A stretch of 64,000 nucleotides of DNA from Eledone cirrhosa (taxonomy: Eukaryota), in contig OZ024742.1 in the NCBI GenBank assembly GCA_964016885.1, forward strand, positions 323,516,001 to 323,580,000, read 5' to 3'. How positions within the stretch are numbered: position 1 is the stretch's first letter; each line of letters begins with the position of its first letter. Positions 1 through 64,000 of this stretch are shown here, piece by piece. The position numbers were made by a program, and so were the translations under genes. Under the pieces are notes generated by a model. The model was given only the letters and a program-made list of their open reading frames with translations, had not been told where the DNA came from and ran no database searches.

Positions 1-17
1 ATAATAATAATACACAC

Positions 18-230
18 GTTTGAAATCATCAACAGGGGGTTCATTAAAGTCCGACATACGGTCATCACTAAGGCTGCTGACAGAACTACAAGAATCAACA
101 TCTTTGTGAAGGTTTGGGATTTTAGTACCCCAAATATCACGGGTTAGTTTTTCCTCTTCATCATCACTATCATCTTCTTCATCGTCATCCTCGTATTTGA
201 ATGCTTTGCTTTCAGATCCGTATGCAGGGT
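18..230 (-). CDS. EIF2B5: eIF2B epsilon exon 11, acidic linker (..YEDDDEEDDSDDEEEKLTRDIWG..PPVDDFK); gene continues beyond the window
   Basis: ttttacAG acceptor, open frame, DxWG and DD.K motifs preceding the W2 domain; probable GTGTGT donor at 17. Confidence 0.82.
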
Positions 231-831
231 CTGTAAAAATGTGAAATGAATCATTCATATATATGTATGCGCTGGGCTGTGAGTTTCATTTGTACTTAAG
301 GATGTAAGTTTCATTTGCACTTAAAGAACTTCATAGTTCTATTTCACTCAGCTGAAATTAAGTACCAATAGCAGCTGGGTGTTAGCCCTGTGATAGACTG
401 GCACCCTGTCCAGAACGGTGTTTTGTATTCTGAGTCACTTAACACCTCATAAAACCAGGTTAAGCTCTGATCTTTGTCTAACCCATGCAAGCATGGAAGA
501 ATGGACATAATTTTTTTTTTGTCTCTTTGTTAGTGTTTAAAGTAGTGAGCTGTTTCTTACCCTCCAATACATACTTATAGCTAGATGAACAAGGTCACTT
601 TGAAAGCTAAGAGCCTTGACCACATTACAATGCCAGTGACATTACAAAACAGTAATAGCCTTTAGGTTGATTGTTTAGTAACTTATCCATTTAGCCATCA
701 ATGCCCTATCTACTTGTGAAACAATAAGTAAACCATCATAGAATTTAATTGCTGGTTTATAATATAGAGAAAAACACCGCAACAGCTCTGATTTCTTTTC
801 GTTTTAGTTTAAAGTGAACCTTTATACTTAC

Positions 832-952
832 CGCTCTTTATAGTTTTTTCCTCCTGTGCCTCATCATCATCAAAGCCAGAAGATAACGGCTGAGACATTA
901 GTCGGATACTGGGTCCAGCAGTTATAGATTTCTTAAGATCTCCAAGTTTTAC
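832..952 (-). CDS. EIF2B5: eIF2B epsilon exon 10 (VKLGDLKKSITAGPSIRLMSQPLSSGFDDDEAQEEKTIKS)
   Basis: ttttccAG acceptor, GTAAGT donor, 121 nt, phase 0-1, open frame entering the acidic linker. Confidence 0.85.
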
Positions 953-1049
953 CTGGAAAAGTAAGACAACTTATTGTTCACTTTCCAGGAAGCAATCTCA
1001 AATGTATTACTACCACATTTTAAAATATATTTTGTTTTATTTACTAACA

Positions 1050-4000
1050 AAAAGAAAAAGAAAGAGGGAAAAAATTTAAATAACGAAAGTAAGGAAAAGG
1101 TTTAGGGAAGGGAGAAAGGCAATGTTTAAATAAAAGAGGAAAAAAAAACTGTGGAAACTGAAGAAGGAACACCAAACAGCACTAAAAAAAAAAAAGAAAA
1201 AACCAAACAAATCCTCGTTCAACAGTATAGAAAATGTAAAGGAAGGGGTGAACAACCAAGCCAACACCAGAGCAAAAGACAGCAGCGAGGGGTACTGGGA
1301 GACTTCTCTAATGACTTTTGAGGTAAGCCAGCACACTCACAGCATTGCCTCGGGTGATGGCGAGGCTAATGCGCTGGAACAGCCAAGCGCCCTCGCAAGA
1401 TTCGCCAGTTACCCCTATTACCTCTATTAGATTCGCCAATTACCTCTATTAGGCGAGCTACCTCGCAGTCAGCAGCCCGACTTCCCCAAACGTCTTGAAA
1501 GCCACAGGCTGAAAAGGGTAGCTGGCCGACAGATCAGAGTATTTGAGGGTCTTACTCCGCTCGGCTGCAGAAGCTGTGGCTCTTGTTCTAACCGCAGCAT
1601 CCAGGATGTGAGAGAAAGTAAAAAGTGTCAGAAACAGTGGCGTCCCAGACAAGGCACCTGCCTCTCAACCAGGGGCACAGGGTAAGGCCGTCAGGTCTTT
1701 TGCCGTCACTTCTGGACAACCCAGATGGTTCCAAGACTGAGGGGATGTTCGCCCAGGCCAAAGCTCTCTTGAGGATGAGGTTTAGCTCCGTGTGACATGC
1801 GAAGCAGCCAGCATTCAGGCGGCAAGAAAGACCATGGAGGCCTTGGGAGTCAAGGAGTTTGCTGCATCGGCACTTTAAACCCATGCAGACGTCAGCTCCT
1901 ACTCTGAGGGCAATAGAGACACGAAGTTCGTCCAGGTTGAGTAGGCCACCGACGTTGACCACAGGTAGGGCATCAACCCAGTCACCTGAGTATTTGGCGC
2001 TGGCAGATAGTAAGCAGCATCTTGCAAACTGATCTGACTGGACGAAGAGGGAGTCGAAGGTGGCCTTCGAACTTATGCTGTCCTAAGTTCTCTGACTTCG
2101 ACTGTCCTCGACCTTCTCAAGAAGAGACAAGCCCAACTCACTCCATTGCTGGAGAGCTTCACCCAACTCCCTGTTGGAATTAGTCTATGTTGGAGAGGAG
2201 AGGATGCTGCTCACCAGGGTGGAGGAAAGGAAGCAGGGGAGAGAGAGGGACGAACACTTACAAAGACTAAAACCCCCAAATCGCTTGGGCAACGCAGCCT
2301 GATCGTGGGACTCTGGAGAGAGTCTAACATTGACCAGGCACTCGAGTCTCTTGAAGATTAGGTCATCGAAGTGTTGGAGGCAGGACGGAAATCTGTGAGA
2401 GGGGCTGACCCTTAGCAGATACAGAAGCTTAGGAATAGATAGGTAGTTCATGAGTATGAAGAAACCTTGATGGGATTCGATAACCTCAATATTCTTCAGC
2501 AGCTGCTCAAGGCCAACCATCTTCGATTGGAAGATTGACTCGAAGGCAAGGTCTGTGATTGGGGCTGCTAAGGAGCACCAAGCCGACGGGGGAGAGACCG
2601 CGATGGAAGGGAAGGACTCTGCAAACAGGTCGATTAGCTGTTGAGAAGCCGGGTGGTTGAGGATCCAGAGCTCACATTTGGAGCTATTGACCTGGAGAAC
2701 TCGGCAGCCAAGCTCCTCAACCATCTTGTTCCTCCCAAACAAGCGTCGTCGAGGTACCAGACATTGAGGTCCAACTCAGCCCCCATCTTGGTGACGTCAT
2801 CAATGCCCAGTGCAAACAGAGCGGGCCCGAATGGGTCACCCTGTTGGACTCCTGAGGCAGAGGTGATGATCTGGTCACTGAAAGAGAGGTAGGAGGGCTC
2901 CTGATAAGCCTGCCAAGCAAAGTGATAGAGTTGTGGGACCCTCTCTCTTACTGAGCCGGGGACGACGTTGCAGTTGACGGAGTTAAAGGTGTTCCTGAGG
3001 TCAAGTTTGAGGATGACCTTGGGGGAAGAGGAGGGCAAGTTGGCAAATGCTCTGGTAGTGTGGACAGCAGCCTCACATCCCAACTTGGTACCCACCCCCA
3101 GCTAGATGGGGGAAAATTCCTCCGCCAGTGAGTTGGAGACCAACAGCAATCACGCCTTTGCAGTGAGGCGATGAAGGGTGCAGCCAACCGTAATGGGGCG
3201 CAGGTCTCTGTTGGTCTTGGTGAGACTAAATAGCTTCACACCGAAGAACAGTGGATGGATGAACGTTCACTGAAGAGAACTGATTCACAAACTGAGTCAG
3301 ACTCTCCAGGAGCTCGAGTCTGGCGTCACCGGCCGATAAGGAGATACCATCCTTGAGGTGTTGAGGATGAAGGCCGTCAATTCCCAAGCCTGACCCAGCG
3401 GAGAAGGATGAAATTGCCTTTCTGATGATATCGGTGGTGTAAACCGGTCTCGAGTATTCTGGTGGTTCGGGCCAGTGTAGCTGATGGGTGCTTCTCTTTC
3501 AGTCGCTCAAGAGAATTAGAGTTACACGGAGCAAGAGAGGACAGAGAAGAGAGGAGATGGACAGCCCCTTTAATGTCAAATTCGCTGAATTTGGCATTGA
3601 CCGCTCGCTTGAGGTCTACCGGTTTTCTGTTGGTGGACACCGAGCTTGATGTCAAACTGAGATGAGACGTGGTTGGGAACTGCCGCTTGAGAGGACGTGA
3701 GGGAACCCGAGTTCCCATTGTGCACGTGAAGAGAGATGAGGGGAAACAAAAACAATTTCTGCCAGTCAGACCTATTGTTGGATGAGCAAACGTTTTTCAA
3801 TAAAATTAGAGAGGGCACGTGCAAAGCTATTCCGAGCTCCCTTAGGGATCTGGTTAACGAGCTTAGATTTGGAGAAACCATGGAGGGCTGAAGTGGCACC
3901 GATTACAGGTCCATTATTGAAGCCTTTCGGCTTGAGCTTTGTGGTAGGTGACATTTAATTGTCTTTAAGTACCGGCACAGAGAGCACAATCAGGTGGTGG

Positions 4001-4270
4001 GCTGGCAGCAACCGGCAGTAGAGGGCCAGCGTTGGAGGGAGTGAGTCTGTAAAGGAGGCAGCAGTGGTTCTAACGGTGGGACTAGAGCAGAGGTTGGGTG
4101 GTGGGCTAACAGTTGTAGGGGTAGTGGGGTTGGCTGGGTTGAATTCGCTCAGAATCTGCAGTGAAGAGGAGGAGGGGGTAGGTGGGGACAAGTTAGCTCC
4201 TCTCGTGCGTGCCGAAGTTGGTGGAGAATGAGGTCGAAGGCTGACCGGTTGTCACATAGTCATTCCACCT
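1050..4270 (-). mobile_element. Degenerate CRE-like (restriction-like endonuclease) non-LTR retrotransposon in EIF2B5 intron 9
   Basis: Frameshifted ORF pieces: RT motifs LKLDLRNTFNSV, GVQQGDPFGPALF, WYLDD; C-terminal C..C..H..C finger and KRPDG..WD endonuclease; boundaries approximate. Confidence 0.85.
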
Positions 4271-4835
4271 TTTTGTTAGTAAATAAAGTATCTTTTGTTT
4301 TATTAAGACTGAAACCAATGTTATCATTATGACACTTCTGAAAAGGTTTATCAGTCTTCCCATGAAATTCCATCTCATAGGAAGTCTCAAGGGTGTTTTA
4401 ATGATACAGGCCCCAGTACTATCGCATCACCATTTTTATGGTGACATGGGGCAAGATCTGAATTCAAAATGTACAGAACCAGAACAGATATCACAAGGCA
4501 TCCCATCCAGCGCACTAACAATTCCATCAATCCCCAAGCCTGGACTAACACCTTATCTATAAACCCTTTCTATCTCATCTCTCCCAACCCCGCTTCTGAC
4601 TTGTTACCTTGATAATTCTAAATATACCCACTTTTCATTTTAACTCAAACACACAAACATATAAATATACACACACACACACACACGTAGAAATACATGC
4701 ATATACACATCTATAGCTCGTGCCAGCATAGAAAATGTACATAAAATGATCATGATATACAAACATATTTATTTATCTATGTGTGTAGGTAAATATTATG
4801 TATATGAAGAGACTATTAAACATTACTCTACTTAC

Positions 4836-4981
4836 ATTCCATGAAAGTATGCTTCCTTCCTTTACAACGACCTTGTTTAGTAAAACAACACCACTGCATA
4901 GGATTGAACTGTTGATCAGGCAGTTATCACCAACAACAATATTATCCCATAGGTATGCCCCATTAATTTGCACATTTTTAC
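4836..4981 (-). CDS. EIF2B5: eIF2B epsilon exon 9 (GKNVQINGAYLWDNIVVGDNCLINSSILCSGVVLLNKVVVKEGSILSWN)
   Basis: ttacAG acceptor, GTAAGT donor, 146 nt, phase 1-0; hexapeptide repeats. Confidence 0.93.
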
Positions 4982-5692
4982 CTGTAATAAATAGAGGCAT
5001 ATTGATGATATGAATAATCAAAATCATCCATACACACTATCATTACCATATCACCAACACGAGCTTCATCACCACTTGTATCATCTTTATAATAATTATG
5101 ACAGAACTACATTTTTAATCAACACAACAATTAAGGAAAGAGCTATGGTACTGTTAAATGCTTTGTGGTATTTCTTCTGAATATAATGTTTGGTATTCAA
5201 ATCCTATTGAGATATCGTTTGCATTTCATCCTTCCGAGGTTTATAAAATATAGTACCAGTCTAGTACTGAAGTTGATTTAACCCTTTAGCATTTAAACTG
5301 GCCTTATCCAGACAGAATTCCTTCACCTCATTCTGTTCAAACTGGCCGCTTATACTAATAACATCAAAATCTCATAGATTCTATATTATGTGAGATAATT
5401 ATGCAAGATAAAGCCTTTACTACAAAAATACCATAGTATATATAGAGTAATGTAAATGTTCAAGGGTTAATCAATTTTTCCACAACCTCAAATTGCTGAC
5501 TTGGTACCTACATTAAAAACTATCAATATGACACCACCCCAATAATTTTGTTCACCACTTAACCCAACATTCATATTAGATACCTGTATGAAGGCAGTAG
5601 TCTCTTCTGTATTCACCTCAGCTTAGTTATACACATTCTCTTTTATAAAAGAACCATATCTTATGTTACTATCTTAGTAATGAAATAATTAA

Positions 5693-7290
5693 ATCATCAT
5701 CATCATCATCATCGTCGTTTAACGTCCCTGTTCCACGCTTGCATGGGTTTGGACGGGGGTTTTCCCACTTGAGGCAAGAGTGATTGTCTTGCTCGCATAG
5801 GACTGTCTGGCGGGTTTTCTACAGCTGGATGCCCTTCCTAACACCAACCACATTTACAGTGTGGTGCTGGGAGTTTTACTGTGTTGCCTACACGGCCACA
5901 TTACAGCGTGGACTGTCTGGCGTGTTTTCTACAGCTGGATGCCCTTCCTAACACCAACCACATTTACAGTGTGGGACTGGGAGGTTTTTACCGTGTTGCC
6001 TACACAGTCACATTACAGCGTGGACTGTGTGTTTTTTTGTCGTGACACCTACACGATCTCGTTTGTTTCGGCCTGGATGTTGTGGCACCAACATAACTTT
6101 GCATTGAAGGGGGCAGTGTGGATGGGGTGGGACGGGGGTGTATTTTGTTAGAGATGCCTACTGACTAGTAGGTTTTACTTTGTATTTAGGTAAGGCGGGT
6201 CTTCTCTGTTACTGAGTACCGCCAAAGGTCTCAGTCCAGTGACATTGTCTTGGAGAGGTGTAAGCGTGTGAGGTCGGAATTTATCAGCTCGTCCCAGGTT
6301 TTCCTGGGTCTGCCTACTCCGTGGCTACCATCTATCTTTATTGCCCTGCACTTTGTTATACAGCTGTCGTCTTTCATGCGCATCACGTGACCATACCAAC
6401 GTAGCCTTCTCTCGAGTAAACAACATCTGATCCCCCTTATTTCTAATTTTTTCCTTAGTTCGTTTATGCTTTGCCGTTCACGTATATTACTATTACACAT
6501 CCAGCGGAGCATGCAAGCTTCGTTCCTCTCTAGTCTGCGTATATCCTGTGCACACATTGCCCAGGTCTCACTGCCATGCAACATTGCTGTTCGTATGCAG
6601 GCATCATACAACCTGCCTTTCATTTTTAGGGAGAACCCTTTAGCGGCTAATAGTGGTATAAGCTCTCTGAACTTTTTCCATCCAGTTCTGACTCTAGCTA
6701 CTGTACTTTCAGAGCACCCTCCCCCACTGCTGATTTTGTCACCCAGGTAACGGAAGCTGTCCACTATTTCTATAGAACCCTCTGCGCAATTGAAAGAGTT
6801 AGTATTTTGTGGGCACTTGCTGCTACTTATTGCACCAGAGCACCGGCCACATGTAAAATCTGTGTTCTTAGTTAGCTTACCTGTGATCCCACTACATCTT
6901 TTATGCACCCATACTTTGCATTTGGGACATAAAATGGAGTTTCAACCTACGCCTTTCCTACACACTGAGCATGGCCATTTCCCGGAGGGGACTGGCGCCT
7001 TATTTTCTTTCCTACAAACTAGAACTTTAGTCTTAGCCAGGTTAATTTTAAGGCCTTTTGATTCTAGGCCGTGCTTCCATGTTTGGAATTTCTTCTCTAG
7101 CTCGGCCATTGATTCAGCTATGAGCGTTAGATCATCTGTGTATAGGAGTTCCCATGGGCAGCCGGTCTTGAACTCCTCTGTTATAGCCTGAAGGGCAATA
7201 ATAAATAGTAGGGGGCTAAGAACAGAGCCCTGATAGACACCAACTTTTACGCTAAACTCTTCACTATATTCGTTGTTAATTCTAACCTTG
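5693..7290 (-). mobile_element. 5'-truncated copy of the same RTE-type LINE
   Basis: Near identity to 12172-14130; (GAT)n tail; two 3'-UTR repeat units. Confidence 0.93.
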
Positions 7291-7639
7291 CTAATTTTAG
7301 TAAATCCCTCAAAATTCTTCATAAGATTAATTGAAATAGAGTATATTCCATTAGAAATACTGTCACAAAATGCATAAATACACACATCAGTAGTAGAGAC
7401 AAAATGGCTAACTAGATAAATAATTCATGTCTTAACGCATTAACATTTAAACCAACTGTATCCAGCCAGAATTCTCTCACCTCTTTCTGTTCAAACCAGC
7501 TGCTCAGACTGATGTTAAGGTGTGGTTCTCAAAATAGATATCAAAATCTCATAGCTTCAATATTATGTGAGATAAGACCTTTACCATGAAAATATAATAG
7601 TAAATATAGAGTAATGCAAATGCTAAAGGGTTAACTTAC

Positions 7640-7740
7640 CGATTTTACAGTTGTTTCCAATCACAGAATCTGTAATCACAGAGCCACTTTCAATTGTTGT
7701 GCCTTTTCCAACCAAAACATTTTGAATGAGCTTGCAGCCA
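7640..7740 (-). CDS. EIF2B5: eIF2B epsilon exon 8 (GCKLIQNVLVGKGTTIESGSVITDSVIGNNCKI), left-handed beta-helix repeats
   Basis: ctctAG acceptor, GTAAGT donor, 101 nt, phase 2-1; hexapeptide pattern. Confidence 0.92.
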
Positions 7741-8384
7741 CTAGAGGCAAACAATTGAAAAAGGAACATTTACAGATGTAAAACAATTCAACATTTGGAA
7801 ATTAAGTATCTTGACCACAAGTACAACACATCTTACTATAAACATACATATATCAATTTTCCATGCTTGCAGAAGTTAGACAGAGTGTCATGTTATAAGA
7901 CAAGTCAGGTTCTGAGACCATGTAATGCTCATACAGATCTGTATTTGGGCTTGGTTTCTACAGCTGGATGCACTTCCTAATGCCAATCATGTTACAGGGT
8001 GAACTGGGTGCTTTTTGTTGCGTTACCAGCACAACCATCTTACCCCATGTCTCTAATATGACCAACTTACAAAATGGACTGGGTGCTTTTGTTGTGGCAC
8101 TGGATCAGATTACAGAGTGGATTTTGTGTGTTTTGTTGTGGCAATGGCATTATGGGGGATCAGATGTAGAGAGTGTCCAGCTTTCGTGCTTGTATGCATG
8201 TGTTGGGCAGGCAAAGGGTAACAGGGGTGAGGGTTTGGAGTGGAGAGGAAGTAAGCAAGTGCAACATTGACGAGATGTGTAGGATATTAAGCTGGTGAGG
8301 GTGGGGTATTAAAACTGGGGAGGGGTGAAGAGAAGACTGGTGTAGACTATTGTAGACTATGGCCGTTTCATTTCATTTTGTGCA

Positions 8385-8820
8385 GATGGGAAGGAAGGTC
8401 TTCTGTAGTACAGCATGATGCCAGAGATCTCGATCCTAGCTTCTGGCATCCTGGTAGTGTTCTCTACTTCCCCCATTCTGCCAGTCTTTCCATGCCCGTC
8501 TCTTGGCCTTAATTGCTTCATCCACCCTACTATTCCACTACCTAAAACCTTTGTTTCTTGTGCCAAACCCAAAACCTCTGTGGATTCCATAGAAGTCATC
8601 CAAGTGTTGCACAACATGCCTGTTAAAGCCAGCTGCAATGAAGTCACTGTCACTTATCAGGAAAGTTGTGTGCATTAGGGATTTGTAATACCTGTCTTTT
8701 GTTCGTCTGACAGTCCAGATTGAGATGCATACGAATAAGTAATTGGTGCTGCTGGAATACGTAATACTGAAGAATCAGTCATATTGACTTTCTCCCAGAA
8801 AATTTGGTACATATTTCCAA
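8385..8820 (-). mobile_element. Decayed RTE-type LINE fragments (APE and linker)
   Basis: Remnants resembling WWNSRVDEAIKAK..AWKDWKNG and YA.QSGL. Confidence 0.6.
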
Positions 8821-9330
8821 CAGCTAGGTGAACTGAAACAATGTAGAGTGAAGCGCTTTGTCCAGAAACACAACAAAACATCTACAGTTGATTCAAACCC
8901 ACCATCCACGAACAGATAATTTCAATAGCTAATCTACTCAACCACTTGTTTGTTTCTCTCATGGAACAAGAAAATAAGATAAAAGCATAGAGTTTAACTC
9001 TTCTGCTCCCATATTTCTAATTAAAGACACTACTTGTAATTTTCATAGGTTTAAAATTATCAAGAATTTGGAGGGATTTAACTATATAACTAACTTTCTC
9101 ATTAATAAGCTGGTGTTTGGAGCATAACTCAAAAGTTCTCACATAAATTTCTGATGTAAGGTTTTTAGACAATGATGATAAACACTTTAAAATAAACAGC
9201 TTTGCATTGTAGAACCAAGAGCAGTTTCAGTTGGATTGCTATGAAAAGGGTTAAATCTCTACATATCAATAATTGCTGACATAAAAGACAGAAACAGGAT
9301 TTAAATCAGGTTACTTTCAATGCAACTAAC

Positions 9331-9459
9331 CGTTCTAGAGTAACAGCAGAACATTGGTAAGTATTGTAGCGACCATAAGAAACAAAATTCTCCTTGCTTC
9401 TAGTAGGAATCAAGATGTCAGGTACTAAGGGGTAGCACCATCTCTGAAGAATATCTCGA
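9331..9459 (-). CDS. EIF2B5: eIF2B epsilon exon 7 (RDILQRWCYPLVPDILIPTRSKENFVSYGRYNTYQCSAVTLER)
   Basis: ttacAG acceptor, GTTAGT donor, 129 nt, phase 2-2; RW.YPL.P motif. Confidence 0.92.
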
Positions 9460-9876
9460 CTGTAATAAAAAATAAAAAAAATAAATTAATTAAATTAAAA
9501 TAATTATACATATTTATTTTTTGGAAATATGAAAGAAATAAAAGAAAAATAACTCTTGATGTAAATGTTATACAAGAACCAGTACTGAAAGAAGGATGGC
9601 GGGTTTTGAAACATGGTGGTGAGATATCAATATAGACTAATGAATGTTTGTTTTTAATATTGATATACAATCTAAAAGTTTGGTAAATTGGCAGAGTTAT
9701 CAGAATGTTGGATAGAATGCTTTGCAGTATTTGTTCTAGCTCTCCGAGTTCAAATTCTGTTGAGGTCAACTTTACCTTTCAAAGTTGATAATAAACAAAC
9801 CCCACCAGTCCAGTCCAGTTGTTGGGGTCTCCAACCTGAAGAGGAGATGGGCTCCACCAGGTTTAAAGTGCCAGAG

Positions 9877-11199
9877 ACATACTGTATATCATGATGGTAG
9901 CACTATGAATCCATCAGGATTTACAGGGTGATACATACATACACTATATCATGATGGTAACACTATGAACCCATCAGGAGTTACAGGCTGATACATACAT
10001 ACACTATATCATGATGGTAACACTATGAACCCATCAGGAGTTACAGGTTGATACATACATACACTATATCATGATGGTAACACTATGAACCCATCAGGAG
10101 TTACAGGCTGATACATACATACACTATATCATGATGGTAACACTATGAACCCATCAGAAGTTACAGGTTGATACATACATACACTATATCATGATAGCAA
10201 CACTATGAACCCATCAGGAGTTACAGGTTGATACATACATACACTATATCATGATAGCAACACTATGAACCCATCAGGAGTTACAGGTTGATACATACAT
10301 ACACTATATCATGATAGCAACACTATGAACCCATCAGGAGTTACAGGTTGATACATACATACACTATATCATGATGGTAACACTATGAACCCATCAGGAG
10401 TTACAGGTTGATACATACATACACTATATCATGATGGTAACACTATGAACCCATCAGGAGTTACAGGCTGATACATACATACACTATATCATGATAGCAA
10501 CACTATGAACCCATCAGGAGTTACAGGTTGATACATACATACACTATATCATGATAGCAACACTATGAACCCATCAGGAGTTACAGGTTGATACATACAT
10601 ACACTATATCATGATGGTAACACTATGAACCCATCAGGAGTTACAGGTTGATACATACATACACTATATCATGATAGCAACACTATGAACCCATCAGGAG
10701 TTACAGGTTGATACATACATACACTATATCATGATGGTAACACTATGAACCCATCAGGAGTTACAGGCTGATACATACATACACTATATCATGATAGCAA
10801 CACTATGAACCCATCAGGATTTACAGGTTGATACATACATACACTATATCATGATAGCAACACTATGAACCCATCAGGAGTTACAGGCTGATACATACAT
10901 ACACTATATCATGATGGTAACACTATGAACCCATCAGGAGTTACAGGTTGATACATACATACACTATATCATGATAGCAACACTATGAACCCATCAGGAG
11001 TTACAGGTTGATACATACATACACTATATCATGATGGTAACATTATGAACCCATCAGGAGTTACAGGTTGATACATACATACACTATATCATGATGGTAA
11101 CACTATGAACCCATCAGGAGTTACAGGTTGATACATACATACACTATATCATGATAGCAACACTATGAACCCATCAGGAGTTACAGGTTGATACATACA
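9877..11199 (+). repeat. 60-bp minisatellite, about 22 copies, in EIF2B5 intron 6
   Basis: Unit CACTATGAACCCATCAGGAGTTACAGG(T/C)TGATACATACATACACTATATCATGAT(GGT/AGC)AA. Confidence 0.97.
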
Positions 11200-11493
11200 A
11201 ACAATCCAAATAGTTAAGTGAGAAAAGAATTGATAGAGAAAGAAAGTCAGAGTTTTGGTTGAGTCAAAATGTTGGGGTCGATTCCCCCCCTCCCCCATAT
11301 CTTTTTCTCACTATTACTCACTCTCCTCTGGAAGAAATTAGCTATGTTCAAACCTGGAGACGTTCTGCCAGGTTTTAAATGCCCAAGAAACACCGCATCA
11401 CAATGGTGCCCCTACAACTTCACTAGGAGTTACAGATACATCCATAAACAAATGGACAGACATGCAGACATGAATGATCCAAAAGTCACCAAC

Positions 11494-11579
11494 CTGACTG
11501 TGTCATACATATGAAGGTTAGATACACGGACAGCATAGCCTTCTTCAGGAATGTGGATATGTATGGAGTTTCCAGTTAT
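11494..11579 (-). CDS. EIF2B5: eIF2B epsilon exon 6 (ITGNSIHIHIPEEGYAVRVSNLHMYDTVS)
   Basis: ttttacAG acceptor, GTTGGT donor, 86 nt; RVSNLHMY motif. Confidence 0.92.
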
Positions 11580-12173
11580 CTGTAAAATAGTGACATAAAA
11601 ATGAAAGTTGAAGTTAAATTTCAAAGTCTCTTGGTCAGCCATGGGCAATTCACAACACTTGAAGAGTATGCAACTCTGTAGATATTTTTGTATGACACAA
11701 ATTATGTCATGATTTTTTTGTTTTAAAATTCTCTAACATATTTAGATGTGTCTGTGTTAATTTTTTTCTCTTTATGTTATTCATTCATGCTTTCTCTCAT
11801 CAATAGTTCACAAAAGGTTGTCATGCAAGAATTTTCAATTGTCCTCTATGTTATACGTGTCGAACTCATCACCCTCTCATCAAATGCATCCCCTAAGTCC
11901 TTTCTAAACCTATATTTAACAGAATGGTCCTTTAGTTTTCTAATCCTCCGTTGCCATATTTTCCCGCATATTTTGATGTTATTAATAACTAACTTGTGTT
12001 GGGCAGTACATTCTTCCCCAGGGAAGACCTTAGTATTTATTAGTCTGTCTATCTTGTCTTACAATTTCCATTTTTCAAAGATGGTAGAATGTGATTCAAG
12101 AGGGATTTGACTGCTTTTGTAAAGTAAGCTAGAGGAAAAGATTTCAGAAATTTGATGCCATATATAGACAATG

Positions 12174-12205
<32 letters not shown>

Positions 12206-12289
12206 GGTTTAGCGTCCGTGTTCCACGCTTGCATGGGTTTGGACGGGGGTTTTCCCACTTGAGGCAAGAGTGGTTGTCTTGCTCGCATA

Positions 12290-12857
12290 GGACTGTCTGG
12301 CGGGTTTTCTACAGTTGGATGCCCTTCCTAACACCAACCACATTTACAGTGTGGGGCTGGGAGGTTTTTACCGTGTTGCCTACACGGCCACATTACAGCG
12401 TGGACTGTCTGGCGGGTTTTCTACAGCTGGATGCCCTTCCTAACACCAACCACATTTACAGTGTGGGGCTGGGAGGTTTTTACCGTGTTGCCTACACGGC
12501 CACATTACAGCGTGGACTGTCTGGCGGGTTTTCTACAGCTGGATGCCCTTCCTAACACCAACCACATTTACAGTGTGAGGCTGGGAGGTTTTTACCGTGT
12601 TGCCTACACGGCCACATTACAGCGTGGACTGTCTGGCGGGTTTTCTACAGCTGGATGCCCTTCCTAACACCAACCACATTTACAGTGTGGGGCTGGGAGG
12701 TTTTTACCGTGTTGCCTACACGGCCACATTACAGCGTGGACTGTCTGGCGGGTTTTCTACAGTTGGATGCCCTTCCTAACACCAACCACATTTACAGTGT
12801 GGGGCTGGGAGGTTTTTACCGTGTTGCCTACACGGCCACATTTACAGCGTGGACTGT
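12290..12857 (-). repeat. 112-bp tandem repeat, 5 copies, in the LINE 3' UTR
   Basis: Units start at 12290, 12402, 12514, 12626 and 12738. Confidence 0.95.
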
Positions 12858-15800
12858 GTGTTTTTTGTCGTGACACCTACACGATCTCTTTGTTTCGGCT
12901 TGGATGTTGTGGGACCAACATAACTGTACATTGAAAGGGGCGGTGTGGATGGGGTGGAGGTGGTGGGACGGGGGACGGGGGGGGGGTTGATAGAGATGCC
13001 TACTGACTGTAGTAGGTTTTTACTTTGTATTTAGGTAAGGCGGGTCTTCTCTATTACTGAGTACCGCCAAAGGTCTCGGTCCAGTGACATTGTCTTGGAG
13101 AGGTGTAAGCGTGTGAGGTCGGAATTTATCAGCTCGTCCCATGTTTTTCTGGGTCTGCCTACTCCGTGGCTATCGTCTATCTTTATTGCCCTGCACTTTG
13201 TTATACAGCTGTCATCTTTCATGCGCATCACGTGACCGTACCAACGTAGCCTTCTCTCGAGTAAACAACATCTGATCCCTCTTATCTCTAATTTTTTCCT
13301 TAGTTCGTTTATGCTTTGCCGTTCACGTATATTACTATTGCACATCCAGCGGAGCATGCAAGCTTCGTTCCTCTCTAGTCTGCGTATATCCTGTGCACAC
13401 ATTGCCCAGGTCTCACTGCCATGCAGCATTGCTGTTCATATGCAGGCATCGTATAACCTGCCTTTCATTTTTAGGGAGAACCCTCTAGCGGCTAATAGTG
13501 GTATAAGCTCTCTGAACTTTTTCCATCCAGTTCTGACTCTAGCTACTGTACTTTCAGAGCACCCTCCCCCACTGCTGATTTTGTCACCCAGGTAACGGAA
13601 GCTGTCCACTATTTCTATAGAACCCTCTGCGCAGTTGAAGGAGCTAGTATTTTGTGGGTACTTGCTGCTACTTATTGCACCAGAGCACCGGCCACATGTA
13701 AAATCTATGTTCTTAGTTAGCTTACCTGTGATCCCACTACATCTTTTATGCACCCATACTTTGCATTTGGGACATAAAATGGAGTTTCTACCTACGCCTT
13801 TCCTACACACTGAGCATGGTCATTTCCCAGATGGGACTGCCGCCTTATTTTCTTTCCTACAAACTAGAACTTTAGTCTTAGCCAGGTTAATTTTAAGGCC
13901 TTTTGATTCTAGGCCGTGCTTCCATGTTTGGAATTTCTTCTCTAGTTCGGTCATTGATTCAGCTATGAGCGTTAGATCATCTGCGTATAGGAGTTCCCAT
14001 GGGCAGCCGGTCTTGAACTCCTCTGTTATAGCCTGAAGGGCAATAATAAATAGTAGGGGGCTAAGAACAGAGCCCTGATGGACACCAACTTTTACGCTAA
14101 ACTCTTCACTATATTCGTTGTTAATTCTAACCTTACTGACTGTTTCTTTATACATGGCTTGTATAGCTCTCACAAGCCATTCGTCAACACCTAGTTTTCT
14201 AAGAGACCACCAGATAATGGAACGGGGGACTCTGTCGAAGGCTTTCTCCAAGTCGACGAAAGCTAAGTATAGGGGTTTACTTTTAGCTAGGTACTTCTCC
14301 TGTAGTTGTCGTACAATGAAAAGAGCGTCTGTGGTACTTTTGCCTGACACAAATCCGAACTGCATTTCATCTAGATCAATTCTCTCTCTGATTAGTTGCG
14401 CTATTACTTTTTCCGTGACCTTCATGACTTGGTCGATTAATTTAATGCCTCTATAGTTACTCCTATCTAGGGCATCTCCTTTTCCCTTATAGCAGTTAAC
14501 GATGATGCTGCTACGCCAGTCCTTCGGAACAACCCCATTCTGTACGACTTGGTTAACTATCCGGGTGACCATGGTGTGTCCCACCGAACCAGATGCCTTC
14601 AGCATCTCAGCAACTATTTCCGAAGGACCAGCCGCCTTACCCGTCTTCATATCTTTGATTGCCTTGCTTATTGTACTACCCTGGACTAACACTGCTGGTC
14701 CCTCTATTGGGTCGATGTGGGGGAGACTGTCTTTCTCCCATTTGTTCTCCTCATTTAGAAGCCTTTCGTAGTGACACTTCCAAGCTACCTTCTTATCAGC
14801 GTCGGTGATGGCAAGTATGCCATCATCGTTAAGCACACACTTCTCCCCGACAATATCACGGTTTTCCTTGACACATTGCCTGGCAATCCTGAACACCTCA
14901 CGTTTTTGGTCCTCACGTTGTAGAACATGCTTGAACTTTCTTTCCTCTGCTTCTCTTCTTGCGAAGTACACTTGTCTCCTAGCTTCCCTCCTGGCCACCT
15001 GATAGTCTTCTCTACTTCCCTCATCCCGCCATGCTTTCCAAGCCTGCTTTTTGGCCTTAATTGACTCCTCCACCTTACTGTTCCACCACCATGTTACTCT
15101 CCTCCTACCTACAGGCCTGCTCCAGCCACAGACTTCGTCTGCCGCCGTCAGCAGGTTTGCTCTCAGGAATTCCCACTGTTCCTCTATATTATACGACTCT
15201 AATTGCTCTTCCTTACTGTCGAAAGCGTCAAGTAATATGCTTTGAAATTTATTTCTGGCTATGGGGTCCTTTAGCTTCCATATTTTTCTCCTGAGGATAG
15301 TCCTCTTCCGCTGTCTAGTACGTCTCGTCCTGACTATGAGGTCGCTAATTATCAGTCTATGTTGGGAGGTGAATTCTTCATGGGGGAGGGATTTAGTGTT
15401 AACAACAGACACTGTCACGTCTTCTGGTAAGGATATAATCTACCTGGCTTGTGTGTTCCCCCGATCTATAGGTGATCAAGTGATTGTCTCGTTTTTTGAA
15501 GTTAGTGTTACAGATAGTTAAGTTATTTGCGTCGCAGAATTCCAGGATTCTGGAGCCTTCCTCATTTCTAGTACCGAACCCATAGCCTCCATGGATTCCG
15601 TCATAGCCGTCACAATGCTGTCCAACGTGACCATTTAGGTCGCCTGCAATAACTATATAGTCACTGTCGGTTATTTGGGAGGTAGCGAGCATCAGTGTCT
15701 CGTAGAATCTGTCTTTTATAGCACCGGGCAGTCCGGATTGTGGTGCGTACGCAGATATTACTGTCACCGTAGTTTTATTGAGGACAAGTCTTATTTTAAT

Positions 15801-16506
15801 TATTCTGTTGTTCACTCTATTTACGTCTATTATCTTATCTGCCCACTTTTCTGCTACCATGATTCCTACCCCACCCAACCCATTGTCATTTCCCACCCAG
15901 AAAAGCTTATAGCATCGTTCTTTACCCACGATGAATCTAGCCGACCCGCCCCTCCACCTGGTCTCTTGAATACAACAAACATCGACCTCCTTACGTTCAA
16001 GCATTTCTACAACCTCGTTAGAGCGACCCTTTAAGGTGCCTACATTCATGGTACCAACTCTGAAGTTTTGGATTGCGTTTGGAGGGTGGGAGCGGTGGGG
16101 CGGGGGGGGGGGGGGGGGGGGGGGTTATGTTAGCCATCCAGGGCCGAAACAAGGCGGAGTGCTTGCATTCTCGTCCACGAGGTGAATTTGTCTTTATCTT
16201 TGGCATTGTCGCTGAGCGTCCACATTTTTCTCTCTTCAACTCTCCAGAATTCCGTAGTCCATCCATCATATCGAAAAGCAACCAGTTAGGCGATAGTATG
16301 GGCCTCTGACTTATGATTGGTCCACGTAATAATGGTGGTGCGTGGGGGCGGGTGGGAGGGATGATGTGTTGCTAGCGAGAATGTAAGGTTTAAGATAAGA
16401 TCGCCGTATTTTGGGCATAATTTAACAATAAACGAAAATACAAGATTTGTTTTGTTTAAGAAAATACGATAGAGAAAATGCGGTGATAGGGAAAATATGA
16501 TTTTTA

Positions 16507-16714
16507 GAGAAAAAATATGATATAGAATGGTGAAAATATGATATGGTGTGAAATTAGGACATAGAATAGTGATTGAATGAATGGATTCGAATGGAGAGAA
16601 GAATCGAGAAAAAATATGATATAGAATGGTGAAAATATGATATAGTGTGAAATTAGGACATAGAATAGTGATTGAATGAATGGATTCGAATGGAGAGAAG
16701 AATCGAGAAAAATA
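16507..16714 (-). repeat. 99-bp tandem duplication in the LINE 5' region
   Basis: Units start at 16507 and 16606, partial third at 16705. Confidence 0.85.
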
Positions 16715-16901
16715 TTTGAACGTTACTTTCAAATAGTGAAATTCCTGAAAACTTTTTTTTTTTTTTGTTTTTTGATGTTAGATGCCCTTCCTGACACCAA
16801 CCTTTTTAATCACTTCTTAGGACATGCAGAGCTATGATGTACTGATTCTAAACTGGACTGACTCAACAGTTACAAAGGAAAGAGTGAAGTAATGAATTTA
16901 C

Positions 16902-17063
16902 CTCTTCATTAACGAGAATTCCTTTGATCAAGTCATCTCTTGTTTGGTAATCAAAATCATCTGTAAACATCTGTGGCACAAACTGGGAGCAGACAGCGAT
17001 TTGGCAATCCAATAAGTCATAGTGGATGGATGACACTTTAGATCGTTTCTTAGTAACAGCAGA
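16902..17063 (-). CDS. EIF2B5: eIF2B epsilon exon 5 (..[40 protein letters not shown])
   Basis: tttcAG acceptor, GTAAAT donor, 162 nt; DLLDC..C and FTDxFDYQ motifs. Confidence 0.95.
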
Positions 17064-17927
17064 CTGAAAGAATAAATGGTTGAAAAATGGTAAATGATAA
17101 ATTCTGACATAAGTGTATAAAATTAGTGAGAATGGACAGTGAGAATATTTATGGAGCTAAATGAAACATGATTAGTGATGAAAATAACTTCTTAAAATCA
17201 TAACCATCTACGTTTTAACATGGGTTTTTTCATGCTGGCATAAGTTATTCTCTTACCTCTTTCTGTAACCGGCCACCCACACTGACATTAAGGTATTGTT
17301 TTCTAAATAAATAATATCAAAATCTCATTATGTGAGGTAAAACCTTTACCATGAAAATACAATAGTAAATATAGAGTAATGTAAATGCTAATGGGTTAAG
17401 GAACACATGCTTGCATGGGTTAGACGAGTTGTCCTGTCAGGTCAAGTGACCATGCTTTGCTCATACAGAACTGATTTTGACATCGTTTCTACAGCTGGAT
17501 GCCCTTCTTAACACTGTAGTTTAATATTTCATATGCTTCATATGATAAAACAGAACCTTTGTTACAAATAGAAACAACAGTTTTTAAAACTGATCTACTT
17601 TCTAGGTCACCTCCAAGGCCCGATACTTCTTCCTCCACTCCCATCAATGCCTCCCCAGTACTGCTGCCATGATAAAAATTCACCAGTCCACCCAGTAAAA
17701 TGGTGCCATGATTAAAAGCACCTAATAAACCTTGTAAATTTATAGTGCTGAAGGCATGATAAAATGCTTGCAGTACAAATTGTAAAGTGCTTGGCATTAG
17801 GAAGGGTATCCAGCCATAGAAACTAAGCCCAAAACAGAGGGAACAAGCAAGATGTATCACCTGATCTATCAATCCTCAATACATGACAACCCAACTAACC
17901 CATGCAAGCATGAAAAATAGACATTAA

Positions 17928-18157
17928 CCCTTTAGTGTTCAAACTGGCCAAAACCTGCCAAAACCAGCCAGAATTCTCTAGCTCTTTCTGTTGAAACTGG
18001 CTGTAACTGGTCACTCAAACTGATGTTATGGTATTGTTCTCAAAATAAATACTTTCAAAATCTCATAGGTGAGATATTAATTGAGATAATTATGTGAGGT
18101 AAAGCCTTTACCATGAAAATATAATAGTATATATAGAGTAATGTGAATGTTAAAGGG
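17928..18157. mobile_element. piggyBac-like MITE; other copies at 5282-5466, 7436-7630, about 17230-17395, 20414-20630 and 62187-62381
   Basis: TTAA|CCCTTTAG...TAAAGGG|TTAA termini and shared internal sequence. Confidence 0.82.
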
Positions 18158-18709
18158 TTAAATGGTGAAGATGATGATAATGGTGACTCTTTCTTACTGT
18201 AGCAATTGTGCTGTCACTACAATCATGACCTTTTTTTTAGTCATATGTTAATGGGAATGAAGAGTTCTGATGTTTATAGTGCTAACCAGCCTTATACAAA
18301 AGAAATTTCATTTTTAACTTTCAAAATATATAAATAAATATATCATCATCATTTCCATGCTGGCATAGGTTAGATGTAACTTTTTAAGGCAATATTTTAC
18401 AGCCAGATTCCCTTCCTGATACCAACCATTTTAGTCGCTTCTTACAACATACAGAGATAGTGTACAGATTCTAAACCGGATACATATGGTATAATAATAA
18501 TCATTATCGTTTTCACAACTTTCCCATGCTGGCATGGATTGGACAGAACTTTTTGAGGCAATGTTTTACAGCTGGATACATTTACTGACACTTTTTTTAA
18601 TGACATGCAGAGATATGGTGTACCTATTCTAAACTGGATACAAATATGTTAAATTCTACAATCTATCCATTTGTTTCAAGGAGTGAAAGACAAATGAATA
18701 GCTACTCAC

Positions 18710-18878
18710 AGTAGAAATAGAAGTGATATTGTCGACCTTCTGGTAATGCCGCACTCTCTGGGTGGCACTATCAACAGAAATAACAAAGTCATCATCAGGG
18801 CTACGTGCTGGATGTCCTGGTTTTGCAGTTTTCATTATCAATGTCATGGCAGCAAGTTTATTAGCTTCCCGTGTTTTT
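18710..18878 (-). CDS. EIF2B5: eIF2B epsilon exon 4 (KTREANKLAAMTLIMKTAKPGHPARSPDDDFVISVDSATQRVRHYQKVDNITSIST)
   Basis: tttcAG acceptor, GTGAGT donor, 169 nt, phase 2-0, open frame. Confidence 0.9.
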
Positions 18879-18909
18879 CTGAAATGGTAAAATAAATTTG
18901 TTTTTTTAG

Positions 18910-19228
18910 ATAGGGTGTGTAGCTTGGAGATCAGAAAGTCACTCTAGGTAGAGCCGCTACTTCTCTGAATTGAGAGATCACAGCTCTGAAACTATGGGCA
19001 TGTGGTTAGAATGACTCAGGAAAGAATCGTTGGACAGATTTTATGGGCAAAATCAACCAGCAGGAGACCCAGGCGTAAATCCAAAGCAAGATGGTTAGAT
19101 AACATCCATGAGCTTGATTGGTCTTGTTTGGGGATCCAGCCAGATCAGTTGGTGATGGTTGCTTCTGACAGGACCCACTGGAAGGAGTGTCTGAGGACCC
19201 TGCTCCCACGACCCTCTCAAGATTAAGT
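18910..19228 (+). mobile_element. RTE-like LINE 3'-end fragment; related fragments at about 38550-38750 (-), 60410-60670 (-) and 63850-64000 (+)
   Basis: Shared RWLDNI.EL.WS.LGIQP...DR..W..LPRP coding remnants. Confidence 0.75.
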
Positions 19229-20812
19229 ACGTGAAGAAGAATATTTAAAAAATTGAAATTTCTCCCCAATTTGTTTTTCTTCTTGTTTTCTTTCTGAAGT
19301 ACAACAGGAAATACTCTTAATATTCTGTAATGATTTAGTAGAAAATGTCTAAAAACTGGTTTGTTAATTTAAATGTTTATAGTATCTGTTTGTAGCTCTG
19401 TTGTGAAAGTTTACAGTATTAGTGTGTACAAACTTTAATTTTTATTGTGATGCAATCAAAGGGCTGTTTTGTACTTTTCAAGAATGCCTTGCTATTGTGC
19501 TTTTAGATAGTTCAGCATGTTATGAGTTAAGGAATTGCACTACTAATTACAAGATTAAGTTAATATTTTTTTAACAGAGTCATACATTATAAGTTTCAAA
19601 TGGACCAATCATATTGATTCATTGAATGATGGCAAGAACAAGAGATTGTTTGTGTAACATAGGTTTGTCCGAAGGCACTGATTTAGGCACAAGGCCAGCA
19701 ATTTGAAGAGAAGGGAAAGTCAATTATATAGATCCCAGTACTTTACTCGTACGTTATTTTATCAACCTCAAAAGGATTTGAACTTAAAACTTAAAACATT
19801 TGCCTGACAAACTAAAAAAGTTAATCCACTGCCCTTAGGCAACTAGAATAATGGAAAATTCAAGCTAAAGGGACTTGTCACCCTCCCACTCCAAGCACTA
19901 TGTTTCTCCCATCATACTTCCATTCTCTTCACACACTCATCTTGATTCTTCTATCATTGCTCTTTTTTCTGTTTCACCCTCTTGGTCATGCAGCTTTGAA
20001 GGAACAGGAACCCTTTAGTCTTGCATGATACAAGGTCACCGTACTATTGCTGGTGCCATGATAAAAATGCACCTAGTACAATATGAATGGTAATAAGAAG
20101 GGTATTCAGTTGTAGAAATCATGGCAAACTGGCACATACAAGCAAGACATGGTCCTCCAACTTACAGACTATAGATAACCTTTGCAACCAATGCCAGCAT
20201 GGGAAGTGGGTCTAAAATTAATGATAACTAAGGGGCTCTGATATAAATAAAAGACATAAAAAGCAATGTAAAATATCGTCTAACTCATGCTAGCGTGGAA
20301 GATAGATGTTAAACGATGATGATAAAAAGAATTAAAATGTACAGAAAACAACCTTATTTTTAACCCTTCATTACCATATTTATAATGAAATACACAGTGC
20401 TTGAATTAATTAACTCTTTAGCATTTACATTACTATACTATTGTATTTTCGCAGTAAAGGCTTTATCTCACATAATTATCTTATAATATCGAATCTACAA
20501 AATTTTGATGATATTATTTATTTTGAGAATAATACCCTAAATGCCGGTATGAGTGGCCAGTTATCGCTGGTCTGAACAGAAAGAGGTGAGAGAATTATAG
20601 CTGGATATGGCCAGCTTAAATGCTATAGTGTTAATGAAGAATTTGGAAGGGTTTACTAAAATAATTATTTCATTATTAACATGGTATTTGTAAGATAATT
20701 TAACAAAAGGTTCTTTTGTCAAATTATGATGGAGGATTTTAATTGAAATAAGAACTCTTTAAAATGGATTGAATGCTGCAAAATTAAGAGGAAAACCGTT
20801 TAGTTGACTTAC

Positions 20813-20995
20813 TTGTGAATCTGTATAATATCAGTGAGCTTCAAGTTTGCAACAGTGTCTCCAAATAACAAAACAAAATCATTACGAATCAATGATCGAT
20901 TATCAATATCTCTCATGGCATCCCCAAGAGAATAACAGCCTTTCAAGATCACAATTGTCACAGTCACTGAAGTTTTCTTAAACCAACCTGCATCT
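20813..20995 (-). CDS. EIF2B5: eIF2B epsilon exon 3 (..SLGDAMRDIDNRSLIRNDFVLLFGDTVAN..)
   Basis: tttAG acceptor, GTAAGT donor, 183 nt, phase 2-2; SLGDA.RD and DF.L..GD.V.N motifs. Confidence 0.95.
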
Positions 20996-21019
20996 CTAAA
21001 AATAAAATATAATAATATT

Positions 21020-22712
21020 AGTTTCTGATTTAGGCACAAGACCAACAATTTTGGGGGAAGGGAAAGTCGATTAAATCAACCCTAATGCATTACTGGTACT
21101 TTATTTTATTGACTCCATAAGGATGAAAGGCAAAGCTAACTTTGGCAAGATTTGAACTCAGATTGTAAAGGGGCGTAACTGTGCCATAAAGCATGTTGTC
21201 TGACTAGCACTACTGTCAACCCACCACCCTAATAATATTAATAAAAACACCCAGTCAACCATGTAATGTGGTTGGCATTAGGAATGGCATCCTGCCATAG
21301 AAAACCAAGCAAAAAAAGTGGATAAGCAAGACGTAGTAACCTGACTTGTCTAGCCTCATAACATGACAACCCATCTAACCAATACAAGCATGGAAAGATA
21401 GAGGTTAAACGGTGATGATGAATGGTTTCTAATTTAAGCACAAGACCAGAAATTTGAGACAGGGGGTGGGAGGTCAATTATATTGACCTCCAGTACTTTA
21501 CTGGTACTTTATTTTATTGACCTCGAAAGGATAAAAAGCAAAGTTGGCCTCAGCAAGATTTGAATTCAAGACATAAGCATTTTGTCCAACACTGCCAATC
21601 AACCACCTTCTAAAATAATGGTTTCAGATTTAGATACAAAACCCAGGAAAAGGAAGCGGGAAATCGAGTAAATCGACTCCAGTGTGTTATTTTTTGATCT
21701 TGTAAAGATGAAAGGCAAAACTAACCTCAGTGGGATTGAAACTCAGATCGTAAAGGGCCGCAACTATATGCAGCAAAGCATGTTGTCTGATTCTCTACCA
21801 ATACTGCCAAACCACCACCCTTTTCTAATTTAATAATATGAATAATAAAGAAGCAATCATTTTTACGAAGTGTTGAGCAAATTTGAATTTCGAAATTGTT
21901 AGCTTATTGTAAGCTACAACAACGCAGTTTTAAATAACAAAACAAACAAGTTGGTTGGTAATAGCATATGGCAAATTTGACCTCAGTGATAATTCAACTT
22001 GGAACGCAAAAAAGCTAAAATAAACGCTACACAGCATTTTGTCCGACGTTCTAACAATTGTCAATTCATAACATCTCCAGAGAGTTTTGAACACAGACCA
22101 TGAAGGGCGGCAACTCTAGTAGTTTGCCCAATTTATCTTTACAAAAATTCTTTGTATCTAACATGGGCACAAGGTCAGCAATTTGGGGGAAGGAGAAAGT
22201 CGATTATATCGATCTCAGAACTTGACCGATACTTTATTTTATCGACCCCGGAAGAATGAAAGGCAAAATTGATCTCGGCAAGATATTAATCCAGAATGTA
22301 GAAAGTCCTAACTAAATACAGAAAAGCATTTGGTCAGACGATTTACCAATACTGCCAATCCATGCTATCTTTACAATAAGGGTTTCTGATTTAAACAAGG
22401 CCAGCAACTTGGGGGGAAGAGAAAGTCGACCCTAGTGCATTACTGGTACTTTATTTTATAGAACCCATAAAAATGAAAGGCAAAGTTAACCTTGGCGTTG
22501 GCAGGATTTGAACTCAGGACATAAAGGGCCGTAACTGTGCCATGAAGCATGGTGTCCAATGCTCTACCGATACTGCCAATCTTTACAATAATGGTTTCTG
22601 ATTTAGGCACAAGGCCAACAATTTTTTTTTTTGGGGGGGGGGGGGATTAAATTGACCCCAGTGCATTATTGGTGCTTTATTTTATCGACCCCGTAAGGAT
22701 GAAAGGCAAAGC
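21020..22712 (-). mobile_element. Cluster of about 8 co-oriented, diverged Nin-domain SINE copies and fragments in EIF2B5 intron 2
   Basis: Repeated GGCACAAGGCCAGCAA..TACTGGTACTTTATTTTAT..GATGAAAGGCAAA..GATTTGAACTC blocks. Confidence 0.82.
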
Positions 22713-23097
22713 TACAACGAGTGTTGTTTAACTCCAGGGCTTGTAATGTGTAGCAGAAGCAGCGTAATAGATGTGAAAGCAGTATGTTCTGGTCTTGAAG
22801 AGAAATGTTAGTATTTACAGTGCATTCTTTGTTATGTTGAGTGAGATCTTCAGGAGAGATCCTCAGAGATATTGAATCCTAGTATCTGGAGACTTTAAGG
22901 GTTCTAGTTGCATGCCATTCGTGTTTAGGGGAGTGAGTGTGATACTGTTTCCTTAATATGTGTAGTGATTGAGCCTTTGTGCTTTTGAAAATGACAAGAC
23001 AGGTATGACACTATTGAGGAATGTTTTCAAGGATTCTGTTCATAGAGTCAATATAGGTTTGGCATAATAAGCCAGTACAATATTATTAATACATTAC

Positions 23098-23222
23098 CGT
23101 AGGTAATCATCAATTTGGTTGAAGTGGCTACTACAGAAGACAAAGATTTCTTCAATTCCAGCTGCAGCCAAAAATTCAAGAGTATACTCAATCAGAGGTA
23201 TATTTACCAAAGGCAGCAACAC
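23098..23222 (-). CDS. EIF2B5: eIF2B epsilon exon 2 (VLLPLVNIPLIEYTLEFLAAAGIEEIFVFCSSHFNQIDDYLR)
   Basis: tttgtcAG acceptor, GTAATG donor, 125 nt; manual translation matches the conserved nucleotidyltransferase-like region. Confidence 0.95.
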
Positions 23223-23282
23223 CTGACAAAAGAGAAAAAATTGTATATTACCAAACTTCATTATATCAGCAATGCAAAGTTA

Positions 23283-23523
23283 AGGCGGTGAATTGGCAGT
23301 ATCGGTAGAAGGTCGGACGCCATGCTTTCCAGCACAGTTACGTCCCTTTACGATCAGAGCTCAAATCCCGCCGAGGTTGACTTTGCCTTTCATCCTTACG
23401 AGGTCGATAAAATAAAGTACCAGTAATGCACTGGGTTATTGCTGGCCTTGTGCCTAAAGTAGAAACAATTATATCAGCAATGCACTGGGTAATTGCTGGC
23501 CTTGTGCCAAAAGTAGAAACAAT
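23283..23523 (+). mobile_element. tRNA-derived Nin-domain SINE with duplicated 3' tail; further copies at about 35079-35260 (+), 36148-36324 (-), 41158-41280 (+), 41930-42121 (-), 42213-42402 (+), 47476-47655 (+), 47674-47810 (+), 63357-63708 (+, two)
   Basis: A-box-like TGGCAGTATCGG, B-box-like G(T/C)TCAAATCC, core GCCTTTCATCC..GTCGATAAAATAAAGTACCAG, tail GTAGAAACAATTAT. Confidence 0.88.
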
Positions 23524-23554
<31 letters not shown>

Positions 23555-24358
23555 TATATATAATATATATATAATATAATATATATATAATATAATATAT
23601 ATATAATATAATATATATATAATATAATATAATATATATATAATATAATATATATATAATATAATATATATATAATATAATATATATATATATAATATAA
23701 TATATATATAATATAATATATATATAATATAATATATATATATATAATATATAATATATAATATATAATATATATATAATATAATATATATATAATATAA
23801 TATATATATAATATAATATATATATATATAATATATATATAATATAATATATATATATATAATATATATATATATAATATATATATAATATAATATATAT
23901 ATATATAATATATATATAATATAATATATATATATATAATATATATATAATATAATATATATATATATAATATATATATAATATATATATATAATATAAT
24001 ATATATATAATATAATATATATATAATATAATATATATATAATATAATATATATATATATATAATATAATATATATATAATATAATATATATATAATATA
24101 ATATATATATATATATATATAATATATATATAATATAATATATATATAATATAATATATATATATATAATATAATATATATATAATATATATATAATATA
24201 ATATATATATAATATAATATAATATATATATAATATAATATAATATATATATAATATAATATAATATATATATAATATAATATATATATAATATAATATA
24301 TATATAATATAATATATATATATATATAATATATATATAATATAATATATATATATAT
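23523..24358. repeat. (TA)n/(TATAA)n compound microsatellite
   Basis: Pure A/T low-complexity tract. Confidence 0.97.
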
Positions 24359-24651
24359 AAAAACAAATAACGAAACGAAATTAAATTTTGTTTCGTTTGT
24401 AACTCACTTTTGTATGACTGACGCTTAAACAATTAAGTTAAAAATGTACATCCACATATGTATACTGAAATACTAGTATGCATATGAATACACACACGTA
24501 TACATATGTAGATGTACCGAGTTTTTCACTGGTCACTTTACTGTGAGTGTCCAGCTATTCTGTATGTAAACACACAGACAAACCGGTTTTTAGAGTCATA
24601 CTGGTTTTTGAGGAAACACCTTTCCTCTATTCTCCAGAAAGCCAGACAAGG

Positions 24652-24696
24652 AATATTGAACTAGTTTCGATGTTGTTACATCTCATCAGCAATATT
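24652..24696 (-). ncRNA. Minimal type-I hammerhead ribozyme, copy 1
   Basis: Minus strand AAUAUUG-CUGAUGA-GAUGU(AACA)ACAUC-GAAA-CUAG-UU^CAAUAUU: 7-bp stem I, 5-bp stem II, palindromic CUAG stem III, complete core. Confidence 0.88.
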
Positions 24697-25117
24697 TACC
24701 TATCTTCCGGCCTTTCTAGAGAATCGTAAAAGCACATATCGTTATATGCTTTTTCTATGAAAATTAGTAGTGGGCAGACTAATTTGCATACAGCGTGAGT
24801 ACGTACCGGTTCAACGGAGACGATAAAAACAAATAACGAAACGAAATTAAATTTTGTTTCGTTTGTAACTCACTTTTGTATGACTGACGCTTAAACAATT
24901 AAGTTAAAAATGTACATCCACATATGTATACTGAAATACTAGTATGCATATGAATACACACACGTATACATATGTAGATGTACCGAGTTTTTCACTGGTC
25001 ACTTTACTGTGAGTGTCCAGCTATTCTGTATGTAAACACACAGACAAGCCGGTTTTTAGAGTCATACTGGTTTTTGAGGAAACACCTTTCCTCTATTCTC
25101 CAGAAAGCCAGACAAGG

Positions 25118-25162
25118 AATATTGAACTAGTTTCGATGTTGTTACATCTCATCAGCAATATT
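25118..25162 (-). ncRNA. Minimal type-I hammerhead ribozyme, copy 2
   Basis: Identical motif 466 nt from copy 1. Confidence 0.88.
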
Positions 25163-25410
25163 TACCTATCTTCCGGCCTTTCTAGAGAATCGTAAAAGCA
25201 CATATCGTTATATGCTTTTTCTATGAAAATTAGTAGTGGGCAGACTAATTTGCATAGAGCGTGAGTACGTACCGGTTCAACGGAGACGATAAAAACAAAT
25301 AACGAAACGAAATTAAATTTCGTTTCGTTTGTAACTCACTTTTGTATGACTGACGCTTAAACAATTAAGTTAAAAATGTACATCCACATATGTATACTGA
25401 AATACTAGTA

Positions 25411-25736
25411 TGTAACGTTTATTCGAAATATTTGGAGCATCAAAATACTAAAATCTAGATATTCTTTATACTAAAATCTAAAAATTCCCTTAATCTACGG
25501 ACAAATTTATTCAGTTGTTGCAAACATAGATTAAACTCAACGTTTAAATATAAATTTAAATTTAAAATGTAGTATATTTAGTTTGATTTATAATTATATG
25601 GGAAACTAGCCGATAAATCTTTGATTCTCTTTTTATTCTTTTTATTTTTATTTTATTTTATTTATTTAAACATTCTTCATGAAAAATTAAGCTACCCTAA
25701 AAGTTGATGCTCCAAATATTTCGAATAAACGTTACA
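25411..25736. mobile_element. AT-rich element bounded by perfect 33-bp inverted repeats
   Basis: TGTAACGTTTATTCGAAATATTTGGAGCATCAA at 25411-25443 and its reverse complement at 25704-25736. Confidence 0.65.
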
Positions 25737-26973
25737 CTAGATAAACTTCTATATTAAATATAAGAACACATGTAGACCAAATTGGGCATCCTATACTTTT
25801 TGAAATGATCTTTGCTAGATGCGATTTGATAGATAATTTTTGGCTTTATCTGTTTTTCGACTCTGATGTTTATAATGAACTTGGCAATATATTGTCAATT
25901 AATTTTGAAGGGCTGATCTTTGTGGTTTATTTTATTTTTATTATTGTAGTATTTCCTAATATTTTTATTTTTAATATTATTTTTATTTTTAATATTTTTA
26001 ATATGTAAATTTTTTAATATGTAATATTTTTAATATGTAATATTCTTTCGTAATATTTCTTAGTTTTCTATTTTATTATTACTTATTATTATTATTGTTA
26101 TTTTTAGTTTTGTTTCCGATATATTTTTATTTTTATTAGTATATTGAAATCTGCTCTATCTTTGCTTGATAGATAATCTTGTAGAGTAGAGACAGAAATA
26201 GTAATATTGACTCTATATACACATATATGTATACTTAAATTTTTATACCGCATTGAGAATACTTTCCGTGAACTTAGGGTTTGCAGAATTGATCATGTAC
26301 ATTCACATAGATGTTTGTAATTATCACATAAACATATGAATTTTTTAAAAAACTAAACATAAGATCATTAATTTTCACACATTGTGGATACATATCTCAT
26401 TCAGGAATACTGATATTTACAATGTAGAGGCCGGTTTGTAAATACTGATACCTCTACATTAAAACAGAGGTTTTTACGCCTCGCCTGTGTCTGGATATTT
26501 TTGAATTTTTTCTCTCTCTTTTTTCTCTCTCTATATTTTTTCTCTCCCTATATAACAGCTGGTTTTCCCTCCATATATCTCCCTTACATTAATACTAGAG
26601 CTAAATAAATAAATAAATAAATAAATGTATCATTGATACGTTTTCAACAGACATCCCACTACCTAGCTTTCTATATATATGTATCTATCTCTATTTCCTC
26701 TCCCTCTATATATATATATCTCTTTCTGTTTCTTTACATGAAGTTCTTCTCTTTATCTATCTTTCCATCTCTCTATTTTGTTCCATGCATTTCTTCTTTT
26801 TCTTTTTCTTCGTTTTCTGTCTTTCTTTCCTTTTTTTTTTCCTCTCTTTTTCTCTCTTTCTCTCTCTCTTTCTTTCTCTGTGTACAATTTTGTCACTACC
26901 AAATCAACCTTCTCAAATGCATGTAGATGTTATTACGGTATGTCGAATCTATCTATAAAACTGTTTATATTGT

Positions 26974-27037
26974 ATTTTGTCTGAGGAAGGCATAGCATAT
27001 TGTTAATATGATATCCCTGAAATATATATAATGAAAT
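26974..27037 (+). ncRNA. Type-I hammerhead ribozyme, weaker or older copy
   Basis: AUUUUGU-CUGAGGA-AGG...CCU-GAAA-UAUAUA-UA^AUGAAAU; stem I needs two G-U pairs. Confidence 0.6.
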
Positions 27038-27167
27038 AAATATGGTTTTATAAATATAGTTTCCATTTATTTAATATTGTAAATATACTCCAAATATTTG
27101 TCGAGTGCTTTTATATCAGTTATAAATATTTACTAGTTGTAACCCAACAATTTAAATATAACTTTCC

Positions 27168-28135
27168 ATATATATATAATATATATATATAATATATATA
27201 TATATATAATATAATATATAATATAATATAATATATATATATATATATATAATATAATATAATATATAATATATATATATATAATATATATATATATAAT
27301 ATATATATATATAATATATATATATAATATATATATATAATATATATATATAATATATATATATAATATATATATATAATATATATATATATATAATATA
27401 TATATATAATATATATATAATATATATATATAATATATATATATATATAATATATATATATAATATATATATATATATAATATATATATATAATATATAT
27501 ATATATATAATATATATATATATAATATATATATATAATATATATATATATAATATATATATATAATATATATATATATAATATATATATATAATATATA
27601 TATATAATATATATATATAATATATATATATAATATATATATATAATATATATATATAATATATATATATAATATATATATATAATATATATATATAATA
27701 TATATATAATATATATATATAATATATATATATATATAATATATATATAATATATATATATAATATATATATATATAATATATATATATAATATATATAT
27801 ATAATATATATATATATAATATATATATATAATATATATATATAATATATATATATATAAGATATATATATAATATATATATATAATATATATATATAAT
27901 ATATATATATATAAGATATATATATAATATATATATATAATATATATATATAATATATATATATATAAGATATATATATAATATATATATATATAAGATA
28001 TATATATAATATATATATATAATATACATATATAATATACATATATATATATATATAATATATATAATATATATATATAATATATATATATATATAATAT
28101 ACATAATATATATATATATATATATAATATACATA

Positions 28136-28167
<32 letters not shown>

Positions 28168-28973
28168 CATATATAATATACATATGTATATATATAATAT
28201 ACATATATAATATACATATATATATATAATATACATATATAATATACATATATAATATATATATATATATATAATATACATATATATATAATATATATAT
28301 ATATAATATACATATATATATAATATATATATATATAATATACATATATATATAATATACATATATATATAATATATATATATATAATATACATATATAT
28401 ATAATATACATATATAATATATACATATATATATAATATATATATATATATAATATATATATATATAATATACATATATAATATATACATATATATATAA
28501 TATATATATATATATAATATATATATATATAATATACATATATATATAATATACATATATAATATATACATATATATATAATATATATATAATATACATA
28601 TATATATAATATATATATAATATACATATATATATAATATACATATATATATAATATATATATATATAATATATATATATATAATATATATATATATAAT
28701 ATATATATATATAATATATATATATATAATATATATATAATATATATATATATAATATATATATATATATAATATATATATATATAATATATATATATAT
28801 AATATATATGTATATATAATATATATATATATAATATATATGTATATATAATATATATGTATATATAATATATATGTATATATAATATATATATATATAT
28901 AATATATATATATATATAATATATATATATATATAATATATATATATATAATATATATATATATATAATATAT

Positions 28974-29018
<45 letters not shown>

Positions 29019-29806
29019 TATATAATATATATATATATAATATATATATATATAATATATATATAATATATATATATATATAATATATATATATATAATA
29101 TATAAATATATTATATATATATAATATATATATATAATATATATAATATATATATATATATATAATATATATATATATGATATATATATATATAATATAT
29201 ATATATATATGATATATATATATATAATATATATATATATATAATATATATATATATATGATATATATATATATAATATATATATATATATAATATATAT
29301 ATATATATGATATATATATAATATATATATATATAATATATATATATATATAATATATATATATATATAATATATATATAATATACATATATATAATATA
29401 TATATATATATAATATATATATATATAATATATATATATATATAATATATATATAATATACATATATATAATATATATATATATATAATATATATATATA
29501 TAATATATATATATATAATATATATGTATATATAATATATATGTATATATAATATATATGTATATATAATAATATATATATAATATATATATATATAATA
29601 TATATATATATATAATATATATATATATAATATATATATATATATATAATATATATATATATATAATATATATATATATAATATATATATATATAATATA
29701 TATATATATAATATATATATATATATAATATATATATATATAATATATATATATATAATATATATATATATATAATATATATATATATAATATATATATA
29801 TGATAT

Positions 29807-29838
<32 letters not shown>

Positions 29839-29872
29839 ATATATATATATGATATATATATATATATGATAT

Positions 29873-29904
<32 letters not shown>

Positions 29905-30465
29905 ATATATATATATATATAATATATATATATATATAATATATATATATATATAATATATATATATATATAATATATATATAATATATATATATAATAT
30001 ATAATATATATATATATATATAATATAATATATATATATATATAATATATATATAATATATATATAATATATAATATATATATATATATAATATATATAT
30101 AATATATATATATAATATATAATATATATATAATATATATATAATATATATATATATATAATATATATATAATATATATATAATATATATATATATATAA
30201 TATATATATATATATGATATATATATATATAATATATATATAATATATATATATATATGATATATATATATATATATAATATATATATATATAATATATA
30301 TATATATATAATATATAATATATATATAATATATATATATATAATATATAATATATAATATAATATATATATAATATATATATATATATAATATATATAT
30401 ATATATAATATATATATAATATATATATAATATATATATATATATAATATATATATATATATAAT

Positions 30466-30497
<32 letters not shown>

Positions 30498-31038
30498 ATA
30501 TATATATAATATATAATATATATATAATATATATATATATATAATATATATATATATATAATATATATATATATATAATATATATATAATATATACATAT
30601 ATATATAATATATATATATATATAATATATACATATATATATAATATATATATATATATAATATATATATATAATATATATATATATATAATATATATAT
30701 ATATATAATATATATATATATATAATATATATATATATATAATATATATATATATAATATATATATATAATATATATATATATATAATATATATATATAT
30801 ATAATNNNNNNNNNNNNNNNNNNNNNNNNNNNNNNNNNNNNNNNNNNNNNNNNNNNNNNNNNNNNNNNNNNNNNNNNNNNNNNNNNNNNNNNNNNNNNNN
30901 NNNNNNNNNNNNNNNNNNNNNNNNNNNNNNNNNNNNNNNNNNNNNNNNNNNNNNNNNNNNNNNNNNNNNNNNNNNNNNNNNNNNNNNNNNNNNNNNNNNN
31001 NNNNNTATATATAATATATATAATTATATATATATAAT

Positions 31039-31083
<45 letters not shown>

Positions 31084-31207
31084 TATATTATTAATATATA
31101 TATATTATATATATATAATATATATATATAATATATATATATTATATATATATAATATATATATAATATATAATATATTATATATATATATTATATATAA
31201 TATATAT

Positions 31208-31256
<49 letters not shown>

Positions 31257-31285
31257 ATATATATATATAAATATATATATATAAT

Positions 31286-31317
<32 letters not shown>

Positions 31318-31793
31318 ATATATATATATAATATAATATATAAATATATAATATATATATATATAATAATATATATATAATATATATATATAATATATAT
31401 ATATAATATATATATATAATATATATATATAATATATATATATAATATATATATATATAATATATATATATAATATATATATATAATATATATAAATAAT
31501 ATATATATAATATATATAAATAATATATATATATATATAATATATATATATATAATATATATATATTAATATATATAATATATATATATTAATAATATAA
31601 TATATATATAATATATATATATATAATATATATATATAAATATATATATTATATATAATATATAATATATATATATATAATATATATAATATATTAATAT
31701 ATATATATATATATATATATAATATAATATATATATATATAATATATAAATATAATATATATATAATATATATATATAATATATATATATAAT
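27168..31793. repeat. Very long compound (TA)n tract containing an assembly gap (N 30806-31005)
   Basis: Low-complexity A/T with sparse C/G variants; true length unknown. Confidence 0.97.
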
Positions 31794-34075
31794 AATTAGA
31801 GTCAGATAATATAGAGGAACAGTGGGAATTCCTGAAAGCAAACCTGCTGACGGCGGCAGACGAAGTCTGTGGCTGGAGCAGGCCTGTAGGTAGGAGGAGA
31901 GTAACATGGTGGTGGAACAGTAAGGTGGAGGAGTCAATTAAGGCCAAAAGCAGGCTGGAAAGTATGGCGGAATGGGGAAGTAGAGAAGACTATCAAGTGG
32001 CCAGGAGGGAAGCTAGGAGACAAGTGTACTTCGCAAGAAGGAAGCAGAGAAAAGAAAGTTCAAGCATGTTCTACAACGTGAGGACCAAAAACGTGAGGTG
32101 TCAAGATTGATAGGTAATGTGTCAAGGAAAACCGTGATATTGTCGGGGAGAAGTGTGTACTTAATGATGATGGCGTACTTGCCATCACTGACGCTGATAA
32201 GAAGCTTGCTTGGAAGTGTCACTACGAAAGGCTTCTAAATGAGGAGAATAAATGGGAGAAAGACAGTCTCCCCCACATCGACCCAATAGAGGGACCGGCA
32301 GTGTTAGTCGAAGGTAGTATAATAAGTAAGGCAATCAAAGATATGAAGATGGGTAAGGCGGCTGGGCCTTCGGAAATAGTTGCTAAGATGCTGAAAGCCT
32401 CTGGAACGGTGGGACACACCATGGTCACCCGAATAGTAAACCAAGTCATACAGAATGGGGTTGTTCCGAAGGACTGGCGTAGCAGCATCATCATTAACTG
32501 TTACAAGGGTAAAGGAGATGCCCTAGATAGGAGTAACTATAGAGGCATTAAATTAATTGACCAGGTCATGAAGGTCACGGAAAAAGTTATAGCGCAACTA
32601 ATCAGAGAGAGAATTGATCTAGATGAAATGCAGTTCGGTTTTGTGTCAGGCAAAAGTACCACAGACGCTCTCTTCACAGTGGAGTTCAAGACCGGCTGCC
32701 CATGGAACTCCTATACGCAGATGATCTAACGCTCATAGCTGAATCAATGGCCGAGCTAGAGAAGAAATTCCAAACATGGAAGCATGGCCTAGAATCAAAA
32801 GGCCTTAAAATTAACCTGGCTAAGACTAAAGTTCTAGTTTGTAGGAAAGAAAATAAGGCGACGGTCCCTTCCGGGAAATGGCCATGCTCAGTGTGTAGGA
32901 AAGGCGTAGGTAGAAACTCCATTTTGTGTCCCAAATGCAAAGTATTGGTGCATAAAAGATGTAGTGGGATCACAGGTAAGCTAACTAAGAACATAGATTT
33001 TACATGTGGCCGGTGCTCTGGTGCAATAAGTAGCAGCAAGTGCCCACAAAATACTAGATCTTTCAATTGCGCAGAGGGTTCTATAGAAATAGTGGACAGC
33101 TTCCGTTACCTGGGTGACAAAATCAGCAGTGGGGGAGGGTGCTCTGAAAGTACAGTAGCTAGAGTCAGAACTGGATGGAAAAAGTTCAGAGAGCTTATAC
33201 CACTATTAGCCACTAAAGGGTTCACCCTAAAAATGAAAGGCAGGTTGTATGATGCCTGCATACGAACAACAATGTTGCATGGCAGTGAGACCTGGGCATT
33301 GTGTGCAGAGGATATACGCAGACTAGAGAGGAACGAAGCTTGCATGCTCCGCTGGATGTGTAATAGTAACATACGTGAACGGCAAAGCATAAGCGAACTA
33401 AGGAAAAAATTAGAAATAAGAGGGATCAGATGTTGTTTACTCGAGAGAAGGCTACGTTGGTATGGTCACGTGATGCACATGAAAGACGACAGCTGTATAA
33501 CAAAGTGCAGGGCAATAAAGATAGACGGTAGCTACGGAGTAGGCAGACCCAGAAAAACCTGGGACGAGCTGATAAATTCCGACCTCACACACTTACACCT
33601 CTCCAAGACAATGTCACTGGACCGAGACCTTTGGCGGTACTCAGTAATAGAGAAGACCCGCCTTACCTAAATACAAAGTAAAACCTACTACAGTCAGTAG
33701 GCATCTCTAACAAAATACACCCCCCCCCCCGTCCTACCACCCCCACCCCATCCACACCGCCCCTTTCAATGTAAAGTTATGTTGGTGCCAGGGTCACAAC
33801 ATCCAGGCCAAAACAAATGAGATCGTGTAGGTGTCACGACAAAAAAACACACAGTCCACGCTGTAAATGTGGCCGTGTAGGCAACACAGTAAAAACCTCC
33901 CAGCCCCACACTGTAAATGTGGTTGGTGTTAGGAAGGGCATCCAGCTGTAGAAAACCCGCCAGACAGTCCTATGCGAGCAAGACAACCACTCTTGCCTCA
34001 AATGGGAAAACTCCCGTCCAAACCCATGCAAGCGTGGAACATGGACGTTAAACGATGATGATGATGATGATGATG
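31793..34075 (+). mobile_element. 5'-truncated, internally deleted copy of the same RTE-type LINE, antisense to EIF2B5
   Basis: Near identity to the intron-5 copy; RT core missing at about 32677 (TTDALF joined to EFKTG); (GAT)n tail. Confidence 0.93.
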
Positions 34076-34081
34076 ATATAT

Positions 34082-34317
34082 ATTATTAGAAATGTAAGCT
34101 ATCACCATATTTTGACTAAAGAAATTAAAGAAATTATTTAGCCTGATAGTGGGGTTAAGATCCCTCGGAGAAATGGAAAAAGATGAGTATTGACGTACAT
34201 GTACGTCAATACTCATCTTTTTCCATTTCTCCGAGTGATCTTAACCCCACTATCAGGCTAAATAATTTCTTTAATATCTTTAGTCAAAATACGGCGATAG
34301 CTTACATTTCTAATAAT
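34082..34317. repeat. Spacer-less palindrome of about 235 bp
   Basis: Centre GTACATGTAC at about 34200; arms match with few mismatches. Confidence 0.9.
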
Positions 34318-34557
34318 TTCAAACCCACTCGCTGTTTCGAAAATATTCTTACATATATATAATTTTTCCTTTCTATCATAGAGAATTTTCTCAATATTTA
34401 ATAAGTATGGTCACTTCCTTCAACAGTATGGAAATTTACTATATATATATTTTGGGGGAATGGTTTGTCATTACAATAACACCGAATTGGCAAGCCATCC
34501 TTGAACCAAATCTATCCTTTATTCTCTGTTTGTATTCATCATAATCCTGTTATATAA

Positions 34558-34660
34558 CTAATTCTGCAATCAACACCTGATGAAATTGCCTTCATCTTGC
34601 ATTATGACTGGATGATGAAACTGGACAATTGAAATACGTATAGTGTTTTCGCAGAATTAG
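34558..34660 (+). ncRNA. Type-I hammerhead ribozyme (Penelope-like context)
   Basis: CUAAUUCUGC..AACAC-CUGAUGA-AAUUG...CAAUU-GAAA-UACGUA-UA^GUGUU..GCAGAAUUAG: complete core, extended stems I and II, palindromic stem III. Confidence 0.8.
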
Positions 34661-35280
34661 AATTTCAAAGAACATTTCCAGTTCAGCTTTCTGTTGTTTT
34701 TAATTAATATTTAACCCCATTCCTGCACCAGCCATGGGATACCACATCTACGATGGATGAGTTGCATAATGTCGAGTGTTTAATTTACTGCTTTATCATT
34801 TACTAACTGGAATCTCCAGTTCTACCAATTGGTAAACAACATAACATAAATGATATATACATACATATATATATAATATACACAGAGGTACGTTTAAAAA
34901 AACAAAGAGCCAGAGCAATATTTTCTTTTATTGACCACAAGAGCCCAAGTGAGATTAGGAGTAAAAAAAGAAAAAGAAATCAATAAAAAAAATTTAAAAA
35001 ATCATCACAAAATGTAATTAAGAAATTATTAAATTGAATATTATTTTACTATCCATTCCTTCATTTTTGATAGATACTGTGCAGTATCGGTAGTGGTTAG
35101 GACGCCATGCTTTGCGACACAGAGTTACGGCCCTTTGCGGTCCGAGTTCAAATCCCGCTGAAGTTCACTTTGCCTTTCATCGTTACAGGGTCAGTAAAAT
35201 AAAGTACCAGTAACTGCACTGGGGTGATTGCTGGCCTTGTGCCAAAAGTAGATACAATTATGTATAGATACATATATATG

Positions 35281-35612
35281 AAGGCGCATGGCTTAGTGGT
35301 TAGAGCATTGGCCTTGCAACGAAAGGTTGTGAGTTCAATTCTCAGACCGGGTGATGTGTTGTTTCCTTGAGCAAGACACTTTATTTCACATTGCTCCAGT
35401 TTACTCAGCTGTAGAAATGAGATGATAGGACTGGGGTCCCTATCATTCCACTGTAAAGTGGGCGTGGAGGGGCCAAGGCAAAAAAGCACCCAGCACTCAC
35501 TGTAAATGAGGTTGGTGTTAGGAAGGGCATCCAGCTGTAGAAATCAAGCCAGAATCAGTTCCCGTCCCACCCTTGCAAGCAGGGAGAAGCGGATGTAAAA
35601 TGATGATGATGA
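35281..35612 (+). mobile_element. tRNA-derived SINE with an RTE LINE-derived 3' tail
   Basis: GGCGCATGGCTTAGTGGTTAG / GTTCAATTC head, TCCTTGAGCAAGACAC core, tail matching 54556-54640, (GAT)n end. Confidence 0.85.
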
Positions 35613-36921
35613 ATACATACACAGTTTAGATGTCAACTGAGCATGATTGAGAGAAATTAAGTAGGATAAAGTATTGAGTGTGTGTCTGTGTGTACCAGCA
35701 TGCTTATTTGTGGAAGTGGGATGTGGAAGAGTATTGAGGCATGGTGTCTTTTATAAAGACACAATACCATTTAATCTATTCTACAGAGAGGAGCATACTT
35801 TTGATAAATAGGTCCAATCTGCATTCATTGAATCTTAATAATGGGAGGAAGTGTGGCCTTAAGATTTATAGCAGGTAGTCCCATTTCAGTAGAAAGTTTG
35901 TGGTAGATTTGGCTTCTACAATAAACAGATCAAATAATTATGTAGAAGCTCCTTCATTAGACACACGATTTCCAAAGAAATTAAGATGTACATTGAATAG
36001 GTTTACCTTGCCCATTTCCTAGCACTACTTATTTGACTGAAACATCATGCCCATGTATAAAAAAGTCCTTGCTAATGATAATAAAGCGTAAGTCTTTAAG
36101 TGGTCATACGACCTGCTTAAAATAACAGTCAAATCCTCGTCAAATAATTGTTTCTACTTTAGGCACAAGGCCAGCAATTACCCAGTGCATTACTGGTACT
36201 TTATTTTATCGACCCCGTAAGGATGAAAGGCAAAGTCAACCTCGGCGAGATTTGAACTCAGATCGTAAAGGGACGTAACTATGCTGGAAACCATGGCGTC
36301 CGACCCTCTACCGATACTGCCAATGTCAAATAATAGTCCTAAATATGCATTGCCTGAGCGAAAGAGTCATGGATGAAACACTTGATCACAGGTCTATTAA
36401 ATAATGGCTGACCTGTGGATAAACACAAACTTTATGGCAAGTTTACACAATATTCTATTCATGTAATTATTTTCCCTCTTTTATATATATAATTTTTTTT
36501 TTGTGATAATTAAAAATAAACTGAAACTTAAAATAGAAAAATTCAAGCTTCTGACCACTGCTTAAAAGTTTGCTTAAATTGTGAAAGCTGCTTTACAACA
36601 TTTAATTCAGAGCTTCCTTGTCTATTTATCATCTAGGAAGTGCTATCACAGCTATTCAATGGTCTCAGGCTATTGAATGAAGGGTCAAAAGTTCACATAC
36701 TAGTAGCAAGTAGCAAGGAGTGAAAGGAGGAAGAGGGTAGTGAAAAACAATAGGTCAGAGATGATTTTGAATGTTATAGAGGGTGTTCCCCCAAAATGTA
36801 TACACACTGTACAAGTTATATTTATTAGAAAGTGTGTATACATTTTTTAGGGACACACTGTACACAAAGGAGCACAGTCGTTGGCGCCAATTTTTCATGA
36901 AGTCAAATGTCGAACAACTGT

Positions 36922-36955
<34 letters not shown>

Positions 36956-36961
36956 CATATA

Positions 36962-37642
36962 TTGACATGCTCGAAAATTTGATAAAATAAAGTGTGTGTG
37001 TGTATATATATATAATCTTGGATTTCCTTAAAATCGGCTGTACCTCTTTATAGTCGATCGACCTGGTAGATTTAACAGCCAAATCTCTTTAATGTCAACC
37101 ATACCATCTTAAAAAGAGGGATACACATGTAGTCCTAAGTGGTTCAAAGGAAAGGTGGGACATCATGGTTGAAATGCCTTTGGTCAGGGACTGACACAAA
37201 GAATATATCGTGACAATCTGAACTCCACAACGTTACGATATAAACTTGTTTTTAAATATATACTGCAAGAGTGTTGGCTTGCTTCAAAAAGTATTATAGG
37301 GAAGCTGCAGCGACCCTTGTGACATGTTGAGTATGCAGGTCGTCTTACTTTTTTCCTTATTCCAGCTTTTTTTCTTGTGTGTGTGAAGGAACATTTATTA
37401 CATATCATTAATAAATATGCATTTGCGAAATTTTCAAACGAAATAATATAGAAGTCTAAGAAATGACAATTAGGGGTGTAAATAGAAAAAGTAATTTGAC
37501 ATTTGATCTAAGTTGAATGCAGTTTTGACGTTCTTTCTTTTCTTCTTAATGATGTTATCGCGATCTGTGGTGGAAAGAAATGATTTTCCTTTCAAATATT
37601 TTTGAAGTATACTATATTTTATCAATTTTTCGAGCATGTTAA
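36962..37642. mobile_element. Old MITE-like element with about 28-bp imperfect TIRs
   Basis: TTGACATGCTCGAAAATTTGATAAAATA versus TATTTTATCAATTTTTCGAGCATGTTAA. Confidence 0.5.
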
Positions 37643-37954
37643 GAATTAGAGTTGTTTATCTCCCGAAACACATAATCATTATCAGAGCACATGTACTATG
37701 ACAGACTCAGCTTTAAAATGATACAAACGAAAAATATAATTTTAATACAAATTTCATATTAATATCCCTCCAATTCTTTAAACAATAAAAAACATCTTTT
37801 TTTTCTTATAAGTAGGAAATATGTATATTCTACTAAAGTTGTTTTTTTAAATATTTATAGCCAGTTTCAGAAGCAGCAAAAATCATAGCAATCAACAGAA
37901 AATGGGATAAATTGAAAATAATATCAGCATGGAAATAAATATTTTGAACTTTAC

Positions 37955-38074
37955 CCGGGGTACTTGTTCTGTTATTGGTGAAAATCTATAATTAAAACTA
38001 TCAGCAAGTAAAACAGCTTGAGGTATATCTTCTTGTTTCAGCTCATCGCGTGAGTTTTTTTGTTTAGGAGCCAT
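37955..38074 (-). CDS. EIF2B5: eIF2B epsilon, coding exon 1 (MAPKQKNSRDELKQEDIPQAVLLADSFNYRFSPITEQVPR)
   Basis: ATG at 38074; QAVLLADSF..RF.P motif of the eIF2B-epsilon N-terminus; GTAAAG donor at 37954; 120 nt, phase 0. Confidence 0.95.
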
Positions 38075-40127
38075 CTTGAAATAATTCTTTAAAGGGAAGT
38101 CACTCTAGATGTTGTTAACACGCGAATCGATCCTGTGTAGTGTTGTAAGCGATGAAGGAAATGGACTTTAATAAATAGGGGTACGTTTAGATTTGTGTGG
38201 CTGAAATTGGGTAGCCGTTGTAAGCCGGAAACTGGTAAAGCAGCAGGAGCAGTTAATATCAAGTCGATCAAATTGCACAGTTTCAACAGCTGTTGACATT
38301 TGCCTTTCAAGCCACTAGTAGTTCGCATACCTCCGTCATTCTTTTTCAATGCTGTCAAAATGACTGATAAAAGATCGCGGACATGACTGGGGAGTAGGTT
38401 CGTTAGAGCAATAATCGACCGAAGCAGACATACTCACGCCATTGTTGCTACTTAGGAAGCGTCTCAGGTAACACATCGTCAGACTCTGGTGCTCGGGGTA
38501 GGGGTTAAAAAGATTCTAGTCGGACACTCTAAATCCCTTTGGAATTTTTAGACCAGCTTCTTCTTCCCAGGAGGGTCGTGGGAGCAGAATCCTCAAACAC
38601 TCTTTCCTGCGGGTCCTGTCAAAAACAGTCGATTCCGATTGATCCGGTTGGATTCCCAGGTGAGACCAGCCGAGTTCATGGATGTTATCCTACCATCTTG
38701 CTTGGGCCTCCTGGCGGTCAGTTTTGTCCGTAAAATCTATCCATTGATTCTTTTCTTCTTTTTTTTTGTTCTTTAATCTTGTTTTGAGAAAAGTTAGTAA
38801 AGTCAAAATTCTAAAGAACGTATTACAGGACATTTTTTTATGAACTCTATTTTCTAGACCTGAAGGCGCACCAGTGAAAAGTGGATGCTAGTACCACCCA
38901 GTGCGACAAACCGAGCTATCACATTTTCCTTGGAAGAGAAGAAGGAGATATGACTGGATAGAGCTTAGATGTTTCTGGGTGTTACAGGCGGGGTGCGACA
39001 AGGGCATCCGGTATGGAGTAGAGGACCGTATCGTTCGAAGCCAGCTTATGCATCTCAATTAATTTTGTGCCATCCATTAGGGACTAGGTGACATTTTCTG
39101 CCATCAATTGGGGTTTGGATACCTGGTGTCGGCGCAGGTGGGTTGCTGGAGAAAATAGTAAGACCTGGTTGAAAGGGTGACAGAAGAAAGCGATGTTTCT
39201 TCTGAGCTTCGAAGCAAAGAAGAGGACTGAGTCCTCTTTAACTACTGCGATCCGGATCGCGAGAGTTGCGAAACAAAACAGGTATTTCCAGTTTTACGGA
39301 CTGTTGGTTTTAAGCATATAGTTGGTGGTTGACACTAACGCTTCAGCTGTGAGAATTCGAGCGGCTTTCGGGTTCCTGGTGGCAACTCCGTGTAACTGCA
39401 CGAGGCCAGAGATCGCTGTCAAAATCTTACGTGGTTCGCGCCTAGATAGCCTATATATTAGCTGTAACGGACCTCAGTGAGGAATTGCGGCCTTTCCAAC
39501 TCGGAGTAGGGGGTAAATGTAGACCTGAAACAGTTGCTCATGCAGCTAGACCAGGGCTTGTAAATAATTGATTGGGCGATGCCCAATGAATTAAAATTTT
39601 ACCAATCAATTAATTGGATTTTGTCTGTTTAACCAATCAATTATTGCAATTATTTGCAATTATTATCAGGAATTTCTTCGGATTTCTATGTTTTGAAGAT
39701 AGGAGATTCCGATGATGCAGAAATAAAGAGAAAAAATTCCAAATATGAAAAAAAAGTTCTGGTTTTTAATTTCGAGAGAGAAATTAGCAAAATATTTAAT
39801 TTAAACTATGAATAAGCAACTATTTGCAAATAAAAAGCAATTTATGATTGATTGAAAATCGTAGACACCAATTCTTCATCCCAGTAAGAGCGATTAGCCT
39901 TTAGAAACAATTGCATTTCTAAATTCAAAAGTGATAAGCTTTGGCGAAAATCATTAAAAGCGTATCCTGCTGAACTAAAGAAACGTTCTATTATATTTGA
40001 CGTCGGTAGAATAAATCTACAATCTGGATATTTCTTAGATAAATTTGCATTTGTCTGAAGAAGGGCAGAGTAAATGCAAATTTATCTAAGAAATATCCAG
40101 ATTGTAGATTTATTCTCCCAGATACGA

Positions 40128-40860
40128 AAATGACCAAAAGCATGTTATCTGGGACACACCCACCACCAACCAGTGTCTTCATTGAACAGGGGGAGGTGGA
40201 GATAGTGGACAACTTCACTTACCTAGGAAGCTCCATTAACAATGAGGGCACCATGGACAGTGAACTGCAATGTAGAATGGGAAAGGCTTCAGCAGCATTT
40301 AACCAGCTTGACAAGATCTGGAAGAGCAGGAAGTTCACCCTCAAAACAAAGATGAGATTCTACAACAGCAACGTGCTGTCCACACTCTTGTACGGAAGTG
40401 AAACATGGCACCTTAAGACCAGCCAAGAGAATAAGTTGGACGCATTCGATTCCAGATGTCTGCGAAAGATCCTGGGAATTAAATGGAGTGACCATGTAAC
40501 AAACCAGGAAGTCAGGAACCGCACCAACCAGCAGCTAGTCTCTTCTACCATCTGCAAGCGACGCCTGGGCTGGTTTGGACACGCTTTGAGACTTCCCGCG
40601 GAGAGACTGGCGAACCAAGTACTTAAATGGAGCCCGCGGGGAAGCAGACGGAGAGGGCGACCCAAAATGAACTGGCGCCAGACAGTTGAGAGGGACCTGC
40701 GAGCGACAAACAGACAATGGCGGGACGCTGTGCAACTGGCTGCTGACCGAACGCGATGGAACACTATGATTGCCTCATGCGTCGCAAGACGCGGGAACTT
40801 CTGAGTCAATATAATGAGGCCGTACACGACATTCAGTCCGTTCTGACTGAGATACGTATT
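40128..40860 (+). mobile_element. 3' fragment of a young RTE/BovB-like LINE
   Basis: Intact 224-aa C-terminal ORF (FTYLGS, LLYGSETW, RRLGWFGH, RGRPK..W). Confidence 0.88.
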
Positions 40861-40869
40861 ATTCCGAAG

Positions 40870-41857
40870 AACGTTGCCCAAACACATCACAGTGAAATTC
40901 ATCATCAAAATCTCTCACAAATGATCTCTTGAGAAAGCCGGACATATAAATCTATTGACAAAGTTGTCGACGGGGACAATGCTATCTATTATTCCGTCGA
41001 ATTTCTCAAGTCTGGAATTGTCCTGTATCCTGCTATACAATCTTGAATTGAAGAAGGGCAGTCATCATGTTTCTCAGGAACCTGGATCAGCCATGATTGC
41101 GCAATGGGACGCGTATGATTATGACTGAACTACAGCCTCCCATTATTGAAGCCAACATTTCTGAGTTCAAATCCCGCCGAGGTTAACTTTGCCTTTCATC
41201 CTTACGGGGTCGGTAAAATAAAGTACCAGTAATACACTGGGATAATTGCTGGTCTTGTGCCAAAAAAAGTAGAAACAATTATTGAAGCCAAAATCCATTG
41301 CTGGATGTGATAAGGGAGATATCGTTTTTTGTGGGTATGGTGTGGCGTGCGGTGGCCGGAGGCGGGGGGAGTGCTCGATCGGAAGGGGTTTTTGAGTGCT
41401 CGACCGGAAGGGGTCTTTGGCCGGAAGGATGCTCGACAGGAAGGGCCAGCAGAGGGCCTCTCTCTAGTGGTGACCAGCACACGGTGTGGACGCGAGTTTT
41501 GGGCAGCTCCCGGTGTTAAGCAGTCGGACGCACGTGGAATTTAGCGGCGCCTGTGAAAAGCGGTAAGTGAGATAGCTTTTTCTAACTACAGTTTTTATAC
41601 CTAGAATATCGATAATACCAACACATGTTCCCTTTCATTTCAAACGAAGGCAATTTCCAGTGAGAAATGTTACGCAATGACCATTAACAAGTCCCAAGGT
41701 CAAACACTGTAGGTTGTCGGTCTCCATCTAGAAGAGGGCTGTTTGTCACATGATCAATTGTATATAGGTTGTTCGAGAGTAGGAAGCCCCCATAAACCTT
41801 TCATATATGCTCTAAAGAAAAAAGTTAAAAACATTGTAAATACTGAAGTTCTGTAAA
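40870..41857 (+). mobile_element. Helitron PIF1-like helicase C-terminal remnant, interrupted by a SINE and a solo LTR
   Basis: Manual translation: YKSIDKVVD..VEFL, LRNLDQP..NGTR, IIEAK, FIPRI..FKRRQFPV, AMTINKSQGQTL, SH.QLY.GCSRVG, KNIV..EVL*. Confidence 0.88.
41330..41590. mobile_element. Solo LTR-like insertion (261 bp)
   Basis: TGT...ACA termini, GTTTTT duplicated at 41324-29 and 41591-96; removal restores the Helitron helicase reading IVF-IPRI. Confidence 0.8.
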
Positions 41858-42133
41858 TGCTTTATCATTTTCGTAAAATACATTTTTCTATTATTATCTT
41901 TATTACTTTCTTTTATAAAAAGAAATATAATAATTGTTTCTACTTTTGGCACAAGGCCAGCAATTATTCCAGTGTATTGCTGGTACTTTATTTTATCAAC
42001 CCCGTAAGGATGAATGGCAAAGTTAACCTCGGCGGGATTTGAACTCAGACCATAAAGGGTCGTAACTCTTTGCTGCAAAGCATGGCGTCCGACCCTCTAC
42101 CGATACTGCCAATCCACCGCCAAAAAAGAAATA

Positions 42134-44767
42134 CAGTCGAGTCCGCTTAAGAGTATACCCTCGGGAATGGAAAATAGTATACTCTTAACCGGACTAACTA
42201 AAAATATTCCATAGTGGTGGATTGGCAGTATCGGTAGAGGGTCGGACGCCATGCTTTTCAGCACAGTTACGTCTCTTTATGGTCTGAGTTCAAATCCCGC
42301 CGAGGTTAACTTTGCCTTTCATCCTTACGGGGTCAATAAAATAAAGTACCAGTAATACACTGGGATAATTGCTGGCTTTGTGCCAAACGTAGAAACAATT
42401 ATTATTTTGAGTCTTTCAATGATTAAAAATCGCTTTATTATCGTTTAAAATGCATTTATAAGTTTTAAAAAAATGAAAGTTACACCAAAAAGTTCAACAA
42501 GAATTGTTGCAAATTAAGCAATATTTCAACATATTGGTATGCAATTTTTATTTCTTAAAAATAGTCCAAAATGCTTTTTTGCACTCGATTGCTCGCAATG
42601 TTTTTTTCAATCAAAACCTCAATCTCAGACAGAGTATAATTTTCAAAATTTTCAAACGATTGCATCATATAGGACCGTACAGTCAACAAAGCATTTATTC
42701 CTTCTTTTCCAGAGATCTAAAATATTGATAAATGATTAAAGTTATGTTAGGTACCTATGGACATTCATATTATAAATATAAAAATAATACATACTAACCT
42801 TTCTAGTTAATTCGGTTTCAATATAATCTACTTCTTCCTCCTCTTCTATTATCATGCGCTCGATTTGAACTTCCAAACATATTTCAGCATCAGTTAAATC
42901 ACCATAGCACGGCTCGCTGACATCACAATCGATGAATTCGGGTTCCAATTGAGGAATATTGGCATCATCACTTTCAATTAATAGTACATCGTTCAACTCG
43001 ACTTCAATTTCATTGTGAAAACCCGCTTTTTTAAAGCAATTGACAATCGTCGTGGGTTTGAGAAGAAAAAGAGAGCGCTTCAACATTTGCATAGACAAAA
43101 GAACATGAACAGATTTTTCAAATTCAGTTACGCTCTTCCCATTTTCTATTGCCACCAATAACTTTCGCACAATTTGTGTACGATAATGCACTTTCACAGC
43201 ACGTATTATCCCCTTATCAAGGGACTGAATTAATGAGGTCGTATTTGGAGGTAAAAATACGATTTTTACGTTTTCAAAATGATTATCAATTTTATGACAG
43301 CTTGCATTGTCTGCAAAAATAATGACTTTTCGTTTTTGGCCACGCATTCTTTTGTCAAATTGTGCAATAATTTCCAGCCAAATGTTTTTCGTCATCCAAG
43401 CTTTTGAATTACTGTAATATGGTAGAGGTGCTTTTTTATTCAGCATACAACGAGGTCGTTGAAATTTTCAAATGACAAACGCGTGTTTTTCAGTTCCATC
43501 GGAATTGACTGCTAAGAGAATGGTGAGTCTGTCTTTTGCGGTTTTTCTACCCGTTGGATTTGTTCCAGAGACAGCTAGTGTACCAGATGGAAGTGCTTTA
43601 AAAAAAAGACCAGATTCATCGAAATTATACACATCCTTTGGTGAATAGCCGTCAATTTCCTTGGTATAAATTGTTTCTATCCAATGTTTGGCACTTAAGT
43701 GATCAGCGACAGCTCTTTCACCATGCACTTTCATGAATTTTATATTTTCACGCTTTTTAAGTCTCTCTAACCAACCATGAGATGGTTCAAAATCGGGAAT
43801 TCCCAAAGTTTGTGTAAATATTTTTGCCTTTTCAAGCATCATAGGGCCGTTGATCGGAACATTTTGACTTCTCATTTGGTGAAACCATTTTATGAGTGCA
43901 TCTTCCAATCCTTGGTGATCAACTGATCTACATTTTGCATCCAAATTCACATTTGATAGAGCTAATTTTCGATATTTTTTCTCGTTTTTTTTTTAATTCT
44001 GGAGATGGCTGCTTGATTGCAATTGAATTTATTTGACAATTCATTTTGTGACTTGGCGGATTTCAATTAATCCAAAATAGCAATTTTTTTAGTAATAGAT
44101 AAAGCAGAGCGTTTCAAGGACATTTTTTATGTTACTTTACCGTATTCAGTGACGTGGTTAGTGGGTCTGGTCACTACTAATGATCGAATCCGAGAATAGC
44201 CCTTAAAAGGACTGTTATCGCATACGGTCTGATCGGATCTGAGGATAGCCCTTAAAAGGACTGTCACATACAGTAAGGATGAACAGACGAAGGAAGAAGT
44301 TGAACGGACGAGCAAGGCGTGAGATGTAGTTTTCGGTCAACTATTTTCATACATGAAGCGACGATACCGAAATACAAGGCGTGTGTGAGTGACAAGTGTA
44401 TTAGAGGAGAGGAACAACGATACGCGGGCTGACCCTGCCAAAGGTCGACTGTGTTTGGAACCACTCTATTTGTACAAAAATAATCGTTTGATGTTTAGCC
44501 GCTGCGTAGGCGTTTTATTTTGGTGGCTTAAGGGTTGTTTGTTTCATGGTAGCTAAGCAGATAGATAGTTATTTATTTCACAGATGTTATTTCCGGTGGC
44601 TGTACATACTCTTATTCGGACTAAATTATATAGAAAATATATAAACGGGAATTGATTATGTTATACTCTTGTGCGAACTATACTCTTAAGCGGACCCATG
44701 CACTGTACAAAAGATAGTACATAAATTCGGGAATTGATTATGCTATACTCTTAAGTGGACTCGACTG
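42134..44767 (-). mobile_element. Tigger/pogo-family DNA transposon with decayed CENP-B HTH + DDE transposase
   Basis: TIRs CAGTCGAGTCC(G/A)CTTAAGAGTATA, TA target duplication at 42132-33 and 44768-69; transposase from ATG 44123 (FEPSHGWLERLK, NFDESGLF, DNASCH, LPPNTTSLIQ.LD.GII) broken by stops and frameshifts. Confidence 0.93.
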
Positions 44768-44771
44768 TATA

Positions 44772-45560
44772 ATACAATGCTTACAGAACGAAAGCACAAA
44801 CAAATCTAATATAAAGGAAAGAGAAAGGAAAAACAAAAAAGAAAGAGAAAAGAAAAACAACCCACACACACAAGCATGCAGCACACACATAGAACCGCAT
44901 ACAATAAAAGGCAGGCGGAAGGGGTGGATAACCGAGCCGCTACCAGAGTAAAAGATAATAGTATCGCAAGGAGCATTGGAAAAGCTCTCTAATAATTTTT
45001 TAGGCAAGCCAGCACGCTCGCAGCATAACCTCAGGTGATGGTGAGGCATGCACTGGAACAACCAAGCGCTCTCACGAACATCACCAGTTACCTCTGTTAG
45101 GCGAACCGCCAGTGAAGATAAGAATCTCGCAGTCAGTAGTCTGACTTCCCCAAACGTCTCGAACGTCACAGGGTAGAAAATGTAGTTGGCCGACGACAGA
45201 TCACAGTATTTTAGGATTTTGTTCCGTTCGGCTGCGGAAGCAGTGGCTCTCGCCCTAACCGCACCTTCCGGGATGTGGGAAGAAGCAAAAGAGTCACTAA
45301 CCGTGACGTCCCAGATAAGGCACTCCCCTCTCGACCAGGGGCACAGGGCAAGGTCGTCAGGTCTTTCCCCATAAATTCTGGACAACCCAGGCGGTTCCAA
45401 AATTGAAGGGATGTTTGCCCGGGCCAAAGCTCTCTTGAAAATTAGGTTTAGCCCCATGTGACGCGCGAAACGACCGGCATTCAGGCGGCAAGAAAGACCG
45501 TAGAGTCAAGGTATTTGCCACACCGACACCTCAGACGCCGGCTCCCATTCTGAGAGCAAT
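44772..45560 (-). mobile_element. 5'-truncated second copy of the CRE-like element (endonuclease domain and T-rich 3' UTR)
   Basis: ORF 44738-45457 (KRALARANIPSILEPPGLSR..RPD..LCPW..LIWDVTVSD) is homologous to 1458-1962. Confidence 0.85.
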
Positions 45561-45931
45561 ATTCTAAATAATTTTAAAAAATTATGTTATACAATATTTA
45601 AATACGCTTTAACATCTTTTATTTTAAGGAAAATGGGCATTACGATAGGTGCCTTTAAATAGATTTGAGCACGGTATAGACCGGGGCGGAGGTTGGCAGG
45701 CTGCTAGTAAAAGACAAACATGGGCGAGAAAATAAATTAGTCAGATAGATAGTCACACAATTTGGTAGATTATATTATATCTAACTTGATAGACAGGTGT
45801 TGGGTGGAGATTTCACTGTTATTAAAAAATATAACTTAATAGTTAAAGCAACGGAACGTGACATCTCTTTATAAGAGTTGACCCCTGTCATTTTCCCACC
45901 CTTGATTTAACTAAATACGATCAAACAATTT

Positions 45932-45945
45932 TTATGACGTCATAA
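45932..45945. promoter_or_regulatory. Palindromic CRE-type site TTATGACGTCATAA about 100 bp upstream of the arginine-kinase-like ATG
   Basis: Perfect 14-bp palindrome containing TGACGTCA; function not shown. Confidence 0.35.
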
Positions 45946-46041
45946 TTTATTTTAATTTTTATCATAAATTAATAAATGATACCAAAAACTTCAAATCGCA
46001 ATGATACGTGAATAAACAAGGTGTTAATTTCGAATTTCGCA

Positions 46042-47109
46042 ATGTCGGAACTGAGTCATTTATGGAAAAGGATATCCACCTCTAAAAGTAATTCTCTTCT
46101 AAAACTACACCTCAATACGGAAAAACTAGATAATTTGAAAGCGAAAAGGACTAAATACGGAGGGACAATAACAGATTGTATTCGAGTTGGTTGCAAATAT
46201 CCTAACGTTTCTATTGGAATATATGCATGTGATCAGACTGCCTACACCTTGTTTGCAGAAGTTTTCGATCCGATTATCAAAGAATATCATACTTTGAGTA
46301 CATTTAACCACCCACCACCGGATTATGGAGATGTAAATCTCCTTAATTTGTACACATTGGAAAGTACGAAAGATAACGTAATTTCTTCAAATATTAATAT
46401 TAGTCGAAATTTCGATGGTTATCGGTATCACCCAATTCTAACTAAAGGTGATCGTTTAGATATTGAAAAATTAGCCGTAGAAACTTTAACTAGCCTGGAA
46501 GGAGATCTTATGGGGCACTATATTTCTCATATTGGTATTTCAGAAGATGATCGCAAAGAGTTAATATATGAGAACTCACATTTCGATAATTCCAACAGAT
46601 TAAAGAAGGCAGCAGGTTGTTATGATGATTGGCCAGCTGGTAGAGGTGTTTATTACAATTTGGACAAGAATGTCATATGTTGGGTGAACGAAGAAGACCA
46701 TCTTCGTGTATTCTGCAGTGCAACCGGCCCGCATTTAGCCGACGCCTATAAGAGGTTGGTTCGACTGCTACAATCAATTGAGAAAAAAATAATGTTTGCC
46801 CAAGGATCCTGGGGTTATTTAAACTTTTGCTGTAGTAACTTAGGAACTGCTATGTATATAAGCTTGCTTGTCAGACTTCCACGTCAAGAACTAAAACCAG
46901 AAACCATTGAGATCTGCAAAAAATATAGCCTCGAATGTAGACTTATCCAAAATTTGTTTACGCACAGCATCTTTGAAATAGTAAATAAACGTGTTATTGG
47001 AACAACAGAATATGAAACAGTTAATACAGTAGCTACGGGAACGGTTCAGATATTAAATAGTGAAGAAAATGTACCAAAGCCGCCAAATCCCGAACAAACG
47101 AATAAATAA
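46042..47109 (+). CDS. Intronless arginine kinase-like (phosphagen kinase family) protein, 355 aa, with a degenerate ATP-binding site
   Basis: Uninterrupted ORF with SLLK.HL, GIYACD, WPAGRG, WVNEEDHLR, FC.SNLGT and NKR..G.TEY motifs; AATAAA at and after the stop. Confidence 0.9.
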   Translation: MSELSHLWKRISTSKSNSLLKLHLNTEKLDNLKAKRTKYGGTITDCIRVGCKYPNVSIGIYACDQTAYTLFAEVFDPIIKEYHTLSTFNHPPPDYGDVNLLNLYTLESTKDNVISSNINISRNFDGYRYHPILTKGDRLDIEKLAVETLTSLEGDLMGHYISHIGISEDDRKELIYENSHFDNSNRLKKAAGCYDDWPAGRGVYYNLDKNVICWVNEEDHLRVFCSATGPHLADAYKRLVRLLQSIEKKIMFAQGSWGYLNFCCSNLGTAMYISLLVRLPRQELKPETIEICKKYSLECRLIQNLFTHSIFEIVNKRVIGTTEYETVNTVATGTVQILNSEENVPKPPNPEQTNK

Positions 47110-47810
47110 ATGAATAAACCTTTCGACAGACGTTCGCTTGAGATAGTAAGTTGCTGAAAACAACACTATTTTAATAGAAGTGCAATATTTCACAAAGTAA
47201 CCAGTCTTATGTGAATCAATTATAATAAATAAATCTGATATGTATATGTGTGTGTGTGTGTGTGTACACATAACTATAGGCATTTCCGCATTCCAGTTAA
47301 CTCGGGTAACGAAATTTTGCGTTACATAAAATCAAAAATGATGATAATTTAAAAATACCCTTTCTTCTTAACCAAAAAAAAAACACACTTCTCAGCGGTT
47401 TAGCTATAGATGTATAGTTAACAATTTGTCAAAGTATAGTTAATATTCACGTAACGTATGTGTGTGCGAATGTCATTGGCAGTATCGGTAGAGGGTTGGA
47501 CGCCATTCTCTCCAGCATAGTTACGTCCCTTTACGGTCTCAGTTCAAATCCCGCCGAGGTTAACTTTGCCTTTCATCCTTACAGGGTCGATAAAATAAAG
47601 TACCAGTAATGTACTGAAATAATTGCTGGCCTTGTGCCAAAATTAGAAACAATTATAATAAAACCAGAGAAGGACGGTGGATTGGCAATATCGGTGGAGC
47701 GTCAGAGACCATATTTTGCAGCATAGAGTTATGGCCCTTTAATTCTAGTTCAAATCCCACCGAGGTTATCTTTGCTTTTCATCCTTAAGGGGTCGATAAA
47801 ATAAAGTACC

Positions 47811-48362
47811 GGCATACGTTAAGACGGGCGTTGCGGAAAGTGAAAGTAAATTTTTTGACAACAATGTGAATTTGTTTTGTTTTTTTACAATGAAAGTTAC
47901 GATACACACGCAATTGTATGGATTTCTTAATATATATATATGTGTGGGTGTGTATATGTGTGTATATATGTGTGTACACTGTGAATTTGTTTGTTTATTT
48001 ACAACAGATCTCTATAGTGATATGGTGTTAATTAGTATTGCGTGTTGTTTATTTACAACAGGTCTCTATAGTGATATGGTGTTAATTAGTATTGCGTGTG
48101 TGATTATTTTTTCTTTAGATAGACGTTAAACGATGATGATGACACAAACACATATATATATATACAAACACACATATATATATACATACAGACACACATA
48201 TATATACACACATATACACACCCACACATATATATATATATTAAGAAATCCATACAATTGCGTGTGTATCGTAACTTTCATTGTAAACAAAAAAAAAAAA
48301 AATTCACATTGTTGTCAAAAAATATACTTTCACTTTCCGCAACGCCCGTCTTAACGTATGCC
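47811..48362. mobile_element. Fold-back MITE with long TIRs (GGCATACGTTAAGACGGGCG), truncating a SINE
   Basis: About 165-bp inverted repeats; no TSD seen. Confidence 0.8.
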
Positions 48363-48435
48363 CACGTGACAATCACTTTGTGTGTCTAGGACGGAAGAAA
48401 GAAAAAATATTTCTTTACAGTTTTCTCCCTTCTGA

Positions 48436-48565
48436 ATACTACTACTACTACTGCTACTACTACTACTACTACTGCTATTACTACTAATATTGCTACTGCT
48501 ACAACAACCACCACTACTATTGCTACTGATACTACTATTAATTCCACCACTATTTCTGCAACTAC
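48436..48565. repeat. Degenerate (ACT)n trinucleotide repeat
   Basis: Visible ACT/CCA/GCT triplet run. Confidence 0.8.
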
Positions 48566-48949
48566 TGGAGGATAAAAAGAAGAAGAAAATTGAAAAACGT
48601 GATGCTGCACATGCAGTGAATGATAAAGCAAAGGATGAGCTGAAAGAAAACTAGATATAAGAGCAATCAGATGTAGTGTACAAGAGAGAAGGCTGTGCTA
48701 GCATGGACATGTGATATATGTGGATGATGATTGATGGGCGAAGACATCCCAGTGGAAGGAAGCTGCTGTGGAGGAAGATCAAGGAAGACCTAGGCCGGAG
48801 TGTCGAGAGAGATCTAAAATTGCTGAAGCTCACAGAGGAGATGATAAAGGAATGCAACAGGTGGAGGGAAGCTGTGCTGGAAAAGACCTGTCCAACCCAT
48901 GCAAACATGGAAAAATGGATGTAGGCATATATGGAAGCATAAACAATAT

Positions 48950-50298
48950 ATTTATATATGCAGATGATCTAACTCTCATAGCTGAATCTATGGCTGAACT
49001 AGAGAAGAAATTCCAAACATCGAAGTATGGCCTAGAATCAAAAGGCATTAAAGTTAACTTGTCTAAGACTAAAGTTCTAGTATGTAAAAAGGAAAATAGG
49101 GCACAGGTACCCTCTAGGAAATGGCTATGCTCAGTGTGTAGGAAAGGAGTAGGTAGAAATTCCATTTTATGTCCCAAATACAAACTATGGGTACATAAAA
49201 GATGTAGTAGGATCACAGGTAAGCTATCTAAGAATGTAGATTTTATATGTGGCCAATGCTCAGGTGCAATAAATAGCAAGTGCCCACAGGATACTAGTTC
49301 CTATTGCCCAGATGGTTCTATAGAAATAGTGGACATTTTCCGTTACCTGGGTGACAAAATCAGCAGTGGTGGAGGGTGCTCTGAAAGCACAGTAGCCAGA
49401 GTCAGAACAGGATGGAAAAAGTTCAGAGAACTTATACTGCTGTTGGCCACAAAAGGTTTATCTCTAAAAATGAAAGGCAGATTGTATGATGCCTGTATAC
49501 GAACAACAATGTTACATGGCAGTGAGACTTGGGCATTGTGTGCAGAGGATCTGTGCAGACTGGAAAGGAACGAAGGTTGCATGCTCCGTTGGATGTGTAA
49601 TAGTAATATACGCAAACGGCAAAACATAAATGAACTAAGTGAGAAATTAGGAATAAGAGGGATCAGATGCTGTTTACTTGAGAGAAGACTATGTTGGTAT
49701 GGTCACATGATGCACATGAAAGATGACAACTGTATAAAAAAGTGCTGGGTGATCAAAATTGATGGAAATTACAGAGTAGGTAGACCCAGAAAAACCTGGT
49801 GACGATTTGATAAATTCCGACCTTACACACTTGAACCTCTCTAAGACAATGTCACTGGACCGAGATCTTTGGTGCCACGCGGTAATACAGAAGACCTGTC
49901 TTGCCTCTGTACAAAGCGAAACCTCCAGTCAGTAGACACCTCTTAACCAAATATACACTCTATCCTCCCACTCCCACCAACACCACCCTTTCTCTGTAAA
50001 GTTATGTTGGTACCACAACATCCAGTCCAAACTAATGAGGTTGTGTAGGTGTCATGACAAAAAAAACACAGCCCATGCTGTAATGTGGCCGTGTAGGTAA
50101 CACAGTAAAAACCTCCCAGTCCACACTGTAAATGTGGTTGGTGTTAGGAAGGGCATCCAGCCATAGAAAACCTGCCAAATAGTCCTATACGAGCGAGACA
50201 CGGTCACCCGACCAATCTTGCCTCAAGTGGGACAATTCCCATCTAACCCATGCTAGTGTGGAAGATAGACGTTAAACAATGATGATGATGATGATGAT
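48950..50298 (+). mobile_element. 5'-truncated, older RTE-type LINE copy
   Basis: YADD through C-terminus, 3' UTR and (GAT)n tail homologous to the other copies. Confidence 0.9.
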
Positions 50299-51229
50299 CA
50301 ACATTCCTAAGTTTCATCGTGGGTATTTTAAGATGTGATCATGTTACAGCTACCTGTGTAAATGTGTGAAAATGACATTGGTGACTATAATACTCACTCA
50401 ATACTGAGGTAAAGAAGCTAATAGCTTATACATAAATTTTGCAAATAATTGTTGCTACTATTGATATATACTGTATATATATATATGGTTAATAAATGAA
50501 AAAAACTTTTTTTTTAAAAGAGGAAGGTCGGCGGGTATGGTGACAACAATTGGTGGGTGAGAGGCGTTGGGCGACAGGTGGGTGGTGGGGACAGGTGTGT
50601 GGGGGAGGGGAAGGAGGGAATTTACTTTGTGAAGTTTAGGGGTGGTGAGGAAAGAAAATGGTTTGTGGTTGAGGTTTATGTATGTATATATGTATAGGCA
50701 GCGAATTGGCAGAGTTGTTAGAACGTTGGATAGAATGCTTTGTAGTATTCCTTTTGGCTCTCTGCTCTCTGAGTTAAATCCCGCCGAGGTCAATTTTGCC
50801 TTTCATCCATTCAAGGTCAATAAAAAAAAGTACCAGTCTAGTATTGGGGTTGATTCTTCCTCTATATCTCTTTCTCACTCTATCTATCCTTGTCTGGAAG
50901 AAATCTACTGTATTCAGGCTTGGAGAGGAGATGGGCTCTGCCAGGTTTAAAGAATACCCTAGAAACGCTGTATGTCAATATGGCACCCCTATCACTCTCC
51001 CGGGAGTAATGGGTCCATACCATACCATACCATACTATATATATATACTATGCATGTATATATATATTATCTTCTATTCAGTCAGGCAGATTGCCCTGAC
51101 CAATTATTTTACTCCTCTTTTTCAGACATCACAATCTTCCATGGCATTGTTTAGATCATCAATCCCCAGCTGGACATATCAAGATAGCTCATAGATGTAG
51201 ATCATTCTCAGTTGTTCCGATAGGATCTT

Positions 51230-52010
51230 ACCATGTCTAGGCATCCACAACAATAGGCGGCTCATCACTGCTTTGGTAGCAATGCCTAGCATATCTTATC
51301 CTCCACTCCCTAATTATTGTGGCAATTTTCAATACCTGCCTATATATTTCTTCTGTTGTCAGATGTTGCTTCCACAGTTTATCAAGTACAGTACACAGCA
51401 TGTGAGTATATGTGCCATCCAATTTGTTCTCAAGCTTTCTGGTCACTGTCCAGGTTGATGTTCCATACAGTAGAATGATTTACACAGTTGCTTGGAAAAA
51501 GTTCCTCTTTATTTTTTCATTTAGCAATGACTTCCATATTGGCCTTAGCCTGTTGAGTGCCCTCCAGGCTTTGGCAATATGGATCATCACATCTTTCTCA
51601 GTGGAGAATTTACCACTTCCCAATTATGTGAAATGTTCAACTTTCTTCAGAGGTTATCTGTTAAGTGTACATATTTCATCATCTTGATTGAAGCTTATGT
51701 ATTCTGTTTTGGTTGCATTCACATAGTGGCTAAACCATGAAACTGCCTCTACCAGTACATGCAGTAACTTCTCCACATTTGCAATCTTGTCAGCAAAGTG
51801 GTCAAGTTCATCTACATAGTCAGCGTTTGTGTTCTGCAGGCCTTCTGGTTCTTGCTTTCTGGAGAGTAAAACTGATGTTGTTGTATAGTTCTACTGAAGT
51901 CTGAAGGACATAGTCCAGAGTGATGATAAACAGAAAAGTCACCAGAATATTTGCTTGTAGGACTTTGGCCTGAATGCTGAAGAAGTCTGTATCACTGTCA
52001 GGAGATAGAT
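51230..52010 (-). mobile_element. Decayed RT fragment of a different RTE-like LINE family
   Basis: FLFIITLDYVL, KLENKLDGTYT..L and RIRYARHC motifs; many stops. Confidence 0.7.
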
Positions 52011-52014
52011 TTTG

Positions 52015-54742
52015 TGTTCTTATAGAGATAGATTTTATCCTCATCAGAGGACGTGACAGATGGACGGTCGTAAACACAAAAGCCTTCCCTAGTGAGGAAT
52101 GTACCTCCCAACATAGTTTAGTTGTCAGCAACCTCACGGTCAGAACTAGATGAACGTGGAAACAGAGGCCAAGCTGGAGAAGAAAGATTTGGAAGCTGAA
52201 AGACCCCACAGCCAGTAACAGATTTAAAGATATTTTACTCAACGCCTATGACAGTAAAGAAGAACAGATAGAGACATTCAATGTAGAAGAGCACTGGGAG
52301 TTCCTAAAAAATAACTTACTAGAGGCAACGGATGAGATCTGTGGCTGGAGTAAGACCTCAAGCAGGAGGAGAGTGACTTGGTGGTGAACAATAAGGTAGA
52401 TGAGGCAGTTAAGGCCAAGAGACAGGCATGGAAAGAATGGAAGAACGGGGGAAGCAGGGTATATTACATAGAGACCAGGAAGGAAGCTAGGTGACAAGTA
52501 TACTTAGCTAGGAGGGAAGCAGAGGATAGAAAATTCAAGCATGTTTTGTAATGTGAGGACCAGAAACAGGAGGTGTTCAAGATTGCGAGGCAGTGTGTCA
52601 GAGAGAATTGTGATGTCATTGGAGAGAAGTGTATCTGGAATGATAAAGGTGAGTTTGCCCTCACAAGTGCTGAGAAGAAAGATGCGTGGAAGAGCCATTA
52701 TGATAGATTACTAAATGAGGAGAATGAATGGGAAGAAGAGACCCTACCCCAAGTAGACCCTATAGAGGGGCCGGCAGTACAAGTCAGCAGCAGTGTAGTA
52801 AGTAAGGCAATCAAAGATATGAAGATGGGGAAGGCAACCAGCCTATCGGGTATAGCTGCCGAGATGCTGAAGGCATCTGGGTCGGTAGGTCACACTATAA
52901 CCACACGTATTGTTAACCAGGTAATACTAGAAGGTGTAATACCAAAGAATTGGTGCAGTAGCATCATTGTCAACTGTTACAAAGGTAAAGGTGATGCACT
53001 AGATAGAGGAAACTATAGAGGTATAAAGCTGATGGACCAGGTCATGAAAGAAACAGAAAGAGTTATAGCACAGTTGATTAGGGACCGGGTGAGATGTAAT
53101 TTGGGTTTGTGGCAGGAAGAGGCACCACTGATGCCCTTTCCTTGTGAGGCAGTTACAGGAAAAGTACCTAGCTAAAAGTAAGCCATTCTACCTGGCATTT
53201 GTCGATCTCAAGAAAGCCTTTGACAGAGTTCCCCCGTGCTATAATCTGGTGGGCTCTTAGAAAACTAGGAGTAGATGAATGGCTCGTGAAAGCTGTACAA
53301 GCCATGTATAGAGGAGCAGTCAGCAAAGTTAGGATTAGCAATGAGTATAGCGAGGAATTTAGTGTACAGGTCGGTGTCCACCAGGGCTCTGTTTTTAGCC
53401 CTCTCTTGTTCATCATAGTCCTGCAAGCAATAACGGAGGAGTTTAAGACCAGATGCCCATGGGAACTCCTGTATGCAGATAACCTCGCACTTATAGCTGA
53501 ATCTATGGTAGAACTAGAGAAGAAATTCCAAACTTGGAAGCAGGGACTAGAAAGAAAGGGTCTCAAAGTCAACCTGACAAAGACTAAGGTCCTTGTAAGT
53601 AGACGAGAAAACAGAACCCAGATCCCCTCAGGGAAATGGCTTTGCTCAGTATGTAGGAAAGGTGTAGGTAGGAACTCCATTCTCTGCCCCATATGCAAAC
53701 AATGGGTACAAAAGAGATGTAGCGGGATCTCAGGAAGCTTAACTAAGAATGTAGGCTTCACATGTAGCAGCTGTGCTGGGACATCAAGCAGCAAACAGCC
53801 ACAGAAAACAAGTACCACTAATCTCTGGGAGAGCTCTGTAGAAACAGTAGACAGCATCTGCTACCTAGGTGACCGAATTAGCAGCGGAGGTGGGTGTTCA
53901 GAAAGTACAATAACTAGGGTAAGAACGGGATGGAAGAAGTTCAGGGAGCTACTGCGACTGCTAGCTGCAAAAGGATTTTCCATCAAAATGAAAGGCAGAC
54001 TGTATGATGCATGTATACGAACAGCAATGTTGCATGGTAGTGAGACCTGGGCACTGACTGTGGAAGACTTGAGTAGATTAGAAAGAAACGAAGCTTGCAT
54101 GCTCCGATGGATGTGTAATAGTAATATACGTGAACGACAAAGCATAAATGAATTGAGAGAGAGACTGAGCATAAGAGGAATCAAATGCTGTGTGCAGGAG
54201 AGGCAGTTGCATTGGTATGGACATGTGATGCGTATGAAGGATGATAGCTGCATAAAACGGTGCAGAGCACTAGAAGTCGATGGAAACCGCAGAGTGGGGA
54301 GACCCAAGAAGACCTGGGATGAGGTGATAAAAGCCGACCTTACCCAATTACACCTCTCAAAGGCGATGACACACGGCCGTGACCTCTGGCGTTACGCAGT
54401 AATAGAGAAGACCCGACCCTCCATGGGTACAAGCTGAAGCTGAAGCATATAGACAATATGCCCTCACACCCTGCCACTGCAAAGTGGTCGTAGAGATGCC
54501 ATGGCAAAAAAGCACCCAGCCCACACTGTAAAGTGGCCGTGTAGGCGCCACGGAAAAAAAAGCACCCAGCACTCACTGTAAATGAGGTTGGTGTTAGGAA
54601 GGGCATCAAGCTGTAGAAATCAAGCCAGAATCAGTTCCCGCATGAGCAAGACAAGGTCAGCCGACCGGACACTGCCCACAACAGGACAACCCGTCTAACC
54701 CATGCTAACGTGGAAGAACAGACGTAAAAAGGTGATGATGAA
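52015..54742 (+). mobile_element. RTE-type LINE, related second subfamily, 5'-truncated and decayed
   Basis: ORFs 52573-53175 and 53199-54437 with RT and zinc finger; distinct 3' UTR ending GATGATG. Confidence 0.92.
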
Positions 54743-55649
54743 TCATGACTGCCTTAACTATTTTTGGTATTCCATAGACTCATAGTATTTTAGCCATTTT
54801 CCCTCTCTGCACTGAACTGAAGGCTTTCAAGAAGTCCACAAAGAGCCCAGTTCTTCAGTGAACGGGCCTTTCCTAATGGGAAGTTCATTTTCTATGATCC
54901 TCCCAACTGGTAGATCATTTACAACAAGAGCTTTTACCAGTAGGTTCGCAAAAATGGTCTTTCCAGTTCTTCAGTCTTTCTTCTTGGTTTACTGCTTTTA
55001 GTTTGGCTTGGGCTGATCTCTTTCTTCCACTAATATCATTTACAGTTTGCCAAGCAAATATTAATTGTTGATTTTTAGCAGCCATTTGGATGGTATCAAT
55101 CTACTGCTGTATGTATGTTTGTTGCTCACTGTTGTAAATTTCCTAAAGTTTATGCCTTGTAGTTTTATACCTGATTATGTTTACTTTGGTAGTTTTTGAG
55201 CTTGGCCAACTTTTTCATGCACTCTCTCTTTGCAGCCAGTTTCATTCTCCCAAAATACTTTCTTTTTGCGCTTCAGAAACATACATTCTTCAGCGACTAG
55301 TTTCGGTATGTCTTGTTTGTGTCTGATATGTTAGACTCATCTTGAAGAAGCTGGAAATGATAGTGAATTGCTCCCAGGTATTCTCATTGATGGAAAGTTG
55401 TTTCCAGTCATATGCAGGTTTCCTTGAGATCTTCCTTCTGTTTCAATGCAGAATCAGCTGCAAACGTCTTGATATTATGTTATGGTCTGAAGACACATCT
55501 TTATCTGTCTTCTCTTCAATATTCTCCCGGGAGAATATTGAAGAGAAGATGGATAAAAGGGAAAACGACTGTATTGGATGTGTTGTCTGGTATGAGGTGA
55601 GACCATAATGTGTTTGTGTGAGAGATAGAGACATAAAAAAAGAGCAATC

Positions 55650-55850
55650 AGAAAATTTCCTTATTAGGCTGGGGGAGTAAACTGCCAATTAAATGGTAGC
55701 ATTGGCCTTGGATTTTAAATATGAAATAACCATAGTTAGTATGATCTTTTGCAGCTTCAAAGGACGTCATCTGAAATGCAGCAATATACCGCATAACATT
55801 GCTTCTGAAGTGTATATGGATAAAAGCTGGAGGGTAGATTAATTTCAAAT
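55650..55850 (-). mobile_element. Helitron Rep N-terminal remnant
   Basis: AFQMTSF..FKIQGQCYHLIGSLLP motif typical of Helitron Rep/Hel proteins. Confidence 0.8.
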
Positions 55851-58337
55851 AGTATCAATTTTTCTTTGTTCTGTAAAATAAAAGACTGTAAAACTATTTT
55901 ATAAAAGCTAACACAATATTGTTAAACCTTCCTATAGATTAAAAGTTCTATAGTTTAAGCTGATTCTTTTGTGGGACGTCACTCTCCCTCTGAATATCTA
56001 ACACTTTAATTGTATCTCTCTCTGTATAATGGTCTATCTGTCTCTTTTTAGATGTGTGTGCAGTTTTTGTGTGATTCAACCAACCAGCCAGCCAATAAAC
56101 ATCTCTCTTTTATATTATATATAGATGATCATAATGATACCCCTAAATGCAGATGACATCAGCTTGATGTTTTATCAACGATAATACAAGTTCTGAAGAT
56201 TGACATATTCTTTGTAGCATGCGTACATTGAAAGTTGATATTCATATATATATATATAATGAAAACATTTCCTTAACATATTCAAGCCATGGCCATCAAT
56301 TTTTTTTTAGAAATAGTGTAATGAGTCATTAGAATGTTGGATAGAATGATTTGTCATATTAGTTCTGGCTCTCTATGCTCTGAGTTCAAATTATGCTGAG
56401 GTCAACTTTATCTTTCATCCTTTTAAGGTCAATAAAAAAAGTACCAGTACTGAGGTTGATTTTCCTCTCTGTCTCTTTCTCACTTCCTTTTTATCTTTGT
56501 CTCTCCCCTGGAAGAAATCAAATTTGTTCAGACCTGAAGAGGGTGGGTTCCACCATATTTATAATGTCTAAGATAAACCATATATGACTTCAGTATCCCT
56601 ATAACTCCATCAGGAGTTGTGGGTCCATACATATCACGAAAAATGTGTAAGTTCTTTGAAGCATCATTCAATTTAATGAATAAATTCCCTTCAAAGAGGT
56701 AAAACCAAAATGTCTAATACATAAGTAGGCAGGAATCAAAAACAAAAGTAACTATTACACAAACAGTAAGAAATTAGTAACTAATACATAAACAGAATCT
56801 AAGAATAAATACTTGCTGAATAGATTCCATTTTGCTGGAGGAATAAATTAACTATAGAGAAATAATAGTTAGATTAAGTTTTTCTGAGGAGGTCCAATAA
56901 GACCATATCATACCTGGAGTTGTAACTCTATTGCTACAGATGAAGCTCACTCATATCCATTTTTATTCCACAGTTAATTAATTTTGATTCATTTCAGGTT
57001 TTTTTCCCCCCTATTGATCTCCATTTTTAAAACCAGAATTAGTTATCTCAGAAATGATTATTCTCATCACCAAGTCTGTAATTTTAATTATTTAAAGTGT
57101 TTGCACAACTAATGTTTAAACTTACTCACTTTCCATTGCAATCTAATGAGCCACTTCGTGAAGTGGAATGGTTGATGCAGTGGGTGTCACTGTATATTCT
57201 CCGCAGAAATACTTTTGCCATCTTATCTGTTGGGCACATCTTATCTTCGAACATGCAACAAAGGACCCCCCTCACCCCGGAAATTGGAAGGGGAAGGACG
57301 GGACCCTCGGACCTGCACTCCCTCCAGAGTTTTCTTTATCCTTTAACTCTAACCCCAATACCAACCTACCCAGGTGTGTGTGTGCGTATGTGTGTGAAAA
57401 GTCCGAGCGTTCCACCCTCCGTATTCCGGGTAAAAAGTCCTTTGCAGCATGTTCGGCGGTAAAATTAGTTGGCAGCGAAAAAACAGAAAGAATAAGAAAT
57501 GGTAAAGAAAACTCCATTTTCCGGAGAAAAAAGTCCTTCCCACCATGTTGTGGGATAAGTTTAATTGATAGCACATGAATAAAAAAAAAATATTTCCGAC
57601 TGAAATCGTTGGGGGTGTCTTTCTATAATAATACCCAAACAAAATCACTCACTTATTCTGTCATAAGATAAAGCTGTTATTATAAGGATCACGGTATCGT
57701 AAAACACTTGCTTTAATATAATATGGATTCCACTAAACGACTATTATTCGATTTTTACCACTATGTAAACACACCTAACAAATCAGCTGTTTTAACTTTA
57801 CTCGACGGTGTTATACTTTTTGTCTACCCCTATTCAAATTTATGTGGCCAGACTAAATTTGCTAACAACAAAAGAGACAAAAGAATTTGTAAATATAAAG
57901 AAAATTCACATAATTTTAACGCCAGCAATATATTTAATTGTAAAAAGGAACGATATATGTGAAACAAAATGACTATTTATCTTAATAACTATTCGTGTCG
58001 AGAAGTAAACAAAGAGACGACGCTATGAGAAGCGTACACCGTGAGTAGAATTCATATCCGGAGAGATTGCCTATTTTGTTCTTTCTGAACAGGTCACTTC
58101 AGACGACAGTTCTGCATAAAGTTGACAAGGTAATTAGAATTTTTTTTTTCCAATTAATTTATTTCCTTCCAACACACATGTATGTAATAAATTTGGAACT
58201 TTTGTTTGTTTAAACAGTTTTATATACTTTTTATTAATAGATTCTAAGTTAATATAACTTGTTTGCGTGGAAACAGACTTAGTAACAAGATCTCTGGAAA
58301 GAGATACGAAAAAGTTGGGAAATCTTTAAGAGATGTT

Positions 58338-59062
58338 GGCGATATCCAATTTTAGTGGACTAAATGCTGCTTACGTGCTGTAGTTGCTGCTTACTTCAAT
58401 GTATGAGGCTATTCCAACAAATTTACATTCCCTTTTTTTAGCCGTTAAAAGAAATATAGATTTATTTATTGTTTTTGCGATTTATTTGCCACTGGGGCAT
58501 AGATTTCTTTATTTGCCACGTTTTTGTTTGTTTGTTTTTTTTGCCGATCTGTGGGGATATGTCGCCGGCCAACAAATGGTCCTCTTCTTCCGATACCACT
58601 TCGAAAGAAGGATCAAGGTGGAGAGAAAGGCACTCAGTCCCAGCCAATTCCATGAAAGATGGGTGAAAGTAGCAATAATGGCCCATCTCTCTATATCGGC
58701 TTGTACAGGTAAGAGAAGAAGGGAGCACCCCCCTCTCTCTCTGTGCTCCCTGGCAGAAAGGTCGTACACTTTCTACGGGGGTGTGTGTGACCCCAAAAGG
58801 CTGCCTCTCTATTGAGGACTTAATTTTTTATATTCCTTTTTAATCACTCGTTAAATGTTTGTACTCGATTTTTGTAAAAACTTCCCCCGTCTAATGCTCT
58901 AGTGGCAAATAAATCGCAAAAAAAAAACAATAAATAAATCTATATTTCTTTTAACGGCTAAAAAAAAGGGAATGTAAATTTGTTGGAATAGCCTCATACA
59001 TTGAAGTAAACAGCAACTACAGCACGTAAGCAGCATTTAGTCCACTAAAATTGGATATCGCC
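58338..59062. mobile_element. Non-autonomous TIR element (Merlin-like MITE)
   Basis: About 165-bp TIRs starting GGCGATATCC; perfect 8-bp TSD GAGATGTT at 58330-37 and 59063-70. Confidence 0.88.
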
Positions 59063-61671
59063 GAGATGTTTTCATATTTAAGATTTCCCTCTATATACTT
59101 ATATGTAATTGAAAAGATGCTACTTGATCGTTTATACGTTATTTCGCATATTTCCCGAGAAGAATGTATGTGTTTATTTTTTCATATTCACATTATAGAC
59201 ATCCGATGATAAAGGTGTATCTTAAAAAAAAGAAATTCCTATAAGTGCAACTTTGTGATTTCGTAAAGGATGTCCATCATACGATGAAAGTAGAGACACC
59301 ACGTCATTTATATAAGGTTCATATGAGTCAACGAGAGTACGTGGCGCTCCAATCACCTGAAACAGTAGATAAATCCCCACTCTAGAAAAGGTAGAACAAT
59401 TGGATATCTAGTTCTATATGTTCTGTTTAATAAATACACTGAGTGGGACATATTTGATGAGGGATGTCTTGGAACTAAGCAAGATATGGTTACATAAGGC
59501 ATTTATTAAACCATTTGATACCAAACTACTTAAAACCGGCACTGGTTCTGTTAATTTTCAAGTGTTTATTTATCTAAAAACCTTCCATTATAATTTTACG
59601 TATGGACCTATGTTCCAAACACTAGCCTAATAAAGAGAAAGTCATATTACTAAATCCCCCAAAATTCTTGATTGTTTTCAAAATTATTTGGAAATCATAG
59701 GTAGTATCTTTTATTAGAAATATTTTAACGAAAGTGTTTATAAGAGATTATGGACATTGGCTCAATAAATAAACTAGTAATTAGTAGGGTAGGCACTATT
59801 TTCTAATATATTATTAATAGTCATAGTACTGTGTACGGTGTGAACTTACAAAGTTTTATTGATCAATTAATATGAAGAATAACAAACAGTAGAAGCAAAG
59901 TCCGGAACAAAAAAGATTCACTATCCGATATAATATTAACCCTTTCGTGTTAACTATTTCAGACCTTTTGAGAATGCCATGAAAACTCTACAATCCAATT
60001 TTCTCTTCTTATCTAAATGTGGGACATGAAGAATAGGTTGAGCTATATTGTGTGCGTCAGAGCGAGATTGTTCCGCTAAGTCATCTCCAATTATTTACCA
60101 CTCATATTGAGGTAATACAAGAGAACTAACTACCTGTTATATTATTAACTAACATCTCATCCAACAGAGCTTATAGTAGTGGTGGCTGGTGCACCACTCA
60201 ATTTTAGTGTTTATTTAAAAAAGCTGTCCTATATGTTGCTTGAAAATATTTTCAACGTTACCTAAGAATATGTTGTATGCATGTTATGATGCAAAACAAA
60301 ATTATACAGCTTATGAAGATGTTTTGAATAAAATGGATGATAATATTCAACTATCAAATATTCTTTTTTTACTATGAAATATGCTGGAACTCATGATCCT
60401 CCTCCACCTCCTCCTCCCACTTATTCCTAGGAGAGTTGTTGGGTAGAGTCCCCAGACACACCTTCCAGTGGGTCCTGTCAAAAGCAACCATCTCCAATTT
60501 ATTTGGCTGGATCCCCAAGTGAGAGTAGCCAAGCTCACGGATGTTATCCAACCATCTTGCTACCACTGGGTCTCCTGCTGGCTGGTTTTGCCTGTAAAAA
60601 TCTGTCCAGCTATTCTTTCCTGAGACATTCTGACCATATGACTGTAGTATCAGAGCTGTGATCTGTCAATACTGGAAATATATCATTGTGAGGTTTGTAA
60701 GAAAGCTTGATCACTATGACCGAAGACTTGAGGGTTGAAAGTTTAATTAATGCTATGATTCAAAATATTGGTGGTGATGGATTGGCAGAGCCATTAGAGC
60801 ATTGGACAAATACTTAGAAGTATTTGTTCTGGGTTTTTACATTCTGAGTTCAAATCTTGCTGAGGTCAATAAAATAAAGTACCAGTCAAATACTGGGGTT
60901 GATGTAATCGACTTTACCTACCTCCCAAAATTGTCTTTTGTCCAAATTAGAAATCGTTATTCAAAGTGTCGAAAATGTTGGACTAAAGCAGGAAAATATT
61001 TTGTCTCAGTGTTATGACGGTGCTTCAGTAATGTTTGGCTGTATTTGTCCCCCACCCCATAAAAAAAAACTCCCAAAATATTACAATATAAATTGAAAAC
61101 AACATCCCATATGTGTACCAGTTGCATTTGATTGTAGTTCATGCAACTGAAAAAAGTCCTAATGTTGAATAGTTTTTTCTGTGCAGACCAAATTGTTTTA
61201 CTGGATCAAGGGTACAAATTTGAATTATTCATTAGAACAATGGTGGCCTGGACATCTAGCAACTGTCGCTGCCATACTTTCTAATTATGAACACAGTGCA
61301 AATACTTTGGGATTTAGAAAATGACCATTAGTATTTTAGCATGGAAAAATGGACTTTAAACAGTGATGATTACTAGCCCCAAATTCTAGACCATTGATGT
61401 AATAAATAAGTCGATATAACATCATGATTGTGATTTGTCTGAAGGACTCAGTGCTATATTGAATATTTTAAATATTGTAAGAGATGAAAATAACTTTTAA
61501 ATTTCATTTAAAAGATGATTATTCTATTCCTGAAGAGTTTCAGAACATCTTACACAATCATCAGTTTTAATGTCAATGTAAGTGCATGGAAATTTTGACA
61601 ACAAATATATTTATTAATTATATCTACAAAAAGCAAGCGTTTTGTTTTGAAGACGGCAAGTGAAGATTGAA

Positions 61672-61866
61672 ATTAAGTTAGAAATAGAAGCTTTTGCCAG
61701 ATTTTGACTAATGAAAATTAGCCTGATAGTGGGGTTTAAAACCCTCTAAATGGAAAAGGATGAGTATTGACTACTCATCCTTTTCCATTTAGAGGGTTTT
61801 AAATCCCACTATCAGACTAATTTTCTTTAGTCAAAATATGGCAAAAGCTTCTATTTGTAACTTAAT
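61672..61866. repeat. Palindrome of about 195 bp, homologous to the 34.1-kb palindrome
   Basis: Shared TAGCCTGATAGTGGGGTT..CCCTC..AAATGGAAAA.GATGAGTATTGAC arm. Confidence 0.88.
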
Positions 61867-64000
61867 ATCTTCAAAAGTATTTTTGATAACTGCATTGGAG
61901 AACTTGAAAGTCAATTTAATAAATACAACACAAGAATATTTGCAGGTATAGAAGCTTTATTTCCTTAACTGTCAACATGAAACTTCATTAGCCAGACATT
62001 CTTGAAAAGTACAAAACAGCACTATAACTGCATTACATTAAAATTGAAGTTTTTACTTTACTTCACTGCAGAATATTACAATATCTCCACCAGTAAAGAT
62101 ACTGTAAACATTTAAATTAACAAACATTTTTAGATATTTCGTGCTGAAGTATTACAGGTTAAGAATTTATCAGAAGCATTCTTTAACCCTTTAGCATTTA
62201 CATTACTCTATATTTACTATTGCATTTTCACTGTAAATGCTTTACTTCACATATTAAATCTATGAGATTTTGATATTATTTATTTTGAGAACAATACCTT
62301 AACATCAGTATGAGCAGCCAGTTTGAACAGAAAGAGGTGAGAGAATTCTGGCTAGATGTGGCCAGTTTAAATGCCAAAGAGTTAAAGTACCAAATTTGCT
62401 TTTCTGTTTGAGAACTGGTCAATATCAACTATGGATAGCGTCCAATAATTATATTTTAGAAAACTGTCAAATATTTGTTTTTCATTATATCTATCACAGA
62501 TTGCTTTTCCATACAAACTCCCATTCCTTACAAGTAATATGTATGAGTCATCTTTCCCTAATCTGACTTATACACTTTCAGCATTCTATGGTACATCAAT
62601 GAAAGAACAACCTCATATTTACATTCATAGGAGAGTGGTCGATTGCCCTTATCAGTAGAATGTCAGACAACATGCTTGGTGGCATATACTTATGGCCCTT
62701 TAAGTTCTGGGTTCAAATCCCACCGAATTCTAAAAATGATACAACCATCATCACCATCAACATTTTATGTCTTCTTTTTCATGCTTGCATGGGTTTGATG
62801 AGTCTTTTCCAGTATAGACTTCCTCCAACTGGAGAGAAATGAAGCGAGCCTGTTCTGCTGGATGTGTAATGTTGGAGTGAATAAACAATAGAGCACTAGT
62901 GAGCTGAGAGAAAAGTTGAATATAAAAAGAATCAGATGTAGTGTGCAAGAGAGCAGAGTGTGTTGGTGTGGGCATGTGATGCATATGGAGAATGTCAGTT
63001 GTATAAAAGAAATGCTGAGTGTTTGAAGTGGATGGAAGAGGGAGACCATAGAAGACATGAAACAAAGTGATGACAACTGACCTTAAGAAGTATACTTCAC
63101 AGACAAGATGACCAATGATATGCTGTGCTGGGGAAGATCCACAATGGTGAATGTTGTTAAAATAAAGATGATTGTGATAGTGATTTATTATCCTTTTGTT
63201 CACTGTGTGTGTGTCACCTTCATCTGCTGCTTATTCACCGCCATCTCATCTATCCCTTTCTACACTATTCAGTATACCATGCTGAGTAACGAAAACATTT
63301 GATATGTATCCCTCCACTCCCACATCCAATACCACCCATTAACTTTTTCACTCCCATTATCGGTAGAAGGTCGGACGCCATGCTTTGCAGCATAGAGTTA
63401 CGGCCCTTGCTATTCTGAGTTCAAATCCCGCCGAGGTTAACTTTGCCTTTCATCCTTACGGGGTTGATAAAATAAAGTACCAGTAATGCACTGGAATAAT
63501 TGCTGGCCTTGTGTCATCAAAAGTAGAAACAATTATCATTAACACGGGTTGGACGCCATGCTTTCTAGCATAGTTACGTCCCTTTACGGTCTGAGTTCAA
63601 ATCCCGTTGAGGTTAACTTTGCCTTTCATCCTTACAGGGTTGATAAAATAAAGTATCAGTAATGTACTGGGTAATTACTGGCCTTGTGCCAAAAGTAGAA
63701 ATAATTATCATTAACACACTACCTTTCTCTCTTACCATCATTCTTCTTCCTTGACACATTACCTGCTGGTCTCTATAATGTAGAAAAATCACCATCCTCA
63801 CAATGACATCAAGTTGTGGCAGAGATTTATGACATTCTACATTGTAAAATACATAGGAGACCCAGGGTTAGACCCTGAGCAAGATGACTGGATAATATCT
63901 ATGAGCTTGGGTATCCAGCTGGATCAGTTGGAGCTGGTTGCTTCTGACAGGATCAACTAAAAGGAATGTTTGTGGACTCTGCTCCCACGACCCTCTCAGG

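What the first reader, a model, noticed from the sequence alone, without database searches (positions are those of the whole stretch)
46042..47109. Intact intronless arginine kinase paralogue that looks like a pseudoenzyme
Seen: a 355-codon ORF without stop or frameshift amid decayed repeats. By-eye alignment to canonical arginine kinase (Limulus numbering): STRVR becomes SSNIN (R124 and R126 lost), MRASVH becomes MYISLL (R280 and H284 lost), HFLF becomes NSHF (H185 lost), RGxxGEH becomes RLIQNLF (E314 loop lost), and the DSGVG guanidino-specificity loop becomes NVSIG. NEEDHLR, C271, R193 and R309 are kept. Three of the five ATP-phosphate arginines are gone while the fold motifs and frame persist. 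Inferred: a retrocopy kept under selection for a non-catalytic or altered role (structural, sperm or lens-type protein). The upstream CRE palindrome could drive restricted expression.
Basis: partly seen in the sequence, partly recalled or inferred. Interest (0 to 1): 0.75.

Follow-up and report, generated by a model that had tools for sequence, protein, structure and literature searches.

The report
Octopod arginine kinase pseudoenzyme retrogene
Octopuses and argonauts keep an intact, intron-free second copy of the energy-buffering enzyme arginine kinase that has lost most of the residues that grip ATP, so it is predicted to be catalytically dead and likely serves a non-enzymatic role, possibly in sperm (its expression is untested).

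Summary
The 355-codon ORF is intact, single-copy and has the arginine kinase (AK) fold. It is a processed copy: the intron-bearing parent with an intact active site lies on another contig, and the ORF runs across its five introns. It is not a young pseudogene. Orthologues with the same losses occur in Octopus vulgaris/sinensis, O. bimaculoides, two unnamed records and Argonauta (two copies), forming one clade (100/100). A neutrally evolving frame survived in 6 of 2000 simulations at 23% divergence and 0 of 2000 at 40-45%, and the substitutions are conservative. In 7 of 7 members the ATP side (R124, R126, H185, R280, H284, R330) and the E314 lid are gone; in Limulus AK, R280K alone cuts kcat about 100-fold. 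R229, C271, N274 and most of NEEDH stay. Best reading: a retained pseudoenzyme with a non-catalytic role, most likely in the male germ line. That role rests on analogy only; no expression data were found. The CRE site is not shown to exceed chance. Degenerate AK domains are common elsewhere, so this is a lineage-specific variant, not a new class.

The parts
46042..47109 (+). Intronless ORF, 355 aa, arginine-kinase-fold paralogue (retrogene)
   Evidence: single copy in the own genome
46081..46281 (+). N-terminal ATP:guanido phosphotransferase domain (PF02807, aa 14-80)
   Evidence: E 1e-19
46462..47070 (+). C-terminal ATP:guanido phosphotransferase domain (PF00217, aa 141-343)
   Evidence: E 7e-41
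46204..46224 (+). Guanidino-specificity loop, NVSIGIY in place of DSGVGIY (D62, S63, G64 lost; G66, Y68 kept)
46384..46407 (+). SSNINISR strand: R124>N and R126>N (N in 7 of 7 clade members); S122 and R129 kept
46573..46575 (+). H185>N (nucleotide ring contact), N in 7 of 7
46687..46707 (+). NEEDHLR motif kept (E225 in 6 of 7, R229 in 7 of 7)
46828..46869 (+). C271 and N274 kept; P272>C, R280>Y, H284>L
46939..46971 (+). Remodelled 309-320 lid: R309 present here, G313/E314/H315 replaced, 3 residues deleted; predicted as a strand-turn-strand
46993..46995 (+).
45935..45942 (.). TGACGTCA palindrome 107 nt upstream of the ATG; function untested
   Evidence: 2 in window, 0.36 expected, 7 of 100 shuffles reach 2
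47113..47229 (+). AATAAA hexamers at 47113 and 47224, candidate polyadenylation signals; untested
   Evidence: read from the sequence

Best explanation
This is an intron-free copy of arginine kinase, shared by octopuses and argonauts and kept by purifying selection, that lacks most ATP-binding residues, is predicted to be catalytically dead, and likely works as a non-enzymatic structural or scaffold protein, most likely in the male germ line (untested). Shown: intact ORF, processed structure against an intron-bearing parent, one orthologous clade, conservative substitution, and loss of R124, R126, H185, R280, H284, R330 and E314 in 7 of 7 members. Inferred: an mRNA of the parent's exon-1b isoform was retroposed; a burst of change (about 1.9 substitutions per site on the stem) removed the nucleotide pocket and shortened the lid; the folded AK shell then came under a new constraint. 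The sperm role is analogy only.
For: Parent with five GT-AG introns and all catalytic residues on contig C4; nucleotide match across the exon 1b/2 junction; N-terminus scores higher against exon 1b than 1a in 6 of 6 proteins tested. Clade of 7 proteins at 100/100. Neutral survival of the frame: 6 of 2000 at 23% divergence, 0 of 2000 at 40% and 45%, 0 of 2000 at 23% with indels. A processed AK fragment on C9 is already broken at 82% nucleotide identity to the parent. Mean BLOSUM62 of differences to O. bimaculoides +0.49 against neutral -0.49 +/- 0.18, maximum 0.11 in 500 runs; family-conserved sites invariant in the clade at 60 of 113 against 27 of 95 variable sites, p=4e-4. Model pLDDT 82.6, TM 0.88 to crab AK. 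Limulus R280K lowers kcat from 104 to 1 per s and R280L was too weak for kinetics (PMC4169622 section 14). Analogy: 2 of 4 Drosophila AKs are testis-restricted and a mite AK is 120-fold male-biased (PMC12105342 passages); S-LAPs are abundant sperm proteins most of which lost catalytic residues (PMC3078892 abstract).
Against: No evidence of tissue or even of transcription for this gene was obtained, so the germ-line role is unsupported by data. The guanidinium/phosphoryl half of the site (E224, D226, R229, C271, N274, R193 in 7 of 7; E225 in 6 of 7; R or K at 309 in 7 of 7) is still conserved, which a purely structural protein need not keep. The cysteine gain (10-13 against 5-6) is not significant in pairwise tests (p=0.11 and 0.30) and may follow AT-biased drift. 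The testis-biased insect and mite AKs cited are not reported as dead enzymes in the passages seen. Selection was tested on proteins only. Intronless structure was shown only for this genome.
Confidence: 0.55

Rival explanations
1. Half-site neofunctionalisation: the protein no longer uses ATP but still binds a guanidinium ligand (arginine, phosphoarginine or octopine) and acts as a sensor, or as a phosphoarginine hydrolase because the shortened lid no longer shuts out water.
For: Residues that contact the guanidinium or transferred phosphoryl group in AK (E225, C271, R229, R309, N274; PMC11075012 passages) are largely kept while the nucleotide side is lost. Thirteen family-invariant sites are fixed in a new state in 7 of 7 members, five of them Asn (124, 126, 130, 185, 192), several on the strands that line the pocket (location from recalled AK structure).
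Against: E314, R330 and D62-S63-G64, which also hold arginine or its phosphate, are lost in 7 of 7. One Argonauta copy has E225A. Fixation in a new state is not enriched at family-conserved sites: 13 of 46 against 39 of 110 at other sites. Kept residues may simply be structural.
Confidence: 0.2
2. A non-catalytic protein of another tissue, for example an enzyme-derived lens crystallin or a gland protein.
For: The same sequence evidence as for the best explanation. Cephalopod lenses use enzyme-derived crystallins (S-crystallin from glutathione S-transferase, omega-crystallin from aldehyde dehydrogenase; recalled).
Against: Single copy here, unlike the expanded S-crystallins (recalled). No squid or cuttlefish orthologue among the listed hits, although these animals have similar lenses. 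Retrogenes tend to be testis-expressed (general knowledge).
Confidence: 0.15
3. A slow but real phosphagen kinase with rewired nucleotide binding.
For: NEEDHLR, C271, N274, R193 and the whole fold are kept.
Against: Three of five phosphate arginines, both nucleotide-ring histidines, R330 and E314 are lost together; one conservative change at R280 already costs about 100-fold. None of 151 other proteins from the word-based searches with all five sites covered lacks three or more.
Confidence: 0.07
4. A processed pseudogene that has stayed open by chance.
For: Intronless, lies among transposon fragments, AT-shifted codons (GC3 0.30 against 0.42 in the parent).
Against: Open frames in 7 of 7 clade members down to 54% identity; neutral survival 0 of 2000 at such distances; conservative substitutions; the C9 processed fragment shows what decay looks like in this genome.
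Confidence: 0.03

Closest known systems
Canonical molluscan/cephalopod arginine kinase (EC 2.7.3.3; allergen name Oct f 2 in the database labels; Limulus AK PDB 1BG0/1M15)
   Same: Two-domain fold (TM 0.88 to 5zhq), PF02807+PF00217, NEEDHLR, C271, N274, R193; 42-44% identical to coleoid AKs.
   Different: No coding introns; lacks R124, R126, H185, R280, H284, E314, R330, D62-S63-G64; 3-residue lid deletion; evolves faster (77% identity to the O. bimaculoides orthologue against 86% for the parent pair; 54-55% against 86% for Argonauta).
Database entries for the orthologues: XP_029639512/CAI9726195, XP_014781797/A0A0L8GEN4, GAB1608683, GAB1608508
   Same: Same clade and same losses.
   Different: Labelled automatically as 'arginine kinase(-like)'; none of the six accessions searched appears in the library (GAB1608508 was not among them).
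Drosophila S-LAP sperm pseudo-aminopeptidases (PMC3078892, abstract seen)
   Same: Enzyme paralogues that lost active-site residues yet are retained; a model for how this gene may work.
   Different: Unrelated fold; an expanded family with shown testis expression. Here one copy (two in Argonauta) and no expression data.
Testis-biased arginine kinase paralogues of arthropods (Drosophila CG5144, CG4546; mite derpt31g00440; PMC12105342 passages)
   Same: AK duplicates specialised away from the housekeeping copy.
   Different: Not shown to be related to this clade; discussed as energy-supplying enzymes; their active sites were not examined here.
Unnamed degenerate AK-fold domains in public protein clusters
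   Same: 70 of 139 scorable cluster representatives carry a domain lacking three or more of the five phosphate arginines.
   Different: Mostly multi-domain proteins, some with PH or Ras/Roc domains; far lower scores per domain; different replacements, so likely independent losses.

Membership tests
ATP:guanido phosphotransferase (phosphagen kinase) fold family | PF02807 + PF00217 above curated cut-offs | tested here: met
   71.2 and 140.3 bits against cut-offs 25.7 and 22.4
ATP:guanido phosphotransferase (phosphagen kinase) fold family | Two-domain AK fold | tested here: met
   pLDDT 82.6; Foldseek TM 0.88 to 5zhq
Active arginine kinase | Five phosphate arginines R124, R126, R229, R280, R309 | tested here: not met
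   Only R229 and R309 here; R309 is K in 5 of 7 clade members
Active arginine kinase | Nucleotide ring contacts S122, H185, H284 | tested here: not met
   S122 kept; H185>N, H284>L
Active arginine kinase | E225 and C271 | tested here: met
   Both present; E225 in 6 of 7, C271 in 7 of 7
Active arginine kinase | Lid 309-320 with E314, and R330 | tested here: not met
   E314 replaced, 3 residues deleted, R330>V
Active arginine kinase | Specificity loop D62-S63-G64-V65-G66-x-Y68 | tested here: not met
   NVSIGIY
Active arginine kinase | Measured phosphoryl transfer | not testable with these tools
   Needs an assay
Retrogene | Intronless copy of an intron-bearing parent at another locus | tested here: met
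   Parent on C4 with five introns; copy on C3 crosses the junctions
Retrogene | Poly(A) remnant and target-site duplication | tested here: inconclusive
   None evident; expected to have decayed, as 4-fold sites match the parent at only 19 of 53
Retrogene | Open frame kept under purifying selection in orthologues | tested here: met
   Protein-level tests only
Retrogene | Transcription | tested here: inconclusive
   No RNA run available for the test; see Tried and rejected
Pseudoenzyme | Enzyme fold kept, essential residues lost throughout an orthologous clade | tested here: met
   7 of 7 members
Pseudoenzyme | Shown absence of activity and a shown alternative function | not testable with these tools
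   Needs assay and localisation

The most novel reading that the evidence does not exclude
Octopods turned arginine kinase into an ATP-independent guanidinium reader: the retained E224-E225-D226/R229/C271/N274 half-site and a new asparagine-lined pocket bind phosphoarginine, arginine or octopine, making it a phosphagen sensor or a phosphoarginine hydrolase built on the kinase fold.
Probability: 0.15. Interest if true: 0.8.

Novelty: new variant of a known kind. Interest (0 to 1): 0.45.

Why it matters
It gives a clean natural case of a single-domain animal phosphagen kinase that lost one half of its active site and was still kept across octopods, with its parent gene and a decayed sibling copy in the same genome as controls. 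It corrects an automatic annotation (these entries are labelled arginine kinase). It also points to a wider, apparently undescribed set of degenerate AK-fold domains. The interest depends on the function, which is still open.

Tried and rejected
Expression: no RNA holder listed; the three runs are contigs of one sample and say nothing on expression. Supplements of two octopus gonad transcriptome papers: no hit for three terms in 6 files of PMC6341066; in PMC11202624 one GO row 'arginine kinase activity, annotated 1, significant 1' names no gene (part 1 of 54 read), so it was not used. The bioRxiv tissue atlas that includes O. bimaculoides has no AK passage in its main text; its supplements were not seen and may hold expression values for XP_014781797. 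Orthologue DNA for dN/dS: a metagenome scan found 95 pattern matches, none confirmed; against the parent, third positions are near saturation (41% identity). Homodimer prediction: no verdict, score 0.25 under the mark of 0.32. Protein atlas with the O. bimaculoides orthologue returned only ordinary phosphagen kinase clusters. Rejected: cysteine enrichment as evidence of a sperm structural protein (not significant); enrichment of new fixed residues in the pocket; CRE as more than chance at window level; assembly artefact. Date of origin unresolved: the clade joins beside all coleoid AKs, but origin from the octopod AK is not rejected (AU p=0.14). Earlier scan notes: nothing by sequence or words.

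Full report
Observation. The ORF at 46042-47109 (+) encodes 355 residues without a stop. It carries both phosphagen kinase Pfam domains above their cut-offs and matches 49 PDB sequences, arginine and taurocyamine kinases first. An AlphaFold2 model (pLDDT 82.6) matches crab AK at TM 0.88. Short-read contigs from three runs of one sample, which may be the assembly's source, span the ORF in one 1648-nt piece with a single synonymous difference. The gene is single-copy in the 3.0-Gb own genome by DNA and protein search.

Active site. It also has R330>V, P272>C and D324>E. It keeps S122, R129, R193, NEEDHLR, C271, N274 and R309. Published roles: S122, H185 and H284 contact the nucleotide ring and R124, R126, R229, R280 form the positive cluster (PMC12467219, passages). 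E225, E314 and C271 hold the guanidinium, and R229, R309, R330 and N274 hold the phosphoryl group of phosphoarginine (PMC11075012, passages). R280K lowers kcat from 104 to 1 per second and R280L was too weak for kinetics (PMC4169622, section 14). Normal kinase activity is therefore very unlikely, though it was not measured.

Origin. The own genome holds a canonical AK on contig C4 with five GT-AG introns, two alternative first coding exons and every catalytic residue intact. The window protein is 43% identical to it and aligns end to end with three short internal gaps. A 72% nucleotide match crosses the exon 1b/2 junction. The N-terminus scores higher against exon 1b than 1a in 6 of 6 clade proteins tested. 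This fits retroposition of the 1b isoform. No poly(A) tail or target-site duplication is evident, as expected when fourfold sites match the parent at 19 of 53.

Orthologues. Protein searches found the same paralogue in Octopus vulgaris/sinensis (76%), O. bimaculoides (77%), two unnamed Logan records (74%) and two Argonauta hians copies (55%, 54%). In a 32-protein tree the seven form one clade (100/100) on a stem of about 1.9 changes per site. The clade joins beside the coleoid AKs with modest support; origin from the octopod AK is not rejected (AU p=0.14). No squid or cuttlefish member appeared among the listed hits, which is weak evidence of absence. All seven lack R124, R126, H185, R280, H284, E314 and R330 and share the loop deletion. 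R309 is R in 2 and K in 5; E225 is kept in 6.

Selection. No orthologue DNA was obtained, so the tests are on proteins. Evolving the ORF neutrally (HKY-type model, parameters assumed) left an open frame in 6 of 2000 runs at 23% divergence and 0 of 2000 at 40% and 45%; with indels, 0 of 2000 at 23%. Observed differences to O. bimaculoides average +0.49 in BLOSUM62 against -0.49 +/- 0.18 under neutrality. Sites conserved in 37 canonical AKs are invariant in the clade at 60 of 113, against 27 of 95 variable sites, p=4e-4. The paralogue differs between this genome and O. bimaculoides at 23% of sites, the parent at 14%. As an internal control, a processed AK fragment on C9 is 82% identical to the parent in DNA and already has gaps and a stop.

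What is still conserved. Forty-seven family residues stay invariant, among them the NEEDH region, R229, C271, N274 and R193. Thirteen family-invariant sites are fixed in a new state, five as asparagine. This could mean a remodelled pocket, but fixation is not enriched at such sites (13 of 46 against 39 of 110), and the protein has drifted towards AT-rich codons. Cysteines number 10-13 against 5-6, not significant pairwise.

Function. I found no expression data (see Tried and rejected). The germ-line reading is by analogy. Two of four Drosophila AKs are testis-restricted and one mite AK is 120-fold male-biased (PMC12105342, passages). AKs are abundant in mosquito sperm (PMC9934393, passage). 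Drosophila S-LAPs are major sperm proteins whose largest group lost catalytic residues (PMC3078892, abstract). The upstream TGACGTCA is real and close to the start, but the window-wide count is reached by 7 of 100 shuffles and its conservation could not be checked.

Novelty. Searches of the held library found no paper on this paralogue: six accessions (none); arginine kinase with octopus and paralog, with cephalopod, sperm and testis, with pseudoenzyme, with octopus and testis, with octopus (40 of 56 listed, listings only), and phosphagen kinase with 'catalytically inactive'. Subscription journals are not covered. Degenerate AK domains are not rare: among the 149 other listed cluster representatives, 139 could be scored and 70 have a domain lacking three or more of the five arginines, including 8 of 47 proteins under 500 aa. 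That set is biased to divergent proteins; none of 151 scorable proteins from the word-based searches did. The gene is best filed as an octopod-specific variant of a known kind: a retained, probably dead enzyme paralogue.

Verdict. Observation confirmed. Retrogene under purifying selection about 0.95; dead as an arginine kinase about 0.9; non-catalytic protein with a male germ-line role about 0.55; ligand-binding or hydrolase role about 0.2. Interest 0.45.

Noticed in passing
G000:C4:286529156-286529306 and 286539257-286539404 (L008, L009): The canonical AK gene has two alternative first coding exons 10 kb apart; Sepia pharaonis records show both kinds of N-terminus.
   Followed up: partly
G000:C9:35452003-35452521 (L012:5003-5521): Broken processed AK fragment, 82% identical to the parent CDS, crossing exon junctions, with gaps, an internal duplication and a stop.
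   Followed up: partly
proteins P0088-P0236: 108 of 220 scorable AK-fold domains in cluster representatives lack three or more phosphate arginines; many are in 2-4-domain proteins, some with PH or Ras/Roc domains. Looks like a wide undescribed set of pseudo-phosphagen-kinases.
   Followed up: partly
P0003, P0004: Argonauta hians has two copies only 62% identical to each other, one with E225A; the clade evolves faster there.
   Followed up: partly
P0308: A 158-aa Octopus vulgaris 'arginine kinase' entry only 71% identical to the parent's exon 2, possibly another decayed copy.
   Followed up: no
window 47068-47106: The window protein has a proline-rich tail about 10 residues longer than the Octopus orthologues.
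   Followed up: no
window 42742-43875 (-): Tc5/pogo-type DDE transposase in two pieces (PF03221, PF03184).
   Followed up: no
window 44738-45457 (-): 239-aa ORF in a high-copy repeat ending about 470 nt upstream of the gene; no Pfam hit; resembles the tail of a non-LTR retrotransposon (recalled, untested).
   Followed up: no
window about 27100-31900: About 4.8 kb of almost pure A/T microsatellite array (GC 0.02-0.05 over 28-32 kb) that gives spurious long ORFs.
   Followed up: no
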